Below are positions 1 to 64,000 of a stretch of 64,000 nucleotides of DNA, piece by piece; the first letter of the stretch is position 1; each line of letters begins with the position of its first letter. The stretch covers positions 159,027 through 223,026 of the forward strand of contig JBKBRB010000002.1 in assembly GCA_046292465.1 (NCBI GenBank), read 5' to 3'. A model generated the notes under the pieces. The model did no database searches. It was not told the DNA's origin and was given only the letters and a program-made list of their open reading frames with translations. A program made the position numbers and the translations under genes. The DNA is from Chloroherpetonaceae bacterium (lineage in GTDB: Bacteria > Bacteroidota > Chlorobiia > Chlorobiales > Thermochlorobacteraceae).

Positions 1-48
1 AAAGTGCGCGCCGCAGCGTGGACAGACTTTTTCTTCGTGATGTGGCAT
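1..48 (-). CDS. 5' end of a gene running off the left edge (N-terminus MPHHEEKVCPRCGAHF, CxxC zinc-ribbon-like)
   Basis: The reverse complement of 1-48 reads ATG CCA CAT CAC GAA GAA AAA GTC TGT CCA CGC TGC GGC GCG CAC TTT and is open to the edge. It is absent from the ORF track because it is truncated. Only 16 codons are visible. Confidence 0.3.
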   Translation of the reverse strand, partial: MPHHEEKVCPRCGAHF

Positions 49-193
49 AATGAAGAAGCAAGTTTTCAAACTCACAAGCAAGAGAGAGGATTTTTCACAA
101 CTGACAAATATAGTTGATTTTGAAAACGACCTGCTCTTCTCGTATGAACCTGCCCCTGTTGAAAGAGATGCGGTGCTCACAACGACGCAACTC

Positions 194-1039
194 TTAAAAC
201 GATGTCAGTTGTGCTTTGCGCTTGCGTGCATGCGACTCTGCATCTTGGCTATCGATTTTGCCTATGCTGGCTGTTTCCCAATCGCCATACATTGGATTTG
301 GCAACACGATGAAACGCTTGCCGAATCGGTCTTTGAGCCGCTCAACTTCGCGATTGCGTTCATCTGCCGACTTATGCTCGAAGGCTTCGCTGAAATCGGC
401 AAGGTTATCGCCACAGAGCAAGATGACTTCGTAGTTTTGAGCCACTTTTTGCCTTCGTGCTTCTTTGCTCGGATAATCTGCTCTCAGTAGCAAGTGCGCG
501 CTATCGGCAAATGGGAATTTCCACAGTTGAAGATTTTGCAAGGTTGCGGCAAAAAGCGATTGGCTTCGATTCGAGATGTAAAAGACCTCCACGCCTTTTT
601 GCTTTGCCTCATCGAGAAATTCCAGTGCGCCCGGCGTCGGTCGTGCCTTGGCTAAGCGGCACCACTCTTCCCAATATGCAGGGTGCGTTGTATCGCGCTC
701 AATCAACTTCGCTTGATGTGGCGAATTATCCAGCACAGTTTCGTCGATATCGACGATGATTGCTTTAGGCTTTTGCGTTTTTGTTTTAATGGCTTCGTTC
801 AAGCGCAACGCGGCTAATTGATAGGCTTGGTAGTAAAGGGCTTTCGCTTCGCCTGACTGCTGTTGCCACAGTGTCGCCATCACGGTTTGCTCTGCAACTG
901 ACTCGTGCTTTTCAACCATAGACGTTTTCACAAGTGCGCGCGTCGGCACAGGCTCAGATTGGTCTCTCGCCAAATAAAACACCAAGAAAAAAACGCCGAT
1001 AGCCAGCGTCATCAAGAGCGTAAATGTTGTTCGGTTCAT
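194..1039 (-). CDS. 5'-nucleotidase / class C acid phosphatase, lipoprotein e(P4) family (HAD superfamily)
   Basis: 281-aa ORF with an N-terminal hydrophobic anchor. HAD motif I is IIVDIDETVLDNS, followed by YISNR and GDNLADF, as in e(P4)/class C acid phosphatases. Confidence 0.8.
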   Translation of the reverse strand: MNRTTFTLLMTLAIGVFFLVFYLARDQSEPVPTRALVKTSMVEKHESVAEQTVMATLWQQQSGEAKALYYQAYQLAALRLNEAIKTKTQKPKAIIVDIDETVLDNSPHQAKLIERDTTHPAYWEEWCRLAKARPTPGALEFLDEAKQKGVEVFYISNRSQSLFAATLQNLQLWKFPFADSAHLLLRADYPSKEARRQKVAQNYEVILLCGDNLADFSEAFEHKSADERNREVERLKDRFGKRFIVLPNPMYGDWETASIGKIDSQDAESHARKRKAQLTSF

Positions 1040-1071
1040 GTGAGCACTTCTGTTTTTAGTTACACAACGAC

Positions 1072-1278
1072 TTAGCGGGCTTCGCTTAACGCTTTTTCAA
1101 ACCACGATAGCACATTGCGCCAATGGGCTTCACCATAACAGCGAATGAAGTGAAGGGTATGCTCATTGCGCTTATCGCGCAAGGCTTCTATGCGTTGTTG
1201 GATGTAGGACTTCGTCAATGCGATGCCACAATCTTCTGTAATGCATCGCCGCCATTCTGAATAACTTTGTGGAATCAT
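1072..1278 (-). CDS. small hypothetical protein (68 aa)
   Basis: Its start overlaps the stop of the upstream gene as ATGA (1275-1278), suggesting translational coupling. I recognise no domain. Confidence 0.5.
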   Translation of the reverse strand: MIPQSYSEWRRCITEDCGIALTKSYIQQRIEALRDKRNEHTLHFIRCYGEAHWRNVLSWFEKALSEAR

Positions 1279-1841
1279 TTCTCGTCCGTTTGTGCGGTTT
1301 TATAGATGATTTCGTTTCGCTTAATACCGTTTTCATACTCTTCGACTTTCAGGACTCTGCCACGCTTATCCCAAAATGTCCAGTTCCCGATTGCAGTGTC
1401 GTTTTGATAGTGCGCCTCTTGGCAGAGCACAGAATCTTCGTGCCAATAAAGCCATTTGCCGTGCTTTTTGCCGTTGGCGTAAGTTTCGGAGCGGCATCGT
1501 GAGCCATTTTCATGGAAGAATGTCCAAACAGAGAGCAAGTCGTTGTGCTCTTGTTGATACTCGCCTTCGCAAAGTTTTCTACCGCTGAAATCCCAGTAAG
1601 TCCATTTGCCTGTGGGCAAGCCGCGCTCGTCGTAGTGCTCAATGCTTTGCAGTTGTCCATTGGCAAACCAGGTCGAACAGATGCCAATCTTGACCAATCG
1701 TCCGTCCTGCAATCGCTTTGCTGTAAAGACGGCTCTTGGCTGTCCGTTCAAGTAGAGCCATCGATTTTCGCCTTCTCTCACACATGCTGACAGCAGCATC
1801 GATAGGCATGCCAAAAGCCAAATTTGTTTAGTCTTTGCCAT
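1275..1841 (-). CDS. MORN-variant repeat lipoprotein (YwqK-like repeats)
   Basis: Signal peptide plus lipobox (LLSAC). Repeated G-x-W-x-[YF]-W units are present (GKWTYWDFSGR, HGKWLYWHEDS, IGNWTFWDKRGR). Confidence 0.65.
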   Translation of the reverse strand: MAKTKQIWLLACLSMLLSACVREGENRWLYLNGQPRAVFTAKRLQDGRLVKIGICSTWFANGQLQSIEHYDERGLPTGKWTYWDFSGRKLCEGEYQQEHNDLLSVWTFFHENGSRCRSETYANGKKHGKWLYWHEDSVLCQEAHYQNDTAIGNWTFWDKRGRVLKVEEYENGIKRNEIIYKTAQTDEK

Positions 1842-2397
1842 CTTGCTGTGGCTTTCGTTTTAGGCAGTAGTTTTTTGCCGCTCCGACGGCAATGCCGAAG
1901 GGACAGAGGTAATGACAAGCACCACGTTTGCCGAACAGCATCACTGAAAACCCAATCAGCGTCAGAATGATGAAGTGTCCTGCCTGAACGAAGAGATTAT
2001 CATCGCCTTGCAGGGGCAAGTGAATTGGCAGTTCACCTTCGCTGAACATGGTGTCTGTAAAGAGCCACACGAGCGGCGTCCAAATGACGAGCACAAAGAG
2101 CACGAGATATTGAGAAATTTTGGGGTTAAACGAGACACGTTTTTTGGCAATCGGCTCGAGCCAATCTTGCACGCCGCCGAGCCAACAGAAATTCGCGCAT
2201 ACCCAGCGTCCACTTCGCGCCGCCCAAAGAATGACCGCTGTCCAAAACGCTAAGCCAAACAATGCCCACCAGATATTTGGAACGGTAAACTTGATGATGA
2301 AAATATGCACAATAACCGTCGTGGCTTGTAGAATCAAGCGTCGGCGCAGGTCTTTATGCCGTTTTTCCGACACTTTCGGCGTTACTGATACGTTCAT
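1828..2397 (-). CDS. polytopic membrane protein with NapH/Fer4_5-type cysteine motifs
   Basis: 189 aa with several hydrophobic helices. The motifs GRWVCANFCWLGG and KRGACHYLCPFG match the R-x-x-C-x3-C-P-x-G pattern of NapH/NosH-like membrane ferredoxins. Confidence 0.55.
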   Translation of the reverse strand: MNVSVTPKVSEKRHKDLRRRLILQATTVIVHIFIIKFTVPNIWWALFGLAFWTAVILWAARSGRWVCANFCWLGGVQDWLEPIAKKRVSFNPKISQYLVLFVLVIWTPLVWLFTDTMFSEGELPIHLPLQGDDNLFVQAGHFIILTLIGFSVMLFGKRGACHYLCPFGIAVGAAKNYCLKRKPQQDGKD

Positions 2398-2403
2398 TTT
2401 TAC

Positions 2404-2418
2404 TGCAAACGATTTGCA
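2404..2418. promoter_or_regulatory. 7-1-7 inverted repeat, second copy (gene-sense TGCAAAT-C-GTTTGCA)
   Basis: The plus strand reads TGCAAACGATTTGCA, 7 nt upstream of the ATG at 2397 in the 54-nt gap after the ABC ATPase gene. It differs from the perfect copy at 4656-4670 by one half-site mismatch. Confidence 0.5.
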
Positions 2419-2451
2419 TTTACAAAAAAAGTAAAAAAAATACTTGTTGCT

Positions 2452-3153
2452 CTAATCGCGCATATACTCGAGATAAAGTTTTTCTAAATCGGCGTGGCGT
2501 GCATCGTCAGCGTTTAAGATGGCAACGAGTTCGCCATGTTTCATAATGCCCAAGCGCGCCGCAATTTCCTTTGCGCGAAAAAGGTCGTGCGTTGCCATCA
2601 GCACCGCGACGCCTCTTTGAGCAAGACTTTTCAAGCGTTCAGAAAATTCGAACGAGGCTTTCGGGTCTAAGCCGCTGGTTGGTTCGTCGAGTAAGAGTGC
2701 TTTGGCGTCTTTGGCAAGCGCAATCGCAATGCCCACTTTTTGTCGCATTCCTTTCGAGTAGGTGCTGACGCGCTTTGAGTGGACTTCCTTCTCTAAACCT
2801 GCTTGCGAAAGCAAGTCTGAAAGGGCATCGATCGAATAAGTTTTGCCTGATAGAGTGGCGAAGTATTCCAAATTTTCAAGCCCTGTAAGGTTGGGGTAAA
2901 GCATAACAGTTTCGGGAATGTAGGCAAGGTGCTTTTTCGTCTCCAAGGGCTGTTGATGGACGCTAATTCCTGCAATTTTCGCCTCGCCGCTTGTTGGCGC
3001 AAGAAAGCCTAAAAAGAGATTGATGGTTGTGGTTTTGCCCGCACCGTTTTGCCCAAGCAAACAGAAAATTTCACCTGAATTTACTTTCAGATTCAATCCT
3101 TTAAGTGCGGGCGTTCCGTTGTAAGATTTCGTTAGGTCAATTGCCTCGAGCAT
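2452..3153 (-). CDS. ABC transporter ATP-binding protein (ABC-2/NosF/CcmA-like size)
   Basis: Walker A is GQNGAGKTTT. An LSGG-like signature region is followed by Walker B LLLDEPTSGLD and an H-loop ATHD. Length is 233 aa. Confidence 0.9.
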   Translation of the reverse strand: MLEAIDLTKSYNGTPALKGLNLKVNSGEIFCLLGQNGAGKTTTINLFLGFLAPTSGEAKIAGISVHQQPLETKKHLAYIPETVMLYPNLTGLENLEYFATLSGKTYSIDALSDLLSQAGLEKEVHSKRVSTYSKGMRQKVGIAIALAKDAKALLLDEPTSGLDPKASFEFSERLKSLAQRGVAVLMATHDLFRAKEIAARLGIMKHGELVAILNADDARHADLEKLYLEYMRD

Positions 3154-3352
3154 GGTTTTTGAGTGATTGTTCGTGTGCGGCTTTGGCTTTGATGAAGTCG
3201 CCTATGTTGTTAGCATGTGCGCCTGAATGTCCCATCATCAGTCCGCATGCGCATCGCAGTTGGGACGGTCTGCCGAATCCGCCGCTTTGCATTGTGCCGC
3301 ACCCAGCCAGCAGTGCCGCACCGAGTATCAACATCACAATTTTTTTCATCAT
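3137..3352 (-). CDS. 71-aa Cys/His/Met-rich lipoprotein
   Basis: Signal peptide with lipobox LLAGC. The mature part carries RCAC, MMGH and several His. Its 3' end overlaps the ABC ATPase start by 17 nt. Confidence 0.5.
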   Translation of the reverse strand: MMKKIVMLILGAALLAGCGTMQSGGFGRPSQLRCACGLMMGHSGAHANNIGDFIKAKAAHEQSLKNHARGN

Positions 3353-3374
3353 CGTTTAGCGGTTGTGTGTTCAG

Positions 3375-4601
3375 TTATGCTTCTTGAAACTGCCAATCGG
3401 GGAACGGGTCAATATAAGTTTCCCAAACGGATTCGCCTTGTGCCATTTCGTCAGGCGTGAGCAAGGCTTCTTCAAGGCGCGCGATGATTTCGGCTTTGTC
3501 CATACCCACGCCAATGAACACAAGTTCTTGGCGTCGGTCGCCATACTTACCGACGAAACTTGCTTCAATTTCGCGTTTGAGTTCATCGTCGACGCCCCAC
3601 TGCGATTTTGGCACGCTTGCCCACCACGAGCCTGCCGACGAGAGATTCAGCGCGCCACCGGCTTGCGCCCATTCGCCGACCGTTTTCATGCGCGTTGCAA
3701 GCCAAAAGAATCCTTTTGAGCGAACCACGCCTTTCCATGCGTCAGCATCTTGCACCAAATTCCACAGCCGTGTTGGGTGAAACGGCTTTCGCGCACCGAA
3801 TACAAAACTTGAAATGCCATATTCTTCCGTTTCGGGCGTGTGTTCGCCGCGCATTTCTTTGAGCCACATTGGCGCGTTTGCCGCTTCCTCAAAATTAAAC
3901 TTGCCTGTGTTCAAGACTTTCTCGAGCGGAACTTTTCCAAAAACGGCTTCAACAATTTCTGCGCGTGGATTCAAGGCATGAATAACGGCTTTCACTTGCG
4001 CCTTTTCCGACTCTGAAACGCGGTCGAGCTTATTGAGCACAACTACATCACAAAACTCGACTTGTTCGACGAGCAGGTCGGCAATGGTGCGATGGTCATC
4101 TTCTCCCAACGCCTGTCCGCGTCGTTTCAAGAAGTCGGCACGCTGATATTCGTAAAGAAAATTAGACGCATCGACGACGGTAACCATAGTATCGAGGCGT
4201 GCAATATCGGAAAGGCTTCTGCCTTGTTCGTCTTCGAACGTGAAGGTTTCGGCGACGGGCAACGGTTCAGAAATGCCTGTGGATTCAATCACAAGGTAAT
4301 CGAAGCGACCTTCGCGTGCGAGTTTGGCGACTTCGATAAGCAAGTCTTCGCGCAAGGTGCAACAAATACAGCCGTTCTGCATCTCGACGAGTTTTTCATC
4401 GGTGCGCGAAAGTTTTGCTCCGCCTTGTTTAATCAACGCGGCATCGATGTTGACTTCGCTCATATCGTTGACAATCACGGCAACCTTTTTGCCTTCGCGA
4501 TTGGCAAGAATGTGATTGAGAAGCGTCGTTTTGCCCGCGCCCAAAAATCCTGACAAAACCGTTACGGGTAGTTTCTTTATGGGTGTGATTTTCTTTGCCA
4601 T
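3375..4601 (-). CDS. CobW/COG0523-family GTP-binding metallochaperone (ZigA/YeiR-like)
   Basis: P-loop [15 protein letters not shown], the metal motif CICCTLRED, and a CobW C-terminal domain. The ORF track starts at 4622, but by my reading that codon is TGG. The ATG at 4601 ([18 protein letters not shown]) fits family N-termini. Confidence 0.88.
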
Positions 4602-4655
4602 TTGAATAAACTTTTCTTGCACTTTTCCGAAAGGTAACTGTGATTTTTAAGAATT

Positions 4656-4670
4656 GCAAATCATTTGCAT
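4656..4670. promoter_or_regulatory. perfect 7-1-7 palindrome TGCAAATCATTTGCA (Fur/Zur-box-like architecture)
   Basis: It lies about 55 nt upstream of the COG0523 ATG (4601), in the divergent intergenic region 4602-4883. Its shape matches the Fur-family box TGATAATnATTATCA. Confidence 0.5.
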
Positions 4671-4883
4671 TTTCAAAATTAGCGAACAAGTCTTCTTCAT
4701 TCAAGCCTGATTATTTTGGAAACTTTATTCAACAAAAAAGTTTTTTCTTGCTTGATTTTTGATTCCAAAAGTCGTTTTGGGCGACTTCACTTTTCTCAAA
4801 AACGCTTGTAAACACAAGGAGATTCGGGGCATCGAGCGTATTTTACCGATGTCAAGTTTTTACTTCAAGGAAGGAGTTATACA

Positions 4884-5801
4884 ATGAATAAGCAACAAAT
4901 TCTGCTCGCACTTGCCCTGCTTTACATCATCTCGCAAGTTGTTTTGCTCGTTACCGTCGGCAAAGATTTAGAGTTGATTGTAATTTCGCTCGGCGTATTT
5001 ATCGCCAGTGTCGTCGTGGTGATGATGGTCGGCGAAATTTCAATCGGTCGCCCTGTCATAGAGAGCGTCTCGATGCGCCGTGCCGAACGCCCCAAAGCCG
5101 AACAAGAAAAAATGATTCGTGAAGGCTACCAAATTGACGACGAATTTTTGAAGAAAAAGCGTTTTGATTTTTTCCGAGGACACGAAAAATATACAGCACC
5201 GCCATGTTCATCATCGGCTTCGGCTTCTGAATCTGCATCAGAGAAAACACCACAAGAAAAGTTGAGAGCGGGCTTAATCGCACAAGCCCCCATGTTTGGC
5301 GGCATTGAAAAACTTGGGGCGATGCTTGAAAAAACTGATGACGCAAAAGTGCTCAAAATGCTCCGGCAATTTGGATATCAAGATGTAAGCGCAGCGGAAG
5401 TGCGTATCATTGTGGCTGAGATTATCAAAGGCGAGACGAACGCTCCTGAATCTGGAAGTGGCAACGGCACTTACCGCTTACCTACATCGCTCAACACGGT
5501 TGATTTTTATGACTACATTAAGCGATGCATGTCGGGCAACGATATGGAATCTAAACGCGAAGCACCGACGATTACAGGCATGGAGATTTTAGAACAAGCC
5601 TCTGCAACGATTGAGGGCAACTCTTTACGTGCGATGGTCAGAATGCGCGGCGTTCATAAGGGCGGTGGCGTTAGGAAGTGCAACTCCTGCCAATTCTATC
5701 AAGCCAACACGATGCTCTGCACGAAAATCGGATTGGAAGTCGAGCACAACGATGTTTGCGATGGTTGGACAGCGAATGTGGCTTATCAAGCGTTTCGCTA
5801 A
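4884..5801 (+). CDS. membrane-anchored hypothetical protein with C-terminal HiPIP-like 4-Cys motif
   Basis: AAGGAAGGAG lies upstream of the ATG. Two N-terminal hydrophobic helices are present. The C-terminus reads CNSCQFYQANTMLCTKIGLEVEHNDVCDGWT. Confidence 0.6.
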   Translation: MNKQQILLALALLYIISQVVLLVTVGKDLELIVISLGVFIASVVVVMMVGEISIGRPVIESVSMRRAERPKAEQEKMIREGYQIDDEFLKKKRFDFFRGHEKYTAPPCSSSASASESASEKTPQEKLRAGLIAQAPMFGGIEKLGAMLEKTDDAKVLKMLRQFGYQDVSAAEVRIIVAEIIKGETNAPESGSGNGTYRLPTSLNTVDFYDYIKRCMSGNDMESKREAPTITGMEILEQASATIEGNSLRAMVRMRGVHKGGGVRKCNSCQFYQANTMLCTKIGLEVEHNDVCDGWTANVAYQAFR

Positions 5802-5824
5802 GCGTTTATCGTTTTTGCGATTAA

Positions 5825-6601
5825 ATGCCGAAACCGCTTTCGCTCGCTCAACATAAGTTTTATGTGCGCCTGCGCCGCGAAAAAAAAGTGCGCGACGCAG
5901 AGCGTTTATTTCTTGCCGAAGGCATACGCACGATTTCCGAACTGCTCAAAGCCGCGCCACAATCGCTTCTCGCGCTTATTCAAACTCAATCCTCTGATTT
6001 CATAACAGTTCCGAGCGAAAAAGTTTTCATCGCTTCTTCAAAGCAATTTTCTGCGCTCTCCGACACCGAACATTCACAAGGCGTGATTGGCATTTTTGAG
6101 CAACCGACTGTTTCGCCTCAAACTCTTTTCAAAACGCTTGAAACAAAAGCCTCGTCGGTCGTGCTCGTTCTTGACGATGTGCAAGACCCGGGCAACCTTG
6201 GCACACTAATTCGCACGGCGGCGTGGTTTGGTGTCGATGCCGTGATTGCAAGCGGCGGAACGGCAGATTTTTTCAATCCGAAAGTCGTGCGCTCAACGGC
6301 GGGCAGTCTCTTTGCGCTTTCGCTTTATCGGAGCGCGTCTTTAAGCGATGACCTCGCCAGTCTACAAAAAATTGGATTCACGATTTATGGCGCGGCGATG
6401 GCGGGGGAAGATTTTCTTGCTACGTCCTTTTCGGCAAAAACAGCTCTTGTTATCGGCAATGAAGCCAATGGCATTTCCGAACATGTTCGTCAGTCTCTTC
6501 ACAAAGAAATTACCATTACGGGTCATCGCAACAAGGTCGAATCGCTCAACGCCGCCGTTTCAGCCGGAATTTTACTCTCTCGAATTTGCCTGCACAAATA
6601 A
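5825..6601 (+). CDS. SpoU/TrmH-family RNA 2'-O-methyltransferase (RlmB-like)
   Basis: SPOUT motifs are present: LVLDDVQDPGNLGTLIRTAAWFG, IGNEANGIS and ESLNAAVSAGILL. Confidence 0.88.
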   Translation: MPKPLSLAQHKFYVRLRREKKVRDAERLFLAEGIRTISELLKAAPQSLLALIQTQSSDFITVPSEKVFIASSKQFSALSDTEHSQGVIGIFEQPTVSPQTLFKTLETKASSVVLVLDDVQDPGNLGTLIRTAAWFGVDAVIASGGTADFFNPKVVRSTAGSLFALSLYRSASLSDDLASLQKIGFTIYGAAMAGEDFLATSFSAKTALVIGNEANGISEHVRQSLHKEITITGHRNKVESLNAAVSAGILLSRICLHK

Positions 6602-6672
6602 GCCTCGCAATGCTTAATTTTGACGCAAGTTTTTCAGATAAACCTTCATTCAAATTCAACCTTATATTCAAC

Positions 6673-6882
6673 ATGAAATTGACTTGGAACGACGCCGAAG
6701 AAATTGGCATCGCACTGCAAGAAAAATATCCCAACATCGACCCGCTCACCGTCCGTTTTACAGATTTGCATCAATATGTGTTAGGATTAGAGGGATTCAG
6801 CGACGACCCGAAAGCCTCGAACGAGTCGAAGTTAGAAGCGATTCAAATGGCGTGGTATGAAGAGTGGAAATCCAATCATTAA
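6673..6882 (+). CDS. iscX: Fe-S assembly accessory protein IscX (YfhJ)
   Basis: It resembles E. coli IscX over its full length (MKLTWNDAEEIGIALQEKYPNIDPLTVRFTDLHQYV...DDPKASNESKLEAI). I chose the internal ATG at 6673; the track ORF begins at 6586. Confidence 0.85.
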   Translation: MKLTWNDAEEIGIALQEKYPNIDPLTVRFTDLHQYVLGLEGFSDDPKASNESKLEAIQMAWYEEWKSNH

Positions 6883-6909
6883 TTCAACAACCCAACTAGG
6901 ATTCGAGTC

Positions 6910-7155
6910 ATGACAGAACGCGAAATTCAAATGAATCTTCTGCGCACCGTTAAATCTTATCAAGACTCCAACAACGGCGCACACATGCCGTTTGAACTGC
7001 TCTGCTCTCAACTTCAACTTTCAGCCGAAGAAGTGCAAAAACACTTACGCGCACTCAAAAACACTGACTGCATTCGCTACACACAAGACGATAAAACATA
7101 TGTGCCTTTGCTCGTCGAGATTTCACGCAACGGCATCAATCGCCTTAAAGGCTAA
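6910..7155 (+). CDS. hypothetical protein (81 aa)
   Basis: It is non-overlapping and fills the gap between iscX and the flavodoxin-like gene. The composition is possibly wHTH-like, with no firm motif. Confidence 0.4.
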   Translation: MTEREIQMNLLRTVKSYQDSNNGAHMPFELLCSQLQLSAEEVQKHLRALKNTDCIRYTQDDKTYVPLLVEISRNGINRLKG

Positions 7156-7175
7156 CCTCTTTACGGCTAATCTCT

Positions 7176-7640
7176 TCACGCCTTTGCATCTTGATTGACT
7201 GCCGACATTTTCGACAAAATCTCATTGGCAAAATCAATCGGGCTTTGCGGATTATTCTTTTCGGCAAGTCCAAAGATTTTTTCTGCGATAATTTCAGAAC
7301 GAAGCAGTCGCAACTTTAACTGTGGCATGTAGAGCAACGCTGCCGAGAGTTCAGGTCCGCCACAGATGATAAACGTGGCGACTTTTTTTCCTGCCAACAT
7401 TTTCAAAAGATTGCTTTGATTGAGCGCGCCTGAAAGGCTTGGAGAGAGTTGAAGGTTATAAATCGGCGAGCCAAGCAAAACGAGGTCGAACTCTTCTAAA
7501 AAACTGTAATCGGCACGTGGTGGCGTTTTGGCTTTCTCAACGTAAAATCCGTTTTTAACCAAATGCTCGCCGATGGCATCAATAATGCGGTCGGTCGAGC
7601 CGCCTGTGGAAAGAGCATCGTAAAGAATAATTGCTTTCAT
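7176..7640 (-). CDS. flavodoxin-fold family protein
   Basis: MKAIILYDALSTGGSTDRI is a flavodoxin-like phosphate-binding start. LLGSPIY and a second Gly-rich strand FIICGG follow. Confidence 0.65.
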   Translation of the reverse strand: MKAIILYDALSTGGSTDRIIDAIGEHLVKNGFYVEKAKTPPRADYSFLEEFDLVLLGSPIYNLQLSPSLSGALNQSNLLKMLAGKKVATFIICGGPELSAALLYMPQLKLRLLRSEIIAEKIFGLAEKNNPQSPIDFANEILSKMSAVNQDAKA

Positions 7641-7785
7641 CTTTGTGAAGTTTAGTGATTTTCAGTTCGAACAAGTTTATTGCTTTTTTGAACGTTCTCC
7701 AATCTTCATTGCTCGGGGCGAAATTTGAAAAGAGAATTGCGTATCTTCGATTCTTAAAATTCACTTCGCAGAAATCACTCGTAGT

Positions 7786-8838
7786 ATGACCGACCTCTTG
7801 CAATTAGCGCTTTTGCTTTCGCTCTCGCTCGGTGAGCGTCTTGCCTTGATGGGCGTGGTGCTCTTTGTGCTTTTAACGAGCGTAGCTTATACCGTTTATG
7901 CCGAGCGCAAAATCGCCGCCGCCATTCAAAACCGAATCGGACCGAACCGCGTCGGCTTTGACCTCATTCCGCAACTCGGATTTCTCAAAGGCTTAGCAGG
8001 ACTCGGACAGCCCATTGCCGATGTGCTCAAACTTCTTTTCAAAGAAGATGTTGTGCCGAGTGCCTCAAACGCTTTTTTTCACCTGCTTGCGCCGATGATT
8101 TCACTTTTTGCTGCGCTCACCACGATTGCCGTTGTGCCTGTGGCAGGGGGGCTTGTGATTGCTGATGTCGATATTGGCGTGCTCTACATTCTCGCCATTA
8201 CCTCGCTCGGCGTTTATGGACTCACGCTTGCAGGGTGGGCGTCGAACTCGAAGTATTCCCTTTTGGGCGGCTTACGCTCGTCAGCGCAAATGATTAGTTA
8301 TGAAATTGCGATGGGACTTTCTATCGTCAGCGTTGTCGTTCTTGCCGATTCACTTTCAATGACAAAGATTGTTGAATCGCAAACTGCCAATCCGCTTTAT
8401 TGGAATTGCTTCCGAAATTTTCTTGGATTTATCTGTTTCGTTGTCGCGTCTTTTGCCGAGTGCAATCGCGCGCCGTTCGATTTGCCTGAAGCCGAGCAAG
8501 AACTCGTCGGTGGCTACAATACGGAATATGGCTCAATGAAATTCGCGCTCTTTTTCCTTGCAGAATATGCGAACATGATTGTTGCCTCTGCCGTCATTGC
8601 CACACTTTTTCTTGGCGGCTATCAAGTGCCATTTTGGAGCGACGCGCCTTGGTGGTTGCAAGTTGGCGCCTTTGTTACCAAGACGCTCTTTATGATGTTT
8701 GTCTTCATTTGGGTGCGTTGGACGATTCCACGCTTCAAATACAACCAACTGATGGATTTGGGTTGGAGAAAACTTTTGCCACTTGCGCTTTTCAATCTTC
8801 TCTTGATTGCTATCGGCGTCCTAGTTTTTGGAGCGTAA
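7786..8838 (+). CDS. nuoH: NADH-quinone oxidoreductase subunit H
   Basis: AERKIAAAIQNRIGPNRVG, YSLLGGLRSSAQMISYE and ECNRAPFDLPEAEQELVGGYNTEYG are canonical NuoH/ND1 motifs. Confidence 0.95.
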   Translation: MTDLLQLALLLSLSLGERLALMGVVLFVLLTSVAYTVYAERKIAAAIQNRIGPNRVGFDLIPQLGFLKGLAGLGQPIADVLKLLFKEDVVPSASNAFFHLLAPMISLFAALTTIAVVPVAGGLVIADVDIGVLYILAITSLGVYGLTLAGWASNSKYSLLGGLRSSAQMISYEIAMGLSIVSVVVLADSLSMTKIVESQTANPLYWNCFRNFLGFICFVVASFAECNRAPFDLPEAEQELVGGYNTEYGSMKFALFFLAEYANMIVASAVIATLFLGGYQVPFWSDAPWWLQVGAFVTKTLFMMFVFIWVRWTIPRFKYNQLMDLGWRKLLPLALFNLLLIAIGVLVFGA

Positions 8839-8867
8839 TGCTCGGCTAAAATTTTGATTCAAATACA

Positions 8868-8899
8868 AAAGCCCTTCACTCGGAAGGGCTTTATTTTTT
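8868..8899. terminator. bidirectional rho-independent terminator between nuoH and folE
   Basis: A perfect 10-bp stem (AAAGCCCTTC / GAAGGGCTTT) has loop ACTCG. It is followed by a T-run (ATTTTTTA) and preceded by an A-run. Confidence 0.85.
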
Positions 8900-8914
8900 A
8901 TGCCTGCTATGGAT

Positions 8915-9736
8915 TTATGGATTCACAATGCTATTCACAGCGCGCATAAATTCGGAACGGGTTGCGCTGTTGAGCAAGAACACGCCGCCGAGTTTGCTTG
9001 TAACGGTATCGGAATTGACATCTTCAACACCGCGCGATTTGACGCAATAATGCTTAGCGTGAATGAGCACCGCAATATCTTCCGTGTCCAAAATGTAGGA
9101 GAGCGCGTAAAAAATTTGTTCCGTCAGTCGCTCTTGAATTTGCGGACGCTTGGCGAAGTATTCCACAATGCGGTTGATTTTGGAAAGTCCTAAAACTTTC
9201 TTTTTGGGAATGTAAGCCACGTGCGCGCGCCCGTCAATAATGACAAAGTGATGCTCACAGTTGCTTTGCACGTTGATGTTTCGCTCGATGACCATTGAGC
9301 TATATCCCATCTTGTTTTCAACGGTCGTGCATTTTGGGAAATTGCGCCAATCGAGACCGAAGAAAATTTCGTCGACATACATTTGCGCTACGCGCTTTGG
9401 CGTATCGGCGAGGCTGTCGTCGGATAAATCTAATCCGAGTGTGCGCATGATTTCGGCGAAGTTGCGCGCAATGATGGTGCGTTTTTCGTCATCGCTCAAA
9501 CCGGTATCGATTTGAGGCGTCGCAACCCCTTTTTCAATCAAGAACTGCGCCACACGTCTGCCGAGCTCGGGGTCGGTCTTTTGGCTTCGCCGAATCGGTT
9601 CATCGTCCAAATAAAGGTCAGGACTTGAACTATTGACGACGATGATTTCATCTTCATCGTGAAAGCCGTTGCCGTTTATCTTATTCGCCACGATAGACGA
9701 CGAAATTTCGCTCGGATTCGAAGACTTTGATTTCAT
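8915..9736 (-). CDS. folE: GTP cyclohydrolase I (FolE) with N-terminal extension
   Basis: The catalytic core CEHHFVIIDGRAHVAYIP is present. The start is uncertain: the ATG at 9736 overlaps the upstream gene by 56 nt, and in-frame GTG (9691) and TTG (9610) are alternatives. Confidence 0.88.
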   Translation of the reverse strand: MKSKSSNPSEISSSIVANKINGNGFHDEDEIIVVNSSSPDLYLDDEPIRRSQKTDPELGRRVAQFLIEKGVATPQIDTGLSDDEKRTIIARNFAEIMRTLGLDLSDDSLADTPKRVAQMYVDEIFFGLDWRNFPKCTTVENKMGYSSMVIERNINVQSNCEHHFVIIDGRAHVAYIPKKKVLGLSKINRIVEYFAKRPQIQERLTEQIFYALSYILDTEDIAVLIHAKHYCVKSRGVEDVNSDTVTSKLGGVFLLNSATRSEFMRAVNSIVNP

Positions 9737-10199
9737 ACAAGTCTATTCCTTTCAAATTAAGTTGTTTGAGTTTTTCGTTGATTACTTCCCAAAACACAAC
9801 GGCTATCACTTCCGCTGTCGGCACCGTGTCGCGGAACATTTCAACATCAAAGTTCAGGTGCTTATGATCGACTTTGGAAATAATTTCTTCCTCGAGAATT
9901 TTTTTGAGGATTTTCAGGTCAAAGAGATACCCTGTTTCTTTCTCGACGATTCCCGTCAAGGTTACTTCTAACTCGTAGTTATGTCCGTGTCCGTAGAAAT
10001 TGTTACAAATGTCATAGACTTCGCAATTTTTCTCGTCTGAGAAAGTCGGATTGAACAGGCGATGCGCAGCGTTGAAGTGGACTTTGCGCGTTACATAAAC
10101 CTTACGCGGCTTAGAGAGCACTTTATTGATTTCGCGTTGCTCGCTTGGTGCTTGCCAAACTTCTTTGGCGTCAGGTGTGTGTTCTATAAGGTCTATCAT
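9681..10199 (-). CDS. 6-pyruvoyl-tetrahydropterin synthase (PTPS, animal/PTPS-I-like)
   Basis: FNAAHRLFNPTFSDEKN...CNNFYGHGHNYELEVTL and the C-terminal FVVYRGE closely follow the mammalian PTPS pattern. The ATG at 10199 follows the upstream stop (10207) by 7 nt; the track ORF extends to 10346. Confidence 0.85.
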   Translation of the reverse strand: MIDLIEHTPDAKEVWQAPSEQREINKVLSKPRKVYVTRKVHFNAAHRLFNPTFSDEKNCEVYDICNNFYGHGHNYELEVTLTGIVEKETGYLFDLKILKKILEEEIISKVDHKHLNFDVEMFRDTVPTAEVIAVVFWEVINEKLKQLNLKGIDLYEIKVFESERNFVVYRGE

Positions 10200-10206
10200 A
10201 AAAGTT

Positions 10207-10740
10207 TTACGAGTTAAAGTTTTTAGAAGCCTTTTTCGTTCCGAATCCGTCATTTTTTTCAACGACTTCATATACAACAGGTTTCTGTGGCGCAATGCCT
10301 TTGCACGAAGAGAGATAGAACTTGCAGTCTCGGCATCCGAGTTCAATCCAATCGGGCTTGCCTTCGTAGTCGAGCCAAGCAGGCACGATTTTGCCGTCTT
10401 CTTCTTTTCGGATTCCGAAGCAGTTCAGGTAGCAGTCGGGCGTGTAGTTGCCGTTTTGACAACCGCGCTCTTCGTGCCAACGGCACAGAAAGTCTTCGCA
10501 GATTCTTACATTTGGGTTCGGGTGCGGGATGGGTTTGCGGTAGCCTCGCATTTCGCGCTTGAGCGTCGTCCATGCGCGTTGGAAAATCACGGTTGAATTT
10601 CGCAAATGCCAAAGTGGGTTATACCAACTAATGCCGAGCGTTTCCGCAACCAATAACCCCGTAACGGCTTTACGCGCCGATTGGTGATTTCCTGCAACGC
10701 GCAAGAGCCAATTCAGAAACTTTACTCGTATCTTTTTCAT
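10207..10740 (-). CDS. Cys-rich hypothetical protein (177 aa)
   Basis: It is the first gene of the PTPS-folE string. Ten Cys lie in the C-terminal half (CEDFLC, GC, DCYLNC, GCRDC, SC), and the N-terminus is basic and hydrophobic. Confidence 0.55.
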   Translation of the reverse strand: MKKIRVKFLNWLLRVAGNHQSARKAVTGLLVAETLGISWYNPLWHLRNSTVIFQRAWTTLKREMRGYRKPIPHPNPNVRICEDFLCRWHEERGCQNGNYTPDCYLNCFGIRKEEDGKIVPAWLDYEGKPDWIELGCRDCKFYLSSCKGIAPQKPVVYEVVEKNDGFGTKKASKNFNS

Positions 10741-10831
10741 TAGAAATTTCGTCTAAACATTGCTGATAACTTTTATCCATAGTAGTTCGTTTAACCCAAC
10801 GCCGACTTAACATTTTCCCAAAATCTTCACT

Positions 10832-12064
10832 ATGCCACCATTGACCGTTGCACGCATTGCACTGATTCTTGTTCTCTCGCTTCTTGTGGGGATGTATGTG
10901 TATTCAAAATTGCTCAAACTCATCGCAACGCTGAATCTCAAAAATCCTAAACCAGTTCAGGTTTCATCTGCCGTTGTGCTTTGCGCGCTGATGGCAACAC
11001 CTGCCCTCACGCTCTTTTTGCGTTCAGAAATGGATTTGCGCGAGCACGGCGCGATGTATGCGCTCTTCACGCTCTCGAGCATTTGGTTTATTTGGGTCGT
11101 TGGAATGGTCGTGGTTTTCGTTCCGATAGATGCTTTCCGTGCGGTTAAAGGCTTTTTTCAACGCTTCGTGAAGAAGCCTGAACTTATCGGCGCACCTGAC
11201 AACGACACCAACCTTTCACGGCGCGACTTTTTAAGCAAAACGACTGCCCTTGCTCCGCTTGCCGTCGGCTTTGGATTTCCAAGCGTCATTACCGCTTATA
11301 GCCTCATCAACAACCGTTCCGATTACATCGTCAATTCCATGACGCTTCGTTTTCCCAACTTGCCAAACGCACTTCGTGGCTTGAAAATCGCGCAGATTAG
11401 CGACATTCATTCGGGCTTGTATATGCCGCAACGCAAAATGGAAGAGATTACCGAAGTCGTTAATTCGCTCTCGCCTGATTTAATCGCGCTCACAGGCGAT
11501 TTCGTCTCGAGCTTCCCCGAAGAAATTGAACCGTTTGCAAAAGGCTTTCAAGGCTTGAAATCCACCTTCGGCACGTTTTCGTGTGCAGGCAACCACGACG
11601 AATGGGCAGGGATTCGCGCGATTGAATCGGCACTGAACGAGAAAAAATTGAACCTTCTGCGTAATCGCACCGAAACGCTCACGATTGACGGCGTAAAACT
11701 CAATGTGATTGGAATGGACTTCACGCGCGAAAAAAAATACTACCTTGAACGCGCACTTACCAACGCCGATAAAGAAGGATTCAATCTGCTTTTGTGCCAC
11801 CACCCCGATTTCTTCACGCATGCCAAAACTTTCGGTATCGACCTCATGCTCGCAGGACACACACACGGCGGACAAATCGCACTTGATTTCGCAGGATTTG
11901 AATTTTATCCGATTGACCTTTTCTACAAATATCCGCGCGGGCTGTTTGAAGAAGGCAATAATCAATCGCAGAAACTTTACGTCAATCTTGGCATTGGCAT
12001 CACGGCGACGCCGCTTCGCACCGTTCAAGCCGAAATTGCTTTGATTACGCTTGAAAGGGCTTGA
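10832..12064 (+). CDS. membrane-anchored metallophosphoesterase (YkuE/calcineurin-like)
   Basis: N-terminal TM helices are followed by the motifs ISDIHSG, LTGDFV, GNHDEW, HHPDFF and GHTHGGQ. Confidence 0.88.
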   Translation: MPPLTVARIALILVLSLLVGMYVYSKLLKLIATLNLKNPKPVQVSSAVVLCALMATPALTLFLRSEMDLREHGAMYALFTLSSIWFIWVVGMVVVFVPIDAFRAVKGFFQRFVKKPELIGAPDNDTNLSRRDFLSKTTALAPLAVGFGFPSVITAYSLINNRSDYIVNSMTLRFPNLPNALRGLKIAQISDIHSGLYMPQRKMEEITEVVNSLSPDLIALTGDFVSSFPEEIEPFAKGFQGLKSTFGTFSCAGNHDEWAGIRAIESALNEKKLNLLRNRTETLTIDGVKLNVIGMDFTREKKYYLERALTNADKEGFNLLLCHHPDFFTHAKTFGIDLMLAGHTHGGQIALDFAGFEFYPIDLFYKYPRGLFEEGNNQSQKLYVNLGIGITATPLRTVQAEIALITLERA

Positions 12065-12084
12065 CTTTCAGCAACCTAATCTCT

Positions 12085-12325
12085 GTGAAAGAAGATTTGA
12101 AACTTGCTGAAATCTATCGCCGAGAAAAGCCCATAGCCGATGAAGATATTCGATAAGGCGTGAGGTGGGAAGACTTAAAATCTGAACTTACAGAGTGGAA
12201 ACGCACAAAGCGGAACGGAAGGGCAAGAAAGTAATGTATGAGATTATCGTTACACATACTGCTCGCAAACAGATATTATCGCTTTCACCAAAAATTCTAA
12301 TTCGCGTTTCCAATAAGTTATCATC
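12085..12325 (+). pseudogene. decayed type II toxin-antitoxin pair (antitoxin tail with in-frame stop plus truncated RelE/ParE-like toxin N-terminus)
   Basis: One frame reads VKEDLKLAEIYRREKPIADEDIR-TAA(12154)-GVRWEDLKSELTEWK...TAA. An overlapping TAATG at 12232-12236 then opens MYEIIVTHTARKQILSLSPKILIRVSNKL, which fits the RelE/ParE N-terminal pattern. Similarity is lost where the Rpn gene ends (12335). Confidence 0.45.
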
Positions 12326-12334
12326 GTTTTTTGA

Positions 12335-13084
12335 TTATGACGACTGTTCCTTGCGTGGCATGCGCTGCACGTCGGTTAGGGGAAGATTCAACTCCGCACT
12401 GATTTGCTCATCGCTCAAGCCCAATCGGCGCAAGAGCGGAACAGTTGCAAGTTTTGCTTTTACTTCGCCTTCTTCGTAGGCTTCTTTGTAGAATGCCGTC
12501 TCTTTTAATAGTTCTTCCTGAATCTTCAACATCTGTCGTATCTCCTCGCGTTTTAAGGTTCTAAACTTGTAAGTTAGGATTTGTTCAATCAAATTCATTA
12601 AACTTGCTTGCGCCGCCATTCGTTCAGCCATTTTAGCGACTGTTTGCTCAGGCTCTACCAAGAGTTTGAACAGACCAACAGAGAGCGAATCCAATTTTTC
12701 AAGTTCATCTAAATATATTCGTTGAATCCGCTTCAGTTCAAGCAAGTCTTGATAGTTCGTCAAACTTTTCTGCTCGACGCTTCTTGAAGCATAAATTACA
12801 ATTGCACGCCAGTTGCTAACAGGATACTGTTTAAGGTAGAGAAAAATTTCCGCGAAGAACCGTGCATAGAATTGTTCATCGAGTTGAAATTGAACTTCAA
12901 CGAAATAGGTGATGTCGTCATCGGACTTTGGAATAAATACGCCGTCGAGGCGAAATGCAGTTTCTTTAAGTTCGACGGACTTGAACTCGTAGCGCAAAGC
13001 GTCGTCAGGGCTTCTCCCGATGAGCTCGGAAAAGCCTTGCGGCGCAAGTTGAAGAAGTATGTAGGCGAGTTTATCGGTTTTCAC
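12335..13084 (-). CDS. Rpn-family recombination-promoting nuclease / putative transposase (DUF2887-like, PD-(D/E)XK)
   Basis: GTG start. The N-terminus MKTDKLAYILLQLAPQGFSELIG...FRLDGVF...YFVEVQFQ follows the Rpn/DUF2887 pattern. The gene begins 3 nt after the S8 protease stop and looks more AT-rich than its neighbours by eye. Confidence 0.7.
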   Translation of the reverse strand: MKTDKLAYILLQLAPQGFSELIGRSPDDALRYEFKSVELKETAFRLDGVFIPKSDDDITYFVEVQFQLDEQFYARFFAEIFLYLKQYPVSNWRAIVIYASRSVEQKSLTNYQDLLELKRIQRIYLDELEKLDSLSVGLFKLLVEPEQTVAKMAERMAAQASLMNLIEQILTYKFRTLKREEIRQMLKIQEELLKETAFYKEAYEEGEVKAKLATVPLLRRLGLSDEQISAELNLPLTDVQRMPRKEQSS

Positions 13085-13087
13085 TTT

Positions 13088-15985
13088 TCACCTCACCACA
13101 ACCATTTTCCTCGTTGCCGAAGCGCGCCCGATTTGAAGACGATAGAAATACACGCCAGTTGCTAATCGGCTTGCGTTGAAGTCCAAACGGTAAGCTTCTG
13201 GCTCTTGAAAGCCGCTCACCAATGTTGCTACTTCCCTGCCCAACACATCATAGACTTTAAGCGAGACAAAGCCTGCTTGAAGCACACGGTATTCAATCGT
13301 GGTGATAGGATTGAACGGATTCGGATAATTTTGCGAGAGTTCTAAAATCTGCGGTTCAGACGAAACAGGTTTTCCGCTTTGCAAGTCTGTTAATTGCTCG
13401 AAGAGTTGACCGCCTTGTGTGAGTGCTAAGGCGCGCGCGTTACGCCCTTCTTTTGTCGCCAAGAGTTGAATGAGTTTATCTTCGCCTTCGATTGGCAGAG
13501 TTTCTTCTCGAAAGGTTGTTCCGCCGTCGGTTGAGTTCCATACTCGTTGATTTCCGCCAACCCACATACGAGCCGTCTCACGGATTCCTGTTGCGGTTTC
13601 AAGCGGCGCATTGATGGCTGAAACCTCGCGCCACGTGCCTTCGGAAAATCGTTGCAAGTAAGGCGGATTGTTGGAAACGCGAACTCCGTTCTGTTCATCG
13701 CGAAAGAAAATTGCGCCGACATAGCCGCCGCCTGTTGATTCTTTGCGCCATGAAGTTCCGCCGTCGCTTGTGGCGTAAAGATTACCGTTTGTTGCGCCGC
13801 CAAAAAATCCGACAAGAGAATTAACAAAATTGATTGAGCGCGTCCAGCCGAAGTCGCCGTTTGTCAAAGGGGCGTTTGGCAGTTCGTTCCAAGTGTTGCC
13901 ACCGTCGGTTGTCTTGACGATGAGAAAGCGTGTGCGGTTTTGCGGCGCATCGCTTACGGCGTAGCCTGTGTCTTGGTTTGTCATTGCAATTCCGTTCCAC
14001 CACGCGCCCAAGTCGCCTTGATACACCACGCTCCAACTTTTGCCCCCGTCAATCGTTTTGAACAATCGTGCGGCGATTGCGCCCGATGTCGAACTTTCGC
14101 CTTCTCCAACAATCGCCGTTAGCGAATCGATTGCCGAAACCGCATCGAGGTTTTGCGCTGTCGGTGCAATACATCGCTGAAATGAAGTGCCACCATCTGT
14201 TGAGCGAAACACTGCGCCGCTTTCGCCAACCAACCAAAGCGTTTTGTCGCTTGCCATGCTGATTGCGCGTGCGCGCGTGGAAACAGACGAGAGAAATTTC
14301 CATGTGGAATTGGATATGCGAAGCACTGAAAAATCGTTGTAGCCCGCAATGGCGTCGCTGAACGAAAGTCGGAGCAAGCGAGGCGAGGCATCGGGCGTGC
14401 GAATTGTGAGCCGAAATACGAGCCGAAGCGTATCGTTTGTGTTTAGACGTGGCGAGGATTGAAACGGATTGGTAATCGTAACGCCACCGTTGAGCGATTG
14501 CAATTCAAACGAAATTGCGCTCGAGGTCGGCGCATTGTGATTGACAAGCGTAACGACAAGCGACTGCGTCAGGCTTTCATAATCGTATTGCGCCACTTCC
14601 AAGCCGGGCGTAGTGCGCGTTAAGGCTTGAAAGGCGTTGAGCCGACCTTTGCCCAAGAGATTCGCATTTGCAGGATTGAGCGCATCGAGCGATTCTGCGG
14701 TTGCGCGAAGTTGTGTGCGAATGCGCGCCGCCGACCAATTCGGACGAAGCGATTTCAACAGCCCCGCCACACCAGCGGCAATCGGTGCCGACATCGACGT
14801 GCCCGTCAGCAATCCGTATTCACCTTCAAAGACCGTGCTTAAAATGCCGTTGCCTGTAGTGAGCACATCGAGCGCAATGCCATAACTTGAAAACGACGAG
14901 CGTTGATTGATTAACCCGCCGAAATGATTGACCGAACCAACCGAAAGCACATTTTGATACGAAGCAGGATAAACTAAGTCCGTTTCCGCCACTGTGCCGC
15001 CGTTGTTTCCCGCCGAAGCAATTACAACAACGCCTTGCGCCGAAGCAAAATTGACCACTTCATTTTCAAACGATGAAAAGCCACTTGCGCCCCAACTGCA
15101 ATTCACTACGGACGCACCATTTGCGACGGCATAAAGCATTGCCTCAAATCCGAAGCCGACGGCAGTTGGCTCCGCTTGTGTGCCGCCCGCTTTGAGATTC
15201 ATATACCGGCAATTATAGCCAATGCCGGCTATGCCAATGCTGTTGTTGGTTTCCGCCGTTGCAATGCCTGCCACGTGTGTGCCGTGAACGAAAAAGTCTC
15301 CGCGTGGGTCGTTATCCTGCACAGGATTCGCAACCGTTCCATCTTGCCAAAAGTCCCAGCCCATCACATCATCGATGAAGCCGTTGCCGTCGTCGTCGAG
15401 GTTGTTGTTTGGAATTTCGCCTGTGTTTATCCACATCTTGCCTGCAAGGTCGGGGTGAAGGTAGTCGACGCCGCTGTCGATGATGGCGATAATCACATCA
15501 CGGTTTCCTTGTGAAATATCCCACGCTTGAAAGAGTCGGTGATAGTCGAGGTAATTTTGCGAAGAGAACGATGTGCCGATGAGCGGGTCGTTAGGCACAA
15601 CGTGAAGCGTGTGAATGTATTTCGGCTCAACCCACTCGAAGAGGTCGAGCTTTTGGAGGCGTGAGGCGATGAGCGATTCATCGAGATGTTCAGGAAAGGT
15701 AAGCGTGTAAATGCGCGAAATGGATTGCAGACTTTTCGATTCGAGTTGATTTGGCGCGTTGCGTGCGGCGGTTTTTTCTAATGCGTGTTGATGTGCGGCA
15801 GTCCAAATTGGCGCAAGTTGAATTTCTGTTGATATGCTTTTGAGTAATCTTGTTGGAGTTTCAGTGCGAAGCGCGTCGCTCGATTTGAACTTCACCATTA
15901 GCACGCCTTTTGCAACCTGCCTCTCTTGGCTCTTCGCCGTTATTCCAATTAGCAGTATTCCAAACAGAGTGAGAAAAATTTTCAT
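13088..15985 (-). CDS. secreted S8 (subtilisin-family) peptidase fused to an Asp-box beta-propeller, with a T9SS C-terminal sorting domain
   Basis: The catalytic triad context is IIDSGVD, HGTHVAGIA and GTSMSAPIAAG. Five Asp-box motifs are present (STDGGTSF, IDGGKSW, TDGGNTW, SDGGTSW, STDGGTTF). The C-terminus is NYPNPFNPITTIEY...VYDVLGREV...GVYFYRLQ. Confidence 0.9.
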   Translation of the reverse strand: MKIFLTLFGILLIGITAKSQERQVAKGVLMVKFKSSDALRTETPTRLLKSISTEIQLAPIWTAAHQHALEKTAARNAPNQLESKSLQSISRIYTLTFPEHLDESLIASRLQKLDLFEWVEPKYIHTLHVVPNDPLIGTSFSSQNYLDYHRLFQAWDISQGNRDVIIAIIDSGVDYLHPDLAGKMWINTGEIPNNNLDDDGNGFIDDVMGWDFWQDGTVANPVQDNDPRGDFFVHGTHVAGIATAETNNSIGIAGIGYNCRYMNLKAGGTQAEPTAVGFGFEAMLYAVANGASVVNCSWGASGFSSFENEVVNFASAQGVVVIASAGNNGGTVAETDLVYPASYQNVLSVGSVNHFGGLINQRSSFSSYGIALDVLTTGNGILSTVFEGEYGLLTGTSMSAPIAAGVAGLLKSLRPNWSAARIRTQLRATAESLDALNPANANLLGKGRLNAFQALTRTTPGLEVAQYDYESLTQSLVVTLVNHNAPTSSAISFELQSLNGGVTITNPFQSSPRLNTNDTLRLVFRLTIRTPDASPRLLRLSFSDAIAGYNDFSVLRISNSTWKFLSSVSTRARAISMASDKTLWLVGESGAVFRSTDGGTSFQRCIAPTAQNLDAVSAIDSLTAIVGEGESSTSGAIAARLFKTIDGGKSWSVVYQGDLGAWWNGIAMTNQDTGYAVSDAPQNRTRFLIVKTTDGGNTWNELPNAPLTNGDFGWTRSINFVNSLVGFFGGATNGNLYATSDGGTSWRKESTGGGYVGAIFFRDEQNGVRVSNNPPYLQRFSEGTWREVSAINAPLETATGIRETARMWVGGNQRVWNSTDGGTTFREETLPIEGEDKLIQLLATKEGRNARALALTQGGQLFEQLTDLQSGKPVSSEPQILELSQNYPNPFNPITTIEYRVLQAGFVSLKVYDVLGREVATLVSGFQEPEAYRLDFNASRLATGVYFYRLQIGRASATRKMVVVR

Positions 15986-16029
15986 GACGAGTTATGTTCG
16001 GCTTAATGAGGCTTGAAGATACAGCCTTA

Positions 16030-19000
16030 CTACCGTAGCATTAAGCCCAAAATCTCTCTCACGGCTTGAATGGCGCGCATTGGCGAATCTTTGTAATTGT
16101 GTTCAAAGGTGATGTCGAGTTTCAATCGCTTTTCATTTTTGAAGATGGGCTGATACTTTTTCATTTCGTTGGATTGAATCGCATCGAGCACTTTGCCAAA
16201 AATTTCGCTTTGATAGTATTCTCTATTGACATCGCCGTCGGGGAAAATGAAGACGCATTTTTTTTCAGCGATTTCGATTCGCGAGAGCGAAAGCCGCGTT
16301 GCCTCAACACGCAACGTGCTAACGGCAAGCAAGTTTTTGACATCGTCAGGCAGTTTTCCAAATCGGTCTTCGAGTTCGTTCTTGAATTGTTCAATCTCTT
16401 CGTGTGTAGTGGCTTTGGAAAGCTTTTCGTAGAGCGCGAAGCGTTCCGACGCCGATTCAACATAAAAACTCGGAATGAGCGCGTTGAAGAAAAAGGTAAC
16501 TTCGCACGGCTTCTCTGCCGATTCTTTCCGCTTCTCTGCTTCTTTGAAGAGGTTTTGAAACTCCGTTGATTTGATTTCAGCGACGGCTTCCTCGAGAATT
16601 TTTTGATACAAATCGAATCCCAAATCAAAGACGAATCCTGATTGTTCTGCGCCGAGCAAATTGCCTGCACCGCGAATGTCCAAATCTCTCAGCGCGACGT
16701 TGAAGCCCGAACCGAGTTCGGTAAATTCTTCAATGGCGGCAAGGCGTTGGAGCGCGTCTTGTGTGAGCGTTGAAGGCGGCGGCGTGAAGAGGTAGCAATA
16801 GGCTTTTCGGTCGCTTCGCCCGACGCGCCCACGCAGTTGATACAAATCCGAAAGTCCGAACATATCGGCGCGGTTGATGATGATGGTATTGACATTGGAA
16901 ATATCCAACCCCGATTCAATAATCGTGGTGCATATCAGCACGTTGAGTTCTTTTTGCAGAAAGTCGAGCATCACTTGCTCGAGTTCTTTGGTCGGCATTT
17001 GTCCGTGTCCGATTCCGATACGCGCTTTTGGCACAAGGCGTTTGACCGTGTCGAGCATATCGCCGAGCGTGTTAATGCGATTGTTGAGAATGAAGACTTG
17101 CCCGCCGCGCCCTAACTCGCGCAATACGGCTTCTTGAAGCAGGTCTTCGTCATACTCGTGCACGATGGTTTCAATCGGCTGTCGATTTTTCGGCGGCGTT
17201 GAAATGATAGAAAGGTCGCGCGCGCCCATCATTGAAAATTGCAGGGTGCGCGGAATCGGTGTGGCGGTGAGTATGAGCGTATCGACGGTCGGAAATTGCT
17301 CGCGCAGTTTTTCTTTTGCCGCAACGCCAAAGTGCTGTTCTTCATCGATGATAAACAAGCCCAAATCTTTGAACTGAATATCTTTTGAAATGATGCGATG
17401 CGTTCCGATGACGATATCGACTTCGCCCGATTTAATTCGTTCAGCAATTCGTTTGGCTTCTTTTGCAGAAATAAAACGCGACAGCACTTCAATGCGCACT
17501 GGGAAATTCTGGAAGCGCAACTTGAAACTGTTGAAATGTTGGTGCGCAAGAATGGTTGTCGGCACAAGCACGGCGACTTGCTTTCCTGATTCAACGGCTT
17601 TGAAAGCGGCGCGCATGGCGACTTCCGTTTTTCCAAACCCTGCATCGCCGCAGATGAGCCTATCCATTGGCGAAGGCGACATCATATCGGCTTTGACGGC
17701 TTCAATGGCGGCGAGTTGGTCGGGGGTTTCCTCGAAAATAAATGCCGCTTCAAATTCGCGTTGCCAAATGCTATCAGGCTTATGTGCGAAGCCTTGCGTG
17801 GCTTTGCGCTTGGCGTAAAGTTGAATCAGGTTGCGCGCAATATCTTTGAGCCGCTTCTTGATTTTTTCCTTTTGCGCGTTCCACTTCTCTGAGCCAAGCC
17901 GCGAGAGCACAGGCTTTGCGCCTTCCGCCGAAGAATACTTCGAGAGCAGATGCAAGTTTTGAAGATTGACGTAAAGACGGTCGCCTTTGTCGTATTGCAC
18001 CAGCACGGCTTCTTGCTCGGAATTGCCCGCCGAAATGCGTTCCATGCCCATGAACACGCCAATGCCGTAATCTTCATGCACGATGTAATCGCCAACTTTG
18101 AGCGCACGCAATTCGCGCAATGAAATTTGACGACGCTTGCGCTTTTTGTGCCGCTTACGCGAATGAAGTTTTCCGAAAACATCAGATTCCGTGTAAAGCG
18201 AAACGCCTTCAAAAACGAAGCCTTCGTAGAAATTTTCAGCAATCGTGTTAATCACCAACTCTCTTACTTCGCTCTCTTGCTCGGAATCTCTTTCGGTTTC
18301 GGCTTCTAAAAACTCGATAATTTCTTTTGTCTCTTTTTGTGATGTTGAGGCGAAAACTACGCTTCTTCCACGCTCGGCATCACCGCGAATCGCTTTGCCA
18401 AATTCCGAAAAGTTTGAGTTGAATTTTTGTTGGGTGCGCGCGCCGAAATCAATTTCACCTTTTCCGATTTTCTGAATTTCAAGTTGTCGGAACGCCTCCA
18501 ATTTCGCCACGATTTCATCTCTTTTGAAAAAGTCAGATTCTTCCACATCAGCACCGTAGTCGAGCGTGTTGTCTGTAATGACAAGGCTTTGCGAGCGAAG
18601 GTAATCCAAGAGCGACTCCGATTCAGACGCCGCTTGTGCCAAATTAGCGACAAGTTCCACTTCTGAAGTTTTCTCTTTTGAGAGTTGCGACTCGACATCA
18701 ATAGTGCGAATGGAGTCCACTTCGTCGCCGAAAAATTCAATGCGAATCGCCTCTTTTGCATCAAACGAAAACACATCAACGATAGAACCGCGCACCGCAA
18801 AATCGCCCTCTTCCTCGATGAAGTCTTTGCGATTGAATCCGTTTTTGATGAGAAACTCTTCCAAACGTGCGTAACCAATCGTTTCGCCTTGTTTGATAGT
18901 GAGTTTTCTTGTTTGAGAGACTGTTTTCGGCAAGACTTTTCGGCACAGTTCCGCAGGCGTGCTTAGAATCAATTTCTTTTCGTTGGAAAGTAGCGACGAA

Positions 19001-19329
19001 AGTGCCAGCGAGGTTTCGGCGGTAAAATCAATTAGGGTTTCTTTGCCTAAAAGAATCGGCAGGTCGTTTTCGTATCGCTCAATGTCTTCGTCGTTGCAGA
19101 TGAGTAGCATTGAGGCTTGTTCTTGCTTAAAGACTTCGGCAATTACCAACGACGAGAGCGAGCCTTGCAAGCCTGAAACGGTTAATTTTCTTGTTTGAAG
19201 TTGTAATTTATTGAGAAGTGCAAGCAGTAAGGGAGAGCGTGAAATTTTTGAAATGAAACTCGCGAGCGAAATTTTTTCGCTCTCAATGCGAAGGGCTTCT
19301 GTTGGAGAAGCGGCGTGATTTGGATTCAT
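16030..19329 (-). CDS. mfd: transcription-repair coupling factor
   Basis: 1099 aa. The CarD-like region reads GDYIVHEDYGIG, and the helicase motifs are GDAGFGKTEVAMRAAF and DEEQHFGV. A TRG motif region and C-terminal domain are also present. Confidence 0.95.
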   Translation of the reverse strand: MNPNHAASPTEALRIESEKISLASFISKISRSPLLLALLNKLQLQTRKLTVSGLQGSLSSLVIAEVFKQEQASMLLICNDEDIERYENDLPILLGKETLIDFTAETSLALSSLLSNEKKLILSTPAELCRKVLPKTVSQTRKLTIKQGETIGYARLEEFLIKNGFNRKDFIEEEGDFAVRGSIVDVFSFDAKEAIRIEFFGDEVDSIRTIDVESQLSKEKTSEVELVANLAQAASESESLLDYLRSQSLVITDNTLDYGADVEESDFFKRDEIVAKLEAFRQLEIQKIGKGEIDFGARTQQKFNSNFSEFGKAIRGDAERGRSVVFASTSQKETKEIIEFLEAETERDSEQESEVRELVINTIAENFYEGFVFEGVSLYTESDVFGKLHSRKRHKKRKRRQISLRELRALKVGDYIVHEDYGIGVFMGMERISAGNSEQEAVLVQYDKGDRLYVNLQNLHLLSKYSSAEGAKPVLSRLGSEKWNAQKEKIKKRLKDIARNLIQLYAKRKATQGFAHKPDSIWQREFEAAFIFEETPDQLAAIEAVKADMMSPSPMDRLICGDAGFGKTEVAMRAAFKAVESGKQVAVLVPTTILAHQHFNSFKLRFQNFPVRIEVLSRFISAKEAKRIAERIKSGEVDIVIGTHRIISKDIQFKDLGLFIIDEEQHFGVAAKEKLREQFPTVDTLILTATPIPRTLQFSMMGARDLSIISTPPKNRQPIETIVHEYDEDLLQEAVLRELGRGGQVFILNNRINTLGDMLDTVKRLVPKARIGIGHGQMPTKELEQVMLDFLQKELNVLICTTIIESGLDISNVNTIIINRADMFGLSDLYQLRGRVGRSDRKAYCYLFTPPPSTLTQDALQRLAAIEEFTELGSGFNVALRDLDIRGAGNLLGAEQSGFVFDLGFDLYQKILEEAVAEIKSTEFQNLFKEAEKRKESAEKPCEVTFFFNALIPSFYVESASERFALYEKLSKATTHEEIEQFKNELEDRFGKLPDDVKNLLAVSTLRVEATRLSLSRIEIAEKKCVFIFPDGDVNREYYQSEIFGKVLDAIQSNEMKKYQPIFKNEKRLKLDITFEHNYKDSPMRAIQAVREILGLMLR

Positions 19330-19341
19330 TCGTTGGTTTGT

Positions 19342-19375
19342 TCAAATTGAATCGTGCATCAAATTGAATTGTGCA
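19342..19375. repeat. 2 x 17-bp tandem direct repeat (TCAAATTGAAT[C/T]GTGCA)
   Basis: The units occupy 19342-19358 and 19359-19375 and match at 16 of 17 positions. They begin 13 nt upstream of the mfd start codon (19329). Confidence 0.8.
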
Positions 19376-19571
19376 ATTATACAGATTTGCGTTGAAAGAC
19401 GTTCCTTTGCTTTTGCGATTGCTTACGAGTTGCGTTTGCCTAAAAAAAGGCTAAATCGTCCGAATGAAACGCGCTTGAAGTTTGAAAACCTTTTTGTGCG
19501 GCGTAACTTTGAATGAAGCAGTTTAGACATACCATCACACTTAACGGCTGTTCAAAAAGGAGATTTGAATT

Positions 19572-19964
19572 ATGGCAGAGCCAAAGAAACTTTCCCCGAT
19601 GATGCAAAAGAAATTGGCAGAGCAGCAAGCCAAAGGTGCAACGTCCGAAGCCAAAGCGGATACGCCTGCTGAAACGCCTGCCGCTGCACCGAAACCTGCG
19701 CCCGAGGCTGCAGCACAACCCGCAACGGCGGTTGCTAAGCCTGCGCCAAAAGTTGAAGGTGCATCAACCATGCCCAAAATGACCACCGGCAAACTGGAAA
19801 AAAATCCAAACGGAGAACGCTACGGCTACGGCGATGGACTTGCGTCCACATTTGGCACGCCGCCCGCCATCGACGACGCTTACGACGCCGTGCGCATCGT
19901 CTCGAAAATTCCTGCAACGATCTTAGACGGCGTGATTACCTTCTTCAAGAAAGTAACGAGCTAA
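19572..19964 (+). CDS. hypothetical protein with Ala/Pro-rich low-complexity N-terminal half
   Basis: AAAAGGAG lies 8 nt upstream of the ATG, and the gene is followed by a terminator hairpin. I recognise no domain. Confidence 0.55.
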   Translation: MAEPKKLSPMMQKKLAEQQAKGATSEAKADTPAETPAAAPKPAPEAAAQPATAVAKPAPKVEGASTMPKMTTGKLEKNPNGERYGYGDGLASTFGTPPAIDDAYDAVRIVSKIPATILDGVITFFKKVTS

Positions 19965-19970
19965 TTGAGC

Positions 19971-20007
19971 AACGCTGACGCTCCAAACAAGCGTTCAGCG
20001 TTTTTTA
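19971..20007. terminator. rho-independent terminator shared by convergent genes
   Basis: An 11-bp stem with one bulge (AACGCTGACGC / GCGTTCAGCGTT) has a 9-nt loop and is followed by TTTTTT. The stop of the minus-strand GT2 pseudogene lies at 20005-20007. Confidence 0.7.
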
Positions 20008-20633
20008 TGCGCGGATACACTTCCAAATCGCACGAAGCACACTGAAAGTGTCGTGCCACCGAATTTTTTTCCTTCCTTAAAACTTCGAGCACGATACTCG
20101 ATTTCCACTTCTGCAATTTTCATATCCTTTTCACAGGCGGCGATGTCGGAAAATCGCAATCCCGAAAATTGAAAAGAAATGTGAGCAGGCGATTTGCCAG
20201 CGTGTTGAAAAAGTATGCGCCGCTTTGTTCCTCGCGTTGAGTTTGTTTGAAGCAGAGAGCCGAAGACATGTCGGCTTGGTTGTTCAAAATTGGGGCAAGC
20301 ATTTTGCCGTAATCGCTCGGCGCGTATTCAAGGTCGGCGTCTTGAATCAGTACAATTTCTTCCTGACGCGAAACGCAATTTCTCGCGCACGGCTCGCCCT
20401 TTGCCTTGATTGGTTGAATGCTTGTGCAGATGTTGGATTTTGTGGTCGCGTAGCAATTCAAGCGCAATGTCGGCGGTGCTATCGGTTGAGGTATTATCAA
20501 TCACGATGAGTTCTTTTTCAAGTGGAAGGGCAACATGGTGAATGCGCTCGATGAGCCGCGCTATCGTTTTGGCTTCGTTATAGGCGGGAATGATAACGCC
20601 GAGTTTCACAATTTCGCCATCAATTATGACCAA
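20005..20633 (-). pseudogene. family 2 glycosyltransferase (DPM1/GtrB-like) pseudogene with two frameshifts and an internal deletion
   Basis: Frame a reads GVIIPAYNEAKTIARLIERI...IVIDNTSTDSTADIA...NQGKGRAVRE. The shift to frame b falls near 20358-20366, giving EEIVLIQDADLEYAPSDYGKMLAPIL...NTLANRLLTFLFNF. The shift to frame c falls near 20175-20180, giving SGLRFSDIAACEK then directly MKIAEVEIEYRARSFKEGKKIRWHD...stop. About 35 aa expected between CEK and EVxIxY are missing. Confidence 0.7.
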
Positions 20634-20772
20634 CCATTTTTAAGTTTGTGAAATATACCTTCTTCTTTCGGGCTACGGTCGGGCTTTGTGATTCGGCGCA
20701 AATGCGTATTTTAATTTTACTTTACACATCTCACCAATTGTTTAAAACCAATTTGTTTAACATTTTTAACCA

Positions 20773-23313
20773 ATGTCTGACTTCAAAGATTCAGGGATTC
20801 GCAAAGCAATTTTAATGGCAGGAGGATTCGGAACGCGCCTGCGCCCACTCACCATCAACATTCCCAAGCCGCTCGTTCCGATGATGAATCGCCCCATGAT
20901 GCATCACATCGCCAACCTGCTCAAAAATTATGGCGTTAAAGAAATCACCTCGCTTCTTTACTATCAACCCGAACATATTCGCAACTACTTCGGCGACGGC
21001 AAGAAGTTCGGCTTCAAGATGAACTACATTCAAGCCGATGCCGATTACGGCACAGCAGGTAGCGTGCGCAACGCATATGACTTCATCGATGGTCGCTTTA
21101 TCGTCATTAGCGGCGATGTGCTCACCGATTTCGACCTTGCCAAAGCCGTCGCCTATCATCAAGAGCGTGGCGCAAAAGCCACGATGGTGCTCACGCGCGT
21201 CAAGAATCCGCTTCAGTTTGGCGTTGTCATTACGGACAAAGATGGCAAGGTTACACGCTTTCTCGAGAAACCTTCGTGGGGCGAAGTCTTCAGCGACACG
21301 ATTAACACCGGCATCTACATTTTAGAGCGTGAGGTGATGGATTTGATTCCCTATCGCGAAGATTACGATTTCTCAAAAGACTTATTCCCGAAAATGCTTC
21401 GCGAAAACTTAGGGCTTTACGGCTACATCGCCGATGGCTATTGGCGCGATGTTGGCACGCTTGCCGAGTATCAAGAGGCGCACTTGGATTGCTTGCACGG
21501 GCGCGTTGCGATTGATTTTTATGAAGGCTATGAAAAATTGGCGACGGGAATTTATGCACATAAATCCGCCAAAGTTGACCTTGCCAAGTGCAAACTCTCG
21601 GGCACCGTTTTGATTGGCAAGAATTGCAAAATTGGCGATGGCGTTGTGCTTCATAATTCCGTTGTGGGCGACAATGTTCACATTGGCGACGGCACTCGTC
21701 TTGATAAGACGGTTATATGGGAAAACACACGCATCGGCGAAGGGTGTAAAATTACGCTCGCCGTCATTTGCGCCAACGTCAAAATCGGCGACGAAGTTAA
21801 AATTGAAGAGCAAGTCTTTATTGCCGATAAATGCACGGTTGGCAACGGCGCATCGATTCGCTCCAACATTAAAATCTGGCCTGAAAAAGACATTGAATCC
21901 GGCGCAATTCTCACGCAAAGTTTGATTTGGGAATCGCGTTGGTCGCGCGAACTTTTTGCTGGCTCGCGCATCACGGGTTTAGCTAATATCGAAATCAACC
22001 CTGAATTTGCCGCCAAACTTGGCGCGGCTTACGGCACGATTCTTCCCGAAGGCTCGAGCGTAACGGTCAGCCGTGATGTCGATAAGGTTTCGCGCATGAT
22101 TAACCGCGCGATGATTTCAGGCTTGCTTTCCGCCGGCGTTACAGTCAATGATTTGCAAGCCACCCCGATTCCGATTGCACGACATCGCCTTAAAAACGGC
22201 ACGGAAATGGGTGGCGTGCATGTGCGCAAGTCGCCGTTCGATAAACGCCTGTGCGACATCATCTTTTTTGACAAAGGCGGACAAGACCTTTCCGTCGCCA
22301 AATCCAAGAGCGTCGAGCGTACTTTTTTCGGAGAAGATTACCGCAGAGCCAATTACGAGAACGTCGGCAATCTCAACTTTCCCGAACGCACGCTTGAAAG
22401 TTACACTGACGCCTTTCTCAACAACATCGATGCCGAAGCGATTCGCAAAGCACGACTTCGCGTCGCGATTGATTACTCCAACGGCGCGGCGGCGACGCTC
22501 TTCCCAAGCATTATCGGCAGTCTGGGGCTCGACATCATCTCGCTGAATGCGTATTTGGATTCATCGAAGTTCACTCGAAGTGCGGAAGAATTTTTCGAAG
22601 CCGCCGATAAACTCTCGGGCGTGGTTTTGCAACTTGGCTACGATATTGGCTTTATGCTTGACGGCGGCGCAGAGCGCATTTTTGTTGTCGATGAGCGCGG
22701 CAAATTTTTGGAGCATCAGCGATTGCTCACGCTCGTAACACTGCTCTATCTCGAAACGCACCCTGAAACGAAGAAAATCGCCGTTCCCATCACGGCGTCG
22801 CAACAAGTTGATGACATTTGCCGCGAGCGCAATGTGAGCGTGGTTCGCACAGGCGATAATCACTTGGATTTAATGCGCGTGGTGCTTTCCGACCCGGAAA
22901 TCGCCTTTGTTGGCGGCACGAAGGGCGGATTTATTTTCCCGAAATTCCTCTTCGCCGTCGATGGCATGTTCTCAGCAGTCAAAATCATGGAGTTAATGGC
23001 AAAGTCCAAGTTGCGCATTGCTGAACTTGATGCCCGCTATCCTGAACGCTATTTCATTGTCAAGCGCAACGTGGCTTGCCCGCGCGACTTGAAAGGCAAA
23101 ATGATGCGCAAAATTATGGAAGATACAGCGGGTAACTATCGCGTTTTGATTGACGGCGTGAAAATTATCTACGACAACGAAACCTCGCTCTTGCTCTTGC
23201 CCGACCGCGAGCGAGATATTTTCCACATCAACGCCGAATCGCGCTCGAAAAGCCGCGCCACGCGCCTTGTCTCGGAGTATGAAAAAAAATTAACGGAATG
23301 GATTGCCGAGTAA
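20773..23313 (+). CDS. bifunctional sugar-phosphate nucleotidyltransferase (mannose-1-phosphate guanylyltransferase-like) / phosphomannomutase-like protein
   Basis: The N-terminus has MAGGFGTRLRPLTINIPKPLVPM, followed by left-handed beta-helix hexapeptide repeats. The C-terminal four-domain PGM/PMM-like region has a divergent active-site loop (HVRKSPFD). Confidence 0.8.
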   Translation: MSDFKDSGIRKAILMAGGFGTRLRPLTINIPKPLVPMMNRPMMHHIANLLKNYGVKEITSLLYYQPEHIRNYFGDGKKFGFKMNYIQADADYGTAGSVRNAYDFIDGRFIVISGDVLTDFDLAKAVAYHQERGAKATMVLTRVKNPLQFGVVITDKDGKVTRFLEKPSWGEVFSDTINTGIYILEREVMDLIPYREDYDFSKDLFPKMLRENLGLYGYIADGYWRDVGTLAEYQEAHLDCLHGRVAIDFYEGYEKLATGIYAHKSAKVDLAKCKLSGTVLIGKNCKIGDGVVLHNSVVGDNVHIGDGTRLDKTVIWENTRIGEGCKITLAVICANVKIGDEVKIEEQVFIADKCTVGNGASIRSNIKIWPEKDIESGAILTQSLIWESRWSRELFAGSRITGLANIEINPEFAAKLGAAYGTILPEGSSVTVSRDVDKVSRMINRAMISGLLSAGVTVNDLQATPIPIARHRLKNGTEMGGVHVRKSPFDKRLCDIIFFDKGGQDLSVAKSKSVERTFFGEDYRRANYENVGNLNFPERTLESYTDAFLNNIDAEAIRKARLRVAIDYSNGAAATLFPSIIGSLGLDIISLNAYLDSSKFTRSAEEFFEAADKLSGVVLQLGYDIGFMLDGGAERIFVVDERGKFLEHQRLLTLVTLLYLETHPETKKIAVPITASQQVDDICRERNVSVVRTGDNHLDLMRVVLSDPEIAFVGGTKGGFIFPKFLFAVDGMFSAVKIMELMAKSKLRIAELDARYPERYFIVKRNVACPRDLKGKMMRKIMEDTAGNYRVLIDGVKIIYDNETSLLLLPDRERDIFHINAESRSKSRATRLVSEYEKKLTEWIAE

Positions 23314-23397
23314 CCGTTGTGGCGCGATTGCGCCCTTTGACGCCAAAGCGCGTTTCGTAACTTCAATTCAATTTGAACGGCTTCAATTTCAACGGCA

Positions 23398-24123
23398 ATG
23401 CGCCTCACTTTTTTCTTGCTATTGACTTTGCTTTTTTCGAGCGTTTCGCTTTTTGCTCAACCAGGTTCAGAGCAACATCCTGTGGTTACTGAGCCTTTTC
23501 GTTCTTCGCTTCAAGCCTCTGTTCAGCCGAAGTCGGCTCTTGTTGGTGCGGCTCTTTCGCTTTTACTTCCGGGAATGGGCGAAGTTTATGCAGGCAATTT
23601 CCAGTCGGGGCGATACTTTCTCGGTGCAGAGATTGCAATGCTCTTAGGCATTGGCACACAGTATGTTCGCGGCTCGAGTTTTGAGTCCGACTACAAAGTT
23701 TTAGCACGCACTAACGCTGGCGTTTCGGGGGATAAGGACGAACAATTTTGGCGCGATATTTCCTCGTTCAGCAGTATTGACGACTTCAACGCCGACCGCC
23801 TGCGCAACCGCGACTTCGGACGGCTCTACAACCCACAAACGCACTTCTGGCAATGGAACAGCGAAGTCGACCGTAGGCAATTTCGCGATTTAAGAATCCA
23901 AAGCGATAAAGCCTATCAATCCATTTACTACTTCTTTGCCGCCATGGGCATTAACCGCGTGTTAAGCATGATCAACGCTGTGCGCGGTATTAACGCCTTC
24001 AACGAAACGCACGGCTTTTCCAACGACGATGGTCTTGGAACATCGCTCTATTTTCTCCCCGAGCACCGCACCGTTTCCCCGATTCCTGACGGCATACGCG
24101 CCGAGTTTCGAGTCGGATTTTAG
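23398..24123 (+). CDS. hypothetical exported/membrane protein
   Basis: Signal peptide (LFSSVSLFAQ). A hydrophobic segment LSLLLPGMGEVYAGN is present. The family is not assigned. Confidence 0.5.
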   Translation: MRLTFFLLLTLLFSSVSLFAQPGSEQHPVVTEPFRSSLQASVQPKSALVGAALSLLLPGMGEVYAGNFQSGRYFLGAEIAMLLGIGTQYVRGSSFESDYKVLARTNAGVSGDKDEQFWRDISSFSSIDDFNADRLRNRDFGRLYNPQTHFWQWNSEVDRRQFRDLRIQSDKAYQSIYYFFAAMGINRVLSMINAVRGINAFNETHGFSNDDGLGTSLYFLPEHRTVSPIPDGIRAEFRVGF

Positions 24124-24298
24124 GCGAAATTGGCTCAAAATCGCCAACCGACCTAAAATTTTTGACTCGGTCGCGCAAAAATGTGCTTAGTATTTTGGAA
24201 ATATCGTGCTTAGATTGCTATCTTTGCGTTCGTCAAAGCGCAATGCTAACGCGCTTCGCCAAAACAGAATCGGCATTAACACTGAAATGCGTCTATTT

Positions 24299-24340
24299 TC
24301 CAGTCAGCAAAGTAGCGCATTGGCTCTCCAGTCAGCAGAG
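24299..24340. repeat. 14-nt direct repeat pair TCCAGTCAGCA[A/G]AG
   Basis: The copies lie at 24299-24312 and 24327-24340 and match at 13 of 14 positions. They sit in the 458-nt ORF-poor region upstream of the OmpR-type response regulator. Confidence 0.7.
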
Positions 24341-24369
24341 CTCAAAAGACCGGTGTTTAACACTATCAT

Positions 24370-24387
24370 CTCGCATTACTCGCATTA
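24370..24387. repeat. perfect 2 x 9-bp tandem repeat CTCGCATTA
   Basis: It spans 24370-24378 and 24379-24387. The CGCATT core recurs at 24316-24321 and, inverted (AATGCG), at 24286-24291. Confidence 0.7.
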
Positions 24388-24581
24388 AAGAGTTTTCAAG
24401 CAAACTTCACAGAATTAGGGATAGTTGTGCCAAGTTGTTGGGTTTGAATCGATTAAGTCGCAGGTCAGGCATAAGCCAAAAAACGGTAACGATGCGCGAG
24501 TTGAGAAGTTTATGTTCTTTTGGTTGCACGAAAACATTGAATTCAAAACTGTAACACCACTACAACCAAATTCTACTCTAT

Positions 24582-25289
24582 ATGCAGAATGCTAAAGCAA
24601 AAACGATTCTTATTGGCGATGACGATTTTCAGTATGTGAATTGGCTTCGCACAACGCTCGAAAAAGAAGGATACAGCGTTGTTTGGGCGCAAAATGCGTC
24701 GGAAGTTATGTCCAAAATCAGCACGAAACCGACTGCCGTTATTGTCGATTTTATGCGTGGGCAATCCGTCGGTCTCGACCTCTGCCGCGAACTTCGCAAC
24801 CTCCCTGAGTTCAAACATCTTCCTATCATCATGCTGACACGCAAACGCGAAGATTCCGACGAAGCGATGGGTTTGGAAGTCGGTGCTGATGATTACATTC
24901 ATAAATCTGTGAGCAATCGTGTGCTATCGGCGCGTCTTCGCAATGTCCTCAAACGCAGCCATGCTCTTGAATCGGACAATGTCGAAGAAACCGCCTCTGA
25001 AATAACACTCGGCGATCTTGTCATCAATCGGCAAATCCATACCGTTTTGCTGAAAGGCAAAGAAGTTTTCTTGCCCCGCAAAGAGTTTGAACTCTTGTGG
25101 CTTCTTGCTGCCAACAAAGGCAAAGTGTTTTCACGCGAAATTTTGCTTCGCCGCGTTTGGGGCGAAGGCGTGTATGTAACCGACCGCACTGTCGATGTTC
25201 ATATCTGCAAAATTCGTCAGCGGCTCGGTGAGTTCGGGCAAGAAAATTTGGAAACCATCAAAGGCGTTGGCTACCGAATTAAAGCCTAA
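24582..25289 (+). CDS. OmpR/PhoB-family response regulator (receiver plus winged-helix DNA-binding domain)
   Basis: The receiver has ILIGDDD, AVIVDF and the conserved Lys context ADDYIHKS. The C-terminus reads LPRKEFELLWLLAANKGKVFSREILL...TVDVHICKIRQRL...GVGYRI. No histidine kinase is in the window. Confidence 0.9.
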   Translation: MQNAKAKTILIGDDDFQYVNWLRTTLEKEGYSVVWAQNASEVMSKISTKPTAVIVDFMRGQSVGLDLCRELRNLPEFKHLPIIMLTRKREDSDEAMGLEVGADDYIHKSVSNRVLSARLRNVLKRSHALESDNVEETASEITLGDLVINRQIHTVLLKGKEVFLPRKEFELLWLLAANKGKVFSREILLRRVWGEGVYVTDRTVDVHICKIRQRLGEFGQENLETIKGVGYRIKA

Positions 25290-25326
25290 TGCCTGCTGCG
25301 CTTTTTTTCCTGCAAGCGACTCTTAC

Positions 25327-25368
25327 AGACGACGTGAATCTTCACAGGTTCTCGTCGTCTTTTAATTT
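25327..25368 (+). terminator. possible terminator after the response-regulator gene
   Basis: An 8-bp perfect stem AGACGACG / CGTCGTCT encloses an inner GTGAA/TTCAC stem. It is followed by TTTAATTT, which is a weak T-run. Confidence 0.45.
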
Positions 25369-25386
25369 CAACAGATTGAATTTGGA

Positions 25387-25875
25387 ATGTCGTTTTCTAT
25401 CAAAAAACTTTCGGAAGAGGATTTTGAAGCCTTTTTCTCGCTCATCGTTGCGCTTGCCGATTACGAGCATCTTGAGCCACCTGACCTTGACGCCAAAGCC
25501 CGCTTAAAACGCGACGCCTTTTCAGAACGCCCGAAATTTGAAGCCTATCTTGCCTTTCTGAACGCTGAGCCTGTTGGGTATGCGATTATTTTCGAGACCT
25601 ATTCGAGCTTCCTTGCAAAGCCAACGTTGTATTTGGAAGATTTATTCGTTTTGCCTTCCGCACGCAAGCAAAAAGTTGGATTCAGGCTATTCAAATTTTT
25701 GATTGGGCTTGCCGTTGAACGCGAGTGCGGACGCATGGAGTGGCAAGTCTTAAACTGGAATCAACTTGCAATTAACTTTTACGAAAAACTTGGCGCAACC
25801 CACCAACACACATGGCTTCCCTACCGCTTGACCGAAGCACAACTGCACGACTTACATCGACAATTTTCAACTTGA
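25387..25875 (+). CDS. GNAT-family N-acetyltransferase (diamine/SSAT-like)
   Basis: 162 aa. The acetyl-CoA loop reads RKQKVGFRLFKFL, and the C-terminus NFYEKLGA is typical of GNAT. Confidence 0.8.
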   Translation: MSFSIKKLSEEDFEAFFSLIVALADYEHLEPPDLDAKARLKRDAFSERPKFEAYLAFLNAEPVGYAIIFETYSSFLAKPTLYLEDLFVLPSARKQKVGFRLFKFLIGLAVERECGRMEWQVLNWNQLAINFYEKLGATHQHTWLPYRLTEAQLHDLHRQFST

Positions 25876-25876
25876 T

Positions 25877-25910
25877 GCAAAACGCCGACGACTTTCATCA
25901 TCGGCGTTGC
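25877..25910. terminator. hairpin between the convergent GNAT and glnN genes
   Basis: GCAAAACGCCGACGA / TCATCGGCGTTGC forms an imperfect stem with one mismatch and one bulge. No strong T-run is present. Confidence 0.45.
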
Positions 25911-25935
25911 ATTCGGCGTTCTTGGCAAACTTTGA

Positions 25936-28083
25936 TTAGTGCATGAAAAGTAGCTCGAGGTAGTTCGGCATGGGATAGAGCGATTTATCCAGGTGTCCTT
26001 CGAGTTCGTCAGCGACTTTGCGCACGGCGTTCATAGCGGGCATAAGCGTTTCGGCGCAATACTTTGCGTGTCCTTCCACGCCTCCTTTTGTGTGAGGCAA
26101 TTCTTCAATCAACTTTTCAAGGGATTCGGTTTTAGCAATGAGTTCTCCGATTCCGCTTGCAAATGTTTGAAGTTGCTTGGCTTGCTTGGCTTTTGCTGAA
26201 GCAGGAAGTTTAATGCCTTTTGAGGCTTGAAGCAATTTGGAATACGACTCTGCAATTTCACCTTGATAGCGTATAGCAGCGGGTAGCACCATCGTGCGAA
26301 TCATCATGGCAAGCGTTTTGGCTTCGATGTCAATGGCTTTGATGTAACGCTCTAAACGTACATTGTAGCGCGATTCAATTTCTTCTTCGGAAAGCACACC
26401 GTATTTGATGAATGTTTCGCGCACCGATTTGTCCTTCCATGCTTTCATGGCTTCGGGAAGATTTTTATTGTTCGGCAATCCGCGCTTTTTGGCTTCTTTA
26501 TGCCATGCTTCGCTGTATCCGTCGCCTTCAAAGCGAATCGGCTTTGTGGCTTTAATTTCTTTGCGAAGCACGGCGAAGACAGCGGCTTGAAGTTCTTTGC
26601 CGGATTTTATTTCAACTTCAATCGCTTCGCGCATTTCGTCAATGGCTTCCGCCATAATGGTGTTGAGGACCATATTTGGAATGGCAATCGGCATAGATGA
26701 TGGCACAGCACGGAACTCGAACTTATTGCCAGTGAAAGCAAACGGCGATGTGCGGTTGCGGTCGGTGTTGTCTTTGTTAAGCGTTGGGATATGCGAAATG
26801 TCTAAATCAATGAACTGCTTTTCACTGACCTTTTTCATATCGCCGGTTTCAATCGTATCGAGAATCGCGCTGAGTTGGTCGCCCAAGAAAACAGAGATAA
26901 TTGCAGGCGGGGCTTCGTTTGCGCCGAGTCGGTGGTCGTTGCCAGGGTTGGCGATGGCGGCGCGCAACACGGCGGCGTGTTTATGAACCGCTTTAAGCGT
27001 TGCGACGAGAAAGACGAGAAAGCTCAAATTTGATTCGGGCGTTTCTCCAGGGTCGAGCAAGTTTCCGCCCACATCTGCGCCCATTGACCAGTTGTTGTGC
27101 TTTCCGCTTCCATTGATGCCCGCAAATGGCTTTTCGTGAATGAGCAGCGCAAGCCCTTTACGCTCGGCAACGCGACGAAGCATTTCCATCACGAGCAGGT
27201 TGTGGTCGGCAGCAATTGGCGTTTCTTCGTGAATCGGCGCAATTTCAAATTGATGCGGCGCAACTTCATTATGGCGTGTTTTTGCAGGAATGCCAAGCAA
27301 GTAAAGTTCTTGTTCTAACTCTTGCATAAAGTCTAATACTCTATCGGGAATTGAGCCGAAGTAGTGGTCTTCAAGCTGTTGGTTGCGCGGCGGAAGCGTG
27401 CCCAAAAGCGTCCTGCCCGTCATGATAAGGTCGGGGCGTTGTTCGTAAAGATTGCGGTCAATCAAAAAGTATTCTTGCTCTGCGCCGAGATACGTGGTTA
27501 CGCGCGTTGCTTTTGTGTTACCCAACAGATGAAGCATCGCCACGGCTGACTTTGAGAGCGCACGGGCTGAACGCAAGAGCGGGGTCTTTTCATCCAACGC
27601 TTCGCCGTGATAGGAAATAAAGACTGACGGAATACAGAGCGTTGTGCCTTCTGCACCTTTCATTAAAAATGCCGGTGTGCTGGGGTCCCAAGCCGTGTAG
27701 CCACGTGCTTCAAAGGTCGAGCGCATGCCGCCCGAAGGAAAGCTCGAGGCATCTGGCTCACCTTGAACTAATTGTGAGCCTGAAAATTTTTCAATTAAGT
27801 TCCCTTCTTTATCAAAGGCAATAAAGGCATCGTGCTTTTCGGCGGTCGCGCCAGTCATCGGTTGAAACCAGTGGCAGTAGTGCGTCGCGCCATTTTCTAT
27901 CGCCCATTCTTTCATCGCATTCGCAACCGTTTCAGCAAGGCTATCATCTAAATCGTGTCCTTCTTTAAGGGTTTTCATTAAAGAGTCATACACTTCTTTT
28001 GGAAGCCGCTCTTTCATCACGGCGTTGTTGAAGGTGTGTTTGCCGAACATTGCGGCGTTTTCGGAGAGCATGTTGTTTGCCAT
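25936..28083 (-). CDS. glnN: glutamine synthetase type III
   Basis: 715 aa. The N-terminus FGKHTFNNAVMKERLPKEVYDSL and the overall length match GSIII. The catalytic region includes NGSGKHNNWS. Confidence 0.9.
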   Translation of the reverse strand: MANNMLSENAAMFGKHTFNNAVMKERLPKEVYDSLMKTLKEGHDLDDSLAETVANAMKEWAIENGATHYCHWFQPMTGATAEKHDAFIAFDKEGNLIEKFSGSQLVQGEPDASSFPSGGMRSTFEARGYTAWDPSTPAFLMKGAEGTTLCIPSVFISYHGEALDEKTPLLRSARALSKSAVAMLHLLGNTKATRVTTYLGAEQEYFLIDRNLYEQRPDLIMTGRTLLGTLPPRNQQLEDHYFGSIPDRVLDFMQELEQELYLLGIPAKTRHNEVAPHQFEIAPIHEETPIAADHNLLVMEMLRRVAERKGLALLIHEKPFAGINGSGKHNNWSMGADVGGNLLDPGETPESNLSFLVFLVATLKAVHKHAAVLRAAIANPGNDHRLGANEAPPAIISVFLGDQLSAILDTIETGDMKKVSEKQFIDLDISHIPTLNKDNTDRNRTSPFAFTGNKFEFRAVPSSMPIAIPNMVLNTIMAEAIDEMREAIEVEIKSGKELQAAVFAVLRKEIKATKPIRFEGDGYSEAWHKEAKKRGLPNNKNLPEAMKAWKDKSVRETFIKYGVLSEEEIESRYNVRLERYIKAIDIEAKTLAMMIRTMVLPAAIRYQGEIAESYSKLLQASKGIKLPASAKAKQAKQLQTFASGIGELIAKTESLEKLIEELPHTKGGVEGHAKYCAETLMPAMNAVRKVADELEGHLDKSLYPMPNYLELLFMH

Positions 28084-28129
28084 GTTTGGAGTTTAATCAG
28101 CGGTGTTGGTTAGGTTTGACGTGTTGAAG

Positions 28130-28161
28130 ATTGAGAAGACATTTTATTGAGAAGACATTTT
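28130..28161. repeat. perfect 2 x 16-bp tandem repeat ATTGAGAAGACATTTT in the glnN upstream region
   Basis: It spans 28130-28145 and 28146-28161, which is 47-78 nt upstream of the glnN ATG (28083) and 16 nt downstream of the Lrp-family gene stop (28177). Confidence 0.85.
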
Positions 28162-28176
28162 GTGCGCTTGACTTCG

Positions 28177-28674
28177 CTATTGATGCTCCTTGCCATTTTC
28201 TACAATTTTTAACGCTTTCATGGCATTGATGCGCGTAGATTTCTTATGCTCGCTCAAAACAACACTTGTCGATGTGCCTGTAACCCCTTGCCACGATTGA
28301 ATTTTCGCCAGCAGGGCTTCGAGTGCGGCTGTGTTTGCAACGAGAACTTTAAGAATGTGAGAGCCATCGCCCGTAATCGAATAACATTCCAAAATCTCAT
28401 CTTCTTTTTGGACATGAGCGACAAACGGCGCGTAGTATTTCGATGATTCCATCGTAACGCGAATGAAGGCTTTAATATCGTAGCCGATTTTCTTTTCATC
28501 TACCAAGACCGTGTAGCCTTTGATGATGCCACGATTTTGCAGTTTCTCTAATCGCTCGCTCACAGAAGGGATTGAAAGCCCGACGGCTTCGGCAAGTTCG
28601 TTGCGGCGCATTCTACCGCGCTCACTCAAAAGTTCAAGAAGTTTTAGGTCGGTTTTATCAAGATGCCACGACAT
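28177..28674 (-). CDS. Lrp/AsnC-family transcriptional regulator
   Basis: DKTDLKLLELLSERGRMRRNELAEAVGLSIPSVSERLEKLQNRGIIKGY is the HTH region, followed by an RAM/ACT-like C-terminus. I chose the internal ATG at 28674; the track ORF starts at 28764. Confidence 0.85.
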   Translation of the reverse strand: MSWHLDKTDLKLLELLSERGRMRRNELAEAVGLSIPSVSERLEKLQNRGIIKGYTVLVDEKKIGYDIKAFIRVTMESSKYYAPFVAHVQKEDEILECYSITGDGSHILKVLVANTAALEALLAKIQSWQGVTGTSTSVVLSEHKKSTRINAMKALKIVENGKEHQ

Positions 28675-28780
28675 GAATCGCTGAAAGCGTTGCGTTTTTG
28701 GAAATATAACCTTTAACCTTACAGTTTCGCCTAACAAAATTAGGAAAAACTTCCTTTTAAGCAAAAACTTTTAAACAAAA

Positions 28781-29119
28781 TTACGCTTGCTCGCTATTTT
28801 TCTTCAAAACGACAAAGCCATTATCCGATTTCAAAATGGCTTCGCCCGATGCTTCCGCATCTTTTTTCGCCGCTTTCAACTCCTCTTCCATTTTCTTGAT
28901 TTGCGGCGGATAGTCGAATGTTTTGCGATACTGAACCGTAAAAACATAGTCTTCAAAGACGACTTGCTTTTCGCCTGTTTGTTCTAACATTTCGCTCACC
29001 GTAAAAAAGACATTGCTTTTGAGCGATTCAATTTGCTCCTCGATTTCTTTGGCTTTCTCTTTGAGCGCAATGTATCGGCGAAGCAGTTCTTCGCGGTCGT
29101 TGATTTCATGGTTCATCAT
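28781..29119 (-). CDS. coiled-coil hypothetical protein translationally coupled to GvpL/F
   Basis: The sequence ATGATG at 29119-29114 overlaps the TGA of the upstream gene (29118-29116). The N-terminus has a heptad-rich helix, EELLRRYIALKEKAKEIEEQIESLK, and the C-terminus is small and beta-rich. Confidence 0.55.
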   Translation of the reverse strand: MMNHEINDREELLRRYIALKEKAKEIEEQIESLKSNVFFTVSEMLEQTGEKQVVFEDYVFTVQYRKTFDYPPQIKKMEEELKAAKKDAEASGEAILKSDNGFVVLKKNSEQA

Positions 29120-29883
29120 TTGTGTTCTTGTTTGAGGTTGCAAAAATTATATGCCGCCCACGCACCTGAAACTTCAAGGGTCAGATAAGCAAAAGTTTTT
29201 TTCAACGATTCTACTTCTTCAAGAAACTGCTCGCGCGCTGTGGCTTCGATTAAAAAGGCGGCGTTCAAAATCATTTCGTCTTCGCGCTCGGTGAGGGCTT
29301 TGGGTAGAACGGGATTGCGTTTATGCTGAACGGCTTTTTCGCGCAAGCGTTCATAAAGCAACTCCAACGCTTCTTGAAGCGACGCACTTACGTTTTGACC
29401 TGCAAGCGACTCACGCTTTTTTTTGAGCAAGTAGGCTTTTCCTGCTGACGCTGTTTTCAACGCCTCGTCAATTTCTTGAATCTCTTTGCTTTCCGCAAGA
29501 AATGCTTGCAACTGTTCAGAGCCGATGTAGGCTTTGATGCCCCATTCTTCTTTGCCTTTCAGAGTTTCTAGCAAGTGCTTTAACGATTCTTTGTGAGCTT
29601 GTAAAAACTCTTGTAAGGAATTTTGAGAGAGAAAGAGCGTCGGGAATCGGAACGGCACAATGCTCGATTGCACGCGCATGGCTTCCATGACGCTCTCGTG
29701 ATGTCGGACGGTCGCTTCAACCCACTCCAATCGCGAAAGATTTTTTTTCAGATTTTCTTCGCCAAATTCTTCTTCCGAAACTTCGGCAACGATTGCCGCC
29801 AAGCCTTCAAACTCGACTTCTTTGACTTTTTCGGGAAGCACTTTCGAGTGCGGTTCTGCAACGCAATAAAGGTAGGTGAGCAT
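29116..29883 (-). CDS. GvpL/GvpF-family protein
   Basis: YLYCV at the start, LAAIVAEV, SSIVPFRFPTLF, GKEEWGIKAY and the C-terminal SGAWAAYNF follow the GvpF/L family pattern (family end GPWPPYxF). Confidence 0.8.
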   Translation of the reverse strand: MLTYLYCVAEPHSKVLPEKVKEVEFEGLAAIVAEVSEEEFGEENLKKNLSRLEWVEATVRHHESVMEAMRVQSSIVPFRFPTLFLSQNSLQEFLQAHKESLKHLLETLKGKEEWGIKAYIGSEQLQAFLAESKEIQEIDEALKTASAGKAYLLKKKRESLAGQNVSASLQEALELLYERLREKAVQHKRNPVLPKALTEREDEMILNAAFLIEATAREQFLEEVESLKKTFAYLTLEVSGAWAAYNFCNLKQEHK

Positions 29884-29987
29884 GAGCGTTTTATTTTCAA
29901 TTTATCGGGTTGGCTTCGCTTTTCAAACAAAGCCGTATCTTCACTCGGCTTTCAATTCAACTTTGCCAAACAACTAACTTTTTCGCA

Positions 29988-32117
29988 ATGAGATTCTGCA
30001 TTATACTTCTCGCTTTGTTTTTCTGTTTAATGGTTTCCTCTTTCGCCCAACAACGCTCGCAAACCCTTAAATCGCCCAACGGCAACCTTACGCTAACCTT
30101 TGAACTGACTGAGCAAGGCGCGCCACGCTATCAACTTTCTTTTGGTGGCAGAATTGTGATAAAGCCAAGCGCGTTGGGCATTAAACTTAGAGACGCACCA
30201 CATTTTGAACGTGGCTTCCAAATCGCCGATGCAAAGACGCGCAAAATTGATGAAACTTGGTCGCCTGTTCTCGGCGAAGAAAAATCAATCCGAAATTATT
30301 GTAACGAACTTTTAATATGGCTCGAACAGCCTGCTGAAAAAAATCGCGCCTTGCTCTTGCGCTTTCGGCTCTTCAACGATGGACTTGGCTTTCGCTATGA
30401 ATTTCCGAATCAACCTGAACTCAAATACTTCACTGTGATAGATGAACTGACGGAGTTCAATCTCACAGGCGACCACACCGCATTTTGGATTCCGGGCGAT
30501 TACGACTCGAACGAATATGTTTATCACACCACACGGCTCAGCGAAGTCGATGCCTTCGAAGGCAAAAAAGCAACTGAAATTGGAACGCGCTCGCTCATCG
30601 CGCCTAATGCGGTGCAAACGCCGCTCATGCTCAAAACGTCCGATGGGCTTTACATCAACCTTTTCGAAGCCGCGCTTATCGATTATCCTGCGCTCAATCT
30701 TCTTATCAATCAAACAACCTTTTCACTTTCGGCGCATCTTGTTCCTGATGCTTTCGGCAACAAAGCCTATCTGCAAACGCCGTGCAAAAGCGCGTGGCGC
30801 ACCATTATCGTGAGCGAGAGCGCCGCAGGCATTTTGGAATCGCGCATCACGCTCAACCTCAACGAGCCTTCAAAAATTAAAGATGTCAGTTGGATTAAGC
30901 CGATGAAGTATGTCGGAATTTGGTGGGAAATGCATGTCGGAAAATCGTCATGGAATTATGCCGATGTCGATAATGTCAAACTCAAAGAAACGGATTGGAA
31001 ATCCTTGCGTCCGAACGGTCGGCACGGCGCAACGACAAAGCGCACGAAAGCATACATCGACTTTGCCGCTAAACATGGCTTCGATGGCGTTTTGGTTGAA
31101 GGGTGGAACATTGGTTGGGAAGATTGGTTCGGCAAGATGAAAGAAGAAGTGTTTGATTTCGTAACGCCGTATCCTGATTTCAACATTGAAGAAGTTGCGC
31201 GCTATGCAAAAGCCAAAGGCGTCAAAATGATTATGCACCATGAAACGAGCGCGTCGGTTTCAAACTACGAGCGGCGTATGGACGAAGCCTTTCGCTTGAT
31301 GAAAAAATATGACTATCCTGCCGTTAAGACGGGTTATGTAGGAAACATCTTGCCGCGTGGCGAGCATCACGATGGGCAGTGGATGGTCAATCACTACGCG
31401 CGCGTTGCCGAAAAAGCCGCCGAGTATGGAATTATGGTCAATGCGCATGAACCGGTTCGCCCGACAGGATTAGGGCGCACGTATCCGAATTGGATTTCCT
31501 GCGAAGCCGCTCGAGGCAACGAGTTTAACGCATGGAGCAAAGGCAATCCGCCCGAACACGAAACCATTTTGCCCTTCACGCGCCTTTTAGGCGGCGGTAT
31601 GGATTACACGCCCGGCATTTTTGAAATCAAACTGTCTTTTTACGACCCGAATAAAACCGAACAAGTTCATACCACGCTTGCCAAACAACTCGCGCTTTAT
31701 GTAACGCTTTACAGTCCGCTACAAATGGCGGCAGATTTGCCCGAAAATTATGAGCGATATTTAGATGCGTTTCAATTCATCAAAGACGTGGCATTGGATT
31801 GGGACGAGACTAAAATTCTCGAAGCGGAAATTGGCGACTACCTGACGATTGCACGCAAGACCAAAGGCAAGGAAGAATGGTTCATCGGCGGCATTACTGA
31901 CGAAAATGCGCGCACATCTTCCATCACGCTTGATTTCTTGAAAGCAAATGTGCAATATGAAGCAACAATTTATAGCGACGCGCCCGACGCACATTGGCAA
32001 CAGAATCCGAAAGCGTATCAAATCAAAAAAGAAACTGTTGGTTCTACTTCAACCTTGAACCTTCAACTTGCGCCTGGCGGCGGCTATGCGATTCACATCA
32101 AGCCTTCAGCCAAATAG
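29988..32117 (+). CDS. glycoside hydrolase family 97 (SusB-like alpha-glucosidase)
   Basis: A signal peptide starts from the ATG at 29988. SPNGNLTLTFELTEQGAPRYQLSFGGRIVIKPSALGIKL is the GH97 N-domain pattern, and MIMHHETS lies in the catalytic barrel. Confidence 0.85.
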   Translation: MRFCIILLALFFCLMVSSFAQQRSQTLKSPNGNLTLTFELTEQGAPRYQLSFGGRIVIKPSALGIKLRDAPHFERGFQIADAKTRKIDETWSPVLGEEKSIRNYCNELLIWLEQPAEKNRALLLRFRLFNDGLGFRYEFPNQPELKYFTVIDELTEFNLTGDHTAFWIPGDYDSNEYVYHTTRLSEVDAFEGKKATEIGTRSLIAPNAVQTPLMLKTSDGLYINLFEAALIDYPALNLLINQTTFSLSAHLVPDAFGNKAYLQTPCKSAWRTIIVSESAAGILESRITLNLNEPSKIKDVSWIKPMKYVGIWWEMHVGKSSWNYADVDNVKLKETDWKSLRPNGRHGATTKRTKAYIDFAAKHGFDGVLVEGWNIGWEDWFGKMKEEVFDFVTPYPDFNIEEVARYAKAKGVKMIMHHETSASVSNYERRMDEAFRLMKKYDYPAVKTGYVGNILPRGEHHDGQWMVNHYARVAEKAAEYGIMVNAHEPVRPTGLGRTYPNWISCEAARGNEFNAWSKGNPPEHETILPFTRLLGGGMDYTPGIFEIKLSFYDPNKTEQVHTTLAKQLALYVTLYSPLQMAADLPENYERYLDAFQFIKDVALDWDETKILEAEIGDYLTIARKTKGKEEWFIGGITDENARTSSITLDFLKANVQYEATIYSDAPDAHWQQNPKAYQIKKETVGSTSTLNLQLAPGGGYAIHIKPSAK

Positions 32118-32203
32118 TTCTTACAACTTCTTTGCATGAAGGTTTTTCGCGTTTAATTGAAAACTTTTATTTTCAGTCTTAAAAACATATAAACCCAGAA
32201 GTT

Positions 32204-33226
32204 ATGTCCGTGATTGCAGGCACACCTGATATTACGATTATCGGCGCTGGTCCGACAGGACTTTACGCCGCTTTTTATGCAGGGCTTCGCTCCATGCAAG
32301 TGCGCATTGTTGACAGCCTTTCCGAGATTGGCGGACAGCTTACTGCGCTCTATCCGAAGAAGAACATTTATGATGTTGCAGGCTACCCCGCTGTGCTTGC
32401 CGAGGATTTGGTCAAAAGCCTTTACGAGCAATGCAAGCAATACAACCCTGAAATTTTCACCGATACGAAAATCGAGAAACTTGAACGCGAAGGCGACTTG
32501 CTCAAACTTACTTCTGCCGATGGGCGCGTGATGTATTCCAAAACGGTTTTAGTTGCTGCGGGCGTTGGTGCGTTCACGCCGCGCAAACTCGAACGCGAAG
32601 GCATGGAGGCTTGGGAAGGTAAAGGGCTTTATTACTTTGTCAAAGACCCCACCATTTTTTACGGCAAGAAACTGCTTGTGGTCGGTGGCGGCGACAGCGC
32701 GATGGACTGGGCAATGGCTCTCGGCGATAAATCTCAAATGCTTCTCATTCATCGACGCGATAAGTTTGTCGCGCATGAAGATAGCGTCAAGAAAGTTCGC
32801 GCAATGGGCGTGCCGATTCGAACCTTCTGGGAACTGAAATCGATTCACGGCGAGAACGGTATTATTGATCATGTCGTTATCTTCAACAACAAAACCAAAG
32901 AAGAAGAGGCGATTCAAGTCGATGCCGTGCTTTGCAACCTTGGCTTCTTGACCAATCTTGGCTCTATCAAGGATTGGGGTTTAGAAATTGAAGGCAGCGG
33001 TATTCGTGTCAATCATGCAATGGAAACAAACATCAAAGGTGTTTATGCCGCAGGGGATATTGCTTCACACCCTGCAAAATTAAAACTCATTGCCACAGGC
33101 TTTGGCGAAGCCGCAATTGCTGTCAATCATGCCAAAACGGTCATCGACCCGCATGCGTCGTTCTTTCCAGGGCACAGTAGCAATAAGGACGATAAGAAGG
33201 AAGAGAAGGCTCATGCAACTGCATGA
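32204..33226 (+). CDS. ferredoxin-NADP+ reductase, thioredoxin-reductase-like type (YumC/Chlorobaculum FNR type)
   Basis: DITIIGAGPTGLYAAFYAGLRSMQVRIVDSLSEIGGQLTALYPKKNIYDVAGYP is present. The second dinucleotide fold reads LVVGGGDSAMDWA. Confidence 0.88.
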   Translation: MSVIAGTPDITIIGAGPTGLYAAFYAGLRSMQVRIVDSLSEIGGQLTALYPKKNIYDVAGYPAVLAEDLVKSLYEQCKQYNPEIFTDTKIEKLEREGDLLKLTSADGRVMYSKTVLVAAGVGAFTPRKLEREGMEAWEGKGLYYFVKDPTIFYGKKLLVVGGGDSAMDWAMALGDKSQMLLIHRRDKFVAHEDSVKKVRAMGVPIRTFWELKSIHGENGIIDHVVIFNNKTKEEEAIQVDAVLCNLGFLTNLGSIKDWGLEIEGSGIRVNHAMETNIKGVYAAGDIASHPAKLKLIATGFGEAAIAVNHAKTVIDPHASFFPGHSSNKDDKKEEKAHATA

Positions 33227-33325
33227 TTTTCCGTTGCCGCTCATCCGATAGCAGCATGAAGAATTCAACAAGTTCATTGAACAAGTTAGATTTGGAATCT
33301 CGAGAACGAAATTAACTCCTGAAGT

Positions 33326-34345
33326 ATGAACAAGACAGATACAAAGCCTTTGGCAGATATTCTGATTGTGGACGACCAAGAAATCATCTTGAAGTTGCTT
33401 GAAGAAACGCTACGAAGCGAGGGGTATTCGGTTCGCGTTGCCTATAATGGATTAGACGCGCTCGACGAGATTCAGAAACGAAAGCCAGACCTCATCATCA
33501 CCGACATGCTCATGCCGAAGATGAACGGCAACGACATGGTCGCCAAGCTTAAAGAATCTGCTGATACGCGCCTCCTTCCCGTTATTATGCTTACGGGGCT
33601 GTTTGATTTTGAAAACAAAGTGCGTGCGCTTGAAATCGGCGTTGATGATTTTCTCGGCAAACCGTTCAATCGCATTGAACTGATTACCAAAGTTCGCGCC
33701 CTCCTAAAAACGAAAACTTACATCGACCAACTTGAGAACGCTGAAACAGTTATTTTCTCACTGGCTTTGGCAATTGAAGGTAGAGACCCCTACACGAATG
33801 GACATTGCCATCGCCTTTCGGACTATGGCACGAAACTCGCTCGCAAAATCGGTCTTTCCGAATTTGAAATCGATGCTGTGCGCAAAGGCGGTGTGATTCA
33901 CGACATTGGCAAAATCGCTGTTCCAGATAGTATTCTTTTGAAGCCGGGAAAGTTAACGCCCGAAGAATACGACATCATGAAAATTCACCCCGAAGCCGGC
34001 GAAAATATCTGCAAACCGCTTAAATCGCTCGCACCCGTTCTGCCGATTATTCGCGGACACCAAGAGCGTTGGGATGGTACAGGCTACCCTGATAAACTTT
34101 CTGGAACCGATATTCCTATTACTGCCCGCGTAATTGCTATCGTCGATTTTTATGACGCACTCATGACCGTACGCCCTTACAAACGAGCTCTTGATGTCAA
34201 ACAAGCCTTAGAAATTATGAGCAAAGAAACCCAAGAGCACAAGTGGGACCCAAACTTGATGCGCGTTTTCCAAGACATGATTATCAATGAAGAACTTGAG
34301 CGTCCAGTCAGCGAAATTCAAGTTCTAAACTACGAATATCAATAA
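33326..34345 (+). CDS. response regulator with HD-GYP phosphodiesterase domain (RpfG family)
   Basis: The receiver has ILIVDDQ, LIITDMLMP and the Lys context DDFLGKP. The HD-GYP domain has HDIGKIAVPDSILLKPGKLTPEEYDIMKIHP and HQERWDGTGYP. Confidence 0.9.
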   Translation: MNKTDTKPLADILIVDDQEIILKLLEETLRSEGYSVRVAYNGLDALDEIQKRKPDLIITDMLMPKMNGNDMVAKLKESADTRLLPVIMLTGLFDFENKVRALEIGVDDFLGKPFNRIELITKVRALLKTKTYIDQLENAETVIFSLALAIEGRDPYTNGHCHRLSDYGTKLARKIGLSEFEIDAVRKGGVIHDIGKIAVPDSILLKPGKLTPEEYDIMKIHPEAGENICKPLKSLAPVLPIIRGHQERWDGTGYPDKLSGTDIPITARVIAIVDFYDALMTVRPYKRALDVKQALEIMSKETQEHKWDPNLMRVFQDMIINEELERPVSEIQVLNYEYQ

Positions 34346-34375
34346 TCGCAAATCCACAGAGAGACTGTAAGCCGA

Positions 34376-35257
34376 ATGAAATGGAACATTCTGACTCGCG
34401 CCGACCTTGATGGCATTGTTTGCGCGGTGATTCTTAAAAACACCGAAGACATTGATAAAATCCGATTCGCCGAACCCAAATTCGTTCAAGATGGCGAAGT
34501 AGAAGTATTTCCAAATGATATTATCACCAACCTTCCCTACGACAAACGTTGCGGCATGTGGTTCGACCATCACATCGCTAATGTCAAACCGAAAAATTTC
34601 AAAGGCGCGTTCAAACTTGCACCTTCTGCCGCTCGTGTCGTTTATGACTACTACTTCCCCAACTTTCCGTCTCTTTCCAAATATGATGAGTTAATGCAAG
34701 CCACCGATAAAATCGATGCCGCACAACTCACCTACAACGAAGTGCTCGAACCCGAAGGCTACCTCCTGCTCTCAATGACCATCGACGGTAAGTTTCACGA
34801 AGATGAACCCTACTGGCAACACCTCGTCAACTTGCTTAAAGACAAAACCCTGCCCGACATCATGAACGACCCCATGGTCAAAGAAAAAGTTGCCAAGTTC
34901 AAAGAACAAGATTTTCTCTTCCGACAAGCCGTTCAAGATTACTCGCGCGTAGAAAAGAACGTGCTGATTACCGACCTACGAAACTATGGCGACCTTCCGA
35001 ACGGAAATCGCTACTACGTTTATGCCTTTCAAGCCACGACGAATCTCTCGATGCGCATTACCAACGACCGTGAGCGTCCGGGCTATGTTTCCATCGGCGT
35101 TGGCTACAACATCTTCAATAAAACGGCGAACATCAACATCGGCGAATTGATGAAAAAATATGGCGGCGGCGGACATAAATCTGTCGGAAGCACAAAAGTC
35201 AAAGCCGAAGACGCCGACCGCGTCGTGAAGGAAATGCTTGGCTACTTAACGCGCTGA
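34376..35257 (+). CDS. DHH/DHHA1-family phosphoesterase (NrnA-like)
   Basis: Motif I is RADLDG, motif III is WFDHH, and the DHHA1 motif is YGGGGHKSVGS. Confidence 0.75.
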   Translation: MKWNILTRADLDGIVCAVILKNTEDIDKIRFAEPKFVQDGEVEVFPNDIITNLPYDKRCGMWFDHHIANVKPKNFKGAFKLAPSAARVVYDYYFPNFPSLSKYDELMQATDKIDAAQLTYNEVLEPEGYLLLSMTIDGKFHEDEPYWQHLVNLLKDKTLPDIMNDPMVKEKVAKFKEQDFLFRQAVQDYSRVEKNVLITDLRNYGDLPNGNRYYVYAFQATTNLSMRITNDRERPGYVSIGVGYNIFNKTANINIGELMKKYGGGGHKSVGSTKVKAEDADRVVKEMLGYLTR

Positions 35258-35261
35258 CCCC

Positions 35262-35663
35262 ATGCCACCTCGCACCTTTACGCACACAGTTCGCGTTATT
35301 TATGCCTACACCGACCAAATGAGCGTCGTTTATTACGGACGATATTTCGAGTTTATCGAAGCTGCTCGCAACGAACTTTTGCGCGAATGTGGCTTCACTT
35401 ACAAAGAACTCGAATCGCTTGGCATTATGCTTCCTGTTGTTTCCGCCCACTTGGATTACTTCGCGCCCGCACGCTACGACGACGAAATTGAAATTCACAC
35501 GCACATCGAAAAACTTGAAAACGTCCGTGTAACAATCGCTTACACGGCGTTCGAAAAATCCTCCCGCCAAAAACTTTTTTCAGGCTACACCATTCACGCT
35601 TTTGTGAACACAAACGGCAAGCCCACTCGCCCGCCCAAAGCCTTTTTAGAAAAAGTTCAGTGA
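35262..35663 (+). CDS. acyl-CoA thioesterase, YbgC/4HBT hotdog family
   Basis: VIYAYTDQMSVVYYGRYFEFIEAARNELLRECG is the typical catalytic Asp context. Length is 133 aa. Confidence 0.85.
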   Translation: MPPRTFTHTVRVIYAYTDQMSVVYYGRYFEFIEAARNELLRECGFTYKELESLGIMLPVVSAHLDYFAPARYDDEIEIHTHIEKLENVRVTIAYTAFEKSSRQKLFSGYTIHAFVNTNGKPTRPPKAFLEKVQ

Positions 35664-35679
35664 GAAAGTTCAGTGAGAA
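35654..35679. repeat. perfect 2 x 13-bp tandem duplication AGTTCAGTGAGAA spanning the thioesterase stop codon
   Basis: It spans 35654-35666 and 35667-35679. The TGA stop lies at 35661-35663, inside the first unit. Confidence 0.85.
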
Positions 35680-35696
35680 AAGTTTAATGATGCCTT

Positions 35697-36347
35697 TCAG
35701 GCTTTCTTCTTGGCTTCAAAATTTTTGAGGTAAAGCGGCGAGGCTGTCGAAAGGTCGGCAAGTTCCCCGCGCAATCGTTTTTCTTTGGCAATCGCGAGCA
35801 GGCATTCCGCCGTGAAAAAATCTGCGTTAATTACTTCTTCTGCCTCAAAGGCAGATGCCCAACGCGCAAGGTTGCGCCCGACGACCGCGACCGACTTCAT
35901 CGTTTGAAGTTTTTGATTGAGTTGCGAGAGCGAAAGGTAATCGTATTGAATCGGTGTTGAGCGCGAGATGATGCCCACATAAAATTCATCGGCTTTGGAA
36001 TAGGCAACCGTAACAAGACTCTGGGCTTGGGTTTTCGGGAAGGTTGCATGGGCAAGGGCTTCAAAAGTCGGAATCAGAACAAGCGGACGGTTGTGCGCAA
36101 AACACAGTCCTTTTGCGGTCGCAATGCCGATACGCAAGGCGGTAAATGAACCCGGTCCTGACGAGAGCGCGACAGCGTCAAGGTCGCTCGGCTTGATGGA
36201 TAACTCTTGCAAGGCTTCAGCAATGAGCGCGACAATCTGCTCACCGCTCTTTTGCCAATGTTCGCCACGCTTTATAGCCGTGCGCTCTACATTTGCTGAT
36301 GCAATCGTCAGTGGAAACTCGGTGCACTCAATCGCAAGCAGGTTCAT
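35697..36347 (-). CDS. tsaB: tRNA t6A37 biosynthesis protein TsaB
   Basis: LAIECT at the start and SGPGSFTALRIGIATAKGL are present. It overlaps tsaE by 4 nt. Confidence 0.88.
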   Translation of the reverse strand: MNLLAIECTEFPLTIASANVERTAIKRGEHWQKSGEQIVALIAEALQELSIKPSDLDAVALSSGPGSFTALRIGIATAKGLCFAHNRPLVLIPTFEALAHATFPKTQAQSLVTVAYSKADEFYVGIISRSTPIQYDYLSLSQLNQKLQTMKSVAVVGRNLARWASAFEAEEVINADFFTAECLLAIAKEKRLRGELADLSTASPLYLKNFEAKKKA

Positions 36348-36787
36348 CGTAGCGGAAAAGATTGTTCGAAGGTGATAAGCCGTTCCGATTCTGTTGCGCG
36401 GTGCAACTCAATTCGCTTTGCCGTTTTCGGAACAAGGTCTGGAAATTTATCTGCCCACTCAATCACCGAAACGCCATTGCCATAAAGATATTCCTCAAAG
36501 CCGATGTTGTAAAGTTCTTCGGGCGAATTAAGCCGATACCAATCGAAATGATGAATTGTAAAAGGCTCTCCGCTTCGCGAGCCGTTGTAGATGTTGAGAA
36601 TTGTAAAGGTTGGACTGGTAAGTTGTTCGGTGCAATTAAAGACATCGGTAATGCCGCGCGTGAATTCCGTTTTGCCTGAACCGAGCGTGCCGACAAGGGC
36701 AACGCAATCGCCGTGCTTCAAAGAGCAGGCAAATTGACGGGCAAGTTCGCGCGTCTCTTCGGTTGATTTTGTTAGAACTTGTTTCAT
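36344..36787 (-). CDS. tsaE: tRNA t6A37 biosynthesis ATPase TsaE
   Basis: The P-loop is LVGTLGSGKTEFTRGI, and SPTFTI and HFDWYRL are present. The ATG at 36787 overlaps the upstream stop (36784); the track ORF extends to 36877. Confidence 0.88.
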   Translation of the reverse strand: MKQVLTKSTEETRELARQFACSLKHGDCVALVGTLGSGKTEFTRGITDVFNCTEQLTSPTFTILNIYNGSRSGEPFTIHHFDWYRLNSPEELYNIGFEEYLYGNGVSVIEWADKFPDLVPKTAKRIELHRATESERLITFEQSFPLR

Positions 36788-37275
36788 TTTTTTTCGATGC
36801 GAATTGCGGTCGCTGTAAATATGAGGCTGTCGCCTTCGATGGTTTGTGCAAACTCTGCGAGCGCATTTGCATTGCAATCGAGCGCCATTGCTTTGAGTTG
36901 AATCATGGCATAAAACCGCTTGTAGCCTGTGTTTTCAAGCGAATCGGGCGAGGCGAGGTCGGCAAGGCGAAGTTGCTTGATGATTTGAGCATTTTCAGGC
37001 ACGGTGTCTAACATTGCAACGCCTGCAGGTGTGAACCCAAAACGCCGCTGTGTGTTTTCGCGTGCCGCCATGTGTCGCGGGCACATGCAATTGGCTTCAT
37101 CGGGCAATCCTGACGGCAGAAGTTTATGCTGTTTAGCTGTGTCAGCGGGCGGCTCGTCCGCTATCGGAATCTCTTGCGCTTGCAAGGACGAGACGAAGAG
37201 CAACAGCGCGAGCGGCAATAAGGCAAAGTGCCACCGCACTGGCGCAATAAGTTGAACAGAAACCTTATCCATCAA
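36784..37275 (-). CDS. hypothetical secreted protein (163 aa)
   Basis: A signal-like hydrophobic stretch ends in SSLQAQ. It overlaps both neighbours by 4 nt. No domain is assigned. Confidence 0.5.
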   Translation of the reverse strand: MMDKVSVQLIAPVRWHFALLPLALLLFVSSLQAQEIPIADEPPADTAKQHKLLPSGLPDEANCMCPRHMAARENTQRRFGFTPAGVAMLDTVPENAQIIKQLRLADLASPDSLENTGYKRFYAMIQLKAMALDCNANALAEFAQTIEGDSLIFTATAIRIEKK

Positions 37276-37892
37276 AATCCATTTGGCGTTGGCGTTCCTG
37301 CTTGGTGTTGCATAACGTCTTTATCTTTCGGGTCGGTCTCTTTGACTTGTGAGGCTTCGATTTCATAAACGCTCACCACAAATCCGTCAATTTTCGTCTC
37401 TTCAATTTTGAACTTCCCTGTTACGCGAATCGGCGAATAAACATATGGCGTCGACTTGCCTTTTTGCATTTTCACCATCACCGTTTCGTTTGGCTCAGGC
37501 GGCACGGAGTAACAGCACCCGAAGAACGGCACTTGCACCAGCATAAACTCGGTTACATCTAAGGCTTCCGACATTGGAATCATATAGCCCGCAAGGCTGA
37601 CTTCTTTGCCTTGTAAGGCTTTGAGTTTTTCAGGAATGGGATTGTTGGCTTTTCGGCTGAATCGATACTCGCGCAAGTCGTTGAACGTGATGCGAATGGC
37701 GTTTTCCAAAAAGACTTGACGAATGTTCGTTTCGGGGTCGCGCTCTTGCTTTGGCAGTTGACGGTGCTCGGCTCTTAATTTTTTCAATGCCGATGCGAAG
37801 GCTTCTTTTTCTGAGACCTGCGCCGAGACAATCAGATTGATGATGACAATGCCGATGATGATTCCGATTGAGGATAAAAACTTGCTCTTCAT
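37272..37892 (-). CDS. DUF3299-like exported protein
   Basis: LQGKEVSLAGYMIPM...EFMLVQVPFFGCCYSVPPEPNETVMVKM follows the DUF3299 pattern. I chose the ATG at 37892 (MKSKFLSSIGIII); the track uses TTG at 37931. Confidence 0.6.
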   Translation of the reverse strand: MKSKFLSSIGIIIGIVIINLIVSAQVSEKEAFASALKKLRAEHRQLPKQERDPETNIRQVFLENAIRITFNDLREYRFSRKANNPIPEKLKALQGKEVSLAGYMIPMSEALDVTEFMLVQVPFFGCCYSVPPEPNETVMVKMQKGKSTPYVYSPIRVTGKFKIEETKIDGFVVSVYEIEASQVKETDPKDKDVMQHQAGTPTPNGF

Positions 37893-38051
37893 TGTTTGTA
37901 TGTGCCTTTTACTTTCAGTTAAACTTTTCAATTAAAGTTACGAATGTTTCGTTTCTCTCGTTCATTTTACGACGAGCGACGCAATTTTCTCTGACCTCAC
38001 TTTTGCCTAAATTGCATTTCCTTGTTTGAGTTTGCCTTCGACCATCAACGC

Positions 38052-38813
38052 ATGAAACGGTTCATCTTTTGTTTCCTCCTCTCCTCGCTTTCCTCGCAGG
38101 TGCTTTCGCAAGTCAATAGCGAAGCCTTAATGCGTGGCACTGAATTAGGCTTCGGCACACGGCTCGGCATTGACTTCGGATTTAATTCAGGCAACACCAA
38201 TTTTTTTCGATGGCAACTCGACGCGCGTTCTGACTACCGCATTAAACACTTTTACACTTTTCTCGTTGGCAATTTAGAGCGCGGCACTGCAAACAATGAG
38301 ATATTTCTCTTTCGCGGATTCTTGCACTATCGCGCCATCTGGCAACCCGATACGCTCTTTCAACCTGAATTTTTCACACAGCGCGAGTTTAACGATTTTA
38401 TCTTGCTCAAAGACCGCATTTTGTTCGGTTCAGGCGTGCGGCTCAACTTGCGTTACCTACAACCAACCGACACCGTCATGGCGTTCAAACTTACGCTCGG
38501 CATCGGCGCAATGTGGGAACAAGAACGATTCACCGAACGCGATCCTGAAACGAAACTCTTTCGCTTAACGAACTACCTTGCCTTTTTATGGCGAATCGTT
38601 CCGCGCACCTCGCTGCAACTTATCGGCTATTATCAAGTTGATGTCAATCGTTTCTCGGACTATCGCTTGCTTCTCGACGGCTTACTCACCATCAATATCA
38701 CCGATAAACTTGCAGCGACCGTAACCATGATTTATCGCTACGATAACGAACCTGTCCGAAATGTCGCTCGATTCGACCTCGATCTTCGCAACGGCTTTAC
38801 TTATACTTTTTAA
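38052..38813 (+). CDS. DUF481-like outer-membrane beta-barrel protein
   Basis: A signal peptide starts from the ATG at 38052. Alternating beta-strand pattern, SGNTN motif and a terminal aromatic residue (YTF) are present. Confidence 0.6.
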   Translation: MKRFIFCFLLSSLSSQVLSQVNSEALMRGTELGFGTRLGIDFGFNSGNTNFFRWQLDARSDYRIKHFYTFLVGNLERGTANNEIFLFRGFLHYRAIWQPDTLFQPEFFTQREFNDFILLKDRILFGSGVRLNLRYLQPTDTVMAFKLTLGIGAMWEQERFTERDPETKLFRLTNYLAFLWRIVPRTSLQLIGYYQVDVNRFSDYRLLLDGLLTINITDKLAATVTMIYRYDNEPVRNVARFDLDLRNGFTYTF

Positions 38814-38831
38814 CCAAAATTTTGATTTGTT

Positions 38832-40880
38832 ATGGCAATCACAAAACGCCCAACGGCTAAATCCAAAAACACCGCAAACGGCACTTCAACTCGAGCCTCG
38901 CTCCATCACATTCAAAACGGCAAAATGCGCGCCGTAATTGATAAAGTGTTGCCTTGTATTGACGGTGGAACTTACCCCATCAAGCGTGTCGTCGGAGAAT
39001 CTGTAACAGTCGTGGCAGATGTCTTCGCCGATGGACACGACACGATTGTCGTTACGCTTCGCTATCGCAACAAAGGCGAAACCGCATGGCACGAACTGCC
39101 GATGGGATTTTTGGGCAACGACCGATGGCAAGGTGAGTTTGTTACCTCTCTTGTTGGAGAAATGGAATATGCCGTCGCCGCGCGCGTCGATCATTTCCTT
39201 TCGTGGCAACTTGGCTTCAAAAAGCGTGTTGAAGCAGGGCAAACGGCTGAATCCTTAAAAACCGAAGTGCTCATTGGTGCCGACCTTTTAGGCGAGATTG
39301 CTAAACGCGCCTCCGCCGACGACGCTAAGAAAATCAAGTCTCTGCAGACGTCGCTCAAAAAAAAGGCAGGGACGGCTGAATGCGTTTCCGAAGCACTTTC
39401 CGATACGCTCACGCGCTTTGCCGCACAATATCCCGACGAATCTATTACCACGCAAAGTCACATTTATCGCGTTACGGTCGATCCGCCCAAAGCAGGCTTT
39501 TCAACTTGGGTTGAAATCTTCCCGCGCTCTTGGAGTCAAACGCCTTACCAACACGGCACCTTCAAGGATTGCGAGCGACTTTTGCCTGAATTTGCTGAAA
39601 TGGGCTTCGATGTGCTTTACCTTCCGCCGATTCACCCGATTGGAATTACCAAACGAAAAGGCAAAAACAACAGCACTGTCGCACAAGCAGGCGATGTCGG
39701 AAGTCCTTGGGCAATTGGTTCAAAGGAAGGTGGGCACAAAGCCATTCACCCTGAACTTGGCACGCTTGAAGATTTTCGGCACTTGGTTCAAACGGCAAAG
39801 TCGTTCGGCATTGATATTGCGCTCGATATTGCTTTTCAATGTTCGCCCGACCACCCTTATGTTAAAGAGCACCCCGAATGGTTCAAGTGGCGACCTGACG
39901 GCACAGTGCAGTATGCCGAAAATCCGCCGAAGAAATATGAAGATGTGTTGCCGTTCAATTTTGAGACGGACGATTGGCAAAATCTTTGGCTCGAACTCAA
40001 ATCTGTTTTTGAGTTTTGGATTCAGCAAGGCGTAACGATTTTCCGCGTCGATAATCCGCACACAAAGCCGTTTGCCTTTTGGGAGTGGTGCATTTCGGAA
40101 CTCAAACGCAATTATCCCGAAACGATTTTTCTTTCCGAAGCCTTCACGCGCCCGAAAGTGATGTATCGCTTAGCGAAACTTGGCTATACGCACTCCTACA
40201 CCTACTTCACTTGGCGCAACAACAAGCGCGACCTTCAAGCCTATTTGACCGAACTGACCACAACCGACGTCAAAGAGTTTTTCCGTCCAAACTTTTGGGC
40301 AAATACGCCCGATATTTTGTCGGAAGAATTTTTGCACTACGCGCCGCCCTCTGCCTTTATGCTTCGCTACGCACTTGCGGCAACGCTTTCCTCAAACATC
40401 GGCATTTATGAACCGGCTTTCAGCCTTTGCCTCAACAAGCCACTGATGAAAGGCAAAGAAGAATATCTGGATTCAGAGAAGTATGAAATCAAGGCGTGGG
40501 ATATGTCGCAGTTCAACATTCGTCCGTTCATCAAGCGCATCAATCAAATTCGCAAGGAAAATCCCGCGCTTCAACAAACGAACAACCTTACTTTCACCCA
40601 AGTGGAAATTGCACCACAAGTTGAGAGCGAGTATTTGATTGCTTATTTGAAGTCGAGTGGGAACAATCACCTTTTGACTGTTGTGAACCATCACCCGTCG
40701 CAAGCGCAGGAAGGCTGGGTTCGCGTGCCGCTTGAACGCTTGGAGATTCAGGAAGGGGAATCATATCGCGTGCGCGAACTTATCACAAACACGGAGTTCG
40801 TTTGGAACAAAGCGTGGAACTACATTCGCCTGAATCCAAATGAACTCGTCGCCGCCATTTTCCGAATTGAGCCGGAATGA
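38832..40880 (+). CDS. glgE: alpha-1,4-glucan:maltose-1-phosphate maltosyltransferase
   Basis: The N-domain reads IDKVLPCIDGGTYPIKRVVGESVTVVADVFADGHD. The GH13 core has YLPPIHPIG, FRVDNPHTKP and FLSEAFT. Length is 682 aa. Confidence 0.88.
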   Translation: MAITKRPTAKSKNTANGTSTRASLHHIQNGKMRAVIDKVLPCIDGGTYPIKRVVGESVTVVADVFADGHDTIVVTLRYRNKGETAWHELPMGFLGNDRWQGEFVTSLVGEMEYAVAARVDHFLSWQLGFKKRVEAGQTAESLKTEVLIGADLLGEIAKRASADDAKKIKSLQTSLKKKAGTAECVSEALSDTLTRFAAQYPDESITTQSHIYRVTVDPPKAGFSTWVEIFPRSWSQTPYQHGTFKDCERLLPEFAEMGFDVLYLPPIHPIGITKRKGKNNSTVAQAGDVGSPWAIGSKEGGHKAIHPELGTLEDFRHLVQTAKSFGIDIALDIAFQCSPDHPYVKEHPEWFKWRPDGTVQYAENPPKKYEDVLPFNFETDDWQNLWLELKSVFEFWIQQGVTIFRVDNPHTKPFAFWEWCISELKRNYPETIFLSEAFTRPKVMYRLAKLGYTHSYTYFTWRNNKRDLQAYLTELTTTDVKEFFRPNFWANTPDILSEEFLHYAPPSAFMLRYALAATLSSNIGIYEPAFSLCLNKPLMKGKEEYLDSEKYEIKAWDMSQFNIRPFIKRINQIRKENPALQQTNNLTFTQVEIAPQVESEYLIAYLKSSGNNHLLTVVNHHPSQAQEGWVRVPLERLEIQEGESYRVRELITNTEFVWNKAWNYIRLNPNELVAAIFRIEPE

Positions 40881-40911
40881 ATCTCGAAAATTCGGAACAC
40901 GGATTGAGCCG

Positions 40912-41090
40912 ATTGAATGAGTTAATGAATAATGAAGAGTGAGGAGTGAAAGATTGGAACACGGATTGAACAGATGACGCGGGTTTGCACAGAGACAATT
41001 GAGACGAATCAGTGGCGAAAGAATGGCTTGTGTCTCGTTCATCATTACTCATTACTCGTTATTCATTACTCGTTATTCACTATTCATCAA
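40912..41090. repeat. AT-rich imperfect inverted repeat with 14-bp tandem units (member of a local intergenic repeat family)
   Basis: The left arm is GAGTTAATGAATAATGAAGAGTGAGG (around 40917-40945). The right arm contains CATTACTCGTTATT twice (41050-41063 and 41064-41077) plus partial units, and its reverse complement is AATGAATAACGAGTAATGA. An inner GAGACA/TGTCTC stem lies at 40991-40996 and 41031-41036. A 14-bp direct repeat, GGAACACGGATTGA, lies at 40894-40907 and 40956-40969. Confidence 0.75.
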
Positions 41091-41187
41091 ACTGACGGAT
41101 TACAAAAACTTAACTTCGCCGCTTTTTTGCCAATGTCTATATTGCGTTTCTAAATCTGCTTTCTTCTAACCTGATAACGAACACACC

Positions 41188-43977
41188 ATGAAGAAATTTC
41201 TCTTACTGTTGGTCTCTGCTTTTTCTCTTCCCCTTTTCGCTCAAAGCGTGGTGGTGAATAAATACTTCAATCAAGGCACGACTGCACCAGGTCCAGCGGG
41301 CGACGTGGTCGAGCTCTTGGTGATTCAAAACAACCTCGACATGCGCGGTATGATTGTTAAGGATTTCACCACCAGCATGACAAACGACGGTGGCGGGAAA
41401 TTTACTTTTACCAACGTTTCACTTTGGAGCAGTGTGCCGTCAGGCACGCTGATTGTGTTGCGCAACGATAATTCAGCGGCAGATACCGACCCTTCTGATT
41501 TTGTGATCGATGTTGGGCTTCGTAATACGACTTATTTCACGGGCGATAATCCCACAGGCTTCGACATTGCCACAACCGAGATGATTATGATTAAAGCCGC
41601 AGGAAGTGGCACAGCGGGCGTCAATGGCAGTATTCACGCGCTTGCAGGTGGCACAGCGGGCGCACAGTTCAATGCAACGGCACCTCCGAAATTGATTGCC
41701 TCCCAAACGGTGGGCGCACAGCGTTTTGTCGCCGCGAATAGCTCCACGCAATCGCTTGCCGATTTCAACGGCACAGATGCAACAGGCAACTTGCAGAACT
41801 TAACCTTTGGTCAAGGCAATAATCCGAACAATACGGCGTTCATCACTTCGCTTCGCAGTGCCAATCCGAATCCGTCGCTCCAAGTGGTTATTGACGGCGT
41901 TCCGATTCCGAAGGATAGCAGTTTTTCATTTCCAACTGTTACGGCGAATACTTCTCTGACACGCACTCTCGTGGTGAGAAACACAGGTCAAGCACCGCTC
42001 ATTATTGATACGGTGGTGCTTTCTGCGCCGAATGGGGCTTTCACTCTGCAAAATTTGCCGTCGTTTCCTGATACGCTGTTGCAAAGCGCGCAATTCACTG
42101 CACAGATTGTTTTCTCACCTGCCGATACAGGCTCGTTTGTAGCAGGTTTGTTAATTGATACCAACGACCCATTAAACGACCCCTACACCGCTAACATTTT
42201 TGGACGCGCACAAGGCACAGGCGGACTTATCACGATTGCGGCGGCACGCGCCTTGCCACTCGGCTCAGTTGTTACCGTTGGCGGACGCATTACTGTTGCC
42301 AATCAATTTGGCGGACCTGCCTATTTTCAAGATGCAACCGGCGGCATGGCGGCGTTTATTCCCGCGCTTCATGCACAAGCACAACTTGGCGACTCGGTTG
42401 TGATTACAGGCGCAACGACAGAGTTTCAGCCAGCACCTAATCAACCGGGCACAGGCTTGTTTCAAATTTCTGAAGTCAATAACATCACGCCGACCTTTCA
42501 AATTATTCCGGGCGGACAAGTGCTCGTTCAGCCGCGCGTCGTTACCAATTCGCAAATCAACGAAGCCCTTGAAGGCACGCTCGTTGTTGTTGAAGATGCC
42601 ACGATTCGTCAATTAAACTCCACCGCTGTTCCCTTCGCATTTCAAGGAAATACAAACTATCGTTTCACCGATGCATCAGGCGAAATTCAACTTCGGATTG
42701 ATAACGATGTAACCTCGCTGATTGGCGCGACCGCACCCATTAACCCCGTTACCGTTACAGGCGTTGTGAGCGAGTTTCGTGGCACACGCCAAATTTTGCC
42801 ACGCTTTGCGCAAGACATTCCCGGCGTGTCTACTTTTGTGATTCCTTACGAAAACATTCCGCGTGATTCGACATTTGAAGTGGCAACTTGGAACATTACC
42901 TGGTTTGGTAGCCCGACCAACGGTCCGCAAGACCGCGATTTACAGTTGCGCAACGCCGCACGCGTGATTCGCACGGTCGACGCCGACCTTTGGGCGTTGC
43001 AAGAAATCAGCGACAATTCCTATTTCAGAGGCTTGCTCGATACGCTTGGCACCGGTTGGAACGGCTTTGTTGCGCCGATTACGCAAACACAACGCACCGC
43101 CTACATCTACAAAACATCAACGATTGATAGCGTCTCGGCGTCGTTCACTTTCACCACTGGCGATTGGGCAAATGGACGCTGGCCTTACGAATTTGTGTTT
43201 GATGCTACCATCGGCGGCATTACCAAGCGCATTCACGCCGTCAACATTCACGCAAAAGCCACGCAGGATAATCCCATCAACGACTACAACCGTCGCGTTG
43301 CCGATTCACAACAACTTAAAACTTGGTCTGACGCCAACCGCCCCACGCAGAACTACATGATTTTGGGCGATTACAACGATGATGTTGATGTTTCAACCGT
43401 CAATAATCTTCCCTCGCCATATGCGAATTTTGTCAACGATTCGCTTAACTACAAGGTCGTTACGAAGTCATTGAGTTTGCGCCGATTGCAATCGCAAACA
43501 TCGGGCGAAATGATTGACCACATTATGATTTCCAACGAACTTTATGGCGTGCACATGGACAGCACCGAGCGCGTTGAAAATCCGTCGTATATCGGCAGTT
43601 ATCTTTCCACGACGTCTGACCACTACCCTGTTTGGACGCGCTTCGATTTCAGACGGCTTTCTTCAACACCACGCGAAAATGCTTCGCCAAAGGCTTTCGC
43701 ACTTGAACAGAATTATCCGAATCCGTTTAATCCTACAACAACCATCGCTTATCAGTTGGCTTCTTTTAGCGATGTGAAGTTGGAAGTGTTTGATGTGCTT
43801 GGGCGGAAAGTCGGAACGCTTGTGAACTCGCGCCAAGCCGCAGGTGCATACCGCGTGAATTTCAATGCAAGCCATCTTGCAAGCGGGGTGTATTTCTATC
43901 GCTTGCAAGCAACGGCAACAAATGGCACGTCAAACGCAACCTTCGTGCAGACGAAGAAAATGATGCTGGTCAAGTAA
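41188..43977 (+). CDS. ExeM/NucH-like extracellular endonuclease (lamin-tail domain, OB-like modules, EEP nuclease domain) with T9SS C-terminal sorting domain
   Basis: A signal peptide is present. The LTD-like region reads VVVNKYFNQG...GDVVELLVIQNNLDMRG. OB-like modules include LGSVVTVGGRITV...YFQDATGGMAAF and VTVTGVVSEFRGTRQILPR. The EEP motifs are ATWNITWFG, LWALQEI and SDHYPVW. The CTD reads NYPNPFNPTTTIAY...VFDVLGRKV...GVYFYRLQ...KKMMLVK. Confidence 0.8.
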   Translation: MKKFLLLLVSAFSLPLFAQSVVVNKYFNQGTTAPGPAGDVVELLVIQNNLDMRGMIVKDFTTSMTNDGGGKFTFTNVSLWSSVPSGTLIVLRNDNSAADTDPSDFVIDVGLRNTTYFTGDNPTGFDIATTEMIMIKAAGSGTAGVNGSIHALAGGTAGAQFNATAPPKLIASQTVGAQRFVAANSSTQSLADFNGTDATGNLQNLTFGQGNNPNNTAFITSLRSANPNPSLQVVIDGVPIPKDSSFSFPTVTANTSLTRTLVVRNTGQAPLIIDTVVLSAPNGAFTLQNLPSFPDTLLQSAQFTAQIVFSPADTGSFVAGLLIDTNDPLNDPYTANIFGRAQGTGGLITIAAARALPLGSVVTVGGRITVANQFGGPAYFQDATGGMAAFIPALHAQAQLGDSVVITGATTEFQPAPNQPGTGLFQISEVNNITPTFQIIPGGQVLVQPRVVTNSQINEALEGTLVVVEDATIRQLNSTAVPFAFQGNTNYRFTDASGEIQLRIDNDVTSLIGATAPINPVTVTGVVSEFRGTRQILPRFAQDIPGVSTFVIPYENIPRDSTFEVATWNITWFGSPTNGPQDRDLQLRNAARVIRTVDADLWALQEISDNSYFRGLLDTLGTGWNGFVAPITQTQRTAYIYKTSTIDSVSASFTFTTGDWANGRWPYEFVFDATIGGITKRIHAVNIHAKATQDNPINDYNRRVADSQQLKTWSDANRPTQNYMILGDYNDDVDVSTVNNLPSPYANFVNDSLNYKVVTKSLSLRRLQSQTSGEMIDHIMISNELYGVHMDSTERVENPSYIGSYLSTTSDHYPVWTRFDFRRLSSTPRENASPKAFALEQNYPNPFNPTTTIAYQLASFSDVKLEVFDVLGRKVGTLVNSRQAAGAYRVNFNASHLASGVYFYRLQATATNGTSNATFVQTKKMMLVK

Positions 43978-44044
43978 TGAATAATGAATAATGAATAGCG
44001 AGTAGTGAAGAATGACGTTACTCATTAGTTCGTCGTTGCAAACA

Positions 44045-44140
44045 GAGTGAGGAATCCAAGTGAGTTGAGAATTAAGAGTGAAGAATTAAAAGTTGAAGGC
44101 ATCTGCTCACTTTTAACTCTTCACTATCAACTCTTAACTC
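44045..44140 (+). repeat. about 96-bp hairpin-forming intergenic repeat, copy A
   Basis: GAGTGAGGAATCCAAGTGAGTT...TTAAGAGTGAAGAATTAA...CTTTTAACTCTTCACTATCAACTCTTAACTC. It is nearly identical to the reverse complement of 52912-52999. The internal arms (about 33 nt) are imperfectly complementary. It sits inside the larger nested inverted repeat 43978-44235. Confidence 0.85.
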
Positions 44141-44235
44141 ATTGACGCTTTGCTCCGTTCAGAATGACAAATTCGTTCATCATTGCTCATTCCTCATTCC
44201 TCGTTACTCATTTTTCATTAGAATGGCTTTGCTTT

Positions 44236-44652
44236 TCAATCTTGGTGAATCATTTGAAATTCGGGAATTGGAACTTCAAACGGCTCGCCGTGAATGAGAT
44301 AGATATTGTTCTCATTGAAATAGCCTTCGGGCTCGGATTCGTAGGTGAATGTTCCGTAGTAAGAGCCATATGCACTGCCGTAGCGCGAGAGCATGACCAT
44401 GTAGCTGCGGTAAGTAAATTTTTCGCCGGGTTTGAGAATTGGAAACTCACCGACAACGCCTGCTCCCTCGACGATTCGGTCTTTCATATCGCCGTCTTTA
44501 ATCACCCACTTTCGTGAATGAATTTGAACCGTGTAGGGCGATGAATTATGAATTGAGATGGTATAAGCGTAGGCGTATTTGTAGGGTGGCTCAATATGCT
44601 CTGGCGCGATTTCAACCAGCCTATCGAGTATAACTTGGCAAATATCTGTCAT
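44236..44652 (-). CDS. apaG: ApaG (DUF525) protein
   Basis: YAYAYTISIHNSSPYTVQIHSRKWVIKDGDMKDRIVEGAGVVGEFPILKPGEKFTYRS is the ApaG pattern. I chose the ATG at 44652; the track ORF starts at 44703. Confidence 0.85.
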   Translation of the reverse strand: MTDICQVILDRLVEIAPEHIEPPYKYAYAYTISIHNSSPYTVQIHSRKWVIKDGDMKDRIVEGAGVVGEFPILKPGEKFTYRSYMVMLSRYGSAYGSYYGTFTYESEPEGYFNENNIYLIHGEPFEVPIPEFQMIHQD

Positions 44653-44758
44653 TTGTAAATTTGAGATAGTTAAGTGAAAAGCTCGCTGATAAGTTTGCGG
44701 CACTGAATTATTTCAGCCCTTTCAGTAAATTTAAGCGCTAACAAAACACATCTCTTGA

Positions 44759-45700
44759 ATGAAAATTGCAATTGTTACCGATTCTTCTTGCGATTTACCC
44801 CAAGACATTCTCTATCAATACAACATCCGCGAAGTGCCGTTTAAGGTCATTGTTGATAACACGGTTCGCTACGACAATCGTATCGACATTGACCGAGAGT
44901 CTTTTTACGACGAGATACTCAAAGGTCGGCACTCAATAAAAATCGAGGAGCCGAGCGTTGACGATTTCATTCAAGTCTACAAAAAACTCGCGCCGAACTA
45001 CGATGGCGTGATTTCAATTCATCAATCGACGCAATTTAGCAACACAATTAAGAACGCACGTGCAGCAGCAATTCAAGGTGCAGACATCTACCACAAGCTC
45101 CGCTCCCAAAAAAACATCACGACACGATTTCAAATTCGCATTCTCAATTCAAAAAGCACTTCTATTGGCTTGGGACTGCTCGTGCTTCGCGCCGCCGAAC
45201 TACTTTACGACGAAATCAACTTTACGAAATTCACCAACGAATTGGAGTCGCTTGCCGACAAAACTTTTTTTTACCTCGTTCCGTCCGATTTGTCTTATTT
45301 GCGCAATGCAAAAGAGATTACAAAAGTCTCAATGCTTGAAGCAAGTTTCGCGTCGGTATTAGACCAAAAAATGATTCTCATCTTCAATAAGAACGACATC
45401 GCAAAGCAAAACAAGTTTAAAGGCTTCGATGCCGCCCTGAAAGAAATGCAAACCCTTGCGATGAATCGCTTGCAGGCAACACAATCTTTTGATAAAGTCG
45501 GAATTGTTTTTGCTGGAAACACACGCGATATGGAGCAACTTGCGCCGCTTACTTCGTTTCGTATGGAACTTGCTTCGAGCGGACTGGGGTCGGTGGTTTC
45601 AAGTTTATGCCCCGCAGTCGGTTTTTATGCAGGACCAAAAGCCGTTGGCGTTGCTATTCTTAACGGCGACTTAAATGTGATGCAACTTATCGGACGATAG
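44759..45700 (+). CDS. DegV-family fatty-acid-binding protein
   Basis: MKIAIVTDSSCDLPQDILYQYNIREVPFKVIVD is the DegV N-terminal pattern. ISIHQSTQFSNT is also present. Confidence 0.85.
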   Translation: MKIAIVTDSSCDLPQDILYQYNIREVPFKVIVDNTVRYDNRIDIDRESFYDEILKGRHSIKIEEPSVDDFIQVYKKLAPNYDGVISIHQSTQFSNTIKNARAAAIQGADIYHKLRSQKNITTRFQIRILNSKSTSIGLGLLVLRAAELLYDEINFTKFTNELESLADKTFFYLVPSDLSYLRNAKEITKVSMLEASFASVLDQKMILIFNKNDIAKQNKFKGFDAALKEMQTLAMNRLQATQSFDKVGIVFAGNTRDMEQLAPLTSFRMELASSGLGSVVSSLCPAVGFYAGPKAVGVAILNGDLNVMQLIGR

Positions 45701-45727
45701 CGTCGCTGTTTTTCTCCCATCTTGCTC

Positions 45728-46969
45728 TTAATCCAAATCGCTGGTCAGAATCATGCGCAAAATGCGCCCGTTGTTGGTGTCGGAAATGTAGAGATAAGGG
45801 CGTAAGAAGCAAACGCCTCGTGGGTTGCTTAGTTGGTCAGGATTTCTTTCGTCCACACCAAACTGGCTAAACGAGACGATGACATTGCGGCGGTCTTCAG
45901 CGTTTGGCGGCGGCGGCACACCTTCAACGCCTTGCGAAGTGAATTGATAAAATTTGTTTTGTTCGGAATCCACAATGAAAATAAAATTTCCTGCAACGCT
46001 AATATCGGCAGGGCGCACGAAGCGGTCAGGCTCTCCAAGAAAGCGCGTGCCTAACGCAGGATTTTGATTCAGGAGCGATTCGTCAGGTGAGAACACATCG
46101 CCCGAGGAAGATTGCACGAAGCGTATTCGATGGACTTTGAACGGCTGGGTTGGCACAGTCGTCGTGAAAAGAAAATCAAATGAACTATTCACATCGGGCG
46201 ACTGCGGCGGCACGGCTAAGGTCGTAACGCTTGAAACTGAATCGGCAAATCCATATCCATTCCCATTCACACGAAGCGGCACATTGCCCGGCTCGCGCAG
46301 GGCAGGATTCGGACTATTGACATCAAATCCGCGCGGAAAGAGCAACATCGCATTGCTTGAAACAGCAGGATTGTCGGAGCGAATCGCGCCGGTTCGCGAG
46401 ACGATGAAGGAATTATCAAAAAATGTCGCAATGCCTGTATAACGCACATTTGCATTGGCTTGCGCAATTGATGGCGTCGGATGGCGAAAGACAACTTCGG
46501 GCACTACATCGCTCAAATTTCTTCTTCGCGGAACGCCGCCGACGGTATCGACCAAATTAAGCCTCAAAATCACGGCTTGCTCGACGAGCGTGCCGCCCAA
46601 ACGAATCGTATCGACCGCCGTTACCAACAGTTGCATGTTGCGCGTTTGTGCAATCGCCATGGGCTTACGAATTGGACGCGAAGTGCTAATCACTTCTCCC
46701 GACGCATCAAGATTGACAATTCGGCTTTCGCCTTCTTCGATGAAATAAAACGTGCCGTCGTAGCCTGCAATCACATCGGTTGGTCGGTTAAACGTGTTTC
46801 TTGCAGACGCCGCCCATGGCAGTGGAATGTAGCGCACTGGCACAGGGTCGTTGACGTTTGTTGCAGGAAATTGACTGAAATCCAATTTCTCGCCGCAACT
46901 TGCCGAAAGCAAGGTCAGCACGGCGAGGCTGATGATGTTTCGTATCGTCTTTGTCATGAGTTTGAACAT
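45728..46969 (-). CDS. NHL-repeat-like beta-propeller lipoprotein
   Basis: The lipobox is LLSASC. The C-terminal NHL-like blade reads LSNPRGVCFLRPYLYISDTNNGRILRM, and earlier blades include FYFIEEGESRIVNLD and IFIVDSEQNKFYQF. Confidence 0.6.
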   Translation of the reverse strand: MFKLMTKTIRNIISLAVLTLLSASCGEKLDFSQFPATNVNDPVPVRYIPLPWAASARNTFNRPTDVIAGYDGTFYFIEEGESRIVNLDASGEVISTSRPIRKPMAIAQTRNMQLLVTAVDTIRLGGTLVEQAVILRLNLVDTVGGVPRRRNLSDVVPEVVFRHPTPSIAQANANVRYTGIATFFDNSFIVSRTGAIRSDNPAVSSNAMLLFPRGFDVNSPNPALREPGNVPLRVNGNGYGFADSVSSVTTLAVPPQSPDVNSSFDFLFTTTVPTQPFKVHRIRFVQSSSGDVFSPDESLLNQNPALGTRFLGEPDRFVRPADISVAGNFIFIVDSEQNKFYQFTSQGVEGVPPPPNAEDRRNVIVSFSQFGVDERNPDQLSNPRGVCFLRPYLYISDTNNGRILRMILTSDLD

Positions 46970-46973
46970 ATCC

Positions 46974-47984
46974 TTACAAGTTGAATCCGCCGAGCGAGAG
47001 CGTTAGTCGATGCGTTGCGCCCAGCGTTTTGAAATTCACAAATGCGTAATCGAAGCGGAGCAAGGCGAAACCGATGTTGTATCGCAAGCCTGCACCTAAA
47101 TCGGGAAAGGTTTGTTCTTCGCGTCCGGTGTTGTAGCCTGTGCGCAGAAACAGCAGTTGCCGCCATGCATATTCGAGCGCGATAGAAACCGTCTCGACAT
47201 TGTCGTTGGGGTGATTGAGTTGCGCGAAGACGGTCAGTTTTTGTGTCGGCGCAGAAATCGGGTCTATTGAGACGGCTAATCGGAAAAAGGTTGGCGGGTC
47301 GATGTCGTCAAATGAATCGCGAATCTCTGTGCCGTTGAGCGACGGGCTAACGACTTCCGCTCTGCCCTTTGTGCTTGCACTTCCGCCGAAGTGTTGAAAG
47401 ACGGCGGCAAGCCGCATGCCTGCAAATGGAATTTTGTAGCACACGCCTGCATCGATGAGATACGTTCTGAATTGAAGCGAGGCGATGGTTTGTTGAACGA
47501 AACTTGCTGTTACGCCAAAACTAAATTGTGTGGTCAAACGTCTTGCGAGCAAGAGCGAGGCGGAAATGTCGCCGTAAGCAAAGGTTTCGCCTGTGCCATC
47601 AGGATTGAGTTCCGTCGTTACGGGCATATTCGGCGTATTGAGCGCGATAAACCCCAAGCCGACCGCCCAATCGCTCGTTGGCTTATAGACCATGCTTGCC
47701 GACGAGTGCGCAAGTTCCGCAAACCAAGGCGAATATGAAAACGAAAGGCTATTGCGCTCGACTTCAACTGCGGCGGCCGGATTGATGAACATTGCCGACG
47801 CATCGGACGCGGTCGTTGTATTTGCGCCTGCAAGTGCCGCCTGTTCGGCACTGATGGGAATTTTGAGAAACTGCAATCCCGAAATGCCCGTGCGCTGTCC
47901 GCCCAAATTCGGAAACAGTGATTGTGCCCTCGCATTAAGCGAAATAACCATCAGCAAAAGAAAAAGTAGAACTCGCGTCATCAT
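46974..47984 (-). CDS. PorV/PorQ-family outer-membrane beta-barrel (T9SS-associated)
   Basis: The signal peptide MMTRVLLFLLLMVISLNARAQ starts from the ATG at 47984 (alternative ATG at 48032). GISGLQFLKIPISAEQAALAGANTTTASDASAMFINPAAA follows the PorV/PorQ N-terminal pattern. The C-terminus ends on an aromatic-rich strand. Confidence 0.72.
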   Translation of the reverse strand: MMTRVLLFLLLMVISLNARAQSLFPNLGGQRTGISGLQFLKIPISAEQAALAGANTTTASDASAMFINPAAAVEVERNSLSFSYSPWFAELAHSSASMVYKPTSDWAVGLGFIALNTPNMPVTTELNPDGTGETFAYGDISASLLLARRLTTQFSFGVTASFVQQTIASLQFRTYLIDAGVCYKIPFAGMRLAAVFQHFGGSASTKGRAEVVSPSLNGTEIRDSFDDIDPPTFFRLAVSIDPISAPTQKLTVFAQLNHPNDNVETVSIALEYAWRQLLFLRTGYNTGREEQTFPDLGAGLRYNIGFALLRFDYAFVNFKTLGATHRLTLSLGGFNL

Positions 47985-48064
47985 CAAGTTTTGTAAAGTT
48001 TCTTGTTGGACTTTGCACGCACCGTGTTTCATTTTATTTCCTTTCGCGCCCTCTGAATCACGCC

Positions 48065-50935
48065 TTAAAAATCAATGGCTAATCCGAACAGCACTTGCGT
48101 GGGTGGCAAGTAGCGCGCGGGGTCAAACGGCGGCGGCGATACGCCTCCCAGCCCCAACGCATTTGGGAACAGCGGGTCTTGCTGATTCGCGGGCAACGGG
48201 TCGCCAAATTCGTAAGCGCGTCCTGTTACAGGGTTGATAATTGTGGCGTTCTTGTTGTTGAGCAGGTTTCGCACTTGCAGTGTGAGTTTTCCGTTCGTCA
48301 GCCCAAGCGAGACGCTTTTTTCTACGCTCAAATCAATCCAAAACCATGGCGTTCCGAGTGCGCTAAATCGCTGTTCTAAATCGGCGGTGTATCGCAGTCG
48401 ACCGTTCGGAAAGAAAATCGGCTCGCCGCGCGAATCGCGCTCAACCACGGCAGGCGTGTAGCGCAATCCCGACGAATACTGCGCTTGAACCAAAATCTTG
48501 AAGTCGTTGAGCCACGACAATCCGAACAGCCCAACCGGCTCTTTGTATTGGTAAAGAATTGAGCCTTTGACATCAATCGGTCTATCCCAAGCAAGGAAAA
48601 ATTCTTCGTCGTTGCGGTCGTTGCCTTGAATAATTTGTGCGCGTGTTTCTTCGGCGGAGTTGCTTTTGCCTGTGGCGATTTGATAAGCAAACGAGGTGCG
48701 CGCCTCAATCTGCTTGCCAATGCGCTTGATGTAGGAAATTTCAAGTCCGCGCGTGCGTGCGTAATCTTGATTGAAAAAGGTCGAGCGTGGCGATGTGCTT
48801 CCCGTTCTTGGGTCGGTGTAGCGAATGGTGCGGCTGACGATGAAGTCAAATCGGTCGTTGTAAAACGCTGTCAATACGAGCACATCGTTTGAGGTGATTT
48901 GATTGCGTAATCCAATTTCGTAAGAGACCGTCGTTTCAGGAAGCAAGGCGGGATTGCCCAAAACAGAGTTCGCGGAGTTATCCAAAAAGCGTGTATCCAA
49001 TCCGCTATAAACCCAACGCGGGTGTGGCAGTCGGGACGAATGCACATAGTTCAGATAAAGCATTTGATTGTCCGACACCGGGAAGGAAATGTTGACTTTC
49101 GGAAGCAATCGCAGTTGATAACGCCGACCAAAGAAACTACCTGTCTGGTTGGAATAGGCTTCGCGAAAGGCGTCAATGACGGGGGCTTCGGGATTATTGA
49201 CGGCGTCGTCAGCAAATTTGCCCGGAAACCAATACTGCAAGCGTAAGCCGAGCGTTACAATTAAACCTTTGTATCGAATTTTATCGCTCACAAAAAACGC
49301 CCCTTGCGCAGGATTAACTTGCCAAATATCAAACGCGCTTCCCAATCGGCGCGACGGCTCGCCGGGCAAGACGGGCGCGCCAACCCATGGGCGCAGAATA
49401 TCAATCCATTGATACTCGGAAAATTTCGTCTCCAAGCCGAAGAGAAAGTTGTGAACTTCGTCGTCGGTTTTGTAGTCGACTTGTAAGTTGAGCGTGTAGT
49501 CTTCAACATAGTGGTCGTGCCAAAGCGGCGCAATGCCAGTGTTGATGAAACCGTCAGGTGCGATGGAATACAAAACGGAATCAGGCTGACTCAGCGGCGG
49601 AAGAAGCAAGTATTCAGGATTGCGAATAATGCTTCGCGGGTCTAAATCTTCTTCAATAAAATCCGGTCGCCACGCTCGTCCATTGGCGTCAGCGCGAAGA
49701 TTGACAAACAGCCGATTGAGTTGCAAACGCACAGACGCATTTTTGGAAAAGAGGTGCGACCATTGAATCGATGTCAAGTGCGTTAGATGTGAATAGGTAT
49801 TAGCGTTGTCGGGATTAAGCAGGAACGCATATTGATAGCCGGGCGCAAGTTGGATATTGTTGCCCGTGATTTGAAGCATCTGCGTGTTTTGATTGATATT
49901 CAGCGAGCCTGTGTAAAGGAAGGTGAGTTTATCGGTGTTCGTCGCCTTCCAAGTGAGTTTGAACATGCCCGACCAGCGGTTGTCGTTGAACGGCGTAAAG
50001 AAGTCGCTTGCGATACTTGAACGCAATTTTTTGGCAGGGTTTTGCATGAACTCGTCAGAAAATTGCGTGTTGAGCGAGGTAAAGAAGAAGAGCTTATCGC
50101 GAATTATCGGACCGGAAAACGCGACGTCGTAAAATGTGGTGTTCCAACCAAGACCGGGCAAGTCGAGGTTGTTTGGGCGAACTGGGGTTTTATAGTTGCT
50201 GAATCCGAAGTTATCGCGTCGGTGCGAAAACGAACCGTGCCAATCGTTTGTGCCTTCTTTGGTTTTAAGCGCGATAACGCCTGCGGGCGATTCGCCATAT
50301 TCTGCGCCTGCGCCGCCGGTTGTGATTTCAACTTCTTCCAATGCTTTCGCGCTCAAATCAACGCCGAAGCCTGTGCCTGCCAACGGGTCTGTTGCGGAAA
50401 CGCCGTCGATGTAAGTGCCTGTCTCGTAACTTCTGCCGCCACGAATAAAGACGCCGAAGGGCGTTTGCGTTACGCCGACTTGCGACGCCACAACTTCCTT
50501 AATGTCTCGCGCCGCCGATGTTTCCAGCAAGTCTCTTGAAATCACGCTCGAAGTGCTGGCTTGTTCAATGTCAATCAGCGGTCGGTCACCAATCACAACC
50601 ACTTCTTCCGAGCGAACAGTCGCTTCTTTCATCTTGAAATTATGCACTGACGTCTCGCCCGCTTTGACTTTCACGCCTGTTTTCTGAATTGGCGTGTAGC
50701 CGACGAGCGAAATTTCAATCGTGTATTCGCCCGGATTGACATTTGCAATTTTGTAAGTCCCGTCAACCTTTACCGTTGTGCCATAGTAAGTGCCTTTCAA
50801 ACGAACCGTTGCGCCAACCAACTCTTCGCCTGATTTTTCATCGACGACCGTTCCTGTAATCGTGGCTTTCTCTTGCGCGTATGCCATGATGATACTACAA
50901 AACAGGGCGACGAATAGGGCGTATATCTGCTTCAT
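48065..50935 (-). CDS. TonB-dependent receptor with N-terminal carboxypeptidase-regulatory-like domain
   Basis: The signal peptide is followed by ATITGTVVDEKSGEELVGATVRLKG...GEYTIEISLVGYTP (CarboxypepD_reg). A plug region (IRGGRSYETGTYIDGV) and a long barrel ending ...FGLAIDF follow. Confidence 0.9.
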   Translation of the reverse strand: MKQIYALFVALFCSIIMAYAQEKATITGTVVDEKSGEELVGATVRLKGTYYGTTVKVDGTYKIANVNPGEYTIEISLVGYTPIQKTGVKVKAGETSVHNFKMKEATVRSEEVVVIGDRPLIDIEQASTSSVISRDLLETSAARDIKEVVASQVGVTQTPFGVFIRGGRSYETGTYIDGVSATDPLAGTGFGVDLSAKALEEVEITTGGAGAEYGESPAGVIALKTKEGTNDWHGSFSHRRDNFGFSNYKTPVRPNNLDLPGLGWNTTFYDVAFSGPIIRDKLFFFTSLNTQFSDEFMQNPAKKLRSSIASDFFTPFNDNRWSGMFKLTWKATNTDKLTFLYTGSLNINQNTQMLQITGNNIQLAPGYQYAFLLNPDNANTYSHLTHLTSIQWSHLFSKNASVRLQLNRLFVNLRADANGRAWRPDFIEEDLDPRSIIRNPEYLLLPPLSQPDSVLYSIAPDGFINTGIAPLWHDHYVEDYTLNLQVDYKTDDEVHNFLFGLETKFSEYQWIDILRPWVGAPVLPGEPSRRLGSAFDIWQVNPAQGAFFVSDKIRYKGLIVTLGLRLQYWFPGKFADDAVNNPEAPVIDAFREAYSNQTGSFFGRRYQLRLLPKVNISFPVSDNQMLYLNYVHSSRLPHPRWVYSGLDTRFLDNSANSVLGNPALLPETTVSYEIGLRNQITSNDVLVLTAFYNDRFDFIVSRTIRYTDPRTGSTSPRSTFFNQDYARTRGLEISYIKRIGKQIEARTSFAYQIATGKSNSAEETRAQIIQGNDRNDEEFFLAWDRPIDVKGSILYQYKEPVGLFGLSWLNDFKILVQAQYSSGLRYTPAVVERDSRGEPIFFPNGRLRYTADLEQRFSALGTPWFWIDLSVEKSVSLGLTNGKLTLQVRNLLNNKNATIINPVTGRAYEFGDPLPANQQDPLFPNALGLGGVSPPPFDPARYLPPTQVLFGLAIDF

Positions 50936-50993
50936 TTTCTAATGCGTCTCTAATCGTTTAGTTCTCTTGTTGGAGTTTTATCTCGTTCAAATT

Positions 50994-52784
50994 TTACTGT
51001 CCAAATTCTTTTTCAAACACGGCATCGTAAAAGCGTCGGAGTGCCGTTGTGTCGGTAACTGTTGGTGCGTCGGCGCGCACAATTACGCGATACATCGGAA
51101 TGGAGCAAAAGACAATTTTTCCCCGCGCTTGTCCTGCCTGCCGATAGGTGCGGCGCGAAACCACAAAGCGCGACGCCGTATCAAGTTGATTCTGCACAAT
51201 CATCGGAAACGAAAGCGGAAGGCTGTAAAGCGGCACAATGTCGTCAGGATTCTCTACGCTGAACTGCAAGGTATGCGCGCTGGTCGTGTAAGTGCCTGCG
51301 CGGAAATTGCCGTTGTAGGAAAGGCTTGGGAAGGTCGTATCGGCGACATCGCGCACGAGCGTTGCAAACTGCGGATTCGGCGTTTGAAATTGTGCTTGTG
51401 GCACAACCCTCGCTGAACTTGCGGGCGAAAACGAAAGCGAAAGCGCGTCTCTATCGCTTGAAGTGCCAATGGTCATCAGCACATCAACGCCGCTGCTGAG
51501 CACATCGGGCAATGCTAATTGCGCCGTCAGAAAAGACGGATTGTTGTCGGTATACCAAAACACTACATCGTAAAGCAACAAGAGTTTTTTGAGCACGTCG
51601 GGCGAACTGTTTTGAATCGCCTGCCTGCGCAATCGCTCTAAGGTTGCTGAGCCTAACGGGTTCGGCGAAATGATAGGGACTTTGAGCGTAATGACTTCAT
51701 AGCGCGTGGGATTCACATAGCGTCCGCCACGAATTTGATTGAACACTTCGGGCAGAACTCTTTCGGCGGGAAGCGGCGTACCTGCGGACGTGATAGCATC
51801 AAACGGGTCTCTATCGGCGGGTGCGAAATCGTCAATCATCACAAGCGGCGAACTTGAAAGCACTTTTGGCACCCAAACTGAATCCGCTCTTGGAATCCGA
51901 ATGACTGGGCTGGTTGCACCGGGCGCATCGACGGCGCGCGCATAAAGCACATTCGGCGCGTTCATTCGGTAATCAGGAAGGCGCGTTGGGAGCGGCGTAT
52001 TGCTCGAGCCAACATACACTTTGGCTTCGGTTACGCCTGCACTTTTTGGCGTCGCGCTTTCCAAAATCACGGTTAAATCTTGTGAGAAAATTGGAATCTC
52101 AATCGTCTTATTTGTGGGAAAAGTAGAATCGTTGAGGCACAGTTGAACGCCACGAAGCGTGTTCAGTCCATCTCTATCGCTGGCTCTGAACTCAAATTGC
52201 GTTACGGGAAGCGAAGTATCGGGAACAAGCGTCAAAAATCGTTGAACTAATTCAGGCGGAGAATTGCGCACGGGAAAGGTAACGCGCGCAGGCGTTTCAT
52301 CAATACTGCCAATATCGATAAACGGCTCGCCTTCGTCATAGCGTCCGTTCCGATTCGCATCGGTGAAGGGCTCTCTGCCGAAATTGATATTGCCGCGAAT
52401 GAGCGCAGTGTCGTAGCGACCATTTCCGTTGTCCAAACGCACGGCGGCAACAAAGAGCGTGAACGTCGTGTCTAAGGAGAAGAAGGTTAAGCGAAATGTG
52501 CTGTCTTGGCGCGTCGTGAAGGCTGAAGAAGTATCTGTTCCCCAACGCGTTGAGTCAAAGGTGAGCATAAATCCGCCGACAAATCCGTCAGCCACTGCTC
52601 CCGACCAGTTCAGCGTTACGGTGCCTTGCAAATTCACAAAAATGCGTTCGGTTACGACGCTTGTTTCAGGATTCGAGAACGTGTTTGGCTTGTTAATCGG
52701 ATTTTCTTCGCACGCCGAAAGCGCAATCATCAAAAGAATCAACAGTCCTACGATGCGATTTTGGCGATAGGTGTTCAGGCACAT
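50994..52784 (-). CDS. hypothetical lipoprotein (596 aa)
   Basis: The lipobox is ALSAC. I recognise no domain. It is the first gene of the tight four-gene block ending at 45728. Confidence 0.55.
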   Translation of the reverse strand: MCLNTYRQNRIVGLLILLMIALSACEENPINKPNTFSNPETSVVTERIFVNLQGTVTLNWSGAVADGFVGGFMLTFDSTRWGTDTSSAFTTRQDSTFRLTFFSLDTTFTLFVAAVRLDNGNGRYDTALIRGNINFGREPFTDANRNGRYDEGEPFIDIGSIDETPARVTFPVRNSPPELVQRFLTLVPDTSLPVTQFEFRASDRDGLNTLRGVQLCLNDSTFPTNKTIEIPIFSQDLTVILESATPKSAGVTEAKVYVGSSNTPLPTRLPDYRMNAPNVLYARAVDAPGATSPVIRIPRADSVWVPKVLSSSPLVMIDDFAPADRDPFDAITSAGTPLPAERVLPEVFNQIRGGRYVNPTRYEVITLKVPIISPNPLGSATLERLRRQAIQNSSPDVLKKLLLLYDVVFWYTDNNPSFLTAQLALPDVLSSGVDVLMTIGTSSDRDALSLSFSPASSARVVPQAQFQTPNPQFATLVRDVADTTFPSLSYNGNFRAGTYTTSAHTLQFSVENPDDIVPLYSLPLSFPMIVQNQLDTASRFVVSRRTYRQAGQARGKIVFCSIPMYRVIVRADAPTVTDTTALRRFYDAVFEKEFGQ

Positions 52785-52911
52785 TCTTGTTCAAATTGAA
52801 TTTTGATACCTTTGATTTGCACATCGGCTTGGTTCAATAGGAGCCGCCCCCTCCTTTGAGCGACTCCCACGAACACATTTCCTTTTCGCTACTCTGAAGC
52901 GAAGCATTAAG

Positions 52912-52999
52912 GAGTTAAGAGTTGATAGTGAAAAGTTAAAAGCGCGTTCAGCTCTTAATTCTTCACTCTTAACTTTGAACTCACTTGGATTCCTCACTC
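52912..52999 (-). repeat. about 88-bp hairpin-forming intergenic repeat, copy B (inverted relative to copy A)
   Basis: Its reverse complement reads GAGTGAGGAATCCAAGTGAGTTCAAAGTTAAGAGTGAAGAATTAAGAGCTGAACGCGCTTTTAACTTTTCACTATCAACTCTTAACTC. Like copy A, it lies about 80 nt 3' of a T9SS-cargo gene and in the same gene-relative orientation. Confidence 0.85.
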
Positions 53000-53080
53000 C
53001 GTTCGGAATGGCAACTCGCCGCACCGCGTCATTCTGAGCGAAGCGAAGAATCCAATCTGGTTTTACTTCATTAAAAGACT

Positions 53081-55384
53081 TTACTTCACCAATAGCATTT
53101 TCTTCGTTTGCATAAACGAGCCTGCCTTCAAGCGATAGAAGTAAATGCCGCTTGCAAGGTTTGCGGCATTGAACGGCACTTGATAAGAGCCTTGTCCTTG
53201 CGCCGCATTGACGAGCGTTGCGACTTCGCGTCCGAGAACATCATAGACTTTAAGCGTTACATCGGCGCGTTCGGGCAATTCGTAGCGAATCATCGTGATG
53301 GGGTTAAACGGATTCGGATAGTTTTGCGCGAGTGAGAATTGCTTCGGCGTTGGGTTGACTTTTTCGTTGGTGAAGAGATAGCCTGCATAGTCGCCTGTGC
53401 GGCGCGGCGTGAGTTTGTATTGGCTGAACGAGAAGAAGTGAATGCCGCGTAATTCTGCAAATCGGTCGCCCACGCGCACCGTGTCTGCATTAGGATTAAC
53501 AGGAGTGGCTGTGCCGCCGCCACGAAAATCCCAGCCTGAAAGGTCATCGACCAAGTAGTCGTCCGTCGTGGTAGCGTTTTGTTGGCGAATGGCAAATTCT
53601 TGTCCTGCCAGTCTGGTGCGCGTTACTTCGACGTTATTGACTTGAACGAGCATGCCTTCGAAGCGTTCGCTACGCACGCGAAGCGTATCGGTGGTCAGCA
53701 CAAGCGGCGTAATCGGTGTGGTGGCTGTTCCGATTTTCGTAATAGAGCCGCCTGCTGATTGGCGTGCGTCGATTTGCGTGTAGTTGAACGATTCGCGCAC
53801 AATGCCTGTAACTTCCACCGAGTCGTTGCGCACGATTTGTCCTGCGGGCGTTGTGTAGCCGTTAAGCACCACGCGCACGCCGCTAAAGATGCCGCGTCCG
53901 TCTTGAATGTGAATCGCAATCGGCGCATTAGTCGGCGTTTCATTAAGGTTATCAAGCGAATCTGCCGTTACGGTGCCGCGCACGGTTACCGTTTGGTTAA
54001 GAAGTGGCGAGACGACGTTGCTCGTTACAGGGTTGTCGTAAGGCGAAAACTGCACATCGAAAATGCCTGTGGAGTTCGCAAAGCGGAAGAAGTTTTTCGC
54101 TTGCGCCGTGTCTCTATCCAACACCGAAAGATTATTGCTTCCAATGGCTTTAACGAAGTAATTGACAAATGTGCCTGCAGGAAAACCGGGAATGATTGCC
54201 GTCCAAACTGAATCATTCGTGGTGCTACGGGTTGCACTGACCGTCGTGTAAGGTCCAGCAAAGTTTCTATCGGGCAATGTGGTTGTGGTGTTGTAGAAGA
54301 CTTGCACTGCCACCACGCTGTCGCTTGCATTTGGCATAGAAACAGTTGTTGTAATGGTTACAGCGGTGTTGGGTGGTGGCACTGCCAAATTGCGAACCAC
54401 AGAGGCAATCACAGGCGGAAGCGACGGTGCCAGCACAATGTCGGTTGCTCGGAAGGGGTGCAGCCGCCAAGTTCTGCCGCGCGGACCTGATGGTGGTGGG
54501 TTCCAAGTGTCGACCACCAACGCACCATTTGAGCGCACTTTGGAGAGAATACCTGTGATGCTCAAAATTGTCGCACCGTTTGGCGGAAGTGGGTCAGGAT
54601 TAGCAACGCCGCCCGCATTTCCTGCGGTGCTTCGGAAAAATTTGGAGTTGTCCCCTATTGGAAGCGCAAGCACGCCCGTTTGCGAGGTTGCAAGCGGTTT
54701 CGTTACATACCATTCAGGATATCGCCCATTTGAACCAATCACTTGGCTTGGCACGACGGCTGTCATCGGACCGGTAATGCGCACAATCGCACCGTCATAT
54801 TTTTCAGCCAACATATCCATGTTACCATCTGTCTTAAAGAGCGAATCCAATGGAATTTCAAGCGTATCGGGAAGCGGAAGCGGATTGGAAAGCGGATTAT
54901 CGAGGTCGAGCGAGGTAAAGTTAATTTTATCCAATTCAACCGTGTGATGATAGCCAAGCGGCGAACCAAACGCACTACGAATTCTCGCCGTCAGTTTAAT
55001 CACTTCGCCGCGTGGCACATTGAAGAGGCTTGAATCTCGGTTGCCCGCTATGCCAACATCATCAGAAACTTGAATCGCACCGAAGTTCGGCAGTTTATTT
55101 CCATTGACGCGCGCCGTATCGGCAATGTAGATAAGCGCACGGCTTGTACTTCCACCTGTCAGAACATCAAACGATTGGTCTGCCGACCAAATCACTTGTC
55201 CAATCACCGTTACGGTATCGCCGTAGTTGTTTGAGAAATATGGTGCCAGCGGTGTTGCATTGAACCAATTTGCCAGTGAATCGGGGTTTGTCTGTTTGAG
55301 CTGCGTAACGGGCGTCAAGGTTTGCGCCATTGTGCTCAGGCTCATGAGCGTCAGCAGAGAGATAAGGGTTACAAGTTTTCGCAT
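53081..55384 (-). CDS. secreted multi-module protein with T9SS C-terminal sorting domain (OB-like modules, no catalytic domain recognised)
   Basis: A signal peptide is present. Repeated G-x-x-V-x-V-x-G modules include GDTVTVIGQVIW, NQTVTVRGTVTA and NDSVEVTGIVRESFNYTQIDAR. The CTD reads NYPNPFNPITMIRY...VYDVLGREVATLV...GIYFYRLK...KKMLLVK. Confidence 0.7.
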   Translation of the reverse strand: MRKLVTLISLLTLMSLSTMAQTLTPVTQLKQTNPDSLANWFNATPLAPYFSNNYGDTVTVIGQVIWSADQSFDVLTGGSTSRALIYIADTARVNGNKLPNFGAIQVSDDVGIAGNRDSSLFNVPRGEVIKLTARIRSAFGSPLGYHHTVELDKINFTSLDLDNPLSNPLPLPDTLEIPLDSLFKTDGNMDMLAEKYDGAIVRITGPMTAVVPSQVIGSNGRYPEWYVTKPLATSQTGVLALPIGDNSKFFRSTAGNAGGVANPDPLPPNGATILSITGILSKVRSNGALVVDTWNPPPSGPRGRTWRLHPFRATDIVLAPSLPPVIASVVRNLAVPPPNTAVTITTTVSMPNASDSVVAVQVFYNTTTTLPDRNFAGPYTTVSATRSTTNDSVWTAIIPGFPAGTFVNYFVKAIGSNNLSVLDRDTAQAKNFFRFANSTGIFDVQFSPYDNPVTSNVVSPLLNQTVTVRGTVTADSLDNLNETPTNAPIAIHIQDGRGIFSGVRVVLNGYTTPAGQIVRNDSVEVTGIVRESFNYTQIDARQSAGGSITKIGTATTPITPLVLTTDTLRVRSERFEGMLVQVNNVEVTRTRLAGQEFAIRQQNATTTDDYLVDDLSGWDFRGGGTATPVNPNADTVRVGDRFAELRGIHFFSFSQYKLTPRRTGDYAGYLFTNEKVNPTPKQFSLAQNYPNPFNPITMIRYELPERADVTLKVYDVLGREVATLVNAAQGQGSYQVPFNAANLASGIYFYRLKAGSFMQTKKMLLVK

Positions 55385-55412
55385 TGTTCCGAAAGTTTAA
55401 GTTAAAGAGAGA

Positions 55413-57497
55413 TTACCTAACGACTGCAAATCGACCTGTTTTCACATCGCCGTTGCGCAGATTTTTCACGGCGACGATGTACAGCCCTGTCGAGAGGGCT
55501 TGGTCAGATTTGCTGAAAATATCCCAAGCCGCTTCGCCACCTGAAAAGGCTCGGCGGTTGGATTGATTGCCGAAAAGGTCGTTCCAGCGGTTATCTCCGC
55601 CAGTATATGTTTTTGCATTATGGGTAAATCGGTCAATCACATCGCCTGCCACCGTGAAGATGGTAATTTCACATTCAGGTGGAAGGTTCGTGAAGTAAAT
55701 TTTTTGTTCGCGTCGATTCGGTCCGCTCCACGCCGCACGCACGTAGAAGGGGTTCGGATAAATGCCAATCGCATCTTCCTTGCGCTCCGTTGGCGTTTTG
55801 CCCGGAATTGCCGTCGTGAAGTTTGTCGAGCGAGCGGATTCTAAACTTTCCAAGCCAATGGCAGTATTGCCTGAATCAAACGCCGTTACATTGAACGCAT
55901 ACTGCCAACCGTTCAAGAGGTTATTGAATTCATATTTGTAGAAATACTGATTGGTGTCGCCTTCGAAGGTGATGGGCGTAGGCAGTTTGATGGCGTTGAA
56001 GCCGTTATCGAAGCCGATGTTGTTGTTGGGTTGGTCGAATTGTGCAACGAGTCGGAGCGAGAAGGCTAATCCTTCGCGGCTGCGGTCGTCGCCCGGATTG
56101 GTGCGGTAAATGCGATAGCCTTCAAAATCTCTGACGCCTGAAAGCAAATCGACCGATTCTTCGGCAGATTTATCCCAATAGAGCGTAACCTTGCGGTCTT
56201 CGGGCACAACGCGATAGCGCGGCGACTTAGGCGGCGAAGGCAAAAGGAATCGGCGAATAATGCCGTCGCCGTTCAAATCTTCTTCGGGCTCGAGAATGCC
56301 ATTGCCATTTCGGTCGTTACCGTTGAAGGTGCGTTGCGCAAGGTCAAGGTTATTGATGAGCGTGAGGCGGGCTTCGGGCTTATCGTCGACATAGTCCGCA
56401 ACGCTCGACGCATTTCGCGCAACCACAGCGGCAAACGAAATCGTAATCGTGTCGCCTGGCATCAAGGTTGGGAACGGTCCAACGGATAAGAGTTCCAGGC
56501 GGTTGCCCGGCTGAGTGCGCAAGGCTTGACGAATCGAGGCACTGTCGGGGCTGTCAAAGAGCCGTGTGCGCATGCGATTAAATCGGTCGAAGTCGTCGCT
56601 CGGCGGACCGGGCACAAACGGGTCTGTCGCAAAAGCCCACGCTTGAAAATTCGCTCTGAACCCATCTACAAGTCCGGGACGGAAGAGTCGACCTTTATAT
56701 TCCGCACCTAAAAACTTCATTGAAAAGTAACTTTGCGTTTCTGATGGTTCGCCTGCGAGGTCAAATTTGTAAGTCGCATCGAGCGAATCGAGATAGCCAC
56801 CTGCGGCACGGTTGAAAAACGCCGTTCCTTGTGGTGCGACAAGCCGCGTGTTTCGCACAATCGAGTTTTGGAACATTCCAATATGCGGCAACACTAAGGA
56901 ATCGTTGCTTCGGTTGACAATCGTATAGTTCAAAATCACGAAGAAGTTAGCGAACTCAAAATTCCATGCGTAATGCTCTGCTCGAACCGCAATGCGCAAA
57001 GGGTTGTGCTGTGGAATAGCACCTGTTGCACCGGGGCGAATCAAAACCGAATCGGTAAATTCTGCAATCAAATCTTGATGGCTAATCGCGTTGGGATTGA
57101 AGAAGGGACTTTCAATTAACGATGAGCGTTGAATCAAGCCGCGTGCGGTGGCGTCAGTAAATTCGTAGCCTGCGGTGTTGGGGTTTCCTGTGCTTGAGCC
57201 TGTTTGAACGACTGCGCCCGTCGTTACTTTGGAAATGCCGCCTTGAATTGCGCCAACCCAAAGCCCCGCGTTGAACAAATGCTCAATTTGCGAACCTGTC
57301 GGATATTCACACGATGGAATTTGAGGAAAAAATCGGAAGCCGTTTCCAATCACGCCGTAGTTTGTGATTCCAAGTCGAATCAACCCTACATTTGTTGTTT
57401 TCTGTTCGTCAAACAGTTGCGCGAAAGCAACCTGCCCGAAGAAAACACACCAAACCAAAAGTGTGCAGAATTTCAAGTATAAACTCTGAAGTCTCAA
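55413..57497 (-). CDS. secreted hypothetical protein with Ca-binding-like DxDxDG loop and FlgD-Ig/T9SS-like C-terminal domain
   Basis: The signal peptide ends in VAFAQ. NGNDRNGNGILEPEEDLNGDGII is present. The C-terminus reads CEITIFTVAGDVIDRF...WDIFSKSDQALSTGLYIVAVKNL...RFAVVR. Confidence 0.6.
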   Translation of the reverse strand: MRLQSLYLKFCTLLVWCVFFGQVAFAQLFDEQKTTNVGLIRLGITNYGVIGNGFRFFPQIPSCEYPTGSQIEHLFNAGLWVGAIQGGISKVTTGAVVQTGSSTGNPNTAGYEFTDATARGLIQRSSLIESPFFNPNAISHQDLIAEFTDSVLIRPGATGAIPQHNPLRIAVRAEHYAWNFEFANFFVILNYTIVNRSNDSLVLPHIGMFQNSIVRNTRLVAPQGTAFFNRAAGGYLDSLDATYKFDLAGEPSETQSYFSMKFLGAEYKGRLFRPGLVDGFRANFQAWAFATDPFVPGPPSDDFDRFNRMRTRLFDSPDSASIRQALRTQPGNRLELLSVGPFPTLMPGDTITISFAAVVARNASSVADYVDDKPEARLTLINNLDLAQRTFNGNDRNGNGILEPEEDLNGDGIIRRFLLPSPPKSPRYRVVPEDRKVTLYWDKSAEESVDLLSGVRDFEGYRIYRTNPGDDRSREGLAFSLRLVAQFDQPNNNIGFDNGFNAIKLPTPITFEGDTNQYFYKYEFNNLLNGWQYAFNVTAFDSGNTAIGLESLESARSTNFTTAIPGKTPTERKEDAIGIYPNPFYVRAAWSGPNRREQKIYFTNLPPECEITIFTVAGDVIDRFTHNAKTYTGGDNRWNDLFGNQSNRRAFSGGEAAWDIFSKSDQALSTGLYIVAVKNLRNGDVKTGRFAVVR

Positions 57498-57659
57498 AGT
57501 TGGCGATGCTGGTTAGGTGAACTGCAATACGGCATTCAAGATAGGAAAGCCCTCTGAAAAATAAAGTTAAGGAATTGTTAAAAGTCGGGTGATACTGGCA
57601 CAGGATTTCTTGATATGGCTTGAAATTACACAGCGATGCACAGTGTTTAATCTCAATCT

Positions 57660-58487
57660 TTGATAGTTGAAGTCCATCAAAATACAGTCATCTTGACCAT
57701 TGACGAAAAACGCGCTCGCCTCTTTCTCATTCTCGGAATGTTTTTCATCACGAATGCGCTTTTAGGTGAGTTTGCTGGCACGAAAGTTTTTTCGCTCGAA
57801 GCCACGCTTGGGCTTTCGCCGGCAGATTTATCGCTCTTCGGTATTGAGCATTTGTCGTTCAATCTCACGGCGGGGGTGATTGCGTGGCCTTTGGTGTTTG
57901 TGCTCACCGATATTATCAATGAATACTTTGGACGTCGCGGCGTGCGCATTATTTCTTTCATCGCCGCCGGCTTGATTGCTTATTCCTTCATTCTCATTTA
58001 CATCACGATTCGGCTTTCGCCTGCCGACTTCTGGCAGTTTCGCGTGGAAGAGGGGGAACGGCTAAACATGAGCCTCGCCTACAACGCCATTTTCGGACAA
58101 GGCTTGTGGATTATCGTCGGCTCATTGGTTGCGTTTTTGATTGGGCAGTTTCTTGATGTTACGGTATTTGAATTTTTCAAGTCAAAAACTGGTAGCGCAA
58201 AAATTTGGCTTCGTGCAACCGGCTCAACGCTTGTTTCGCAACTTGTTGACAGTTTCGTTGTTTTGTTCATTGCGTTTTATCTCGGTGCGGGTTGGTCGCT
58301 TTCACAGGTGCTTGCCGTTTGCACCATGAACTACATTTACAAAGCCATCATTGCCATTTTCAGCACGCCTCTTCTTTACATTGCTCACTTCGCGATTGAC
58401 CGCTATCTCGGTATCACGACTGAACAGGCTTCATCTGAACCGCTTCTCGATTCCGAAACCGATATTGCGCCTAAAAAATTAAATTAA
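57660..58487 (+). CDS. queuosine-precursor transporter (YhhQ/DUF165 family)
   Basis: VFVLTDIINEYFGRRGVR and WLRATGSTLVSQLVDSFVVLFIAF are YhhQ hallmark segments. Only TTG codons (57660 or 57693) are available upstream of the first TM helix. Confidence 0.8.
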   Translation: MIVEVHQNTVILTIDEKRARLFLILGMFFITNALLGEFAGTKVFSLEATLGLSPADLSLFGIEHLSFNLTAGVIAWPLVFVLTDIINEYFGRRGVRIISFIAAGLIAYSFILIYITIRLSPADFWQFRVEEGERLNMSLAYNAIFGQGLWIIVGSLVAFLIGQFLDVTVFEFFKSKTGSAKIWLRATGSTLVSQLVDSFVVLFIAFYLGAGWSLSQVLAVCTMNYIYKAIIAIFSTPLLYIAHFAIDRYLGITTEQASSEPLLDSETDIAPKKLN

Positions 58488-58574
58488 CAGGCTAAACTGA
58501 ATCGCACCGTGTTTCGTTATATTTCACTGACTGAAAGAAGTTCATCTTCTTCAACGAAAAACCTAACTACAACT

Positions 58575-59102
58575 ATGGGCAAATCATTTGCACAGCAAGC
58601 GGCTGAAAATAAACCAAGCCTTTGGATTAATGTGAGTTTGATGTGGGGCACGGTTTTCTTCATTACGTCTATCTTCATGCTCAAACTCGCCAGCGCGACC
58701 TCTTTCTTGCCTGATTGGACCGATTCGCTTAAAGCCTATCTCTTTTATGTTGTTATGATTGTCATTGTCGCGCTTGGCGGCTATGGCGTGAACAAACTCT
58801 ACGACCCAAAAGGCGAAAAGCGCGCGAAGCGTCAAGCCGAAGTAAAATCGGGAATGAAAGAGCAGGTTTTTGTTTCGCTTTTTGGCAGTATCGCAACTGG
58901 CTTTGGGTTTTGCTTGCTCACGGCACTTTCGTTTTTGTGCGCAAAGTGGGCGATGCGTGTTCCAGCGGATTTCTCGATGCAACATGTTTTTGTTGCTGCT
59001 ATTTACAACATTGGTGCAGGTCTTGGCGGCTCGCTCTTTACGGGACTTATTTTCGTAGTGCTTAAAGCGATGGGAAAATTTCCGACCGAGCAATCGGCAT
59101 AA
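58575..59102 (+). CDS. hypothetical 4-TM membrane protein
   Basis: I chose the ATG at 58575 (MGKSFAQQAAENK); the track ORF starts at 58509 with GTG. Four hydrophobic helices are present. Confidence 0.5.
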   Translation: MGKSFAQQAAENKPSLWINVSLMWGTVFFITSIFMLKLASATSFLPDWTDSLKAYLFYVVMIVIVALGGYGVNKLYDPKGEKRAKRQAEVKSGMKEQVFVSLFGSIATGFGFCLLTALSFLCAKWAMRVPADFSMQHVFVAAIYNIGAGLGGSLFTGLIFVVLKAMGKFPTEQSA

Positions 59103-59141
59103 GTTTTTTTAACCTAACCTTTCAAACCTAACTTTATTTCA

Positions 59142-60056
59142 ATGGCATCGCTTATTCTTCTGGCCGTCATTCTTCTTGTGATTAGTTTCACCGCAGGTTC
59201 ATTCAATCCCGGCTTGCAGCGGTTTGCAATACTTTTTCGGATTGGCGGCATTGTTGTTTTGTTGCTTGGTCTTTCTTCCGCCTGTTTCCGTGTGATTCAG
59301 CCGGGAACGGTCGGCGTTCAAGTCTTTCTTGGAAAAATTCAAGGGGACGTGCTTACCGAAGGATTGAATTTTATTATTCCGTTTGCAAATGTCGACGAGT
59401 TCGATGTCAAGACGCGGAAAATTACGTTCTCGAGTAGTGAAGAAAGCGGTGATGGCGGTGGTGCAATTGAAGTGCTCAGTGCCGATGGACTGTCGGTTTC
59501 GATTGATATGACGCTCAACTATAAGCTCAATCCGTCTGAAGTGATGCGCGTTCGCAAGGAGCTTGGACCTGGGACAACGTATGTTGATGTTATTGTTGTA
59601 CCGACTGCGCGCACACGCATTCGCGAAAATGCTGCGAACTATAATGCCGTTGAACTGTATTCTGCTAAACGTGAAGAGTTCCAATCCAGAATCTACGAAG
59701 GCATTAAGCGCGACTTCGAAAAGCGTGGCATTATTTTAGAAGAGCTTTTAATTCGCAATATCGTTCTGCCCTCTTCTGTTAGAGCCGCGATTGAAGCCAA
59801 AATCAACGCTGAACAAGACGCGCAAAAAATGCAATTCGTGCTCCAAAAAGAACAGCAAGAAGCCGAGCGCAAGCGCGTAGAAGCGCAAGGGATTGCAGAC
59901 TATCAAACCATCATCAGTCGCTCTCTGACCGATAAACAACTTCAATACGAAAGCATCAAAGCCATGCAAGAACTTGTCAAATCACCGAACTCAAAAGTGA
60001 TTTTTATGGGTGGCGGCAAAGGCGCAGGCGCGTCGGTGCTTATCGGCGGGAATTAA
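59142..60056 (+). CDS. SPFH/band-7 (prohibitin-family) protein
   Basis: An N-terminal TM helix is followed by an SPFH core (VIQPGTVGVQVFLGKI...LSADGLSVSIDMTLNYKL) and a coiled-coil AEQDAQKMQFVLQKEQQEAERKRVEAQG. Confidence 0.85.
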   Translation: MASLILLAVILLVISFTAGSFNPGLQRFAILFRIGGIVVLLLGLSSACFRVIQPGTVGVQVFLGKIQGDVLTEGLNFIIPFANVDEFDVKTRKITFSSSEESGDGGGAIEVLSADGLSVSIDMTLNYKLNPSEVMRVRKELGPGTTYVDVIVVPTARTRIRENAANYNAVELYSAKREEFQSRIYEGIKRDFEKRGIILEELLIRNIVLPSSVRAAIEAKINAEQDAQKMQFVLQKEQQEAERKRVEAQGIADYQTIISRSLTDKQLQYESIKAMQELVKSPNSKVIFMGGGKGAGASVLIGGN

Positions 60057-60078
60057 CTTTTCAAGGCTAAAAAAATTT

Positions 60079-60110
60079 AGGGCGAGCCTCTCTCGCCCTT
60101 TTTTATTTTT
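60079..60110. terminator. bidirectional rho-independent terminator between the SPFH gene and recJ
   Basis: The AGGGCGAG / CTCGCCCT stem has loop CCTCT. It is followed by TTTTTTATTTTT and preceded by AAAAAAA. Confidence 0.85.
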
Positions 60111-60121
60111 ACTCCATCTTT

Positions 60122-61852
60122 TTATTCCACCTTTAAATCACGCAGACGCAGTTGAAGCGTTGTTATTCCGTTCCACTCTCTTTCATCAATAGAATAGATA
60201 ATACTGACACTTCGCTCTGGTTCTTTGAGTGCTTCGAAGTAGTGCGCCATGCCGAACCCAATGACATCAAATATTCTTCTTTGTTTATCGCGCACAGCAA
60301 ATTTGAGATGTTTATCAATTTTGAGACGCTTATCTTCAAGCAGTTTTGGCGGATAGGCGAGCGTGAGGTTGCGGGTAAGAAATAGCGGGTGCATATTTCC
60401 TGGACCACAAGGCTCAAATTGTTTGAGCACGTTGTAAAAGTTCGATGTAATTTGTTCTAATTTTAACTCCGAATCAATTTGAATGGTGGGCGTGCGTAGT
60501 TCAAACGCTAAGTTTTCGGCGCAGTAGTTATCAAATGCTCTTCGAAAGTCATCTAATTGATTGATGTGCATCGAAAGCCCTGCTGCCATTTCGTGTCCGC
60601 CAAATTGAATCAAGTGGGATTGGCAGTTAGAAATCGCGTTGAAGAGATTGAAGCCCACGACGCTCCTGCCAGAGCCTTTGAGAATCCCCTCATTTTCGGT
60701 GAGAATAATTGTGGGCAAGTAAAATCGCTCTACAATTTTTGACGCCACGATTCCAATCACGCCCAAATGCCAGTCAGGCTTATAGAGCACAATAGACGAG
60801 GCATATTGCGCGAGCATTTTTTTTGCATCTTTTTCGGCTTCTTCGTAGACATCGTCATTGATTTCGCGTCGCGTTTCATTTAAGTCTCTTAAGCATGCCG
60901 CCGCTTTTTTCGCTTCGTTTTCGTCTTGGGCGGTAAGCAATTTAATGGCTTCGCGTGCGTGGTCTAATCGTCCCGCCGCATTGATTCTCGGGCTAAGCTC
61001 AAAGACAATAGATGAAGATGAAAGTTGTTCAACATTCAATCTTGAAATTTCTGCAAGTGCTTTCAACCCGGGACGCTTTGCAAGTTGTATGCGTTTAATT
61101 CCTTCAGACATCAGCACGCGATTTTCGCCTACAATCGGAACAATATCTGCGGCAACGGCGAGCGCGACGAAGTCTAAAAATTCAAAGGCAAGTTCTCTAT
61201 CAATTCCACGCACAGCGCACAGCGCACATGCCAATTTGAACGCTACACCACAGCCCGAAAGCTCCTTGAATGGATAAGTGCAATCGTCTTGTTTGGCGTC
61301 GAGAATCGCGAGTGCGTCGGGGCGTTCTGCTTTTGCTTCGTGGTGGTCGCAGATAATCACATCAATTCCGTTTTGGCGACAATAGTTAATAGGCTCGATT
61401 GATGTAATGCCGCAGTCGACCGTTACAATCACTTTGACGTTTTGCGAAATGGCATAGTTGATTCCCGTCCGTGCAACGCCATAGCCTTCGGTTTTTCTAT
61501 CATTGACGTAAAATTCAACCTCTGCGCCGAGTTTTTTGAGAAATAATAATAAGAGCGATGTTGCGGTTGTGCCGTCGACATCGTAATCGCCGTAAATCAA
61601 AATTTTCTCGCATCCGTCAATGGCTTTTGAAAGACGCTCCGCCGCTTCTTTCATTCCGTTCATCAAAAACGGCGAATATAGATGTTCAATCGATGGTCGG
61701 AAAAAGTTTTTCGCTTCGTCGTAATTTGTGATGCCACGATTGACGAGCGCACGCGCAATCGGCTCACTTACTTTGATTTGCTGCATGAGCGTTTGAACCT
61801 TTTCTGTATCAGGTTCGCTCATTATCCAACGATATTGTTTGTATGGCGTCAT
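60122..61852 (-). CDS. recJ: single-stranded-DNA-specific exonuclease RecJ
   Basis: The DHH motifs are YGDYDVDGTTAT, TVDCG and ICDHH. The DHHA1 motif is FGGHEMAAG. Confidence 0.93.
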   Translation of the reverse strand: MTPYKQYRWIMSEPDTEKVQTLMQQIKVSEPIARALVNRGITNYDEAKNFFRPSIEHLYSPFLMNGMKEAAERLSKAIDGCEKILIYGDYDVDGTTATSLLLLFLKKLGAEVEFYVNDRKTEGYGVARTGINYAISQNVKVIVTVDCGITSIEPINYCRQNGIDVIICDHHEAKAERPDALAILDAKQDDCTYPFKELSGCGVAFKLACALCAVRGIDRELAFEFLDFVALAVAADIVPIVGENRVLMSEGIKRIQLAKRPGLKALAEISRLNVEQLSSSSIVFELSPRINAAGRLDHAREAIKLLTAQDENEAKKAAACLRDLNETRREINDDVYEEAEKDAKKMLAQYASSIVLYKPDWHLGVIGIVASKIVERFYLPTIILTENEGILKGSGRSVVGFNLFNAISNCQSHLIQFGGHEMAAGLSMHINQLDDFRRAFDNYCAENLAFELRTPTIQIDSELKLEQITSNFYNVLKQFEPCGPGNMHPLFLTRNLTLAYPPKLLEDKRLKIDKHLKFAVRDKQRRIFDVIGFGMAHYFEALKEPERSVSIIYSIDEREWNGITTLQLRLRDLKVE

Positions 61853-61932
61853 GTCAGAGCGGGGTTTGTTGTTTTAGGATTTGAAATTCAATATCTACAT
61901 CATTTGAAAGGGGTAACGCTTGTCGTAAACCA

Positions 61933-61959
61933 AAAGCGTCGGACTTTTGCCGACGCTTT
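61933..61959 (-). terminator. rho-independent terminator of the 62022-62726 gene
   Basis: A perfect 10-bp stem AAAGCGTCGG / CCGACGCTTT has a 7-nt loop. On the minus strand it is followed by TTTTGGTTT. Confidence 0.7.
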
Positions 61960-62021
61960 GATGCAAAGATAAGGTTATGGCTAAAAACGTCAAGAACGCT
62001 TCAAATATCGTTCAATCTTGC

Positions 62022-62726
62022 TTATTCGTAGCTTTTGATGAGTTCTGCAACGGCTTGTCTGCCTTCTTCACTGAGCTCTATTTTTTCTTTCAGGTCGAAG
62101 ACGCTGAAGAAATTTTGACGACGTTCTAAATTGACCTTGATGTTCGTATCTAAAATGCCGAACTCTTTAAACTCTTGCTTGATTTCGTCTATTGATGCGC
62201 TAAACGAGCCATTTGCAAGGGCATTAGCGACCGTTCTAAGAAGCGCTGCATTGACTTGTGCTTCTGACTTTTTGTTGGTTTTCAGTTCCATGTATTTTCC
62301 AACGATGCCTCGCTCGGTATATGCATAGAGCTTTTTCAGCATATCGGGCGATATTTGGTATTTCGCCATAAACTCGCCCACGTTTTCAAACGGCAGTTCT
62401 CCGATTTCTACGATTGGGCTCACTTCGCCTAAGTTTCGCTCTAATTTTGTATCGCTACTTTTTCTTTTTTTTTTCTTTTTTTCTTCCTTTTCGATTTTGC
62501 GACCGTTCTTTTCTTCTTCTGCTTCTTCCTTACTTACCTTCATGGCTTTTTTGCTCTTTTTCTCAACGGTCGTTTCTGGCACAGTTAATACTTTGCTATT
62601 TACGCCTACGTTTGCAAGCGCGTGGTCAATAAGTGCTCGCAACACTTCGTCGCGCATTTCGCCTGCTTGTTCAGCTGTTTCGAGAATTTCGGGGAGCAGA
62701 TGTGCAATTTGCTTGTATCCTGCCAT
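62022..62726 (-). CDS. hypothetical protein with central Lys/Glu-rich tract
   Basis: 234 aa with helical termini. The centre reads KKSKKAMKVSKEEAEEEKNGRKIEKEEKKKKKRKSS and is encoded partly by A5/A10/A7 runs. A terminator lies downstream. Confidence 0.5.
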   Translation of the reverse strand: MAGYKQIAHLLPEILETAEQAGEMRDEVLRALIDHALANVGVNSKVLTVPETTVEKKSKKAMKVSKEEAEEEKNGRKIEKEEKKKKKRKSSDTKLERNLGEVSPIVEIGELPFENVGEFMAKYQISPDMLKKLYAYTERGIVGKYMELKTNKKSEAQVNAALLRTVANALANGSFSASIDEIKQEFKEFGILDTNIKVNLERRQNFFSVFDLKEKIELSEEGRQAVAELIKSYE

Positions 62727-63135
62727 TTTACTTTACTTTTTATGTTTGATTTATTTGTTTGTTTAAGAAATTAGAACGCACAAATATAAAACACTGTATT
62801 TTTACTACAAATTTTTTATTCGTTTATTTTTCGCTCTAAAATTGATATTAGTATCGATTTTGCCTATTTGCTCCAATGCTGCGATGTGGCACATTTGTTG
62901 TTAGTTTCGCGATGCGTTTGACATCTTCCTTTGTCAAAGTCCTTTGTGCAAGTTACACTCCCCCTTCCCTGTGCTGATGATTGCACTTGCCACACTGCCC
63001 TATGAAAGTGTGCTTTCAAGATACACCTAAGGAAATCGTTTGGCGATGTGTGCTCACGCATTTGCCATTGTTGTTGAAATCTGTAAATTCATTTTGGTTG
63101 TTACCTTACTTCCAAACATTGACAGAGGAGAAACC

Positions 63136-64000
63136 ATGACAGAATTAATCACAATTGAACGGCACATTATTGAACAGCAGAAGAAGTATCCTTCGGCAAC
63201 GGGTGAGTTTTCTCAACTTCTTTCGGATGTTACTTTTGCGGCGAAACTGGTTCGCCGTGAGGTCATTCGCGCAGGATTGGTCGACATTCTCGGCGCGCAC
63301 GGCACTATGAATGTGCAAGGCGAAGAGGTCAAAAAATTAGATGTGTTTGCTAACGAAAAATTCATTCAAGCGATTGGGCATCATGGTCGGTTTGCGGTCA
63401 TGGGTTCAGAAGAATGTGAAGGCATTATCACGCCGCCTGAGGGCAAAACATCGGGGAAATACGTGCTACTTTTCGACCCACTCGACGGCTCTTCAAACAT
63501 TGATGCTAACGTGGGCGTCGGAACGATTTTCTCAATCTATAAGCGCATTTCCGACCCAGCTAGCGGACCTGGCACACTTCAAGATTGCTTGCAAAAAGGC
63601 TCACAGCAAGTTGCCGCTGGCTATGTGATTTATGGCTCGTCGGTGATGCTCGTCTATACAACAGGGCAAGGTGTTCATGGATTCACCTTAGACCCGACTA
63701 TCGGAGAGTTTTTGCTTTCACATGAAAACATCACGACGCCCAAGCGCGGCAAAATTTACTCGATGAACGAAGGCTATTATCGCTACTTCTTTGACGGCAT
63801 CAAGAAATACATCAAGTATCTTCAACAAGAAGACAAAGCCACCAATCGCCCTTACTCTGCGCGTTATGTCGGCTCGCTTGTTGCCGACTTTCATCGCAAT
63901 TTGCTTTATGGTGGAATTTTCATTTACCCGCGCACGAAAAAAGCCCCGAACGGAAAGTTGCGACTGCTCTACGAAGCCAATCCTCTTGCTTTCGTGTGCG
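63136..64000 (+). CDS. fbp: fructose-1,6-bisphosphatase class 1 (3' end beyond window)
   Basis: GAGGAG lies 6 nt upstream of the ATG at 63136. The N-terminus [29 protein letters not shown]... and the hallmark [24 protein letters not shown] are present. The frame is open to the window edge, so it is absent from the ORF track. Confidence 0.9.

Follow-up and report, generated by a model that had tools for sequence, protein, structure and literature searches.

Which regulator, if any, acts on the seven-gene string led by a COG0523 gene in a Chloroherpetonaceae/Chlorobiales MAG? The stretch of DNA analysed here (64 kb, hereafter the window) carries two short palindromes in the two promoter-proximal gaps of this string. 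From their sequence, position and conservation we conclude, with a probability of about 80%, that they are operators of a Fur-family repressor, most probably Zur.

A ZigA-led gene string and its two palindromes

The string consists of seven genes on the minus strand, running from 4601 down to 194 with spacings of +22, −17, +54, −14, −4 and +32 nt, in agreement with the shared direction and the range of −17 to +54 nt given in the initial annotation. Gene 1 (3375..4601) encodes a ZigA-type COG0523 zinc metallochaperone GTPase of 408 aa with the Pfam domains cobW (PF02492) and CobW_C (PF07683). It scores 660.5 bits against the NCBIfam ZigA equivalog NF038288 (cutoff 600), and its GCICC motif, within NGCICC, conforms to the GCxCC pattern of ZigA/COG0523 subfamily 1. 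Gene 2 (3137..3352) encodes a predicted lipoprotein of 71 aa with a conserved Cys/His stretch (RCACGL..GH.GAHA), which is conserved within the clade only and gave no family match in Pfam or NCBIfam. Gene 3 (2452..3153) encodes an ABC-transporter ATPase (Pfam ABC_tran) for which the string contains no permease. Homologues of this ATPase in L150 and L153, 51% identical, are followed by pairs of ABC-2/DUF3526 permeases, and in the relative L169 such permeases are placed behind a predicted third operator. Gene 4 (1828..2397), the first gene after the second palindrome, encodes a 189-aa membrane protein with a Fer4_5 (NapH/NosR-type) domain (PF12801, E = 4e-10), homologues of which were found within the clade only. 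The remaining genes encode a MORN-repeat lipoprotein of 188 aa (gene 5, 1275..1841; Pfam MORN_2), a 68-aa protein whose unannotated family is found repeatedly beside zigA-type genes in many phyla (gene 6, 1072..1278), and an e(P4)-family lipoprotein 5'-nucleotidase/class C acid phosphatase (gene 7, 194..1039; 284 bits against NCBIfam TIGR01533, cutoff 216, and a match to Pfam Acid_phosphat_B).

Site A is a perfect 7-1-7 palindrome, TGCAAATCATTTGCA (TGCAAAT-C-ATTTGCA), at 4655..4669, with 53 nt between it and the zigA ATG at 4601. The initial annotation had recognized the palindrome but placed it one base off, at 4656–4670, and about 55 nt from the ATG. Site B, TGCAAATCGTTTGCA in gene sense, was correctly described as a copy with one half-site mismatch at 2404..2418, within the 54-nt gap of the string; its 6-3-6 core is perfect, and it lies 6 nt, rather than the claimed 7 nt, from the ATG of the Fer4_5 gene at 2397. 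As an AT-rich inverted repeat with 7-1-7 symmetry, TGCAAAT-N-ATTTGCA has the form of a Fur-family operator. The window contains exactly two copies of the core TGCAAA-N3-TTTGCA, more than chance predicts: dinucleotide shuffling gave a mean of 0.08 copies per window, with two or more copies in 0 of 100 shuffles, and a Markov estimate gave 0.046 expected copies and P(≥2) of about 0.001.

The initial annotation had seen no third copy by eye, but one with a single mismatch, GGCAAATCATTTGCA, exists at 58578–58592; about 0.08 one-mismatch copies per window are expected by chance. This copy falls in the gene of a conserved 175-aa membrane protein, as codons 2–6 (GKSFA), and the equivalent positions in the relatives L164–L167 read AGAAAATCACTCGCA or GGGAAATCACTTGCA. 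Since it is coding DNA and the motif is not kept in these relatives, we regard this copy as a coincidence. Matches with three mismatches, at 15318, 19095 and 22143, all fall within long ORFs in a number equal to the chance expectation, and were likewise discarded.

Conservation in related lineages and other phyla

Alignments revealed that both sites are conserved at orthologous predicted promoters amid diverging flanks. At site A, a stretch of 18 bases (AAATGCAAATGATTTGCA) is unchanged across four lineages, namely the window, L169, L084 and L005 (Ca. Thermochlorobacter aerophilum), the last three encoding ZigA proteins that are 90%, 85% and 84% identical to that of the window. L004, L005 and L084 have site B as a perfect palindrome, and L169 has it as TGCAAACGATTTGCA. 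Operator A is predicted from its palindrome and conservation in four lineages, and operator B from its motif match and conservation in relatives; neither is assigned a strand. Across the 143 kb of clade DNA there are 10 exact cores, four before zigA, five before the Fer4_5 gene and one before an ABC-2 permease gene. All are intergenic, 6–75 nt upstream of start codons, and none occurs in coding DNA. Only the 6-3-6 core is invariant (10/10 instances). The third copy in L169 lies 66 nt before an operon encoding two ABC-2/DUF3526 proteins, a DUF1826 protein and a TonB receptor, the last of these being among the targets anticipated earlier. Zur-regulated COG0523 clusters are known to include DUF1826 proteins and outer-membrane receptors (PMC2770081; PMC5786701), and both this operon and the ZigA equivalog have the character of zinc-limitation targets.

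A related motif precedes zigA-like genes far beyond the clade. The 45 kb of DNA upstream of 157 zigA-like loci contained 29 copies of TGCAA-N5-TTGCA, distributed over 24 loci, as against 22 copies in 1.56 Mb away from these regions, an upstream enrichment of about 45-fold; sixty permuted half-sites used as controls gave at most one upstream match each. At another 26 of the loci, the upstream position is taken by the classical GTTAT..ATAAC Zur box, and in Comamonas this classical box lies between cobW and a small-protein-FUR-znuCBA operon. The upstream copies of TGCAA-N5-TTGCA frequently stand beside a Fur-family gene; exact-core sites adjoin Fur-family genes in L053, L126, L130 and L140, and head multi-COG0523 clusters in L148 and L140. 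The motif-adjacent Fur-family proteins in these other phyla score below every NCBIfam equivalog cutoff and are therefore not typable as Zur by sequence; PDB and NCBIfam comparisons were non-discriminating, and we abandoned such typing.

The palindromes might instead act as small hairpins in the mRNA, affecting translation, stability or termination, since a 6-bp stem with a 3-nt loop is possible at each site and a hairpin at site B, which adjoins the start codon, could mask initiation. Predicted energies are however weak (−4.6 to −7.0 kcal/mol) and not better than those of shuffled sequences (z-scores −0.7 to −1.9), neither site has a U-tract on its 3' side or is among the terminator-like predictions, and an Rfam search of the whole window gave no matches. 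The stem is moreover invariant across the clade, hence without compensatory changes, while its distance to the start codon varies from site to site, and protein binding to the identical sequence is proven elsewhere. With folds this weak and no Rfam match in the window, we rejected an RNA structure or riboswitch and consider mRNA hairpins highly improbable; the initial annotation likewise thought a DNA-protein site more likely.

Operator A is followed after 5 nt by a candidate −10-like element, TAAAAAT (4643..4649, minus strand). Its pattern A.AAT recurs at the same offset in all four lineages (TAAAAAT, AGAAAAT, TGAAAAT and TGAGAAT), and the L169 copy of site A is flanked by a terminator-like hairpin on one side and by zigA on the other. 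A scan for consensus sigma-70 promoters called none at site A, site B or the −10-like element. The same scan gave one call at 4868–4840, about 170 nt upstream of site A.

The identity of the regulator

One of the closest known sites belongs to Fur_1691 (Clo1313_1691), a zinc regulator of C. thermocellum, which was assigned by DAP-seq the site TGCAAATcATTTGCA upstream of a zinc ABC transporter (PMC8457756). This 15-mer is identical to the palindrome of the window. Both sites are pseudo-palindromic, located upstream of zinc-limitation genes and conserved in related species. They differ in that one is from the Firmicutes and the other from a Chlorobi-type phylum, that the target is znuABC-like there and zigA with accessory genes here, and that binding was shown there and is predicted here. 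The B. subtilis-type Zur box TAAATCGTAATNATTACGATTTA, found before yciC/zagA, is also an AT-rich 7-1-7 inverted repeat and precedes a COG0523 gene of subfamily 1 whose repression is lifted when zinc is limiting (PMC2706843; PMC2770081; PMC6103462), but its half-site is TCGTAAT rather than TGCAAAT, of which the clade keeps only the 6-3-6 core. The Zur regulon of A. baumannii includes zigA as well as TonB receptors (PMC6103462). The gene at the head of our string is a ZigA equivalog, in keeping with the view of the initial annotation that COG0523 genes are classic Zur targets. The gammaproteobacterial Zur box (GAAATGTTATANTATAACATTTC type; PMC2706843) is unrelated in sequence, and the operon partners are different.

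The identical 15-mer is also contained in TTAATTGCAAATCATTTGCAATTGC, the DNA crystallised with one bound Fur dimer in the Fur-feoAB1 operator complex of M. gryphiswaldense (PDB 4RB1 series; PMC4506495). Three base changes distinguish that engineered DNA from the native operator, and the regulator senses iron or manganese and has an iron-transport target. Because an iron/manganese-responsive Fur binds this core, the metal is not fixed by the DNA sequence alone. The boxes could accordingly be operators of another Fur-family paralog (Fur, Mur, Nur or PerR) responding to iron, manganese, nickel or peroxide: besides the binding of the identical core by Fe2+/Mn2+-activated Fur, the fourth gene carries a 4Fe-4S-type Fer4_5 domain, the TonB receptors and ABC systems behind the third site of L169 are typical iron targets too, and neither the window nor the 143 kb of clade DNA yielded a cognate regulator. 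We nevertheless consider such a paralog unlikely, given that the lead gene is a ZigA equivalog, that the classical Zur box precedes orthologous genes in the 26 loci mentioned above and stands next to cobW in the Comamonas cluster, that DUF1826 recurs in Zur regulons, and that the exact 15-mer was assigned to a zinc regulator.

The search for the regulator itself, proposed in the initial annotation as a matter of locating Fur/Zur-family genes, was unsuccessful within the window and the clade DNA. In tblastn searches, E. coli Fur, B. subtilis PerR and the Fur-family neighbours found at other loci all went unmatched there. A profile search built on four Fur-family proteins that adjoin the motif returned, among the best 120 of 3336 matches, none labelled as this lineage, and looking up the exact protein of gene 7, which lies closest to the left end of the window, led to a single 30.6-kb contig with no new sequence. 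A paper on PgFur was set aside, its overlap with the motif words being confined to primer sequences. Because the regulator gene was not located, we can only infer Zur as the binding protein.

A regulator from outside the Fur family is a still more doubtful candidate for the boxes (TGCAAATNATTTGCA). Just past the left end of the window, and oriented like the string, there is an ArsR/SmtB gene (L001 14840–15145), but no ArsR homologue is present in the L005, L084 and L169 loci, even though the boxes are kept there, and the ArsR gene has different palindromes of its own downstream, TTTCGTA-N4-TACGAAA and GCGAATAA-G-TTATTCGC. As a gene found beside the string of this strain only, and not conserved with the boxes, it was dismissed as the cognate regulator. 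The site B variant superficially resembles LacI-family sites of the type TGnAAnCGnTTnCA; the boxes however have an odd, 15-bp symmetry with a free centre, while LacI sites have an even symmetry around a central CG.

A predicted zinc switch and its accessory genes

The 15-mer identity, the ZigA equivalog, the conservation of both sites and the third copy in L169 together support the Fur-family, probably Zur, operators proposed in the initial annotation, and the genomic context points to zinc as the metal. Under this model, as long as zinc is sufficient, a Zur dimer loaded with zinc would sit symmetrically on each TGCAAAT-N-ATTTGCA box and block RNA polymerase at two promoters. The first, which operator A would overlap, would drive zigA, the lipoprotein gene and the ABC ATPase gene; the second, a putative separate promoter at site B within the string, would drive the genes for the Fer4_5 membrane protein, the MORN lipoprotein, the 68-aa protein and the e(P4) phosphatase. 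When zinc is short, Zur would lose its regulatory zinc and leave the DNA, so that both units would be expressed.

Among the accessory genes, gene 6 belongs to a family of at least 680 sequence clusters, every name given to which is 'hypothetical'. The protein had no match in Pfam, NCBIfam or PDB sequences, and for the family there is neither a Pfam model nor a PDB fold match. A four-helix domain is confidently predicted, with two invariant cysteines, and homologues adjoin COG0523 genes in nine unrelated loci. Operator B may, as a tentative suggestion, mark an undescribed zinc-limitation module comprising the Fer4_5 protein, the MORN lipoprotein, the 68-aa protein and the e(P4) phosphatase, in which the 68-aa family would regularly accompany ZigA-type chaperones in Zur regulons, for example as an adaptor or client-targeting factor. 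The accessory genes of the string and the 68-aa family are thereby flagged as candidates for zinc-starvation functions.

A switch of this type is ordinary and well understood, and our understanding of Zur regulation is unchanged by it; what is new is its predicted occurrence in this lineage. The TGCAA-N5-TTGCA class of boxes stands before zigA orthologues in many phyla, alongside the better-known GTTAT..ATAAC class. In the literature searched, no zinc regulon has been described for Chloroherpetonaceae/Thermochlorobacter-type phototrophs. For these organisms the predicted operators provide a usable Zur-box model, with the core TGCAAA-N3-TTTGCA and the consensus TGCAAAT-N-ATTTGCA, by which zinc-limitation regulons may be read out of MAGs.

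Sites and genes of the zigA string

The string consists of seven minus-strand ORFs with spacings from −17 to +54 nt, as the initial annotation had described it (+22, −17, +54, −14, −4 and +32 nt from gene 1 to gene 7). The lead gene, zigA (gene 1, 3375-4601), encodes a ZigA-type zinc metallochaperone GTPase with cobW and CobW_C domains, which scores above the NCBIfam equivalog cutoff for ZigA (660.5 bits versus 600). It is followed by genes for a 71-aa lipoprotein-like protein with a Cys/His-rich stretch (gene 2, 3137-3352), an ABC ATPase (gene 3, 2452-3153), a Fer4_5 (NapH/NosR-type) membrane protein (gene 4, 1828-2397), a MORN-repeat lipoprotein (gene 5, 1275-1841), a 68-aa protein without family match (gene 6, 1072-1278) and an e(P4)-family 5'-nucleotidase lipoprotein (gene 7, 194-1039). 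The 64-kb window contained no Fur-family gene, and no Rfam matches were found in it.

Reading of the minus strand of 1-5400 and a pattern search placed a perfect palindrome, TGCAAATCATTTGCA (site A), at 4655-4669, one base lower than the 4656-4670 first assigned to it, with 53 nt between it and the zigA ATG (4601). Site B, in gene sense TGCAAATCGTTTGCA, was found where it had been reported, at 2404-2418, 6 nt before ATG 2397 of the Fer4_5 gene and within the 54-nt interval that is the string's sole sizable gap. Site B has a perfect 6-3-6 core (TGCAAA-N3-TTTGCA) and one mismatch relative to full 7-1-7 symmetry. This core occurs exactly twice in the 64-kb window, while dinucleotide-preserving shuffles gave a mean of 0.08 cores (0 of 100 with two) and the first-order Markov expectation was 0.046 (P(≥2) ~0.001). 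From these statistics, and because the copies lie in both promoter-proximal gaps of a single gene string, we conclude that the palindrome observation is real and not due to chance. The earlier statement that no third copy was seen needs correction: a one-mismatch copy, GGCAAATCATTTGCA, is present at 58578-58592, immediately following the start codon (ATG 58575) of a gene for a conserved 175-aa membrane protein. The neighbours of this gene encode a Vut_1 (YhhQ-type) transporter and an SPFH/Band_7 protein. The copy forms the codons for GKSFA, is not kept in relatives, and is thus probably a coincidence.

Genes for an unusually long (273-aa) GTP cyclohydrolase I and for a PTPS/QueD-type enzyme are located at 8915-10199 on the minus strand, approximately 4-5 kb from zigA, with no box in front of them. 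Both families are zinc-using enzymes, and in B. subtilis, FolE is reportedly a client of a COG0523 chaperone.

Conservation and a third copy in the clade

By exact-protein look-up and collection scans, the window belongs to a Chloroherpetonaceae/Chlorobiales MAG that is closely related to Candidatus Thermochlorobacter aerophilum. Both sites are present and perfect in the latter (L005; ZigA 84% identical) and in a metagenome contig (L084; ZigA 85% identical). L004, a 98% relative, has the perfect TGCAAATCATTTGCA at site B; another Chlorobiales MAG, L169 (90%), combines a perfect site A with TGCAAACGATTTGCA at site B. Alignments of site A revealed an invariant block, AAATGCAAATGATTTGCA, amid diverged flanks, and those of site B an invariant TAAATGCAAA..(A/G)TTTGCA with T or C as the first central base, likewise between diverged flanks. 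All ten exact 6-3-6 cores in the 143 kb of clade DNA sampled are intergenic and none is coding; for this sample, that answers the refuting condition set by the initial annotation, a similar frequency inside coding DNA genome-wide. That the palindromes act as RNA hairpins is very improbable, since the predicted energies of −4.6 to −7.0 kcal/mol are no different from those of shuffled sequence, in line with the poor hairpin anticipated earlier, a U-tract is absent after both sites, and the clade shows no covariation.

In L169, three other genes lie between zigA and the divergent 305-aa gene that is its neighbour in the window, and the box remains with zigA, downstream of a terminator-like hairpin. 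The box thus belongs to zigA. In the window, zigA and the 305-aa gene (4884-5801, without family match) are divergent and 282 nt apart; a hairpin with an 8-bp stem (AAGTCG..CGACTT) is situated upstream of site A at 4769-4787, and TTGAAG-17-TAAAAT (4840-4868, minus strand) is the sole sigma-70-like match in this intergenic region.

A third perfect copy was detected in L169 at 14168-14182, 66 nt before an operon encoding two ABC-2/DUF3526 permeases, a DUF1826 protein and a TonB-dependent receptor. DUF1826 proteins and outer-membrane receptors have been documented in Zur regulons, predicted or measured, that surround COG0523 genes (PMC2770081; PMC5786701). Between the third box and the start of the ABC-2 permease gene, 36 nt downstream of the box, lies a degenerate palindrome, TGCAAAATCATTTTCA (14219-14234), possibly a second, weaker operator. 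The gene 3 ATPase of the window is 51% identical to ATPases encoded directly before ABC-2/DUF3526 permease pairs beside zigA in other phyla (L150 and L153), so the partners of this 'orphan' ATPase are probably co-regulated permeases whose genes lie elsewhere.

Past gene 7 (window 1-48 and beyond the left end of the window; L001 14554-15308), co-directional genes for a Cys_rich_CWC protein, an ArsR/SmtB metalloregulator and a thioredoxin-like protein were found. The boxes could be bound by a regulator outside the Fur family, such as this ArsR/SmtB protein, encoded after the string and immediately outside the window, but we consider this highly unlikely, as its gene is absent from the other loci that keep the boxes and has its own, different palindromes. 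The latter, TTTCGTA-N4-TACGAAA and GCGAATAA-G-TTATTCGC, are located between the ArsR gene and the following gene, and may be an ArsR operator.

Related sites in other phyla

For comparison, 157 loci with zigA-like genes (58-66% identical) were collected outside the clade, from genomes as well as metagenomes, and their DNA was divided into the 300 nt or less before the zigA-like gene (45 kb in all) and the remaining 1.56 Mb. Two operator classes were recognized in the upstream DNA. TGCAA-N5-TTGCA occurred in 29 copies at 24 loci in the upstream 45 kb versus 22 copies in the remainder, a roughly 45-fold enrichment, with at most one upstream match for each of 60 permuted half-site controls. The 24 loci include Herbaspirillum, Methylophilus, Methylotenera, Vampirovibrio, Spartobacteria/Chthoniobacter, Polyangiales and Thermoanaerobaculia, and the motif is often doubled, with copies 10-50 nt apart. 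The classical proteobacterial GTTAT..ATAAC Zur box was found at the same upstream position in 26 further loci.

Exact TGCAAA-N3-TTTGCA cores were found between a Fur-family gene and zigA (L053, Thermoanaerobaculia), before a zigA-Fur-family pair as an 11-3-11 palindrome (L126), between two COG0523 paralogs (L148), and between a Fur-family gene and an operon whose last gene is zigA (L140), with a HisI paralog and another COG0523 gene on the regulator's side of the core. The upstream enrichment and the exact cores beside Fur-family and COG0523 genes place the TGCAA-type motif class in the position and gene company expected for Zur boxes. Sequence comparison of the Fur-family proteins adjoining the motif in these phyla gave no Zur typing.

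Binding sites of the same sequence have been published. The strongest DAP-seq peak of the Fur-family protein Fur_1691 of Clostridium thermocellum, which its authors concluded to be a zinc uptake regulator, lies before a zinc ABC transporter and contains the site TGCAAATcATTTGCA (PMC8457756), and the engineered feoAB1 operator co-crystallized with Magnetospirillum gryphiswaldense Fur (MgFur) is TTAATTGCAAATCATTTGCAATTGC (PMC4506495). The 15-mer is therefore a proven Fur-family dimer site elsewhere. Zur boxes are palindromic, 7-1-7 forms included, and zigA belongs to the Zur regulon of A. baumannii (PMC6103462); classical Zur box sequences are given in PMC2706843.

Proposed regulation and the gene 6 family

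On the best-supported reading, sites A and B are probable Zur-type operators of the zigA string. The Fur-family/Zur interpretation of the initial annotation is corroborated by the identity of the sequence with the Fur_1691 and MgFur sites, and by the lead gene being a ZigA equivalog. That a different Fur-family paralog, responding to Fe or Mn, binds the boxes is unlikely: MgFur does bind the same core, but zinc is indicated by the ZigA equivalog, by the classical Zur boxes found at orthologues and by the operon with DUF1826 and receptor genes. No cognate regulator gene was located in the window, in the 143 kb of clade DNA or among the profile-search matches listed.

Classical Zur repression would then involve two promoters, P(zigA) and, within the string, P(Fer4_5). 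Four lineages share an A.AAT element 5-6 nt downstream of site A, and TAAAAA-like runs come after site B; both would fit boxes overlapping the −35/spacer region, although a consensus promoter scan called no promoter at these elements. Site B is separated from the start codon by 6 nt (annotated ATG) in the window organism and by 21-22 nt in L005 and L084, where a clear AGGAG lies in between; judged from sequence, it may either guard its own promoter or act as a roadblock.

Of the side findings, gene 6 is the most interesting. The family to which it belongs comprises at least 680 clusters, with 'hypothetical' as every source name given, and gene 6 had no Pfam, NCBIfam or PDB sequence matches. 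The confidently predicted structure (pLDDT 94.6) is a four-helix domain without a fold match in the PDB; Y6, W9, C12, C17, R29, Y48, G49 and W59 are invariant. Homologues occur beside zigA-type COG0523 genes at nine unrelated loci. In Comamonas, the homologue is first in a small-protein-FUR-znuCBA operon with a classical Zur box in front, and in L172 it adjoins cobW and FUR genes; at a Vibrio locus it is not beside cobW/FUR genes.

The exact sequence has already been published for the Fur_1691 site of C. thermocellum, which belongs to another phylum. A Zur-type box before a zigA operon, as proposed here, is well known in kind, while the lineage and the operon content are new.
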